Of a stretch of 32,551 nt of DNA, positions 1 through 32,551 are shown in pieces. The DNA comes from Candidatus Nanohaloarchaea archaeon. Lineage in GTDB: Archaea; Nanohalarchaeota; Nanosalinia; Nanosalinales; Nanosalinaceae. The translations under genes were made by a program, and so were the position numbers. Each line of letters begins with the position of its first letter. Positions within the stretch are counted from its first letter, which is position 1. Location of the stretch: assembly GCA_047617745.1 (NCBI GenBank), contig JBLGBN010000008.1, positions 1 through 32,551 on the forward strand. The letters are read 5' to 3'. The notes beneath the pieces were generated by a model that was not told where the DNA came from, searched no databases, and saw nothing but the letters and a program-made list of their open reading frames with translations.

Positions 1-2168
1 GGTGTCAGTATCAGTGCTTCGGAGCTGGAACTGCTGAAAACTTCAGGGAAGAAAGCGGTTCCCAGCAGTATTCCGAAGAAAACCACAAGCACCTCTCCTG
101 CGTTGGCTGAAAGCAGGTAGTTCACGAACTTTCTGATATTGTCGAATATTCCTCGGCCTTCTGCGATTGCGTCTCTGATTGTTACGAAATTATCGTCCTG
201 TAAAACCATGTCAGAGCTTTGTTTGGCTACATCTGTTCCTCTTTGTCCCATTGCTATGCCGACGTCGGAGTTTTTGAGTGCTGGTGCGTCGTTCACACCG
301 TCTCCAGTCATCGCTACGTTGTGGCCTTTATGCTGAAGCGCCTGTAGTATTCTTACTTTGTGTTCAGGAGATACACGGGCAAATATCTCGACTTCCTCCA
401 CCTCCTCTCTTAATTCGGCGTCACTCATCTCCTCTACTTCGCTGCCTGTCAGCGCTTTATCTGACTTGAAGCCTATCTGTTCTCCTATGGCCTTAGCTGT
501 CTCGATATTGTCTCCTGTCGCCATCACCACTTTGATGCCGGCTGTCCGGCAGTCTTCCACAGCATCTCTTACTTCTTCTCTTGGAGGGTCTATCATTCCC
601 TGTAAACCAAGGAAGACTAGATTGGATTCTATTTCATCTTCTTCCGCGTCTGGATCAGTATCCTCCTTCCTCGCAAATCCTAGTACTCTTAATGCGTCCT
701 GTGCGAATTCGTGGTTTTTGTCGAGTATTTCCTGTTTTCTTTCTTCAGTTAGTTCTTTCTCTTCGCCGTCTATCAGTATTCTGTTACACCGGTCTAGTAC
801 TGTTTCTGGTGCGCCTTTCATGTATGCGGTTTTATCTTCGGTTACCACCGTCATTCTTTTCCGATCTGAGGAGAACGGTATACTGGTCAGCCTTTCCTTT
901 TTCTCGGTTAGCCCCGCTTTATACGCTGAAACAAGCAGAGCGATTTCAGTAGGTTCTCCAAAGAACTCTTTTTCATCGGCTTCAGGCGCTTTTTCGGCAT
1001 TGTTGCAGTGAAGACCGCATTCCAGTAGCGGTTCCAGATCTTTGTTTGCATTTTTACCGTTTCGCTGGAACTCCCCTTCTGTATCTAACCCGCTCCCGGT
1101 TGCTTCGTATTCCTCCCCCGAGAAGAAGGCTTTTTCCACAGTCATCACTCCTTCTGTAAGTGTGCCGGTCTTATCTGTGACAATAAAGTCTACCGATCCA
1201 AGGCTTTCCACCACGGGCAGTCTTCTTACCAGCGCATTCTTTTCCAGCATTTTTTTCGAACCAAGTGCAAGTGTAAGGGTCACAACTGCAGGTAATCCTT
1301 CCGGTACCGCTGCCACCGCAAGAGTAATAGCTACAAGTAGAACCGTTAACGGACCTGCTGACGTGAAGCTGAACTGTATAAGTCCAACCAGTCCGATTAT
1401 CCCAAATATTCCATAGCCGATCTTCCTTCCCAGTTCATCAACCTCTTTCTGGAAAGGTGTTTTCCGGTCCTCGGCCTCCTCTATCTGTTCTGCTATATCG
1501 CCTACCTGGGTGTCCATTCCTGTTCTGGCGACCACAGCTTTACCTCGGCCTTTAACCACGTTTGTGTTCATGTAGACCATGTTCTCTCTATCAGCCAGTG
1601 TGACATCGCCCTGTAGCTCTCCTGATTCTTTCGATACTGAGCTGCTTTCTCCGGTTAACGCAGATTCATCTGTCTCCAGATTGTTTGACTCGATTATTCT
1701 GGCATCTGCAGGTACTGCATCGCCCTGTTCCAGAAAGATTATATCTCCTGGAACAACTTTCCGTGAGTCTATTTCTTTCTTCTCACCGTCTCTTAGAACT
1801 GTGGTTTTTGGTGTGGAAAGATCTTTCAGTGCGCGTATAGACTTCTCTGCCTTGTAGTCCTGTATGAACCCGAATAGGCCGTTGGCGAGAAGTATAAGCA
1901 GTATAAGCCCGGCTTCTGTGTATTCGGGAGAGTGACCGGGTAAAAGACCTATTCCGAGGGATAGAACTGCGGCAAGTATAAGTATGTATATCAGGAAGTC
2001 ATGGAACTGGCCCAGAAAGATTTTTACTGGTGAAACCTCGTTCTCGTCTTCGATTTCATTGTCGCCGTACTTCTCCCGTCGCTCCTCCACTTCCTCGGAA
2101 CTTAATCCTTTCTCACTGCTCCCAAGTTCGCTGAAAGCTTCGTCGACACCGGTTCTGTACCATTCCAT
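1..2168 (-). CDS. Cation-transporting P-type ATPase (P2A/Ca2+-type like), 3' end outside window
   Basis: Not in the ORF track. My translation from ATG at 2168 gives [27 protein letters not shown]...; it contains [21 protein letters not shown] and [10 protein letters not shown] motifs. Confidence 0.93.
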
Positions 2169-2179
2169 TTTTTGATCAG

Positions 2180-3589
2180 CTACGATACATGTACGTTCTC
2201 GTTTTTTGCGTCCTCACATGCTTCTGCAAACGCTTCCGGGAAAGTAGGATGCGCATGTACGGTCCTTGTAACGTCGTCTAGATACGCCTGCATTTCAAGA
2301 GCAAGAATTGCCTCAGCGATTATATCGGATGCTCTAGGGCCAAGTATCTGGACTCCAAGGAGCCGTCCTTCATCATTCGCGACCACTCTGACAAAACCTT
2401 CTTCCTGGTTTGTGGAGAGTGCTCTTCCGGATGCGGAGAACGGGAATTTCCCGATTTTGATATTATCATGTTTTTCCTCTGCTTTTTCTGGATTCATTCC
2501 GGCGACCGCAATCTCGGGGTCTGTATAGATAACTTTAGGGATATACTGGTTGTCCATTGCTTCGTTTTCGCCGGCTATAACGTCTGCAGCAACTTTACCC
2601 TCCCGATAAGCTTTGTGAGCTAGCATTGGCTGTCCGGCTGCATCTCCGATAGCGTAGATACTGTCGTCGGAGGTTTGCATCTGTTCATCTACTTCAAGGA
2701 AACCGTCTTTGGTTTCCACCTCGGTGTCCTCAAGACCGAGTCCTTTTAGCGCGGGTTCCGCGGTTCTACCTGCGGCTACCAGAATATAGTCTCCACTGAT
2801 CTCGACTTCTTCACCTTCTTTTTCGGCTACCAGAACTGCTTTATTGTCTTTATACTCCACCTTTTTTGCTTCGGTACTGGTGTAAATCTCGTCGTTGTAG
2901 CATCCGCTCACTTCCTGTATTTCCTCGACAAGCTCCTGATCGAAGTTTGGCAATACGTTTTCTCTTGCTTCGACGACCTTTACCTTTGATCCAAACTTAC
3001 AGAACTTTGTTACTGCCTCCATTCCGATGTAGCCGCCGCCAACCACAACTATTTCATCCGGTATTTCATCGAGTTCAAGTAGTTCTCGGGAGGAAATTAT
3101 CTTTTTCTTGTCAAATTCGAGGCCAGGGATTTCGATTGGCTGTGAACCCGTAGCTATTATGGCGTTGTCGAACTTGATGGTTTCTGCGTTGTGCTCCATC
3201 TCGATTCTGGCAGTATTGGAGTCCTGGAAGAAAGCTTTTCCTTTCTTGAACTCAACTCCGTGTTTGTTTAACCGGCTTTCAATCCCTTTATCAAGTCTTT
3301 CAACCACGCTGTTCTTCCACTCCTGTATCTCTTGGAAGTCAACTTCGAGATTATCTGTATGGATGCCGATTTCGTTCCAGTGTTGGATATCTTCCTGGAA
3401 GCCAGCTGCATGGATCAGAGATTTTGCCGGTATACAGCCGTGGTTAAGGCATATACCTCCGATTCCTTCCTTGTCGGCCAGGACGACTTCAAGTCCTTTC
3501 TGCGCGGCTCTGATCGCTGCTGTGTAGCCTCCAGGCCCGGCCCCGATAACCAGCAGGTCTGCACCCTCCTCTATATCGCCGACTACTAT
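2180..3589 (-). CDS. lpdA: Dihydrolipoamide dehydrogenase (E3)
   Basis: GAGPGGY FAD-binding motif, GGICLNHGCIP redox disulfide, C-terminal HAHPTFPE. Start placed at ATA 3589 (IVVGD = family MVVGD); alternative is GTG at 3598. Confidence 0.95.
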   Translation of the reverse strand: MVVGDIEEGADLLVIGAGPGGYTAAIRAAQKGLEVVLADKEGIGGICLNHGCIPAKSLIHAAGFQEDIQHWNEIGIHTDNLEVDFQEIQEWKNSVVERLDKGIESRLNKHGVEFKKGKAFFQDSNTARIEMEHNAETIKFDNAIIATGSQPIEIPGLEFDKKKIISSRELLELDEIPDEIVVVGGGYIGMEAVTKFCKFGSKVKVVEARENVLPNFDQELVEEIQEVSGCYNDEIYTSTEAKKVEYKDNKAVLVAEKEGEEVEISGDYILVAAGRTAEPALKGLGLEDTEVETKDGFLEVDEQMQTSDDSIYAIGDAAGQPMLAHKAYREGKVAADVIAGENEAMDNQYIPKVIYTDPEIAVAGMNPEKAEEKHDNIKIGKFPFSASGRALSTNQEEGFVRVVANDEGRLLGVQILGPRASDIIAEAILALEMQAYLDDVTRTVHAHPTFPEAFAEACEDAKNENVHVS

Positions 3590-3598
3590 CTGGACCAC

Positions 3599-5056
3599 CT
3601 AAAGTTCGAGTATCATGTTTTCAGGGTCTTCCAGGTTTTCAATTACATCATTCATAAACTTTGCTGCATCTGCTCCATCAATAACTCGGTGGTCGTAACT
3701 GAGCGATAGTTTGACAGTCATTCTTGGCTCTATTTTCCCTCCTACTACTTCTGCAGTCTCCTGTATCTTTCCAATCCCAAGTATTGCAGTCTGAGGATAG
3801 TTGATGATAGGTGTAAATTCTTCGCCACCGATTACGCCGAGATTGGTGATTGAGAATGTGCCGTTCCGCATCTTTTCCTGCGATAATTCTCCGTTTCGGG
3901 CTTCTCCGGCTTTCCGGTTTACCTCCTCCGCGATCTCTAGTATATTTTTCTCGTCAATATCTTCAACCAGTGGGACCATTAATCCGTTGTCTGTATCTAC
4001 CGCGATATTGAAGTCGTAATGGTTTTTCAGGACAACGCTGTCTTCTTCCTCGTCAAGCTCTGAGTTCAGCCTTGGGTGTTTCTTCAGCGCAAGATAGACT
4101 GCTTTCATAATGAAGGGAAGATAGGTTAGATGCGTGTCTGTTTTGTCCTTTTTCTCTTCCCTCAGCTCTACCAGTTCAGTTACGTCGGCTGTGTCGAAGT
4201 GTGTTACGTGTGGAGCGGTAAACCTTGATTTTTCCATCCGGTCTGCGATTGTCTTGCGTGTCTGCGACATCTTCACCCGTCTCTCATCGCCTTCAATATC
4301 AATAACGTCGGATTTATCCCTGTTTCCAGTGTCAGATTTTTTGTCCTTTGCCGCGTTTAAGACATCTTCACGGGTAACTTTACCTCCTCTTCCGCTTCCC
4401 TCAATGTTCTGTATTCGGATTTCTTTTTCTCTAGCCAGCTTTCTGACCGACGGTGTTGCGAGGACGTCCGATTGATCAGACTCTTTTTCTGGTTCGGTAG
4501 CTCTGGTTTCAGCTTCATCTTCCTGAACCTCTGTATCGGCTTCTTGCTGCTCTCTGTTTCCAGAGTCCTTTTCGGCAGCATCTAGAACCTCCTCTTCTGT
4601 TATCCTTTCACCTGTTTTGATAGAGGCTAGATCTACATTTTTCTCTTCAGCCAGCTTCCTGACTTTCGGCAGGGCAAGCACTTCGCCCTCTAACTCAGTT
4701 TCCGTGGCTGACTGTTCTTCCTTCTCAGCTTCCTCCGGCTCTATCTCCACTTCATCCGTTTCCTGCCTTTCTTCGCTCTGCTGCTCCTTTACATCATTGG
4801 ACTCATTATTTTCCTGCTCAGAGCCTTCAACATCTAGAATCATTATGACATCTCCAACTTCTATATTATCGCCGGGGGATGCCTTAAGCTCTTTAACTGT
4901 CCCGTTGGAGGGTGCGGGAATATCCACTACTGCTTTATCTGTCTCTGCTTCCCCGACTACCTGATCTTCTTCTACTTCATCCTCTTCTTCAACTTTCCAT
5001 TCGAGGAACTGTCCTTCTGTCACTCCTTCGCCGGTGTCGGGAAATTCAAACTTGAT
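3599..5056 (-). CDS. pdhC: Dihydrolipoamide acyltransferase (E2)
   Basis: Lipoyl domain ETDKA, two peripheral-subunit-binding repeats, catalytic DHRVIDG. Start is either ATC 5056 (SD-spaced) or GTG 5065. Confidence 0.93.
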   Translation of the reverse strand: MKFEFPDTGEGVTEGQFLEWKVEEEDEVEEDQVVGEAETDKAVVDIPAPSNGTVKELKASPGDNIEVGDVIMILDVEGSEQENNESNDVKEQQSEERQETDEVEIEPEEAEKEEQSATETELEGEVLALPKVRKLAEEKNVDLASIKTGERITEEEVLDAAEKDSGNREQQEADTEVQEDEAETRATEPEKESDQSDVLATPSVRKLAREKEIRIQNIEGSGRGGKVTREDVLNAAKDKKSDTGNRDKSDVIDIEGDERRVKMSQTRKTIADRMEKSRFTAPHVTHFDTADVTELVELREEKKDKTDTHLTYLPFIMKAVYLALKKHPRLNSELDEEEDSVVLKNHYDFNIAVDTDNGLMVPLVEDIDEKNILEIAEEVNRKAGEARNGELSQEKMRNGTFSITNLGVIGGEEFTPIINYPQTAILGIGKIQETAEVVGGKIEPRMTVKLSLSYDHRVIDGADAAKFMNDVIENLEDPENMILEL

Positions 5057-5065
5057 TTTAACCAC

Positions 5066-6034
5066 CTAGAATTCCAGAACTCTTTCCAGTCCTTTAACAG
5101 CCCGTTTTTTGTTCGGCATGTAGTAATCTTCAAGCGTGTAGAGCGGGTAAGGCACGTCAGGACCGGTAACACGTTCAACCGGCGCCTCCATGTGAAGTAT
5201 CTCGTTTTCCTGTATTCTTGACGCTATCTCTGCGCCAAATCCGGCGCTTTTCGGAGCTTCATGTAGAACCATTGCCCGGCCTGTTTTCTCCACTGAACTG
5301 TAGATTGTTTCGTAATCTGTAGGGTAGATTGTTCTGAGATCTATTATTTCGACGTCCGCATTGACTTCGTCCGCTGCGTCTTCTGCGACAGGGATCATTG
5401 CACCCCAGGCAATTAATGTGACGTCTTCTCCTTCCCGGGCTATTCTGGCCTTCTCCAGCTCTACTTCTTTCTCCCGGTCAACATCTTCCTTGAAAGCCCG
5501 GTAGATTTTCTTCGGTTCCAGGAACACTACAGGGTCGTCAGTCTGGATTGATTTCCTGAGAAGCGAGTATGTGTCCTGCGGAGTGCTTGGTATCACGACG
5601 TGCAATCCTTCAGCGTGTGCGAAGAAAGCTTCAGGTGATTCCTGGTGGTGCTCCAGGGCATTTATCCCTCCGCCGTAGGGCGCTCTCATTGTCAGAGGTA
5701 CATTGTAGTCTCCTCTGCTTCTTATTCTCATCCTTGCTGCGTGTTCTTTCATCTGGTAAAAAGCCAGGTAGGAAAAACCGGAGAACTGCATTTCCACTAC
5801 AGGTCTGAAGCCGTACAAGCTCATCCCTATAGCGGTTCCGGCTATCCCTGACTCTGCCAGAGGCGAAGAGAAACATCTTTTCTCTCCAAACTCTTCCTGC
5901 AATCCTTCCGTGGCACGGAAAACCCCGCCGTCCTCACCGACGTCTTCCCCGTAAGCTATTACTTTTTCATCCTGTTCCATTTCATCGTGGAGCGCTGCGT
6001 TAACAGCTTCAACTATATTCATTTTCTCCGACAT
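5066..6034 (-). CDS. pdhB: 2-oxoacid (pyruvate) dehydrogenase E1 beta
   Basis: GEDVG..GGVFRAT, PLAESGI and EHHQESPE motifs; SD GGAGGTGG and TAATG overlap with pdhA. Confidence 0.93.
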   Translation of the reverse strand: MSEKMNIVEAVNAALHDEMEQDEKVIAYGEDVGEDGGVFRATEGLQEEFGEKRCFSSPLAESGIAGTAIGMSLYGFRPVVEMQFSGFSYLAFYQMKEHAARMRIRSRGDYNVPLTMRAPYGGGINALEHHQESPEAFFAHAEGLHVVIPSTPQDTYSLLRKSIQTDDPVVFLEPKKIYRAFKEDVDREKEVELEKARIAREGEDVTLIAWGAMIPVAEDAADEVNADVEIIDLRTIYPTDYETIYSSVEKTGRAMVLHEAPKSAGFGAEIASRIQENEILHMEAPVERVTGPDVPYPLYTLEDYYMPNKKRAVKGLERVLEF

Positions 6035-7089
6035 TATTCCCCCACCTCCAGATCCTGTTTCAGTTCCTTCTTTTCTTCCTTCAGCAGTTCGGGCATCTCG
6101 CCATAGACATAGTCAAACAGTTCGTCGAACTCCGGTTCGTCCGCTTCAATTGCTTCCTGAGCTGCCTCGTTCACTTTTTCCTCTGCGTCTTCACCGTAGT
6201 TTTCGAGTTCCTCGCTCCAGATATCGTTTTCCTTTAGGTATTCTCTGAAACGTTTGAGCGGGTCCTTTTCTTTCCATTCCTCGACCTCTTCATCATCTCT
6301 GTATCTCGTGGAGTCATCTGACGTTGTATGGTCCTCCAGTCTGTATGTTAAAGCTTCAATTAACACAGGTTCGCCGTTTTCCGCTTTTTCCTTCGCCTCT
6401 CTGACAGCTTTAATTACTGCCAGTATATCGTTTCCGTCGACCTGTATTCCGTCTATTCCATATGCGATGGCTTTCTGCGCCAGTGTTTCCGACTTTGTCT
6501 GACCTTCGCGTGGCATTGAGATTGCAAACTGGTTGTTCTGCACAAAGAAGACCGAGTGTGCGCTGTAAACCCCTGAGAAGTTGAGAGCCTCATGGAAATC
6601 ACCTTCCGAAGTGCTTCCGTCCCCGGTAAATCCTAGAACTATGTTATCATCTCCTTCGAACTCCATCGCCATTCCAAGCCCGGCGGTGTGAAGGTTCTGT
6701 GTGCCTACCGGTATCGCTACTGGTAAGGTGTTCAGTTCGGATAGATCTTTCTGTCCGTTGGCGTCACCCATCCATCTCTGGAATATTTTGTCTAGGGGGG
6801 CGCCTCTCATAATGAATGCTGCGGTTTCTCTGAAGCTTGGAACGATCCAGTCGTCCTCTCCCAGAGCAAATATTGATCCTATCTGCGCGGCTTCCTGTCC
6901 TTTGTGAGGTGCGTAGGTCGATATCTCTCCTCTCCTCTGAAGTGAGAATGCTTTTTCGTCGAATTTTCTGGCCAAAACCATCTTTCTGTAGAGTTTTTTT
7001 AGTTCCTCTTCGTCTAACTCGAGGTCTTCGTCTGAATCCATTACCTCGATTTTTTCGATACTCTCCGAGAATACTTCTTCACGCCCCAT
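6034..7089 (-). CDS. pdhA: 2-oxoacid (pyruvate) dehydrogenase E1 alpha
   Basis: TPP-binding GDGSTSEGDFHEALNF...NNQFAIS; YRLEDHTTSDD loop. Confidence 0.93.
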   Translation of the reverse strand: MGREEVFSESIEKIEVMDSDEDLELDEEELKKLYRKMVLARKFDEKAFSLQRRGEISTYAPHKGQEAAQIGSIFALGEDDWIVPSFRETAAFIMRGAPLDKIFQRWMGDANGQKDLSELNTLPVAIPVGTQNLHTAGLGMAMEFEGDDNIVLGFTGDGSTSEGDFHEALNFSGVYSAHSVFFVQNNQFAISMPREGQTKSETLAQKAIAYGIDGIQVDGNDILAVIKAVREAKEKAENGEPVLIEALTYRLEDHTTSDDSTRYRDDEEVEEWKEKDPLKRFREYLKENDIWSEELENYGEDAEEKVNEAAQEAIEADEPEFDELFDYVYGEMPELLKEEKKELKQDLEVGE

Positions 7090-7095
7090 CTAAAG

Positions 7096-7140
7096 TCACC
7101 GGGTTTCTACTTGATGAGAAGGTCTTTGATTTTCGATCAT
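7096..7140 (-). CDS. Putative 14-aa leaderless upstream ORF (MIENQRPSHQVETR) of the pdh operon
   Basis: ATG lies 25 nt after a TTTATATT box (7173-7166); its TGA stop is part of the GGTGA SD 6 nt before the pdhA ATG. Confidence 0.4.
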   Translation of the reverse strand: MIENQRPSHQVETR

Positions 7141-7242
7141 TATACTTGGGAATCCCTCGTTCTCGAATATAAAGGGTTGTTTGCGACCCCTCGGTGAATA
7201 TTTCCGGTAGATTGAAAACACTCTGTAGACAAATTCTTTGAT

Positions 7243-7497
7243 ATGCCAGAGAAGAAAGCAGTCAATGCTTTAAAGTACGCACTTAGCAGAGAAATTCTGA
7301 AGCTTTTCGGAGTGATAGTCGCTGGATGGGTAATGATAGCCGCCGGAGTATATATGTCGGCTGATCCGTGGAGATTTAGATTCATACTGTACAGGATTCT
7401 CGAGCCTGTTCTATATCTAGGCGGGACACTTGTATTCTATGCTGGGCTGGTGGCGATGATTTACAAAGTTATCAGCGATGCGACAACAGGGTTGTGA
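7243..7497 (+). CDS. Small hypothetical membrane protein (two hydrophobic helices)
   Basis: 84-aa ORF filling the gap between divergent operons; hydrophobic segments LFGVIVAGWVMIAAGVYM and LYLGGTLVFYAGLVAMIY. Confidence 0.7.
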   Translation: MPEKKAVNALKYALSREILKLFGVIVAGWVMIAAGVYMSADPWRFRFILYRILEPVLYLGGTLVFYAGLVAMIYKVISDATTGL

Positions 7498-7549
7498 CTC
7501 AAAGGTTAAGCCGGTAACCTAAATAACGGCGCAGAGAAATTTATTGACA

Positions 7550-9583
7550 ATGCTGGAAAACCTGTTCTCGCCTGATAAAGTAGCAGTGGTTGGTGCTTCA
7601 AGACATAAAGGGAAGACCGGCCACGAGATTTTTGATAACCTGATTCATGGCTTTGAAGGTGAAGCCTATCCGGTCAATCCGAAAGCGGAGGAAATTGAAG
7701 GCGAGAAAGCGTATGATGAAATCCAGGAAGGAACGGATCTAGCGGTTATAGCAGTTCCTGGCAAAATTGTGCCTGATGTCATGAGGCAGTGCGGGGAGAA
7801 AAATGTTGGCGCTGGTATAATAATATCTGCAGGGTTCTCGGAGACGGGAAACGATGAAAGAGAGCAGAAAGTTCTGGAAATTGCTGAGGAAAATGATATC
7901 CAGCTCCTCGGACCGAACGTTCTCGGACTGATAAATACTGAGAACTCGATGAACGCCAGTTTTGCATCCAAAATGCCTGAAAAAGGCGGTATATCTTTCA
8001 TGAGTCAGAGCGGAGCGTTCTGTACTGCAATTCTTGACTATGCAAAAGCGGAGCATATAGGTTTCCGGCACTTCGTCTCTCTTGGAAATAAGGCGATGCT
8101 GGATGAGATTGATTTGCTGGAGAAATGGAGGAAAGATGAAACAGATGTTATACTGTCGTACACTGAGGGAATTGAAAACGGCAGAGATTTTATAGAAGAG
8201 GCGGAGAAAACATCCTGGGAAAAACCGGTAGTAATGGTTAAATCCGGTAGAACAGATGAAGGAGGATCTGCAGCCTCTTCACACACAGGTTCAATTGCTG
8301 GAAGCTATGAAGCTTACAAGGCTGCTTTCAGGAAAGCAGGTATAATCGAGGCTGAGTCAAACAGGGAGCTACTGAACTTTGGAAGAGCGTTCGACTATCA
8401 GCCGCTGCCTGAAGGCGACAGGGTTGCTGTTATAACCAATGCTGGAGGCCCAGGGGTTATAACTGCCGATGAAATATCGGAGAGAGGTCTGGAACTGGCA
8501 GAGCTTTCGCAGGAGTCACGTAACAGACTGGAAAATGAAATGCCGGAGGAAACAACTATCCATAATCCTCTGGATGTTATAGGCGATGCCGGGCACGAAA
8601 GATACAGTTCTGCACTCGAAGCTCTGGGAGAAGACGGTAACGTTGATTCTATAATAGTGTTACTTACTCCCCAGGCCAACACCGAGATACGGAAGACAGC
8701 AAGAACCATCGCCAACCAGGCTGATAGTATAGAAAAACCGGTCTTGGCCTGCTTCATAGGAGAGAAAGATATCCAGAAAGGGATAGATATTCTGGAAGAT
8801 AAAGGTATACCGGATTTCCAGGACCCGAAAGATGCGGTAAAAGTTCTGAAGCAGATGAACAGTTACAGAAGATTCCTCGAGACCGAATACACCTACAAAG
8901 AAATCAAATACAATTCAAGTAAGGCGGAAGAAGGGCTTGCAAACCTTGAAGGATACGAGGATGCAGAGAAACTGCTCTCAGCTTATAATTTTGATCTTGC
9001 GTTAACAGAGGTTGCTGAGGCGCCTCTTCCCGCAGTCAAAGCAGCGCAGAATGTCGGTTACCCAGTGGTGCTTAAAATCGATTCGCCTGACATTAGACAT
9101 AAGACAGATATAGGGGCTGTTAAGACAGGACTGGAGAACAAAGGAGATGTGAGGGATGCATTCAATGAGATTGTTAACAACGTCCATATAGAGGCTTCAG
9201 GTTCGACTATTAACGGAGTCCAGGTACAGGAACAGCTGGAAGGACTGGAGATAGCGCTAGGGATGAAACGCGACCCACAGTTCGGCCCGATGGTTATGGT
9301 TGGCCTAGGAGGAGTTTACATAGAGGTATTCAACGATGTCAGCTTCGGCATAGCTCCGATATCGGAACAGGAAGCTCAGCAGATGATAGATGAACTCCAG
9401 AGCCATGAAATATTCGAAGGTGTGAGAGGAGAAGATCACGACCTTGAACCTGTTAAGGATGCCGTAATCCGGTTAGGTGAACTGGCTTTGAACCATGAAG
9501 AGATAATGGAAATAGATCTCAACCCGGCGATACTGAGAAATGGAAAACTCTACATCACAGATATCGTTGTTGAAACCAGTTAG
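7550..9583 (+). CDS. Acetate-CoA ligase (ADP-forming), fused alpha/beta
   Basis: VAVVGAS, GPNVLG, SQSGA, ASSHTGSIAG phospho-His, NAGGPG, and C-terminal ATP-grasp GYPVVLKI..HKTDIG..DPQFGP. ATG 7550 preferred over TTG 7544. Confidence 0.92.
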   Translation: MLENLFSPDKVAVVGASRHKGKTGHEIFDNLIHGFEGEAYPVNPKAEEIEGEKAYDEIQEGTDLAVIAVPGKIVPDVMRQCGEKNVGAGIIISAGFSETGNDEREQKVLEIAEENDIQLLGPNVLGLINTENSMNASFASKMPEKGGISFMSQSGAFCTAILDYAKAEHIGFRHFVSLGNKAMLDEIDLLEKWRKDETDVILSYTEGIENGRDFIEEAEKTSWEKPVVMVKSGRTDEGGSAASSHTGSIAGSYEAYKAAFRKAGIIEAESNRELLNFGRAFDYQPLPEGDRVAVITNAGGPGVITADEISERGLELAELSQESRNRLENEMPEETTIHNPLDVIGDAGHERYSSALEALGEDGNVDSIIVLLTPQANTEIRKTARTIANQADSIEKPVLACFIGEKDIQKGIDILEDKGIPDFQDPKDAVKVLKQMNSYRRFLETEYTYKEIKYNSSKAEEGLANLEGYEDAEKLLSAYNFDLALTEVAEAPLPAVKAAQNVGYPVVLKIDSPDIRHKTDIGAVKTGLENKGDVRDAFNEIVNNVHIEASGSTINGVQVQEQLEGLEIALGMKRDPQFGPMVMVGLGGVYIEVFNDVSFGIAPISEQEAQQMIDELQSHEIFEGVRGEDHDLEPVKDAVIRLGELALNHEEIMEIDLNPAILRNGKLYITDIVVETS

Positions 9584-9624
9584 TTAGGCGCAGTATTTTT
9601 GAATTTCTCGTATAATAATGTGGT

Positions 9625-10785
9625 ATGGTTGATCGAGAAGAGGCGCTGGAACTTCACTCCAAAAATCCGGGAAAAATTTCTGTAGAGCCTTCAGTGGAGA
9701 TAAACGGTATAGAGGATCTGAATCTGGTATATACCCCGGGGGTCGCGGAACCATGCAGAGAGATCGCAGAAGAAAAAGATAACGCATACAAATACACTTC
9801 GAAAGGAAACCTTGTCGCAGTCGTTTCCGATGGGAGCGCGGTACTTGGTCTAGGCGATATTGGACCGGAGGCCTCAATGCCGGTGATGGAGGGTAAAGCC
9901 AATCTGATGAAAAAATTTGGAGAAGTTGACGGATTCCCGATATGTGTAGATACTGACTCAGCTGAAGAAATAATTGAACATGTTAAGAGAGAAGCTCCGA
10001 CTTTCGGGGCGATTAATCTTGAGGATATCAAGGCGCCGAGATGTTTCAAAGTTGAGGAGGAGCTGAAAGATAGTCTGGATATCCCTGTTTTCCATGATGA
10101 CCAGCATGGTACTGCTATTGTTGTCGGTGCTGCCATCCAGAACGCTCTTGAACTTGTCGGGAAAGATCTTGGCGAGGTCAGAATCGCTATTTCAGGTGCT
10201 GGTGCATCAGGTATCGCTGTAGCTAACTTCCTGCTTGATGCAGGTGCGGAAAACATTGTACCAGTCGATTCCTCAGGCATCCTGAGAACAGGTGATGAAA
10301 ATAGATACAAGGCAGATCTGGCGGAGAGAACACTGGCTTCAGAGGAATCAGGTTCTCTTGAAGATGCTATGGAGGATGCTGACGTTTTCGTTGGCCTTTC
10401 CGCTCCCGGAATTGTTTCAAAGGAAATGGTTAATTCAATGGCGCAGAAACCGGTAGTATTCGCCTTGGCAAACCCGGAACCCGAGATACTACCTGGAGAA
10501 GCCAGAGAAGCTGGAGCTTTCATCACTGCGACAGGCCGCTCCGATTTCAACAACCAGGTTAACAATTCGCTGGCCTTCCCTGGGGTTTTCAGAGGAGCTC
10601 TGGACGTAAAGGCATCTGAAATCAACGAAGAGATGAAAATTGCTGCTTCAGAAGCTATTAGAGAATTTATTGAACCTGGTAGAGAGAAGATTGTTCCTCA
10701 GACGCTGGATAAGGAACTGGCGATGAGAATTGCCGATAGAGTCGCTGAAGCCGCAAGAAAAACAGGGGTGGCCCGAGAGCGGTGA
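9625..10785 (+). CDS. NAD(P)-dependent malic enzyme
   Basis: YTPGVA, DGSAVLGLGDIG, NLEDI, FHDDQHGT, GAGASG, ALANPEPEI, NQVNNSLAFPG. Confidence 0.93.
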   Translation: MVDREEALELHSKNPGKISVEPSVEINGIEDLNLVYTPGVAEPCREIAEEKDNAYKYTSKGNLVAVVSDGSAVLGLGDIGPEASMPVMEGKANLMKKFGEVDGFPICVDTDSAEEIIEHVKREAPTFGAINLEDIKAPRCFKVEEELKDSLDIPVFHDDQHGTAIVVGAAIQNALELVGKDLGEVRIAISGAGASGIAVANFLLDAGAENIVPVDSSGILRTGDENRYKADLAERTLASEESGSLEDAMEDADVFVGLSAPGIVSKEMVNSMAQKPVVFALANPEPEILPGEAREAGAFITATGRSDFNNQVNNSLAFPGVFRGALDVKASEINEEMKIAASEAIREFIEPGREKIVPQTLDKELAMRIADRVAEAARKTGVARER

Positions 10786-10826
10786 AAAACCGTTCCATTT
10801 TTAGTTTTTCCAGTTAAGTGTAAATT

Positions 10827-11723
10827 ATGGATTCCGAAGTCAAAGAGAAATATATTGAGGCAGGAAGGGTTGTCCAGAAAGCCCGGAAAAAGGCTCGAGA
10901 AGTCGCTGAACCCGGGACAAACTTGAGAGTAATAGCGGAAGATGTTGAGAAGCTAATCAGGGATGAGGGTCTGCAACCAGCTTTCCCTGTAAATGTTTCA
11001 ATAAACGAGCAGGCAGCTCATTATACACCTTCCCGGGATGAGGAAAGAGTTCTAAAGGCAGACGACGTCGTAAAGGTAGATATAGGCGCTCATTCGGACG
11101 GTTATATAGCTGACACTGCTTTAACTGTTAATCCTGCAGGCAACAATCAGGATATGGTCAACGAGGTTGAGAAAGTCCTGGAGAAAGCTATAGATTTTAT
11201 TGAACCCGGCAAGACAGTTGGAGAGTTCGGAAGATTTGTTGAATCAGAGGTTTCAGACGAATACCAGGTTGTAAGGAATCTTACAGGCCACTACTTGGGC
11301 AGATACACTCAGCACGCAGGTATTTCTGTACCATGCGTTGATAACGCCTCCTCTCATGAGTTCAAGGAAGGTGATGCAGTTGCTATTGAGCCTTTCATAA
11401 CTGATGGAGCCGGCAAGATCAAGAATGGAAAACCCGGCAATATCTACAAACTGGAAAAAGACAAGAATGTTAGAGGGCGGGTTGAAAGAAAGCTTCTCGG
11501 CCAGATCAAGAACTTTAACGGTCTTCCTTTCACAACGCGGTGGATCGATAATTACAACGGTAGAAAGAAGATGGCGATGAACAAACTGGTTCAGTCAGGT
11601 ATTGTCAATTCCTATGAGATCCTTAATGAGGAGAACAACGGGACTGTGGCGCAGGCGGAACATACTGTTCTTGTTGGGGCCGACGAAAACGGGGACAATA
11701 TAGTTACGACGAGGAAGGAATAG
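10827..11723 (+). CDS. map: Methionine aminopeptidase type II
   Basis: AAHYTP, KVDIGAHSDGYIADTA, NLTGH, AIEPF, AQAEHT. Confidence 0.95.
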   Translation: MDSEVKEKYIEAGRVVQKARKKAREVAEPGTNLRVIAEDVEKLIRDEGLQPAFPVNVSINEQAAHYTPSRDEERVLKADDVVKVDIGAHSDGYIADTALTVNPAGNNQDMVNEVEKVLEKAIDFIEPGKTVGEFGRFVESEVSDEYQVVRNLTGHYLGRYTQHAGISVPCVDNASSHEFKEGDAVAIEPFITDGAGKIKNGKPGNIYKLEKDKNVRGRVERKLLGQIKNFNGLPFTTRWIDNYNGRKKMAMNKLVQSGIVNSYEILNEENNGTVAQAEHTVLVGADENGDNIVTTRKE

Positions 11724-12231
11724 AACAGATCTCTGGGTTTCCGATGTCGGCTATGAAGTAGGATAGTAAAGCCATTCCAGCTATTTTTACCAGTGTTCCC
11801 TGGAAAGGCAGAACAGTTATTATACCGGTAAGGCCGATCAAACTTAGTAGACCGATTCCACATCCAGCACATCCTGCTATCAGAAATCCGGGTGCGATTC
11901 CGGAGAGATTTCTTTTTTTGATACCTGTGTTTTTGAACTGGGTGTAGGTGTTGGTGAGTATTACACCGATTAAAACCGAATAAGACAGGTTGAGGACAAC
12001 TTCTATCCATCCTCCGTTCAGGTAGAGACCTCTGACTGTGAATAAAACCGCTGGCACCCAGTACTCTATACCTGCCAGAAACATCTGTGAAGAGTAACCT
12101 ATGCTTGTTGAGAGAGCTATCAGTATAAAGAAAATGAGTGAGATGAATACGGTTGAAAACGCTTTCTTTCTCGAGCTGAAAGCCGATTCAAGTCCTTTCT
12201 TCAGTCCTTCCCTGAAATCTTCTGTATTCAT
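11704..12231 (-). CDS. Membrane protein with CxxC (GCAGCG), probable redox partner of the upstream DsbA
   Basis: Four hydrophobic segments, GCAGCGIG motif and a C-terminal Cys; ATG 12231 lies 4 nt after the dsbA stop. Confidence 0.7.
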   Translation of the reverse strand: MNTEDFREGLKKGLESAFSSRKKAFSTVFISLIFFILIALSTSIGYSSQMFLAGIEYWVPAVLFTVRGLYLNGGWIEVVLNLSYSVLIGVILTNTYTQFKNTGIKKRNLSGIAPGFLIAGCAGCGIGLLSLIGLTGIITVLPFQGTLVKIAGMALLSYFIADIGNPEICSIPSSS

Positions 12232-12235
12232 CTTT

Positions 12236-13213
12236 TTACTGCAGAGCTTCTTCGATTGTCGATTCAAACCTTGAGTACGGCTGGGCGCCTTCAATCATCT
12301 GATCGTTGATGAAGATTGTCGGTGTAGCTTTTGCTCCAATTGTCTGCGCCTGGCTTTTATCGTTCTGAACCTCATCCATTTCTTCTTCGTTGTTGTAGCA
12401 CTGCTTGAACTGTTCTGTGTCAAGACCTGTCTGTTCTGCCCACTTGTACATTGATTCATCGAAGTTTCCGCTTCTATGGGCGTTTCCAAGCGCTTCCTGA
12501 TTGTCGAAGAATCCCTGCTTGAAGGTCCAGAAAGTTTCTGAGTCCTGATTCAGCGCGCATTCAGATGCAAGTGCTGCTGGTTCTGCCCATGGATGTAGCT
12601 GTGGAAGAGGAAGGTTTTTGTAGAAGTACTGGACTTCCCCTTTCTGAACATAGTTTTCAACTATCTGCGGGTAAGCGTTTTCGTTGTAGCTCTTGCAGAA
12701 AGGACATTCGAAGTCCTCAAATGAAACTGCTGTAACTTCTGCACCCTGTGATCCGATGTATGGTTCGCCTTCAAGATCGAAAGTTACGTTTCCGGCTGTT
12801 CTCTCTCCGTTTCCAACACCGGCCTCAAGATCGCCGTATGGATATTCGGTGTTCTGGAGGGAGACTACACTGCCTGTTCCACCAGTATCTGTATTGCCGG
12901 TGTCCTCGTTGTTCTGATTGTTTGTGGTTCCAGGGCTGTCAACCTGATCCCCAGCCTCCAGGTTCATAGACTGGGATGTAAGACCGGTCATCCCTGCACC
13001 AACCGCGAAACCTCCTGCAATTATTCCGGTTGTCAGTCCGAGTGCGAACATCAAGGTTCCAAACTGCCATACGGTTAGGGCTACAGTCGGTTCTTCTCCG
13101 TCTTTATTCATTTCTTCTTCCTCATTATGTGATTGGCTTTCGTGTACATGAAGACCTCTTTCGGAATCAAAACCTTTTCCGCATCTCTCGCACTCAAATT
13201 TCTCGTCGGACAT
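12236..13213 (-). CDS. Membrane-anchored DsbA-family thioredoxin-fold protein with N-terminal C2H2 zinc finger
   Basis: CERC-x12-HESQSH, one TM helix, FEDFECPFC active site, ATPT cis-Pro loop, GAQPY. Confidence 0.88.
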   Translation of the reverse strand: MSDEKFECERCGKGFDSERGLHVHESQSHNEEEEMNKDGEEPTVALTVWQFGTLMFALGLTTGIIAGGFAVGAGMTGLTSQSMNLEAGDQVDSPGTTNNQNNEDTGNTDTGGTGSVVSLQNTEYPYGDLEAGVGNGERTAGNVTFDLEGEPYIGSQGAEVTAVSFEDFECPFCKSYNENAYPQIVENYVQKGEVQYFYKNLPLPQLHPWAEPAALASECALNQDSETFWTFKQGFFDNQEALGNAHRSGNFDESMYKWAEQTGLDTEQFKQCYNNEEEMDEVQNDKSQAQTIGAKATPTIFINDQMIEGAQPYSRFESTIEEALQ

Positions 13214-13264
13214 AGGAAAATGATTTTCTTACTTCGTTAATAATATACCGGGTGGTGAAAACTG

Positions 13265-13296
13265 AAAATAAAAAGAGGAAATTAAATAGAGAAGGT
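13265..13296 (-). terminator. Pyrimidine/T-rich archaeal terminator after cdc48
   Basis: Minus-strand TTTCCTCTTTTTATTTT shortly after the stop. Confidence 0.45.
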
Positions 13297-13307
13297 AGAC
13301 CGGGTTT

Positions 13308-15596
13308 TTAAGCGTAGTAGTCCGGTTGATCCTCTGTTTTCTCTACCTTGTCCATTTTCTGCATCATCTGCTTGTAATGCTCTATGTTCTCGTCGGTTGC
13401 TGTCGGTTTTGTCTCCTCCATAGCTTCCTCAAAGTGTTCCAGGGTAACTTCCTCAGCCTCAGTGTCCTTCCTGAGCGCGATCATAGCGGCCTCTCTACAT
13501 AAAGATTCGATGTCGCTGCCGACGTAACCTTCAAGCTTTTCGGCCAGATCCTCTATATCAATGTCGTCGGAAAGAGGCATGTCTCTTGTATGGACTTCAA
13601 GGATCTTCTCCCGTGCTTCCTGATCCGGAATCTCTACTTCTATATCCCTGTCAATTCTTCCGGGTCTAAGCAGCGCCGGATCTATGAGGTCAGGTCTGTT
13701 TGTTGCTGCGATTACTGTTACGCCTTCAAGCGATTCGATTCCATCCAGCTCTGTGAGGAGCTGGTTGACGACCCTGTCTCCAACGCCCGAGTCAGTTCTG
13801 GATCCTCTTCTCGTCGCAATCGAGTCGATCTCGTCGATGAACAGGATACATGGTGCGACCTGTCGTGCCTTCTGGAATACTTCTCTGATCGCCTCTTCTG
13901 ATTCTCCGACGTACTTGGAGAATATTTCAGGTCCCTTGATTGAGATGAAGTTGGCGTTGGCCTCGTTTGCTACGGCTTTTGCGAGTAGAGTCTTACCGGT
14001 TCCTGGTAGTCCGTAGAGTAGGATGCCTTTTGGAACCTCTATCCCCATTTTATCGAATCTTTCAGGGTAGAGCTGAGGCCATTCAACCATCTCTCTGAGC
14101 TGTTCCTTGGTGTCTTCCAGACCTCCGACGTCTTCCCAGGATACCTGTGGTACTTCTACAGTCACCTCTCTCATTGCGGATGGCTGAACCTTTCTTATTC
14201 CTTCCATCATCGCGTCTCGGTCAACCACTAGCTGGTCCATTACGTCGCTTGGGATCTCCTCGTCCAGATCAATTTCGGGTAAGACGTTTCTCAGGACGCT
14301 CATCGCTGCTTCCTTACACAGCGCGTTGATGTCGGCTCCAACATATCCATGGGTTTTCTCTGCTAACTCTTCAAGGTCGACATCGTCGGTCAGAGGCATG
14401 TTTCTGGTGTGTATCTGCATGATCTCCTTTCTGCCTTCTCTGTTTGGAACTCCGATTTCGATCTCTCTGTCGAATCTTCCTCCTCTTCGGAGAGCTTCGT
14501 CTACAGCGTCGACACGGTTTGTTGCAGCTATAACTATGACGTTTTCTCTTTCTTCAAGCCCATCCATGAGTGAAAGTAGCTGTGCAACGACTCTTCTCTC
14601 TACTTCTCCGCCTACTTCGCTTCTCTTGGATGCGATGGCGTCGATTTCGTCGATAAAGATGATTGCTGGAGAGTTTTCCTGAGCTTCCTCGAACTTCTCT
14701 CTAAGCTGTTTCTCTGACTCTCCGTAGTATTTTGACATGATTTCCGGGCCGTTGATCGACATGAATGTTGCGTCGGCTTCGTTTGCTACGGCTTTTGCGA
14801 GTAGAGTCTTACCGGTTCCTGGTGGTCCGTGGAGTAGTACTCCTGAAGGTGCGTCGATTCCTAGTTGCTGGAACACTTCTGGATGTTTTAGAGGTAGTTC
14901 TATCATTTCTCGGACCTGCTGGATTTCGCTTTCCAGACCTCCGATGTCTTCATAGGTTACTTCGGGCACTCTGACTTCCTGCTGTTCTGTGTCGTCGACT
15001 GCCTGCTGTTTGACCTCTATCTCGGTGTTTTCGGTTATTTTTACCGGTCCTTCCGGTTTTGTGTTGACTACCGCAAGCTTTGTGTCCTGGCCGAATGAGA
15101 ACCTGAATCTGTCAGCCTCCATGTCGAATACGTCGTCGAAGAATGATTTCTTCCGGTTTTCTGAGTCTCCAGGTACTACTATGTCGCCTTTAACTACTGC
15201 TCTTCCTCTTAGTGCTCTCTGGAAGATGTTGGGGTTGGATACTTGGATCATAACTCCTTCTTCTGCTGGAGCTAGCGTTATTTTTTCGGCTTCTTTCAGT
15301 TCTGCTTTCCTGACGTTTACTTTCTGGCCTAATGAGGTGCCTGCGTTTTTCCTCATGTAGCCGTCCATTCTTACGATCCCGAGTCCTTTGTCTTTGGGGT
15401 AGGATCTTGCAACTCTTCCTACAGTCTTTCTCCCGTCCTCGATTTCTACTGCTTCGCCTTCCGCTACGCCGAGCTCCTCCATTACTTTGGAGTCTATGCG
15501 GACTATCCCTTTTCCTATGTCCTGCTGGGCGTTTGGAGGTACTTCTCCTACTCGGAGCTTTACACTTTCATCTTTGTTTCCGTTGTCGTTTGTCAT
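13308..15596 (-). CDS. cdc48: Cdc48/VAT AAA+ ATPase
   Basis: N domain, two AAA modules ([13 protein letters not shown] and [13 protein letters not shown]), C-terminal YYA HbYX-type tail; SD AAGGTGA. Confidence 0.97.
13963..14007. repeat. 45-nt exact direct repeat, copy in cdc48 D2 Walker A
   Basis: TCGTTTGCTACGGCTTTTGCGAGTAGAGTCTTACCGGTTCCTGGT, identical to 14779-14823. Confidence 0.95.
14779..14823. repeat. 45-nt exact direct repeat, copy in cdc48 D1 Walker A
   Basis: Identical to 13963-14007. Confidence 0.95.
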
Positions 15597-15614
15597 TATA
15601 GTATCACCTTTTTC

Positions 15615-15968
15615 TTATCCTGAAATTTTTTCGTCTTCATTATCGTCTTTTATCTGTTCGATTATGTTTTTGTCCTCGATTAAGACCTTGAATATGTGGT
15701 GGGAAACCTTTTCGCCCCACTCGAGGAAATAGTTCTCGACCTTCTGTACTCTGTTGTTTGCTATTATGAATACGGAATCGTCGATCCGGGCGTTAGGTAT
15801 TTTGTCCATCAGTCCGTCTTTCTCGTACTCGTATTTCTTCCCGTTTTTCTTGACTGTCTGTTTGTATCCGAAGAGCCCTCTGTAGAACTTGTTTCGTTCG
15901 TAGACTGACTCGAACTTGTCTCTATGGGTGTTGTACGTCAGTAATGAGGCATCCTCTTTTCCGGACAT
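15615..15968 (-). CDS. Hypothetical 117-aa protein, possible Cas2/VapD-like ferredoxin fold
   Basis: Start moved to ATG 15968 (MSGKED...) to avoid overlap with radB; pattern LLTYNT...RNKFYRGL...DDSVFII. Confidence 0.7.
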   Translation of the reverse strand: MSGKEDASLLTYNTHRDKFESVYERNKFYRGLFGYKQTVKKNGKKYEYEKDGLMDKIPNARIDDSVFIIANNRVQKVENYFLEWGEKVSHHIFKVLIEDKNIIEQIKDDNEDEKISG

Positions 15969-16074
15969 AGTAGAACGATATCTGTTTACCTTTAAACCTT
16001 TTTTGTTGACGTGAGTAAAAAATTTCTGTGTTCTGATTCCTATAAGATAAAAGATTTGGAAGCAAGGATTCAGT

Positions 16075-16764
16075 GTGGAAGTTAAAAGGGTATCAACGGG
16101 GAGCAAGCCTATCGACTCTTTCCTGAAAGGGGGGCTTGAGACAGGTATAATAACCAATGTATTTGGAGAATCAGGGTCTGGCAAGACCAATTTCTGCGTT
16201 CAGGCGGCAGCTCATATAGCCGAGAAGGGGAAAAAAGTGGTGTATATTGATACTGAGAAGGGTTTCTCGCCCGAGCGTTTCAAACAGATAGCTTCAGAGG
16301 AAGCACTTGAGAATATTGTACTGAACGAGCCGGTTGATTTTGAACAGCAGGAGGAAGCGATAAACTCTCTCGACGAGATAGTTGAGGAGCATGATCCCGG
16401 TATTGTTATCGTGGATTCGATGGTGTCGCTTTATCGTTTGAAGGCGAAAGGAGATCAGGTGCAGGAGGTAAACCAGCGGCTTTCACAGCAGCTTTCACAG
16501 CTCTCCAAGATCGCGAGAAAACAGGATATCCCGGTTCTTGTCACCAATCAGGTATACAGTAGTTTTGACGAGGACAGCATAGAGCTGGTCGGGAGAGACG
16601 TGCCACGTTACTGGTCCAAGTGTCTCCTCAAACTTTCAACTATGGATCAGGCAGTTAGAAAGATCGAGATCGAGAAGCATCGGTCGATGCCGGAAGGAAA
16701 ATCGGCACAGTTCAAGATAACAAATGACGGGCTTGAATCTGTCAAGAATAAAGGGCTGTTCTGA
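16075..16764 (+). CDS. radB: DNA repair protein RadB
   Basis: RecA core without N-terminal domain; GESGSGKT, YIDTE, VDSM, TNQV and the RadB-type KHR motif. Confidence 0.92.
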   Translation: MEVKRVSTGSKPIDSFLKGGLETGIITNVFGESGSGKTNFCVQAAAHIAEKGKKVVYIDTEKGFSPERFKQIASEEALENIVLNEPVDFEQQEEAINSLDEIVEEHDPGIVIVDSMVSLYRLKAKGDQVQEVNQRLSQQLSQLSKIARKQDIPVLVTNQVYSSFDEDSIELVGRDVPRYWSKCLLKLSTMDQAVRKIEIEKHRSMPEGKSAQFKITNDGLESVKNKGLF

Positions 16765-16780
16765 GCCAACCAGCGAATTA

Positions 16781-17095
16781 TTTATAAATCTTTGATTTAT
16801 AGTGAGGGTTATGGAGCCATCAACTAAAGGTGGACGCGTTCTGCACTGGTAAGTTCAATCGAGCTCCAGCTATATTCTCAGATTTCTCAATAGTTTCATT
16901 CGATTCTATCGACTCTATTAGCATTATCGTGCTGATCCTGCTACTGGCACTGCTGCTGTAAAAAGCGCAGTGTTCGCTTCTCGTTTCTCAATTTCGAGGT
17001 GAACACAACTCTATGAAAACTACAACAAACAACACCAATGCATACGCAAACTCAAAACCTGTAACAGCTGCAGAAATGGAGGTGAAAAACTAGTG
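16781..17095 (+). other. Small-ORF leader cassette, copy 1
   Basis: TTTATAAA 16781; ORFa 16811-16852 MEPSTKGGRVLHW; +1-frame ORFb 16830-16961 (43 aa); hairpin 16946-16974; SD GAGGTGA; ORFc 17013-17093 (26 aa) overlapping the next start. Homologous to 28744-29037. Confidence 0.7.
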
Positions 17096-17674
17096 GACCC
17101 GATTGATGGGAAAGGATTTGCCGGAGTTACAGATGAGGGCGGCGTTAGGCCGTCAGGTAACAGAGATTACTTCATCGGTACAGAAACCGGCCATGAAGAG
17201 GTAAGTCAGGTTTTCCAGGATTCAAAGTACTTTGAGGAATCTGAGGGATCAGGGGTAAAGTACTCTGCTCCGGGCATAGATGTAGACGTTACCGGTAAAG
17301 GGATAGAGTACGATGTCGATAAGCAGGCTGATGACGGAGCCGTAACCGAGTTCGTTCACGGAATAGTAAGATCCTTTGACGACGTTGAGGAAGAGTTCTT
17401 CTCTGAAGTGGAACAGGCAGTATACAACTCCACCAGAGAAATAATAGCTGACGGCGGAACCCTTGAAGATGTAGACCATAGCAGTCCTTACGAATCGGAG
17501 GTAGAACCTGAAGGTTCTCAGGAATCAATGGAACGCGGGATCGGATATCAGGACGAACACGAGAAGATCGCCGACGGTGGCGAGGAAATAATGGGCATCC
17601 CGCTCGCCGGCTTCCCGTCCAACGTAGAGAGGACGAAGAAGAAAGACTCAGACAACTACATGGGGTCTTTCTAG
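17093..17674 (+). CDS. Hypothetical acidic protein with two IADGG motifs
   Basis: 193-aa ORF, GGAGGTGA SD 7 nt before GTG, acidic composition like the other genes. Confidence 0.8.
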   Translation: MDPIDGKGFAGVTDEGGVRPSGNRDYFIGTETGHEEVSQVFQDSKYFEESEGSGVKYSAPGIDVDVTGKGIEYDVDKQADDGAVTEFVHGIVRSFDDVEEEFFSEVEQAVYNSTREIIADGGTLEDVDHSSPYESEVEPEGSQESMERGIGYQDEHEKIADGGEEIMGIPLAGFPSNVERTKKKDSDNYMGSF

Positions 17675-17696
17675 CCCTTTCCCCCTCTTTTTTCTC
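17675..17696 (+). terminator. Pyrimidine/T-tract terminator
   Basis: CCCTTTCCCCCTCTTTTTTCTC immediately after the stop. Confidence 0.55.
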
Positions 17697-17731
17697 AATT
17701 TATTAAACAGTCAGTGAGTATAACCGTTAAC

Positions 17732-18001
17732 ATGGACCTAGAGGACTACCGGAAGGAAATTGACAGGGTTAACACCGAGATCGCCGATGCAGTTTCCCGC
17801 AGAATGAATATAGTTGAGGAGATCGGTGAGTACAAGAAAGAAAAAGGAATGGAAATCAAAGATGAAGGAAGAGAGGAGAAGGTGAAACAGCAGTTTGAGA
17901 AACTGTTTGAAAGAGAAGATCTTCCAAAGGAGAAGGGTCGTGAAATGGCAGAGCTTCTGATCGAAATGGCGCTGGAAGAGGAAAAGGGTGGTGAAAACTG
18001 A
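17732..18001 (+). CDS. Chorismate mutase (AroQ type)
   Basis: LEDYRKEIDRVNTEI...RRMNIVEEIGEYKKEKG..IKDEGRE; TATA-like TTTATTAA about 26 nt upstream of ATG 17732. Confidence 0.88.
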   Translation: MDLEDYRKEIDRVNTEIADAVSRRMNIVEEIGEYKKEKGMEIKDEGREEKVKQQFEKLFEREDLPKEKGREMAELLIEMALEEEKGGEN

Positions 18002-18777
18002 AAGTAGCATTTCTGGGCCCTGAAGGAACCTACACTCACCAGGCGGTTGACCAGTACTTCTCAGACTACGAGCCAGTTACCTGCTCAAGTATTAAAGAAT
18101 CAGTTGAATCCGCTGAAGTAGCTGTTATACCTTTTGAAAACTCTCTGGGTGGAGGAGTAGGCGAGGCTATTGACATACTGAGAGAGAAAAATCTTGAAGT
18201 CACAGGAGAGATTCTGGTCGAAATCGATCATGTACTGGCTTCGGAAGGCAGCTTTGAAGATATACAGAAGATCCGCTCACATCCTCAGGCGTTAAGCCAG
18301 TGCCGGGAGATGATTGAAGAAAACGGCTGGGAGGAAGTGGAGTCTTCTTCAACTGCGAAGGCAGCTGAGGAGATAGAGGAAAACGAGGCCGCGATATGTT
18401 CGCGACTCGCTGCTGAACTTAATGACCTTGAGATCCTCAGAGAAAGCGTTCAGGACGAGAAATCAAACACTACGAGATTTCTTGTGATAGGCGGAGAGAA
18501 AGAGACCGAGCCGGGTAAAACCTCGTTTGTTCTGGAGCCTGGAGATGACCGCCCTGGGCTTCTGGGCAGCATGCTTTCATGCTTCTCCGGCCACGGCATA
18601 AACCTATCCTACATACAGTCAAGACCAACAAGAGACGGTTTAGGAGAATACTATTTCTATGTGGAAGCAGAGGAAAACGAGAACTCGGAGAGCATGGAAG
18701 AAGCGATGAGATGCCTGAAGACTTACGCAGATGTCAAAAACCTTGGTTCCTACAGGAAAGGTGAGAAAAATGTTTAG
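17998..18777 (+). CDS. pheA: Prephenate dehydratase with ACT domain (non-canonical CTG start)
   Basis: Frame open from CTG 17998: LKVAFLGPEGTYTH..PFENS..SHPQALSQC..NTTRF..DRPGLL..IQSRP. The ORF track shows only the last 155 aa. Confidence 0.9.
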   Translation: MKVAFLGPEGTYTHQAVDQYFSDYEPVTCSSIKESVESAEVAVIPFENSLGGGVGEAIDILREKNLEVTGEILVEIDHVLASEGSFEDIQKIRSHPQALSQCREMIEENGWEEVESSSTAKAAEEIEENEAAICSRLAAELNDLEILRESVQDEKSNTTRFLVIGGEKETEPGKTSFVLEPGDDRPGLLGSMLSCFSGHGINLSYIQSRPTRDGLGEYYFYVEAEENENSESMEEAMRCLKTYADVKNLGSYRKGEKNV

Positions 18778-19873
18778 AGACAGGGTTGAGAACATAGATC
18801 TCTCGATAAGAAAAATAGCGGAAAAAGCCGGGAAGAAAGAGGAATGCGTCCGTTTTGATATTGGTCAGCCAAGCTTTGACACACCTCAGCACATTAAAGA
18901 TGCGGCTGAAAAAGGCCTGGAGAATAAACAGGGATACTCTCCTATGTTAGGAATTGAGGAGCTGAGAGAAGCTGTTTTGGGAGAGGAAGAGCTAAAGCAA
19001 GGTATTTCTGGCCTTGGAAAAGAAAATGTGATGATAACGACCGGTGGAATGGGTGCTTTATACGCCGTTTTCTCCGCACATCTTGGCTCCGAGGATAAAG
19101 CTGTGTTCAATGATCCATGCTGGGGTCCGTACAAGATGATCAGCGAAATCAACGGCAACCAGTGGGAACAGGTAGAATACTGGAACGGGGATGATGAACT
19201 AAGAGAAGAAGCGAAGGATAAGATCAGAGAAGCCGATTTCTTTATAGTCAACACTCCGTCCAACCCAACCGGTAAAGTGCTATCTGAGGAACAGGCTAGA
19301 GAAATTGGAGACTTTGCAGATAAAACCGGTACTTTGATGATTTCTGATGAGGTATACCACCGTTTAACCTTTGGAAAAGAGCATTACTCGCCTGCAGTTC
19401 ACTCAGATAATTCTGTGATAATTGGATCGGTTTCAAAGAACCATGCGATGACCGGCTGGAGAGTTGGATGGGTCGTCGCTCCTGAAGACAGTATAGAGCA
19501 GTACGCAAAAGTTTCGAGAGCGACTACTGCCTGTCCGCCGAGAATATCGCAGTACGCAGCGGTTGAAGCCCTGGAAAATGATTCTCATGTCGGAGAGATG
19601 AGAGAGACTTACAGGGAGAGGAGAGATCTGTTAGTTGAAAGAATGGAGGAGCTTGGATGGGATTTCGAGATTCCAGAAGGCTCGATCTACGCGTTCCCGG
19701 AGGTTGGCAGGGATTCCTGGGATTTCTGCCTTGAAATGGTTGAGAAAGGAGTTGCCATGGTTCCTGGAGAGCCGATGGGGCCGGAAAGCGATCAAAACGT
19801 CAGGATATGTTTCGGCTCAACGACGAAAGAAGAGATCAATAGGGCGTTCGACATCTTGGAGGGAGAACTATGA
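18770..19873 (+). CDS. PLP-dependent class I aminotransferase (aromatic/aspartate)
   Basis: GQPSF, NTPSNPTG, SDEVY, SVSKNHAMTGWRVG; SD AGGTGA before ATG 18770. Confidence 0.92.
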   Translation: MFRDRVENIDLSIRKIAEKAGKKEECVRFDIGQPSFDTPQHIKDAAEKGLENKQGYSPMLGIEELREAVLGEEELKQGISGLGKENVMITTGGMGALYAVFSAHLGSEDKAVFNDPCWGPYKMISEINGNQWEQVEYWNGDDELREEAKDKIREADFFIVNTPSNPTGKVLSEEQAREIGDFADKTGTLMISDEVYHRLTFGKEHYSPAVHSDNSVIIGSVSKNHAMTGWRVGWVVAPEDSIEQYAKVSRATTACPPRISQYAAVEALENDSHVGEMRETYRERRDLLVERMEELGWDFEIPEGSIYAFPEVGRDSWDFCLEMVEKGVAMVPGEPMGPESDQNVRICFGSTTKEEINRAFDILEGEL

Positions 19874-20727
19874 TTGACCAGAGAATTGCTATACTCGGAG
19901 GTACCGGCCAGTTCGGACAGCACTTGGGAGAACATCTCGAAGAGAACAACGAGATAGTTATCTCCGGAAAAGATACTGAAGAGGCTGAAAAAGTTGCGGA
20001 AGAAAACGGCTGGGAGTACGGCTCAAACAAGGAGGTTGTCAGGGATGCAGATGTCGTTATAGTCGCGGTACCTATCGCTGTAACCGTAGAGGTTATACAT
20101 GAGGTCGGCACCGAGATCTCCGATGATACACTGTTATGTGATATTACCTCTGTAAAGAAGAAGCCTGTTGAGGCCATGATGAACTATTCAGACGAAGTTC
20201 TCGGCATGCATCCGATGTATGCACCCAGCAATTCAATTAGAGGGCAGAAAGTGGTACTAACACCAGAAAAGGGGCAGAAATGGACCGAGATGGAGGAATT
20301 CTGGACTGAAAATGGCGCTGATACGCATATTACCGATCCTGAATCCCATGATAAAGCAATGTCCCTGGTTCAGGGACTGATGCATTTCTCGGAACTGGTT
20401 GTAGCCGAAACCATCAGGAAATCGGATATTGGCGGCGAGGAAATGTCGAACTATTCTTCGCCTGTCTACCAGTTAATAACTGATCTAACTGCCCGAATGC
20501 TGAACCAGAAACCGGGTCTTTACGGCAGTATACAGGCCGAGAACCCGGAAAATGTCGAGGTCCGGGAGAGGTTTATCGAGTCCGCCGAAGATATCCGGGA
20601 ACTGATCGGTGACGAGGAAGCTTTCAGCCGGAAGTTTGAGGAGCTCGGTGGAGAGTTCGATCTTGAAGGAGCGCAGGACAGAACTGACTCGGTTATCGAG
20701 TTTCTTTCTGATGATGTAAGAGAATAA
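19870..20727 (+). CDS. tyrA: Prephenate/arogenate dehydrogenase
   Basis: ILGGTGQFG Rossmann motif, DITSVK, HPMYAP, HDKAMSLVQGLMH; ATGA overlap with the upstream gene. Confidence 0.9.
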   Translation: MIDQRIAILGGTGQFGQHLGEHLEENNEIVISGKDTEEAEKVAEENGWEYGSNKEVVRDADVVIVAVPIAVTVEVIHEVGTEISDDTLLCDITSVKKKPVEAMMNYSDEVLGMHPMYAPSNSIRGQKVVLTPEKGQKWTEMEEFWTENGADTHITDPESHDKAMSLVQGLMHFSELVVAETIRKSDIGGEEMSNYSSPVYQLITDLTARMLNQKPGLYGSIQAENPENVEVRERFIESAEDIRELIGDEEAFSRKFEELGGEFDLEGAQDRTDSVIEFLSDDVRE

Positions 20728-20745
20728 GAAAAGGAAAAAGGAAGA

Positions 20746-21948
20746 CTACTCCAGTAGGTTTCTAATCCTGTTCCTGAAGTAGAATGCGGTGGCGAGAGCT
20801 ATTACCAGAAGCACAGCAATGTAGACTGATAGGTTGGAGTCTGAAGATGAGGATTCGGCGACACTGACTTTCAGTGTTTCATCCTCAACAAATACTTCTG
20901 TGCCTTTGGTGCCTCTCGTTTCGAAATCCAGCAGGTAGTCCTTGGCGGAAGCGCCTGAATCTGTCTCTACCTCAAAGACAGCTTCTCCGGACTGGCCAGG
21001 TTCAAGGCTTCCGATGTACTTGCTGGCAGAGTCATAGCTGAACGGCTGGTCGCTTGAATCCAGGACGCGGATCCGGGTTGACGATGATTTCTCTTCTCCG
21101 GTGTTCTCTACTTTCAGTCTGAGTTCGCCTGTGGAGCCTGCCTCCAGACTGCTTTCAGCTACCTCCACGCTGTACTGCGGTTTACCTGCCATGAAGAGGC
21201 CAAAGCTTGTCTCCTCTGTTATCTCTGAGGAGTCTCCTGCGGAATATGTTATCTCTCCGTTAACTGTAACCTCTCCTTTCGGTGCGCTGTCACTGATGTC
21301 AAAGTTGAAATTGGCTGTCTTGACTTCTCCCGGCTGGATGCTTCCCAGTGCCTGTCTTGTGGAGAAGCTGGAGGTTCTCTCGAAGAACTCCGGCAGTTCG
21401 AGATCAAGAACCACGTTTTCCGCTGTCTTGTCTCCGCTGTTCACTACGTCAACCGAAAGCTGATTGCTGTCTGTATCCGGCATCAGTTCGGATGGCTGTG
21501 TCTGGAGGTTGGCCAGATTGAGATTGATGTTCTTGCTCTGGACTTCCACGGGCACGTTCTTTGTTACTGTGAAATCGCCGTGGATGATTTTTACCTTAAA
21601 GCTGTTGGATCCGTCAGGTGCGTCCTCCGCTGTCATTACTTCTGTGGAGATGTGGTACTCCTCCCCGGGAGCGATATCTCCGAGAGAGTAGTTCTTCTTC
21701 CGGTCCGGCTTAACGCTGAACGGGAAGCTGTCGACCAGCTGGACTTTGACGTCGCTGGCCTCTGTATTCCCTGTGTTCCTGATCTTGAAGTTCAGGTCAC
21801 CGTCCTCTCCCGACTGAAGAGGAACAGGGTCGGTGCTGACGAGTGTTGTCTCGAGATTTGCTGTCGGACCTGTACTGGTTGTTTGGGCTGCTGCAGCCCC
21901 TATGAAAAGCGCTGCGAGCAGTGCGATTGAAGTTGTTTTCGTGTTCAT
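20746..21948 (-). CDS. COG1361-type cell-surface protein (signal peptide, three Ig-like repeats, C-terminal TM anchor)
   Basis: Repeats NTGN..LGDIAPGE, NSGD..LGSIQPGE, NTGE..IGSLEPGQ. Confidence 0.85.
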   Translation of the reverse strand: MNTKTTSIALLAALFIGAAAAQTTSTGPTANLETTLVSTDPVPLQSGEDGDLNFKIRNTGNTEASDVKVQLVDSFPFSVKPDRKKNYSLGDIAPGEEYHISTEVMTAEDAPDGSNSFKVKIIHGDFTVTKNVPVEVQSKNINLNLANLQTQPSELMPDTDSNQLSVDVVNSGDKTAENVVLDLELPEFFERTSSFSTRQALGSIQPGEVKTANFNFDISDSAPKGEVTVNGEITYSAGDSSEITEETSFGLFMAGKPQYSVEVAESSLEAGSTGELRLKVENTGEEKSSSTRIRVLDSSDQPFSYDSASKYIGSLEPGQSGEAVFEVETDSGASAKDYLLDFETRGTKGTEVFVEDETLKVSVAESSSSDSNLSVYIAVLLVIALATAFYFRNRIRNLLE

Positions 21949-23081
21949 TGTTGTTTCACCTTTAGCATTATTTTTGAAGAGTACCTGTCGTACAGAACCA
22001 TTGAAACCGGGATAAGCGTGAGCGCCCCAATGTACGCGCAGAGGGTTGTAAGCGTAAGCATTGTCCCCATATCTGAAAGGAAGGTAATCCGCCCGAATGA
22101 AAGCGAGTTGAACCCGATAAGAGCTGCGGTAAGAGCTATGGTCATAGGATTCAGGACGCCGTCTATAGTTTCCGCAAGCGCCCCGGCTATATCACCGTTC
22201 TTCCGCTCCTCCCTGTACCGGGAAACTGTCTGTATACCGAAGTCTATTGCGATACCCATTCCCATTGATATGGCGCCGGAGGTTGCAGGACTCATGTTAA
22301 GCCCCAGCCATCCGTAGATCCCGAAACCACCGATTATTCCAAGAATCAGGGCGAGAAGGGATGTCAGGCCGTTAGTGACGGACCGGAAAAGCAGTACAAC
22401 AACCACAAATACGCCCAGAAGAGAGATGGCTGAAGTATTGCTCATCGTGCTCTGGGACTGCTGTTGGAATGCCTGGTTGATGAAAGGTGTGCCGGTGTAG
22501 CTGACCTCGATGCCGGAAGGGATATCGTTTACTTTGACTGATGTTTGGAGTCTGTCCGCCAGCTCCTCCTGCTCGCTCTGCGAAAGATCGGTTGAGGTAA
22601 CTCGCATTATCGTGAAGGTGTAGTCGCTGGAGACGAACTGGCTTGATCTCCCTGATTCCTGGAGTTGGGCTGATGCGTTTCTCAGCGTGGAAGGATTTCT
22701 GACCAGGTCAGAAGCTGAGGAAACAGCTGTAACCTGGCTCATGCTGGATACATCATTGGAGACTGTCTCCAGGTACCGGAGGAACTCTGGATCCCTGACA
22801 TCCCGGATCTCGGTCGAGTTTGCGTAGCTGGGATCTGTCTCGAAAAGTACTGTGTATGTTGATCCACTGCTTCCCTGCCCGAACTCAGCGCCTATAACCT
22901 CGAAGGCGCTTACAGAGTCAATTGTGTCAGGCAGGAGATCCTGGTTGTTCTGTTCAACGGTCTCCACGTTTGATGCGCCGACCGCCATGAAGGCTGTGAG
23001 CGATACTATGACAAGTAGGAAGATGAACGGTTTGTCGGCTATCAGGCGCGAGTAAGCATCTATTATTTTCTCTCTGTTCAC
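21945..23081 (-). CDS. MMPL/RND-family transporter half (second)
   Basis: TM1, extracytoplasmic loop ending TGTP, five TMs, GIAIDF. Start placed at GTG 23081 (GAGGTGG SD + 5 nt, GTGA overlap). Confidence 0.87.
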   Translation of the reverse strand: MNREKIIDAYSRLIADKPFIFLLVIVSLTAFMAVGASNVETVEQNNQDLLPDTIDSVSAFEVIGAEFGQGSSGSTYTVLFETDPSYANSTEIRDVRDPEFLRYLETVSNDVSSMSQVTAVSSASDLVRNPSTLRNASAQLQESGRSSQFVSSDYTFTIMRVTSTDLSQSEQEELADRLQTSVKVNDIPSGIEVSYTGTPFINQAFQQQSQSTMSNTSAISLLGVFVVVVLLFRSVTNGLTSLLALILGIIGGFGIYGWLGLNMSPATSGAISMGMGIAIDFGIQTVSRYREERKNGDIAGALAETIDGVLNPMTIALTAALIGFNSLSFGRITFLSDMGTMLTLTTLCAYIGALTLIPVSMVLYDRYSSKIMLKVKQQ

Positions 23082-24172
23082 CGGGACCACCTCTCGTACT
23101 CGATTATCAGTGCCGGAGTTATCACCAGAGCCGACACTAGGGTTAGGGATATACCAAGTGCCAGTGTAAGACCTAGATTCCGGATAAACGAGATGCTGGC
23201 GATCATCAGCGCTGAGAAACCGATTACCGTGGTTGTTGAGGAGCCGAGAATCGCTTTCCCGGTTGTTGGAACTGATTCACGGACGGCTTTTTCCACGCCG
23301 TCTTCTTTCTTCTCTTCAATTATTCTTTCCGTGATGAAGGAGCCGTATTCCACTCCAAGCCCCAGGATCATGGCGCCTAGAGCGATTGTAGCTATTGTCA
23401 GCGGTATTCCGAGATGACCCATAGCTCCGAGCGTCCATATTAGCCCTATGAATAGCGGTACGAAGGTTATCGGGCCGTAGACTCTACCTCTTACTGCTGT
23501 TAGAAGCCCGAGTATAAGTACGGAGGCCAGCGAAATTGTATTTATTGAGTCTGACACCATTGTGTCGCCGATATCGGTCCTGATAACAGGGTTTCCGGTA
23601 ACGGTTATGTCGACACCTGGCTGTTTTGGCGTCTGTTCGATGTTCTCATTTATGAGCTGTGTAGCTTTCTGGATGTTCTCCTCGCTCATCTCACCCTCCA
23701 GCGTGACGTACATCTGGGAGGCCGTGTAATCCCGGTTGAAGAATGAATCTCCGCCTGACTGTTCGATAACTGTTTCGGCAATTTCCTGGTTTTCAGGGAT
23801 TTGCTGGAACAGTGCCGCTGGTGACTGGACCTCTCCTACCATAGGCTCTGATCTCAGTTCATCTGAAAGAGATTTCTGCATCTGTAGCGCTTCCTGATCC
23901 CTCAAATCGCGAATAAAGCTTTCTTCCAGTGGCTGGTCGCTGGTCTGGAACAGAATTATTATTGAGCTTGATGATCTGAACTCTGACTCCACCTTGTCCT
24001 GCGCCTGTACCTCCGGCAGATCGTCCGGAAGGCTTGACTGGAAATCGGTTTCAAGCTGGATGCTTGGAAGCCCTGAGGCAAGGATAAGCGTTATTAAAGC
24101 GCCTGCCAGTATGATTTCTCGAGAATGGCTTATCTGCATGCCGGCCAAGATGTCCAGAGGTTTCTGCTTCAC
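23078..24172 (-). CDS. MMPL/RND-family transporter half (first)
   Basis: TM1, loop ending TGNP, five TMs, GLGVEYG, TTVIGFSAL. Confidence 0.87.
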   Translation of the reverse strand: MKQKPLDILAGMQISHSREIILAGALITLILASGLPSIQLETDFQSSLPDDLPEVQAQDKVESEFRSSSSIIILFQTSDQPLEESFIRDLRDQEALQMQKSLSDELRSEPMVGEVQSPAALFQQIPENQEIAETVIEQSGGDSFFNRDYTASQMYVTLEGEMSEENIQKATQLINENIEQTPKQPGVDITVTGNPVIRTDIGDTMVSDSINTISLASVLILGLLTAVRGRVYGPITFVPLFIGLIWTLGAMGHLGIPLTIATIALGAMILGLGVEYGSFITERIIEEKKEDGVEKAVRESVPTTGKAILGSSTTTVIGFSALMIASISFIRNLGLTLALGISLTLVSALVITPALIIEYERWSR

Positions 24173-24205
24173 TGTGAATGGTTTTTGACAGACAGAGTTA
24201 TAAAA

Positions 24206-24223
24206 ACTGAATGAACGTTCAGT
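24206..24223. promoter_or_regulatory. Probable TetR operator in the divergent promoter
   Basis: ACTGAA-N6-TTCAGT inverted repeat containing the perfect palindrome TGAACGTTCA, between TTATAAAA (24198) and the tetR ATG. Confidence 0.7.
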
Positions 24224-24227
24224 AAGT

Positions 24228-24812
24228 ATGGAGGAATCGAAAAAGGAAATAATGGAGGCGACGTTCAGGGCACTCTCCGAGCACGGCTATGCAGAGCTTT
24301 CCATACAGAAGATAGCGGATGAATCCGACAAGGCAAAGTCTGCCATATACTATCACTACGAGGACAAGGAGGACCTACTGCTGGCGTTCCTGGAGTTTCT
24401 GGAGGAGAGCATTGATGAAATGCACGCCGAGATCGAGGAAAAACCGCCTGAGGAAAGACTTGATGAACTTCTTGACCTCGGCCTGGGTGTCAGGGATGAT
24501 GAGCGGTGGATGGTGCAGAGAGCACTGCTCGATCTGAGAGCGCAGGCGCCGAGAAACGAAAAGTTTGCCCGGAAGTTCGAGGAAATCGATCAAATGGTGC
24601 GGAGCAATGTGGTGGACATCATGGAAGAGATGGATATTGAAAACCCGGAGTTAACCGCAGAAATATTTGTGTCATGCATTGAGGGTGCAGTAAACCGGAA
24701 GGTTTCAGCTGGGGACAGAGAGGGCCTGGAAGAACTCAGGCATGGAATTAAACGTATGCTTGACAAAAAAGCATCCGGCAGCGGATGCGGGTGCTGTAAC
24801 AATGATGAATAA
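24228..24812 (+). CDS. TetR/AcrR-family transcriptional regulator
   Basis: IMEATFRALSEHGYAELSIQKIADE..KSAIYYHYEDKEDLL helix-turn-helix. Confidence 0.92.
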   Translation: MEESKKEIMEATFRALSEHGYAELSIQKIADESDKAKSAIYYHYEDKEDLLLAFLEFLEESIDEMHAEIEEKPPEERLDELLDLGLGVRDDERWMVQRALLDLRAQAPRNEKFARKFEEIDQMVRSNVVDIMEEMDIENPELTAEIFVSCIEGAVNRKVSAGDREGLEELRHGIKRMLDKKASGSGCGCCNNDE

Positions 24813-25482
24813 AGCAATAGAGGTTGAAGGGCTGAAGAAAAATTTTGGCAGTATCGAAGTGCTTAAAGAGATGGATTTCGAGGCCGGGAAAGGCGAAATA
24901 GTAGGCTTGCTCGGTCCCAATGGAGCGGGCAAATCCACGACTATAGAAATACTTACCGGGCAGATAGACCGGGACGGCGGAGATGTAGAAGTTCTCGGCC
25001 TTGATCCTGGAGAGAATCCGGTGAAGCTGAGGGAGAAGCTTGGAATCCTGCCTGAACGTGAGGATCCTCCCAGCTTCCTGACCGGCACCGAGTACCTTGA
25101 CTTCGTCTCCGATATACGGAGAGATGAGGTGGAGACAGGGAAATGGATTGATCGGATGCGTCTGGAAGGCAAGATGGATAAACTGACCCGTGCCCTTTCA
25201 AAGGGCGAGAGACAGAAGCTGATGATTGTGCAGGCATTTCTGCATGAGCCTGAGGCGGTTTTCATCGATGAGCCGATGATAAACCTCGATCCTGTTGTGC
25301 AGGAGGAGATAAAGAATATTTTCAGTGAGTACAGCGGAACAGTGTTTCTCTGCACCCACAACGTGGAGCTTGCTGAAGAAGTCTGCGACTCCGTTCTGTT
25401 CATCCGGGACGGCAGAATTATACAAAAACATGATAACCTGGACGAACTGAAGCAGAACTTCCTTGACGCCTATGATTACTAA
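24802..25482 (+). CDS. ABC transporter ATP-binding protein
   Basis: GPNGAGKST, LSKGE signature, FIDEP, TH switch. Confidence 0.92.
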   Translation: MMNKAIEVEGLKKNFGSIEVLKEMDFEAGKGEIVGLLGPNGAGKSTTIEILTGQIDRDGGDVEVLGLDPGENPVKLREKLGILPEREDPPSFLTGTEYLDFVSDIRRDEVETGKWIDRMRLEGKMDKLTRALSKGERQKLMIVQAFLHEPEAVFIDEPMINLDPVVQEEIKNIFSEYSGTVFLCTHNVELAEEVCDSVLFIRDGRIIQKHDNLDELKQNFLDAYDY

Positions 25483-26623
25483 GAGAATGCTGAAGGAAGA
25501 GTGGAGAATGCACTCGGAGCTTTTCTCAGGCAGATCCTTTGCTTTCTTCCCGGTTATAGTTTTCCTCCTGTCATTCGGAGGCTTCTGGCTGGTGCTGAAC
25601 TTTTCAACGCTGGCAATCGAATCGCTTTCACACGCTCTTACAGGTCTCGGGGTTTTTCTCGGTCTTTCAGTGGCTTCAATAGGTTTTTCGTCCAAGGACG
25701 CGGTGAAGAATGTCCTGGGAACAACTAACTTCCTTGTTTACTCGTCGAGAACGCTTCCTGTCAGCAGTCGGAGGCTGATAACCGCGTTCCTGGTAAAAGA
25801 TATAATATACTACTTTGGGCTGTTCCTGGTGCCGACAGCTGTTGGGAGCTTCTTGGCGGGAGGAACAGCGATTCTTGGAGGTATTGCGGGGATGTCCGCA
25901 GGATTTCTAGCCGGTTTGATGGCAGGAGTTGTTCTCGCCCGGACCTCCCTAAAAATACCTGGCATCCACATGAACTACGCCGGCAGGGTCTCTCCGCTGG
26001 CGGACAAGACGCTTATGGATGTATCGCGCTCAGCAGGTGGTTTCTTCAAAGTAGTTTTCTCCATAGCTGTTCTGACAGGGTTCTACTGGTTTGCAGTTCT
26101 TTACTTCCCTTTCACATCATCTTTCCTGATGAACCCGGTGCTCTCATTCAGCATACTACTTGGAACGGTGTCAATAACTGCCTACAACTGGATAAACCGT
26201 TTTGACGCTATCGATGACTACATATACCTGCCTGTGGAAGCATCGAACCTGCTTGAGGCCAAGCAGAAAGCGTTCCTGATGATTTCCCTTCCTATGACTG
26301 CAGTCCTGCTTCTGGGATCTTTCGCTGCCTACAGCGCCTCAGTCCAGGTTATTCTACTTTCATTCCTCGCAGGATTCTCTGTCCAGCTATTCACCGCAGG
26401 ATCCGCATCTTACCTGACAGGCTTGGATCCGAACTCCAGAATGTACGAGTCAACAGTGTTTCTCAAGCTTCTTGGACTGATAGCAGTATTTACTTTCCCT
26501 CTACTGATATTCAGCATCTTCTTCAGGCCCGAGCTCTGGCTTCCGTTTGTCTTCCTGGCAGTCCTGCCGGGAGCTGTAGGAATCTATCTGATAAAGAAGT
26601 CGCGCGGAAAAATAGCGGGTTAA
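25472..26623 (+). CDS. ABC-2-like permease / polytopic membrane protein
   Basis: About 10 hydrophobic segments; overlaps the ATPase gene. Confidence 0.8.
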   Translation: MITKRMLKEEWRMHSELFSGRSFAFFPVIVFLLSFGGFWLVLNFSTLAIESLSHALTGLGVFLGLSVASIGFSSKDAVKNVLGTTNFLVYSSRTLPVSSRRLITAFLVKDIIYYFGLFLVPTAVGSFLAGGTAILGGIAGMSAGFLAGLMAGVVLARTSLKIPGIHMNYAGRVSPLADKTLMDVSRSAGGFFKVVFSIAVLTGFYWFAVLYFPFTSSFLMNPVLSFSILLGTVSITAYNWINRFDAIDDYIYLPVEASNLLEAKQKAFLMISLPMTAVLLLGSFAAYSASVQVILLSFLAGFSVQLFTAGSASYLTGLDPNSRMYESTVFLKLLGLIAVFTFPLLIFSIFFRPELWLPFVFLAVLPGAVGIYLIKKSRGKIAG

Positions 26624-26624
26624 G

Positions 26625-28670
26625 TCACCAGTCGTCCTTGGATGGACAGTCAGGATCGATGCACATCTGGTAGTTCTTGCCTTTCTTCCTGTCGACATAG
26701 ATTGTCGGTTTACCGCATTCCTGGCATTCCTGGTCTGTCGAATTGATGTTGCCGTTGTTCGGAAGCGGGTACGTGTTCTCGCAGTCCGGGTAGTTGGAGC
26801 ATCCTACGAAGCTGGATCCTCCTTTCTTGATGATTCTCAGGTTACCATCCTCGCATTCCTGGCACGGCCCGAGCCTTCTCCTCCTCTTTCTCTCCGAGTC
26901 GATGGTGTCTACAAGTTTTTCTCCGATTTCTGCCTGCTTCTCCTTGAAGTTTGCCAGTGTATCGATTAATTTGTCCTGCGCCTCGTCAAGCACTTCCTCC
27001 CGACTCTCTTCCTCTTCCCGGATTGCCTCCATCTTCTGCTCGAACTCACGTGTAAGGCCTTCAGATACAAGGTCGGGGCTGTAGTCTTCCAGTGTTTCAA
27101 CCACGACCAGTCCGAGATCTGTTACCTCGATTGGCTGTTCCTCGATGTAGTTCCGGTCGTATAATCGGTCAACGGTCTGCGCCCTGGTCGCTTTGGTTCC
27201 CAGGTTTCTCTTCTCCAGCTCGTTGACGATTCCTGACTGGCTGTATCTGTTTGGTGGCTGTGTTTCTTTTTCTTCCTTGTCGAAGCTATCAATCGGCAGT
27301 GTCTGACCTTCCTCCATCTCTGGGAGTTCTGCGGAGTCAACTCTTACGTACGGCTCGTAGAGATCGTACCAGTTCCGTTCCACGGTTATCTTCGACTTGG
27401 CCTTGAACTCCTCGTCTTTAACGTCGAGGGTAAATGTGATCGATCTTCTCTTCGCTGCTTTTCCGAAAACGGCGAAGAAACGTTTGACTATGAGATCGTA
27501 CACCTGTCCTTCTTTCTTGGAAAGCTTCCCAGAAGGAGATTCTCCTGTAGGGTAGATCGCAGGGTGTGCATCGTCCTCCTTCTTCCCCTGTGTAGTGTAT
27601 AGATTATCGTTTTCGTCTTTCTTCAGCACCTTTTTCGCCAGATCGTCGTAGTCTTCCTGTCCTTTCAGGCTCTTCAGGATGTTCTTGTATCCGATCTTCG
27701 GCGGCAGTTTCTGCGATTCTGTTCTGGGGTATGAGATTAAACCGTTCTCGTAAAGTGTCTGTGCGATGCTCTGCGTCTGTTTAGGTGAGATGTTTAGCTG
27801 TGAGGATGCTTCGCTCTGAAGGCCGGTCAGGTTGAACGGGATCGGCGGGTTGTGCTTGTAGTTGTTGACCTTGACGTTCGTGACTTCTGCCTTGTCTTCA
27901 TCTTTCACTTTCTGGAACTTTTTCTCAGCGATTTCTGCATCCCAGATCCGGTCCTCCTCGTCCTCCCACTGCGCCTGGAACTCTGGATGGTTCAGGTAGA
28001 GCTCCCAGTAAGGATCCGGGTTGAACTCCTTGATCTCTCTTTCCCTGTCGGCGAGAATCTTTAGTGTCGGTCCCTGCACACGTCCTGTGGAAAGTGTCTT
28101 GTACCGGTCCGCAGATCTTACCGCTTTCATCAGGGCTCTTGAAACATTGATACCGTAGTAGAAGTCCAGAATGTGCCGGGTAATACCTGCTTCTGTCATT
28201 CCGCGGTCGAAATCTTCTAAGTTGTCGAATGCTTCTTGGAGATCGCTTGGTGTCAGCGTGGAGAACTTCATTCTCTCGATTCTCTCCTCGTCTGCGTCAA
28301 CCATTTCCCTGAGGATTGTCCCTCCGATTGTGGATCCTTCAACGTCGAAGTCGCAGGCGTTGATGTATGTGTCTGCTTTTTCCAGCTGATCTTTGAGGTT
28401 GTTGTAGTATTTCTTTACGTAGTCTGCGGAGTCTTGGTTCTCGAAGATTGGCTGCCACTCCACGTCGAAAACCGGATAGTCCCAGCCTTCTTCTGTCTGC
28501 TCCAGGTTGAATATATGGCCGACTGCCGGAGCGATGATAATCTTTCTGTCGTCTGTTTCCAGGGTGTAGTTCTTTACACCTCTGTTTTCATCTACAGAAT
28601 AATTTCCCAGCGCGTTGGCTAGGCGGGAGGCGACTTTAGGTTTCTCCCCGATCATTACTGTGGTTTCCAT
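26625..28670 (-). CDS. topA: DNA topoisomerase IA
   Basis: TOPRIM EKP / DFDVEG, STGRVQGP, catalytic ISYPRTES, GTKATR, C-terminal C4 zinc ribbons. Confidence 0.96.
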   Translation of the reverse strand: METTVMIGEKPKVASRLANALGNYSVDENRGVKNYTLETDDRKIIIAPAVGHIFNLEQTEEGWDYPVFDVEWQPIFENQDSADYVKKYYNNLKDQLEKADTYINACDFDVEGSTIGGTILREMVDADEERIERMKFSTLTPSDLQEAFDNLEDFDRGMTEAGITRHILDFYYGINVSRALMKAVRSADRYKTLSTGRVQGPTLKILADREREIKEFNPDPYWELYLNHPEFQAQWEDEEDRIWDAEIAEKKFQKVKDEDKAEVTNVKVNNYKHNPPIPFNLTGLQSEASSQLNISPKQTQSIAQTLYENGLISYPRTESQKLPPKIGYKNILKSLKGQEDYDDLAKKVLKKDENDNLYTTQGKKEDDAHPAIYPTGESPSGKLSKKEGQVYDLIVKRFFAVFGKAAKRRSITFTLDVKDEEFKAKSKITVERNWYDLYEPYVRVDSAELPEMEEGQTLPIDSFDKEEKETQPPNRYSQSGIVNELEKRNLGTKATRAQTVDRLYDRNYIEEQPIEVTDLGLVVVETLEDYSPDLVSEGLTREFEQKMEAIREEEESREEVLDEAQDKLIDTLANFKEKQAEIGEKLVDTIDSERKRRRRLGPCQECEDGNLRIIKKGGSSFVGCSNYPDCENTYPLPNNGNINSTDQECQECGKPTIYVDRKKGKNYQMCIDPDCPSKDDW

Positions 28671-28743
28671 TGGGAATAACAGGTGAGTGCAAGTTTAAAA
28701 TAAGAACACCCCTTGCTGAAAAGATGGTAGATAACGAAATGAA

Positions 28744-29037
28744 TTTAAATATACTCTAACAGTTTTAGAGTATGAAGCCAGCAACTAAGGGTGGACGTTT
28801 TGTACTCCGCCGATCACTTTTCCACAGTTAATTATGGCTTCATCTCAAACCCAGTTTTCTCGCTTGATTCAGTAGTAGTTTCTGCTTTTTCGCTGGTACT
28901 TCCGGATGTGGAAGTGGCAGTGCCTGTAAGATAATTTTTCTCTAGGTGAATCCAAAGATGAACATTCAACCACACAACACCGCTATGCCATACCAATTAC
29001 AAATCTTGACAGAGCTGGAAGGAGGTGAAAAATAATG
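28744..29037 (+). other. Small-ORF leader cassette, copy 2
   Basis: TTTAAATA 28744; ORFa 28772-28831 MKPATKGGRFVLRRSLFHS; +1-frame ORFb 28791-28934 (47 aa); hairpin 28891-28922; SD AGGTGA; ORFc 28958-29035 (25 aa) overlapping the next ATG. Confidence 0.7.
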
Positions 29038-29262
29038 GATTACAGATCCAGAACCGGTTTAGAGCCAGAGGTCCCTGAAATCCTGGACCCTGAAGAGAAG
29101 GATGAGTTTATTCCACAGCTAGAGCAGGAATACTACAACCAGCTAGGAACAGATACATCCTATGAACTTGAAGAACAGGAGGAAGGGTTGTACCAGACCC
29201 AGGAAGAGTACGATCAGCTGGGAACAGAGTTCCACGCTGATGGCGCCGGCCAGACCATCTAA
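29035..29262 (+). CDS. Small very acidic hypothetical protein with internal repeat
   Basis: GGAGGTGA SD; repeat QEYYNQLGTD / QEEYDQLGTE. Confidence 0.75.
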   Translation: MDYRSRTGLEPEVPEILDPEEKDEFIPQLEQEYYNQLGTDTSYELEEQEEGLYQTQEEYDQLGTEFHADGAGQTI

Positions 29263-29305
29263 CAGGCACCGGTTTTAACTTAAAAACTGGGCTTAACTGT
29301 GAGAA

Positions 29306-29596
29306 ATGATGGAGGAATCTGGAAATCTAACAGTAGAAAGTTACAGTGATTTCGAGCAGTTGATCTCGGAGAATGAGGAGTACAGCTCTGACCAGCTATC
29401 GGCGCTTAAAGAGTTTTACAGAGAAAACGAAGAACATAATCTAAGAGCGGTCATTGTAGATGAACTGGAGCGCTCTAAAGGTGAAGGCCTGAAAGATATA
29501 CAGCTGATGTCGCTGCTATCCTCCGACAATCGGGAATACGGTGGGGAAAGAGTGGAGGAAGATTGCGATCTTGGAAGCCCGACCTACAGTGCATAG
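29306..29596 (+). CDS. Small acidic hypothetical protein
   Basis: 96-aa ORF with acidic composition; AT-rich box upstream; converges on serS. Confidence 0.65.
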   Translation: MMEESGNLTVESYSDFEQLISENEEYSSDQLSALKEFYRENEEHNLRAVIVDELERSKGEGLKDIQLMSLLSSDNREYGGERVEEDCDLGSPTYSA

Positions 29597-29604
29597 TCCG
29601 GGGA

Positions 29605-30870
29605 TTATTCAATTTCCAGGTATTTCCGGCCGCCCATGTAGTCTCGAAGAGGCTTTGGAATTTTGATTCCTTTCTCTGTCTGGTTGTTTTCTATTATCGC
29701 GGTGATTATCCTAGGGTTGGCGAGAGCGGTAGCATAGATTGTGTAAGGTCTTTTTCTCTCGCCCTCGTCAAAGAACTTGGTTTCCAGCTTGTTGGTCTGG
29801 TAGTCGATACAGGTTCCGTATGATCCTACTTCGCCGTACTCTCCTAGTGGAGGTCTCCAGACCTCGATATCATACTGCTTGTAGGTCTTATCTCCAATAT
29901 CTCCGTCACATATGTCTACTACTCTGTATGGGAGTCCGAGTTCCTGCATTATCTCTTCGGCGTTCCGGGTCATGCTTTCAAGGTGTTCGAGGTGGTTCTC
30001 CGGTTTTGAGAAAATGAACTGCTCGACTTTCTCGAACTGGTGGACTCTCCATAGTCCACGTGTCTGTTTGCCGTGCTTTCCCGCCTCTCTTCTGAAGTTG
30101 GTTGAGAATCCTCCCAGTTTCAGCGGAAGGTCTTCATCGATTACTTCGTCCTTCTTCATAGCGGCGAGAGCGTGCTCCGCGGTCGCGATAAGGTACCGAC
30201 CGTTCTCGTTCACCTGGTAGAGCTGGTCCTCGAACGCCTCCATGTCGACTGCCGCGCTGATCGCGTCTTCCTCAAGCATGAAGGGTGTCTGGTAGAGCTC
30301 GAATCCTCTGTCTTTAATGAAGTCCAGTGCGAAGCTGGTTAATGCCTGGTTAAGCTGGAGCAGCTCAGTGGTTAAATAGTATGCTCTTTCTCCGCCTACC
30401 TCGGCGGCTTTCTCGCTCATCAGCAAATTTTCCTCCTCCATTATATCGGCGGCTAGCTTCGAGTCCTGTTCTCTGCCTTCTTCAGGCTCCCATGTTCTCA
30501 TCTCTATATTGTCTTCTTCACCTTCGCCTTCTGGCACATCGTCGTGGAGAAGGTTGGCGACCTTGTATCTCGCCTTGTCTCTCTTTTCCCTCAGTTCATT
30601 GACCTCTTCCTCGAGATCGGATATCTTTTCCTTAACTTCCTGCATTCTCTCGATCTTTTCCGAAGCGTCTTCACCTGATTGCTTCATCTCCGCGATCTCG
30701 TCGCCTACAGTATTCCTTTCCTCCTGCAGAGATTCAAGTTCCTGCAACTTGTTTCTCCATTTCCCGTCGAGTTCAACTACTTTGTCGACGTTTTCAGGGT
30801 CGTTCCCACGTCTTATTTCGCATTCTTTGATTGTTTCAGGTTGTTCGCGGAAGAGTTCGATACTGAGCAT
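29605..30870 (-). CDS. serS: Seryl-tRNA synthetase (canonical type, divergent near motif 3)
   Basis: N-terminal coiled coil, ATAEH (TxE), motif 2 FRREAG..RVHQFEKVEQ, ALANPRIITAIIEN. Confidence 0.9.
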   Translation of the reverse strand: MLSIELFREQPETIKECEIRRGNDPENVDKVVELDGKWRNKLQELESLQEERNTVGDEIAEMKQSGEDASEKIERMQEVKEKISDLEEEVNELREKRDKARYKVANLLHDDVPEGEGEEDNIEMRTWEPEEGREQDSKLAADIMEEENLLMSEKAAEVGGERAYYLTTELLQLNQALTSFALDFIKDRGFELYQTPFMLEEDAISAAVDMEAFEDQLYQVNENGRYLIATAEHALAAMKKDEVIDEDLPLKLGGFSTNFRREAGKHGKQTRGLWRVHQFEKVEQFIFSKPENHLEHLESMTRNAEEIMQELGLPYRVVDICDGDIGDKTYKQYDIEVWRPPLGEYGEVGSYGTCIDYQTNKLETKFFDEGERKRPYTIYATALANPRIITAIIENNQTEKGIKIPKPLRDYMGGRKYLEIE

Positions 30871-30926
30871 AGAGTCTGTTTAAATCAGGAAATTTTTAAC
30901 TAGAACGGTTCTTCATGGTACAGATT

Positions 30927-31988
30927 TCAGTTTTCGATGTATGCCGGTGTTTCATAACCTGATTTCTCTAGCGGTTCTAGAAGTTCAGGGTTCTGTTTGA
31001 ATTCTTCTCTAACCGGTTGAAGCCTTCCAGATATTTCATCTCCAACAGCTGACTTGACGTCTTGAGGGTGGACTTCTCCTTTCTTAACGTCGGTGTAGAG
31101 TTCTTCAAGATCTCCGTAGGTCTCGTCAACACCGTACTCCTTGTTCACGACTTCCAGTTCTCTATCATCTCCAAATACGAATCTGTCAGCTATCTGCAAG
31201 ACAGGGCTGTTGGTCATTCCTTCAGGGTATTCTCCAAGTTCTTCAGGATCGAAGTAGGCTCCGGATATCCGGTTTTTTACAGTTTCTTCTGATGCGTGTA
31301 GCGGGAACATTGTCTCGGGTTTGGATGAGCTCATCTTCGTTCCCTCACCTTTTAGCGAGGTTAAAAGCGGGTAGTGGAGCACTGCGGGTTTATCGTAGCC
31401 GAGTTCAGGTAGCTCCTCTCTTGCCAGTTTCATATGGATCCCTCGCTGGTCTATTCCCCCCATCGCCAGATCGATATCCAGATGTGGTATATCCAGTGTC
31501 TGCATTAATGGGTAGAAGCCGTTCTGCGCCACGCTTAAGGATTCCGAGCTGGCTATATCTCCCATGGAATTTGTTGCTTTTTTCATCGAAACGTTTGTCG
31601 CCATTTCAAGTACATCATCCATGTAATCTCCATGCTGAAATTCAGAGCCTTTTACGAACTCTGCTTCCAGTCCAAGAGAATCGAAGACGGTTTCCCAGTA
31701 CTCTGTCATGCCGTCTATCCATTCACGCGTTTCCTCATCGTTCCAGCTTTCGTCTCCTTTTTCGTTTAGATAAGTGTGCCGGTCAGCCCAGAGAACAACC
31801 GGTTCAAAACCTGCTTCCTGTACATCCAGAAGCTTCTGAACAGAGGTCATATGTCCGAGGTGTACAGGTCCGGAGGTCTCATATCCAACATAGGCTCTGG
31901 GGTTCTCCTTTTCTTCCAGAAGATTTTCGACCTCTTCAAGCTGTATAACTTCCTCTGTGTTTCTCTGAACCTGTTCAAGCGGCTCCAT
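30927..31988 (-). CDS. tyrS: Archaeal-type tyrosyl-tRNA synthetase (divergent paralog)
   Basis: YVGYETSG..HLGH, YPLMQTLD, GGIDQR, KMSSS, HPQDVK. Confidence 0.9.
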   Translation of the reverse strand: MEPLEQVQRNTEEVIQLEEVENLLEEKENPRAYVGYETSGPVHLGHMTSVQKLLDVQEAGFEPVVLWADRHTYLNEKGDESWNDEETREWIDGMTEYWETVFDSLGLEAEFVKGSEFQHGDYMDDVLEMATNVSMKKATNSMGDIASSESLSVAQNGFYPLMQTLDIPHLDIDLAMGGIDQRGIHMKLAREELPELGYDKPAVLHYPLLTSLKGEGTKMSSSKPETMFPLHASEETVKNRISGAYFDPEELGEYPEGMTNSPVLQIADRFVFGDDRELEVVNKEYGVDETYGDLEELYTDVKKGEVHPQDVKSAVGDEISGRLQPVREEFKQNPELLEPLEKSGYETPAYIEN

Positions 31989-32051
31989 AATATCCTCCCC
32001 CGGTTCTTAATTATGGTCCAAAAGTTAAATCCATGTCTGTTAACGGAGATA

Positions 32052-32426
32052 TTAATCCTCGAGTTCCAGAAGTCTCCGTTTTGCCTCTACGCCTGCTGTA
32101 TAGCCGCCCAATCCGTTCTTCCCTACCACGCGATGATAGGGAACTATAACCGGCACAGGGTTTCTTCCACATGCCTGCCCTACTGCGACTGGAGAACTGT
32201 CAAGTTTTTCGGCTATCTTTCCGTATGTCTTGGTTTCTCCATAACCGATCTGGTATATTTCCTGCATTATATCTCCAGTGAAACTATCTGGAAAAGAAAC
32301 AGAGGTATTGAAACTTTTTCTTTCTCCCTCCAGATAGCCGGTGATCTGCCTCTGGATCTCAGATTCTGTTCTATCAAGTCTTGATTCCTTTATTTCCAGT
32401 TCAGTGCCGAAGATCTCGACTCTCAT
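32052..32426 (-). CDS. O6-alkylguanine alkyltransferase family protein lacking the catalytic Cys (PYHRV)
   Basis: GETKTYG, AVGQACGRNP, PYHRVV, GGY motifs. Confidence 0.85.
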   Translation of the reverse strand: MRVEIFGTELEIKESRLDRTESEIQRQITGYLEGERKSFNTSVSFPDSFTGDIMQEIYQIGYGETKTYGKIAEKLDSSPVAVGQACGRNPVPVIVPYHRVVGKNGLGGYTAGVEAKRRLLELED

Positions 32427-32551
32427 TCGATATAATCCGGCTTCTCATGCCCGATCTCTTCAAGACAGTCAAGCAGTTCCGGCTCCTGTTTGAATCTTTC
32501 TCTAACCGGCTCCAGTTTGTCGGCAATGTGCTGTGCGACTGCGTTTTTCAG
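32423..32551 (-). CDS. tyrS: C-terminus of a second tyrosyl-tRNA synthetase (5' part outside window)
   Basis: LKNAVAQHIADKLEPVRERFKQEPELLDCLEEIGHEKPDYIE* aligns without gaps to VKSAVGDEISGRLQPVREEFKQNPELLEPLEKSGYETPAYIEN; ATGA overlap with the next gene. Confidence 0.8.
   Translation of the reverse strand: MKNAVAQHIADKLEPVRERFKQEPELLDCLEEIGHEKPDYIE

Follow-up and report, generated by a model that had tools for sequence, protein, structure and literature searches.

This nanohaloarchaeal locus raises the question of where translation of lpdA and pdhC begins. In the window (the whole stretch analysed, 32,551 nucleotides) both genes have been called from GTG codons. On comparative sequence grounds, lpdA most probably starts at ATA (3589) and pdhC at ATC (5056), with the ordinary initiator Met-tRNA placed by the Shine-Dalgarno motif (SD); the probability of this reading is put at about 0.85. 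The observations behind it are junction geometry, SD energies, codon swaps among orthologs, orthologs whose start is forced by a stop codon, genome-wide enrichment and a normal initiator tRNA. The genes belong to the pdhABC-lpdA cluster, in which pdhA is the first gene.

2180..3589, minus strand: lpdA (dihydrolipoamide dehydrogenase, E3), from its putative ATA; Pfam Pyr_redox_2 and Pyr_redox_dim; supported by ortholog codons.
3594..3600, minus strand: SD AGGTGGT of lpdA; -10.9 kcal/mol with the same-genus 16S tail.
3599..5056, minus strand: pdhC (E2 acetyltransferase), from its putative ATC; Pfam Biotin_lipoyl from residue 2; supported by stop-forced ATH orthologs.
5061..5067, minus strand: SD AGGTGGT of pdhC; -9.3 kcal/mol.
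5066..6034, minus strand: pdhB (E1 beta); Pfam Transket_pyr; ordinary ATG behind GGAGGTGG, SD -12.9.
6034..7089, minus strand: pdhA (E1 alpha); Pfam E1_dh; ordinary ATG start.

Counted from the putative starts, lpdA has 469 codons (ATA, 3589-3587) and pdhC 485 (ATC, 5056-5054). On the minus strand the pdhC-lpdA junction reads TAG (3601-3599), then GTG GTC CAG ATA GTA GTC GGC GAT; the pdhB-pdhC junction reads TAG (5068-5066), then GTG GTT AAA ATC AAG TTT GAA TTT CCC GAC. At both, as the original prediction had it, the upstream stop merges into an AGGTGG motif and ATA or ATC lies exactly 5 nt past GGTGG. Each codon is thus 5 nt past the SD TAGGTGGT. The AGGTGGT overlaps the stop of the preceding gene (pdhC or pdhB) and encloses the called GTG (3598-3596 in lpdA, 5065-5063 in pdhC).

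We infer the following course of initiation. The 16S tail would pair with the AGGUGGU that shares bases with the upstream stop. This pairing would set the ordinary initiator Met-tRNA onto the near-cognate codon 5 nt downstream, Met would be inserted there, and the N-termini would be M-VVGD (lpdA) and M-KFEFPD (pdhC). Termination-reinitiation would assist these operon-internal genes.

Pairing energies were computed against the 16S tail GAUCACCUCC of a same-genus genome; the 16S of this genome is unassembled, and the tail was taken from relatives. The tail GATCACCTCC is present in 17/18 full-length 16S loci. SD energies are -10.9 (ATA 3589), -9.3 (ATC 5056), -9.4 (CTG 17998) and -14.3 kcal/mol (GTG 23081), whereas GTGs 3598, 5065 and 23090 reach -2.2, -2.4 and -2.5 kcal/mol; the called GTGs lie inside the SD and lack one of their own, as had been claimed. 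Spacers of 5, 5 and 3-6 nt are within or just outside the 4-10 nt that canonical starts show. At normal distance from each putative near-cognate start there is an SD that can pair with the 16S 3' tail.

The called GTGs (3598, 5065) might nevertheless be the true starts, reached by reinitiation from the adjacent TAG without an SD, with ATA and ATC as internal Ile codons. Each is in frame and sits right next to the stop, so that reinitiation there is compatible with the sequence. Coupling of termination to reinitiation is known in Haloferax volcanii (PMC7531240), among public gene calls the longer products (472 and 488 residues) are present and the shorter ones absent, and N-terminal extensions of pdhC are common among orthologs. 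This origin of the proteins is improbable, because the two GTGs have no upstream SD, unlike the ATG immediately past the stop in five lpdA orthologs, which has an SD of -5.2 to -8.0 within the upstream gene. Same-genus loci L002 and L003 retain the pdhC junction, yet their GTG reading is lost to an in-frame stop or a frame shift. In 14 genes of the genome an in-frame GTG embedded in AGGTG comes no more than three codons after a stop; in 13 of them a start-like codon occurs 3 or 4 codons past that GTG, compared with 33/140 control codon pairs downstream (p=8e-8). Reinitiation at GTG also leaves pheA and metG (below) unexplained.

The ATA start of lpdA is supported by its orthologs. The codon at this position was compared in 29 of 30 loci in family genomes, the remaining locus having an N gap: ATG in 18, GTG in 5, TTG in 2, ATA in 2, ATT in 1 and ATC in 1, i.e., canonical in 25/29 and ATH in 4/29. 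The expected interchange at this exact codon is thus found in lpdA. In L011 the gene reads TGA TGA ATT ATT GTC, and the nearest canonical codon is 25 codons downstream. Orthologs keeping the extra residues with ATG at the called-GTG position, named beforehand as counter-evidence, number 0/29, and the spacer residues between GTG and ATA show no conservation among orthologs. The SD of the four ATH genes is -8.4 to -10.9, versus a median of -6.5 in the 18 ATG genes (p=0.003, a value that ignores kinship, the genomes compared being kin and non-independent). Since the ATH genes have the stronger SDs, a weak codon appears to be permitted by a strong SD. With ATH in 4/29 the weak codon is not conserved; drift between ATG and near-cognates appears to be tolerated at this position.

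For pdhC the comparison covers the 24/30 loci that include the 5' end. ATH without a canonical codon outside the SD occurs in 8/24. In five of these eight no ATG, GTG or TTG lies between the in-frame stop and the ATH codon: the stop immediately precedes it in L002 and L029, and canonical codons are absent back to the stop in L003, L015 and L022. In-frame stops in relatives separate the SD-embedded GTG from ATT or ATC. The codon aligned to ATC is an internal Leu or Ile in 10/24 orthologs (canonical codon 1-3 codons upstream) and ATG in 1/24 only. A three-residue extension would therefore be tolerated, and support for pdhC comes from stop-forced relatives, not from codon swapping. The weak codon is not conserved in pdhC either (ATH in 8/24). 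Near-cognate initiation at the two genes, as first proposed, is thus favoured by ortholog codon swaps in one and stop-forced relatives in the other.

Two further genes of the window bear on the geometry.

17998..18777, plus strand: pheA (prephenate dehydratase + ACT); putative CTG start; Pfam PDT from residue 3.
17987..17994, plus strand: SD GGTGGTGA of pheA; -9.4 kcal/mol.
21945..23081, minus strand: MMPL-family gene; Pfam MMPL; putative ordinary GTG start at 23081, with GTGA overlap.

The MMPL gene reads GAG GTG GTC CCG GTG AAC, and GTG 23081 sits 5 nt past GGTGG, the same arrangement that had been pointed out. This putative start serves as the geometry control within the window, its SD (-14.3) contrasting with that of 23090 (-2.5). 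At pheA the junction is GGT GGT GAA AAC TGA (chorismate mutase) over TGA AAA CTG AAA GTA GCA (pheA), and CTG 17998 overlaps the chorismate mutase stop as CTGA. The pheA frame has an in-frame TGA (17992-17994) two codons before CTG, and its next canonical codon is 104 codons downstream. The predicted CTG start is therefore forced, and it is the strongest near-cognate case of the window. pheA matches occur in 30/61 genomes; 5' ends were compared in two of them, and both have ATG-KVA at the position of the CTG. The putative near-cognate starts align with an ortholog Met or have no canonical codon to replace them (lpdA 25/29; pdhC 5/8 ATH genes; pheA forced). A structured RNA element was also considered and rejected, an Rfam search of the window giving zero matches.

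Outside the window, metG shows the same class of codon. Behind its SD, 32 family genomes have ATC in 14, ATT in 13, TTC in 1, GTC in 1, ATG in 1 and another codon or no SD in 2. ATT or ATC is thus conserved in 27/32. In this genome the TSALPY...HLGN motif of metG precedes the first canonical codon. Sister-family genomes G038, G052 and G040 have TTT, ATC or TTC behind the metG SD. The non-ATG start of metG, conserved across the family, is likely under selection.

Such codons could in principle arise through faulty assembly or, in a population that is poorly sampled, through recent deleterious mutation of ATG: the genome is metagenome-assembled (88.6% complete), and ATA and ATC are one change away from ATG. 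Contigs with zero differences, however, span position 3589 (runs X11, X12) and position 5056 (X11, X12, X13); none of these runs is flagged as a possible source, and all are 2024 sediment runs that may be one campaign. No RNA run was among the matches listed. The same codon class recurs in several genera, and metG is conserved as stated, which makes either a very improbable cause. Editing of the mRNA into AUG-like triplets is scarcely credible. AUA to AUI is possible in principle, but a single chemistry cannot repair ATA, ATC, ATT, CTG and TTC/GTC alike, and we know of no mRNA editing system in these archaea.

The scan of 859 predicted genes gave 115 SD-led 5' ends, of which 94 have a canonical codon, 13 a near-cognate only and 8 neither. 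Seven of the 13 candidates are backed by homology or Pfam; four are doubtful (ATG 4, 13 or 18 codons downstream, or GTG 16 codons upstream). The screen is noisy, as these four and the eight sites without any start-like codon indicate. Among the 21 sites lacking a canonical codon, near-cognates occupy 14/41 in-frame positions versus 2/84 out of frame (p=2e-6), with a background of 81/943 in gene bodies. In a plain slot tally ATG, GTG and TTG stand out and near-cognates only weakly; the signal emerges once sites having a canonical codon are removed. The same test, applied to parts of three relatives, gave 10/24 vs 1/48, 7/34 vs 3/72 and 4/14 vs 0/28. Enrichment was non-significant in G043, of another family (3/25 vs 4/52), and the 260 of 1620 kb covered in outgroup G059, too small a control, contain just 11 SD-led genes, with 0 near-cognate. 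Ortholog homology screens, affected by off-by-one alignments and by leaders conserved among same-genus genomes, gave single examples and no counts. Starts at ATA, ATC, ATT or CTG behind a strong SD likely make up about 1% of predicted genes. Relaxed start selection, as originally suggested, stands insofar as about 1/10 to 1/15 of SD-led genes are concerned; an excess over other SD-using archaea is unproven.

Such starts have to pass a known check: aIF1 of S. solfataricus rejects AUU in vitro (PMC4705826), which the proposed mechanism must overcome. Loss or weakening of a fidelity component (aIF1, KsgA dimethylation, t6A, initiator tRNA) might permit near-cognate starts. The aIF1 loop is (T/S)R(S/T)(F/Y)(G/N)K in 20/21 family sequences, its Ser aligning with the Arg that precedes Tyr-Gly-Lys in aIF1 of Pyrococcus and M. 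jannaschii. In P. abyssi, the R31A variant has 7-fold weaker 30S binding, yet it still binds 30S:mRNA at <3 nM (PMC6237735). G024, the sole family genome retaining the Arg, has an ATG metG without an SD (a single case); Arg-keeping G038, G052 and G040 nevertheless have non-canonical metG codons, and outgroup G060 has Gln at this position. The replacement of Arg by Ser/Thr in 20/21 relatives may bear on start relaxation and is a lead only. All the components are present across the family, and as a cause of its own their weakening is unlikely; it would be a contributing cause inside the SD explanation and not a separate alternative.

Individual losses were rejected. aIF1 is found in 52/61 genomes and was not matched in this one; its neighbours rps19, rpl2, rpl23, rpl4, rpl22 and rpl29 are missing as well, and rpl3 is truncated at a contig edge, so that the absence is one of assembly. 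KsgA-family proteins occur in 59/61 genomes, this genome included. Sua5 is found in 24/24 and Kae1 in 23/24 family relatives, neither in this incomplete genome (88.6%). The initiator tRNA is normal, with A1-U72 and three G-C anticodon-stem pairs. The near-cognate genes encode E2, E3 and PheA, none of them a fidelity factor.

A broader scheme can be advanced only tentatively. A strong SD would override codon identity in Nanohaloarchaea, with about 1/10 of strongly SD-led genes at AUA, AUU, AUC or CUG; metG would keep its AUY start (or even GUC and UUC, with two mismatches) deliberately weak, as a point of control linked to the supply of initiator tRNA; and the Arg-to-Ser/Thr change in the basic loop of aIF1 would loosen proofreading.

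Archaeal start codons are given in reviews as AUG, GUG and UUG (PMC7531240). The ATA, ATC, ATT and CTG starts are likely of a rare yet known kind, overlooked by gene finders and common to relatives. If true, housekeeping starts at AUH/CUG, with ATG orthologs as natural controls, would show that a strong SD is able to override the aIF1 check in vivo. Gene callers would then append false residues to lpdA and pdhC and cut catalytic N-termini elsewhere (104 residues from pheA, the HIGH-type motif from metG). Proteomes of cultured nanohaloarchaea are already deposited, among them that of Ca. Nanohalobium constans (PRIDE PXD016346, named in PMC7443923). Full-text searches, covering few subscription journals, listed no paper on ATH/CTG starts in Nanohaloarchaeota; looking up terms in PMC4500146 and PMC7002104 gave nothing relevant. 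Data on such starts may exist in the supplementary material of PMC7443923 and of PMC7261190 (Fig. S8).

Known near-cognate systems include pcnB, and ATT, ATC, ATA and CTG are alternative initiators in NCBI table 11. Bacterial infC (IF3) has an SD-led AUU start (PMC4705826). The genes described here resemble it in having a near-cognate at normal spacing past a strong SD, presumably read by ordinary initiator tRNA. They differ in that aIF1/aIF2 act here in place of IF3, and in that several metabolic genes per genome are concerned. The lpdA codon swaps freely with ATG, hence no conserved regulatory role is evident, and aIF1 itself starts with ATG (13/13 relatives read), hence no loop runs through the factor's own start. 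In ribosome profiling of Haloferax volcanii near-cognates make up about 30% of the putative alternative starts, which suggests that archaeal ribosomes may use such codons; these near-cognate sites were excluded as potential false positives and are not main starts of housekeeping genes (PMC7261190). Belinky, Rogozin and Koonin found weaker GUG/UUG starts paired with stronger SD motifs, a relation shared with lpdA; their annotation-based survey has AUG to AUU switches at 1 in 61,358, against ATH in 4/29 lpdA genes (PMC5622118). As in archaeal termination-reinitiation (PMC7531240), the putative starts overlap the upstream stop or are no more than 9 nt away from it. What is seen here is the overlap geometry (CTGA and GTGA overlaps, TAG inside the SD), coupling being putative, and metG, unlike that system, has no stop-overlap junction in most relatives. 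The Asgard tubulin atubA, with a proposed ATT start, is likewise archaeal, has a wrong deposited N-terminus and an ATT behind a ribosome-binding site, and was proposed from homology (PMC13394414). It is one gene of another phylum, whereas the putative starts reported here are family-wide and include codon interchange and stop-forced cases.

The pdhA-pdhB-pdhC-lpdA cluster, recognized by Pfam on the minus strand of the window, holds both junctions at issue. The pdhB-pdhC and pdhC-lpdA junctions each read TAG-GTG-GT, and exactly 5 nt after GGTGG stands an in-frame codon, ATA (3589) for lpdA and ATC (5056) for pdhC, as originally predicted. Contigs from other runs match with zero differences at 3589 (2 runs) and 5056 (3 runs). 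Pairing energies were computed with GATCACCTCC, the 3′ end of 17/18 full-length 16S loci from relatives, as no 16S gene is assembled in this genome (G000). They are −10.9 kcal/mol ahead of the lpdA ATA and −9.3 ahead of the pdhC ATC, versus just −2.2 and −2.4 kcal/mol ahead of the called GTGs (3598 and 5065), which thus lack a Shine-Dalgarno (SD) sequence of their own, as had been proposed. Public collections hold only GTG-extended protein forms of lpdA and pdhC. Near-cognate starts of both genes are most probably a real feature, as the prediction had it (probability about 0.85).

Thirty lpdA loci of the family were collected, 29 readable. The codon preceding VVGD is ATG in 18, GTG in 5, TTG in 2, ATA in 2, ATT in 1 and ATC in 1, which is the interchange expected from the prediction; ATG at the position of the called GTG, the pattern that would favor the longer protein, occurs in 0/29. 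Locus L011 reads TGA TGA ATT ATT GTC, and a canonical start is therefore absent before the conserved N-terminus. ATH starts of lpdA go with stronger SDs than ATG starts (−8.4 to −10.9 versus a median of −6.5 kcal/mol; p = 0.003, kin not being independent).

The 5′ end of pdhC is present in 24 family loci. Canonical start 1–3 codons upstream in 10, ATG/GTG/TTG at the codon itself in 6, ATT/ATC in 8. None of these last 8 has a canonical codon outside the SD; 5 have none back to the in-frame stop, which immediately precedes the codon in 2. Among the differences listed, equal contig depths suggest a further relative, in three runs, that would read TAG GTG ATC TAA ATT/ATC. Speaking against the near-cognate reading, the pdhC codon aligns in many orthologs to an internal Leu or Ile; judged from G000 alone, pdhC may therefore carry a short GTG-initiated extension. 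To judge the GTGs themselves, G000 was screened for an AGGTG whose GTG lies in frame and no more than three codons past a stop (14 genes). The codon 3–4 codons further on is ATG/GTG/TTG in 9, ATH only in 4 and neither in 1. Because a start-like codon follows in 13/14 versus 33/140 control pairs (p = 8e-8), such GTGs behave as part of the SD.

The CTG proposed as the start of pheA (17998) is supported: an in-frame stop lies two codons upstream, the first canonical codon is 104 codons downstream, two orthologs carry ATG at this position, and the Pfam match already sets in at residue 3. A pheA match is found in 22/36 family relatives. The gene lies in a plus-strand cluster (17714–20727) with chorismate mutase and two genes resembling an aminotransferase and a prephenate dehydrogenase, unexpected for a lineage with few biosynthetic genes. 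The ordinary GTG at 23081 has, in G000, an SD of −14.3 kcal/mol and a GTGA overlap with the upstream stop.

A dicodon gene finder of our own predicted 859 genes in G000; in 115 of them the 5′ end carries an SD core. Canonical codon at 3–12 nt in 94, near-cognate only at 4–9 nt in 13, neither in 8. At the 21 non-canonical SD sites near-cognate triplets number 14/41 in frame versus 2/84 out of frame (p = 2e-6), compared with 81/943 in gene bodies, an in-frame excess behind SDs. For 7 of the 13 candidates, homology or Pfam supports placing the first canonical codon beyond the SD within conserved sequence; two are plausible and four doubtful, which puts such starts at about 1% of genes.

Near-cognate start candidates:
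Supported by homology or Pfam: metG, pdhC, lpdA, pheA, ThiS/SAMP-like protein, Nudix hydrolase, ADP-dependent kinase.
Contig C10, 6964 (L191:265), outside the window: metG, near-cognate start behind AGGTG.
Contig C1, 101934–102143 (L192): ThiS/SAMP-like protein, 70 residues, ending in GG; ATC behind GGTGATCCGGG.
Contig C12, 16787 (L193): A-type ATPase subunit I, plausible; ATA behind a strong SD, Met-Ile/Val there in orthologs.
Contig C16, 6786–7163 (L196): 126-codon ORF, plausible; ATT behind an SD.
Relatives (L099, L108, L167, L134, L147, L180, L115, L125): further candidates with near-cognate codons.

At the start of the ThiS/SAMP-like gene, a genome of another genus (L108) has the identical 11 nt. 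Subunit I has an ATG 5 codons past ATA; the 126-codon ORF has neither a canonical codon past ATT nor a Pfam match. Genes in relatives, named from the N-terminus, include an RFC-like gene (candidate ATC; ATG in three orthologs), a CoA-ligase alpha-like gene (candidate CTG) and a PIN-like gene (candidate ATT; ATG in two orthologs). The same excess is seen in the genomes of three family relatives, of which 800/957, 800/1028 and 400/973 kb were covered. Candidates are present in 400 kb of a sister-family genome, with an excess below significance; 260 kb of an outgroup gave only 11 SD-led genes, 0 near-cognate.

metG is matched in 34 family genomes, 32 of them read (further loci L214-L233, L243-L262, L263-L310). 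The codon 5–8 nt past the SD core is ATC in 14, ATT in 13 (27/32 together), and TTC, GTC and ATG in 1 each; the remaining 2 have another codon or lack an SD. Several sister-family genomes carry GTC, TTC, TTT or ATC at the same place, some with a canonical alternative. Metagenome copies without an SD mostly start at ATG. The non-ATG start of metG, in contrast to lpdA, looks to be under selection; a regulatory role of the weak start is speculation. A TATA-like TTTAAA lies shortly upstream of the SD in many copies.

The initiator tRNA is normal. In the simplest model SD anchoring would let Met-tRNAi pair with a one-mismatch codon, perhaps aided by translation termination a few nucleotides upstream. 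aIF1 is found in 52/61 genomes; in G000 its locus falls within an assembly gap. In the aIF1 loop, 20/21 family sequences (L343-L355, L031-L040, L056, L101) carry Ser or Thr at the position of P. abyssi R31, a lead as a possible contributor to near-cognate starts. R31A weakens 30S binding 7-fold (PMC6237735), but the mutant still binds 30S:mRNA tightly, and sister genomes with Arg in the loop also have odd metG codons. Genome G017 has two aIF1 copies in tandem. Members of the KsgA, Sua5 and Kae1 families occur throughout the nanohaloarchaeal family.

The assembly of G000 (834 kb, 88.6% complete) is without 16S rRNA, most of the S10 ribosomal protein cluster, Sua5 and Kae1; close relatives have all of these, and the absences are likely assembly gaps. 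In the window, which is contig C8 of this assembly, a putative P-type cation-transport ATPase (1–2166, minus strand; DKTGTLT motif region) follows lpdA, cut by the contig end. An ORF of ~150–190 codons (15615–16199, minus) overlaps the 5′ end of a radB-like gene on the opposite strand (16051–16764, plus).

pcnB and the alternative initiators ATT, ATC, ATA and CTG of NCBI table 11 are known comparators. The lpdA and pdhC starts resemble the bacterial infC AUU start in mode of working but, unlike it, do not qualify as an infC-type regulatory start. One archaeal ATT start, an inferred one, is in print (PMC13394414), and PMC7261190 sets near-cognate candidates from H. volcanii ribosome profiling aside. 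Nanohaloarchaea are a new lineage for an already known kind of start codon.

Follow-up and report, generated by a model that had tools for sequence, protein, structure and literature searches.

Two intergenic regions lying 12 kb apart on a small archaeal contig carry the same ordered parts, over roughly 300 nt, in front of genes that bear no obvious relation to each other, which raises the question of what such a leader does. The window analysed here (32,551 nt) is contig C8 of an 834-kb genome, labelled G000, whose proteins are acidic. From the letters alone, the first-pass annotation had described two copies of an ordered small-ORF cassette, and every part that it listed is found at its place in both copies (Table 1). 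The ATG follows the TATA box by 21 nt in copy 1 and by 20 nt in copy 2, the 26-mer beginning there is identical at 23 of 26 positions, an overlapping +1-frame ORF runs from the GTG, ORF C has the two lengths given for it, and GGAGGTGAAAA and a 1-nt stop/start overlap into the target gene are present in both. The likeness TGGCASTGC..CTGTAA also recurs in both copies, although not in the same role: it supplies the stop and hairpin in copy 1, whereas in copy 2 it consists of Val codons that precede the stop. Homology between the copies extends past the 26-mer, with a similarity (z 7.95) that none of 500 dinucleotide shuffles reached; the middle part alone gives z 3.2 and the 3' part z 6.3.

Table 1. 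Features of the two leader cassettes and their targets (window coordinates).
Feature	Position	Strand	Basis or remark
Copy 1 TATA box	16781..16789	+	sequence; conserved column block in relatives
Copy 1 ORF A, 0 frame, 13 codons, probably leaderless entry ORF	16811..16852	+	leaderless status suggested by TATA distance
Copy 1 internal SD-like hexamer AGGTGG, complementary to 16S rRNA 3' end	16828..16833	+	
Copy 1 proposed slip site: E codon CGC, P codon GTT, A codon CTG (putative Leu sensor)	16835..16843	+	sequence; cognate rule; P-codon rule
Copy 1 +1 frame (ORF B), 43 codons from GTG	16830..16961	+	putative post-slip decoding from 16842; 61% pyrimidine
Copy 1 ORF B terminal Leu run: 6 CTG, 1 CTA	16926-16958	+	
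Copy 1 11-bp hairpin, ORF B stop in loop	16946..16974	+	covariation in 12 sequences
Copy 1 U/C tract, 3' of hairpin	about 16975-16995	+	
Copy 1 SD of ORF C, predicted to pair with upstream tract	16996..17006	+	folding
Copy 1 ORF C, 26 codons, no Leu; inner SD at 17078; stop overlaps target start	17013..17093	+	
Copy 1 target: 193-aa acidic orphan, 2 Leu in 192 residues	17093..17674	+	
Copy 2 TATA box	28744..28751	+	sequence
Copy 2 ORF A, 0 frame, 19 codons	28772..28831	+	sequence
Copy 2 SD-like GGGTGG, E codon CGT, P codon TTT, A codon GTA (putative Val sensor)	28789..28804	+	
Copy 2 +1 frame, 47 codons from GTG	28791..28934	+	8 Val in last 20 codons, 7 of them GTA/GTG
Copy 2 hairpin	28898-28915	+	
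Copy 2 ORF C, 25 codons, no Val; SD 28944-28950; inner SD 29021	28958..29035	+	
Copy 2 target: 75-aa acidic orphan, 1 Val in 74 residues	29035..29262	+	

The downstream genes were said not to be obviously homologous, and blastp of the two target proteins against each other returned no match at E 1e-3; neither has a Pfam family. A database search with the copy 1 target gave three matches, one of them itself, with no usable Atlas match and a poor predicted model, and the N-terminus of the copy 2 target is related to two other targets of Val cassettes. No known non-coding RNA was recognized by Rfam in the window at the gathering score or in 16700-17200 at E up to 5. Whole-leader folding is no better than that of shuffles (z -1.6 and -0.9), which speaks against the structured-RNA reading offered earlier. 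As for further copies, G000 holds no third full cassette, only the two plus one simple site before the glycyl-tRNA synthetase (GlyRS) gene, but relatives carry more: copy 1 has BLAST matches in 13 of 36 genomes of the same family and in 0 of 24 others, for the most part just behind radB and frequently with another cassette close by. In these relatives the peptide sequences drift while the frames stay, a short 0-frame ORF A being followed by an overlapping +1 ORF of variable length. The suggestion of a cis-regulatory, uORF- or attenuator-like leader is thus backed by an ORF order and frames that relatives have kept. The first-pass annotation did not flag the key triplet, which comes right after the GG(R/C)(V/F) codons of the 26-mer; with it went the sensed cognate codon, a probable +1 frameshift and the occurrence of the same site before tRNA synthetase and biosynthesis genes. 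The leader is real and very probably a functional amino-acid-sensing frameshift leader, and we put the probability that it is a programmable amino-acid sensor acting via +1 ribosomal frameshifting at about 0.8.

The core site reads R-GGU-GRA-YRY-(G/U)UU-NNN and follows a TATA box and a probably leaderless ATG. A search pattern consisting of a TATA box, a start codon and RGGTGRAYRYKTT, with the P codon restricted to GUU or UUU, was found in 50 of 70 genomes of the phylum; the reversed-pattern control gave 3 hits. Regions around 121 pattern matches were taken (two matches at contig ends were left out, and two loci, L019 and L105, proved to be without a site), and with the window added and one duplicate removed they make up a set of 163 sites in 143 leaders, hence a family of over 160 candidate +1 sites. 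Of the 127 matches in which the pattern left the frame free, 112 have the ATG in frame with the GGT. Beyond the phylum, a sister DPANN phylum, which contains a record titled Aenigmatarchaeota, has the pattern in 28 of 251 genomes with 16 control hits, and of 28 loci examined there, 12 showed all three of a start in frame, a short ORF A and a coupled protein. Pattern counts in a sample of 201 genomes of Nanoarchaeota stayed at the control level (17 genomes and 17 control hits). A scan across all species gave no convincing case in 57 of 76 stretches, the other 19, nanohaloarchaeal or already included, being set aside; among the at least 129 matches listed in a metagenome scan, 9 passed the frame filter and 2 resemble family members. 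Within G000, a site precedes one of the ten synthetase genes found, so that use of the site is patchy. That third site, on the minus strand of contig C19 near 13897 (L103), carries the Gly codon GGA, and its +1 ORF overlaps the GlyRS start by 8 nt.

What the site reads is indicated by its last triplet. NNN is cognate to the amino acid of the target at 50 of the 50 sites whose target is tied by profile (HMM) searches to a single amino acid, the remaining 113 of 163 having orphan or non-specific targets that cannot test the rule. These 50 targets comprise 13 valyl-tRNA synthetases (ValRS; most of them assigned as the best match on 330-residue fragments, below the full-length cut-off), nine ThrRS, six GlyRS, five CysRS, four SerRS, four threonine dehydratases and one each of TrpRS, TrpD, HisRS, HisG, PheRS, LysRS, ProRS, LeuRS and TyrRS, so that 13 amino acids are each paired with their own gene class. 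The sites share descent and are not 50 independent events; in 100,000 label shuffles the mean was 7 cognate sites and the maximum 19. The neighbouring codons are cognate at 0, 0, 3 and 2 of the 50 sites, and 20 of the 50 were scored after the rule had been set. In the sister phylum the count is 12 of 12 (five ProRS, two IleRS, two cysteine synthases, two asparagine synthetases A and one AsnRS). Amino-acid-specific sensing is thus almost certain for the family, and by their triplets copy 1 would respond to Leu (CTG) and copy 2 to Val (GTA). GTA is the commonest Val sensor codon, used at 18 of 25 Val sites, some of them before ValRS.

Two other explanations meet this rule directly. If the repeat were a non-autonomous mobile element (MITE) or a chance similarity, two dispersed copies before unrelated genes would be natural; the position after radB is nevertheless conserved across genera, G000 holds two full copies only, the absence of terminal inverted repeats noted at first bears out among the 25 longest inverted repeats examined, and codon and target agree. 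Because the cognate rule holds, we regard this idea as refuted, its residual probability being negligible. T-box riboswitches also use one specifier codon, have synthetase and biosynthesis genes as targets and occur in tandem arrangements, and the leaders share all of this: a single cognate codon, the same kinds of target and tandem sites. An uncharged tRNA reading the triplet on ribosome-free RNA would account for it. The leaders are short and not unusually structured, however; Rfam found one tRNA and no other match, hence no T-box RNA, in 20 target loci, the ATG is in frame with the codon in the proportion given above, and the +1 frame is always open, as expected where a translating ribosome reads the codon. 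A T-box-like device is therefore very unlikely.

The direction of the response is suggested by the composition of the targets, mostly unrelated orphans. In targets of Leu, Ile and Val cassettes the sensed residue makes up 2.7, 0.7 and 4.0% of the protein, against reference values of 7.5, 4.0 and 7.8% (label permutation p 5e-5 over 24 proteins shorter than 300 aa, with five longer ones set aside). The target of copy 1 has 17 Val beside its two Leu, and that of copy 2 has seven Leu beside its single Val. The shortage of the sensed residue fixes the sign: these are proteins built for production when that amino acid is scarce, and it is very likely that the target is switched on under starvation.

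How the ribosome would reach the target is seen from the reading frames. The +1 frame is open for at least 20 codons at 163 of 163 sites and always opens with the GTG inside the motif, and in frame 0 a stop comes within 18 codons at 147 of 163. Two layouts occur: the target is encoded in the +1 frame itself, as with TrpD and one cysteine synthase, or the +1 frame terminates at the target start. For the 49 annotated targets lying outside the +1 frame, the +1 stop falls within -15 to +20 nt of the target start in 43 cases, compared with none for frame 0 and one for frame +2; the remaining six comprise four Ile cassettes, HisG (18 nt) and a TyrRS whose start was mis-called. The 3' end of the G000 16S rRNA, GGAUCACCUCC, is complementary to RGGUGR, and this hexamer ends 4 nt before the P codon, whereas the spacing at normal starts peaks at 6-7 nt. 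E-site codons are often CGC or CGU. The P codon, which the search required to be GUU or UUU, is GUU at 61 sites and UUU at 102; the variants CUU and AUU gave one hit in 50 genomes. A purine-start A codon follows GUU at 0 of 61 sites compared with 65 of 102 for UUU, and counted by amino acid GUU occurs with none of five purine-start classes and with all eight pyrimidine-start classes. This avoidance is as predicted by re-pairing on UUN, where tRNA-Val shifted to UUR would keep one pair only and tRNA-Phe two. In L003, a relative from the same genus, ORF A is fused in frame to the Leu-run ORF and the site is lost. A +1 ribosomal slip at the hungry codon is, on this comparative evidence, quite likely. 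The fused form (L003 / L105) may be a natural single-stage variant or an assembly error.

The same observations may be read without a slip if the GTG serves as an independent start of ORF B, controlled through re-initiation or occlusion by a ribosome that has paused or terminated on ORF A. Every motif has this GTG, always in frame with ORF B, and the stop of ORF A lies close behind it. However, GGUG is already explained by pairing with the 16S tail, there is no SD upstream of the GTG, and the avoidance of purine-start codons after GUU would go unexplained. Moreover, a ribosome at the hungry codon covers the GTG and would turn synthetase and biosynthesis genes off in starvation, opposite to what target composition indicates. 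We consider such a stall sensor improbable and retain the frameshift.

In the frameshift scheme, a ribosome would initiate at the ATG just past the promoter and translate ORF A, a frame supported by comparison. Once GUU or UUU occupies the P site, the 16S tail would pair with RGGUGR 4 nt upstream, closer than at normal starts by the computed pairing and spacing, and, by analogy with the RF2 model, this may strain the ribosome. When the cognate tRNA is charged, the ribosome would keep frame and stop 2-36 codons on, leaving the gene off; when it is scarce, the P-site tRNA would re-pair one base on and the ribosome would enter the +1 frame, hence the target gene or a stop at its start. The window copies would be a two-stage, branched-chain version in which the post-slip ribosome meets a run of the same codons; in Leu cassettes that run supplies the left arm of a hairpin that is followed by a U/C tract, and a ribosome stalled on it would block this terminator-like hairpin, so that RNA polymerase continues. 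ORF C, through its overlap with the next gene, may serve as a portable coupler that passes ribosomes to a fast-changing orphan gene. More broadly, it is likely that two DPANN phyla share a protein-free and structure-free regulon in which the ribosome is the sensor, with a swappable hungry codon and an RF2-like +1 slip, wired in parallel (Val/Ile/Leu, OR) or in series (two slips, AND), with a second codon-run check, archaeal termination and orphan outputs built without the starved residue.

The second stage is visible in the tails of the +1 ORFs. Their last 12 codons hold on average 8.1 Leu in Leu-only cassettes (n=9), 3.8 Val in Val-only cassettes (n=4) and 5.0 Ile in Ile-only cassettes (n=2); the figure for 98 other leaders is about 1, and they have no such tail. 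CTG and CTA account for 61 of 73 Leu codons in the Leu tails compared with 45% genome-wide. Both window copies have the cognate codon run in the +1 frame, and a run in the frame of ORF A is seen only in L003. Twelve aligned Leu or Ile+Leu cassettes have an 11-bp hairpin whose left arm consists of the last +1 codons and whose loop contains the stop; 99% of its cells are paired, with 4 of 11 pairs changed on both sides; slid controls were 27-64% paired, a lenient comparison given that the structure was derived from the same 12 sequences. This stop-enclosing hairpin is absent from copy 2, which makes a second stage less certain there.

ORF C has 23-29 codons in 30 of 34 unfused cases, contains an SD and usually overlaps the next start, and in three loci it is fused to threonine dehydratase. 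The hydrophobic C-terminus of ORF B and the conserved length of ORF C would suit a small-peptide operon, as had been proposed, with ORF B encoding a membrane peptide such as a type I toxin and ORF C its partner. Against that reading stand the threonine dehydratase fusions and the tail of the +1 peptide, which is rich in Leu, Ile or Val according to the sensor codon, is missing from the 98 other leaders and, in Leu tails, favours CTG and CTA; we judge it highly improbable.

For the output step, two routes were weighed. At five sites (L110, L344, L346, L347 and L350), a cognate tRNA gene whose anticodon matches the sensed codon lies within the +1 frame, and G000 encodes aCPSF1/FttA; together these favour terminator read-through, that is, a transcriptional output. 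Coupled ribosomes could exclude aCPSF1 according to a proposal in a review (PMC8116511). Anti-termination thus seems somewhat better than an even bet. In folding models of 27 cassettes the SD of ORF C has a mean accessibility of 0.24 when free of ribosomes and 0.25-0.29 with a ribosome placed along the tail, and in copy 1 it is 0.00 throughout. As the modelled ribosome leaves this SD closed, simple unmasking is unsupported, and a purely translational unmasking is possible though doubtful. Translational coupling at the stop/start overlaps probably also acts. A role of the 5' motif as anti-anti-SD was likewise dropped, the motif occurring in about 100 leaders without such a hairpin.

Several leaders carry more than one site. 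Two or three sites (Val+Ile+Leu, Ile+Leu or Val+Leu) share the same 0 frame and lead into one +1 frame with a mixed tail in L078, L021, L086, L096 and L097. Two His sites are arranged in series in L029, L049, L094 and L135, the second within the +1 frame of the first and leading into a short ORF; the C-terminal part of that ORF in L094 matches the MazE/AbrB-type PF04014, and genes that look HisG-like by eye, with no HMM hit, lie downstream in L029 and L049. Sites for Trp (L034), Ser (L100) and Phe (L113) are likewise found as pairs in series. Seven Trp leaders (L031, L032, L062, L064, L122, L131 and L132) consist of two promoter-plus-site units, the first +1 ORF often ending ISS(V/I)KNFSW-like and the second +1 frame being the gene (GNAT, GCS2-like or orphan).

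Among known systems, the RF2 shift site is closest in form: GGU GRA YRY KUU NNN overlays it codon for codon. In prfB the SD lies 3 nt before the CUU_U shift site (Atkins et al. 2016, PMC5009743). Both have an SD-like stimulator close upstream, a P codon ending in UU that can re-pair at +1, a slow A-site sensor and a short 0-frame ORF. Unlike RF2, where the A site is UGA, the A site here is a sense codon swappable among at least 14 amino acids; the P site is GUU or UUU rather than CUU, the spacer 4 nt rather than 3, and the E codons CGC or CGU, whereas weak E-site pairing has been proposed for RF2. The leaders are moreover archaeal and serve many genes other than prfB, mostly through a leader.

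The ilv, leu and trp leaders are ribosome-mediated attenuators, and a preprint describes mycobacterial leaderless sORFs encoding polycysteine in the same terms (bioRxiv 10.1101/834739). The second stage in the window resembles them in its leaderless short ORF, cognate codon run, putative competing hairpins and ribosome-run regulon, but its run lies in a frame to which only a change of frame gives access, and the majority of the family show a single sensing codon with no run. Frame changes in a leader ORF that affect a downstream gene are also described for ermCL, which is ketolide-induced, and pheL in the 2016 review (PMC5009743); ermCL, however, senses a drug, and the pheL shift is called incidental. 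The yeast Ty1 and ABP140 shift at CUU_AGG (same source) is likewise a +1 slip at a slow sense codon, but one set by a rare tRNA, with no SD and no amino-acid-specific regulon. In its working the leader resembles the RF2 shift and in its role a T-box or attenuator, but it lacks a defining feature of each.

The 2016 review states that no productive use of starvation-driven frameshifting at hungry codons was known (PMC5009743), and a 2021 review lists a single programmed frameshift demonstrated in cellular genes of archaea (PMC8211752). Five highly expressed ncRNAs are reported by Reva et al. (2023, PMC10266531). Our search of the open literature found no description of such control. The family, with its one-codon specificity switch, suggests how tiny, host-dependent archaea may track amino-acid supply, and offers a direct test case for SD-stimulated frameshifting and for archaeal transcription-translation coupling. 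It labels dozens of orphan genes with the amino acid whose scarcity should induce them, implies mis-annotated starts for some genes (TrpD, a cysteine synthase) and, with a site of about 16 nt, could serve as a programmable amino-acid sensor.

Some features of the neighbouring and target genes may be added. Genes for chorismate mutase, prephenate dehydratase, an aminotransferase and prephenate dehydrogenase lie 3' of the copy 1 target (window 17714-20727); a pyrimidine tract near 17678-17700 lies ahead of the chorismate mutase-prephenate dehydrogenase genes, before which no Phe or Tyr site was found. Large acidic proteins of 560-650 aa stand behind Leu sites in L040, L041, L043, L046, L048, L057, L061 and L068, six of which were scanned with no Pfam hit, and a glutamine amidotransferase-like family stands behind the Leu sites of L039, L063 and L126. 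Finally, an (A/T)DGG motif is enriched about 11-fold in cassette targets, including that at 17093-17674 in the window, with 19 occurrences in 5101 aa compared with 63 in 190,568 aa.
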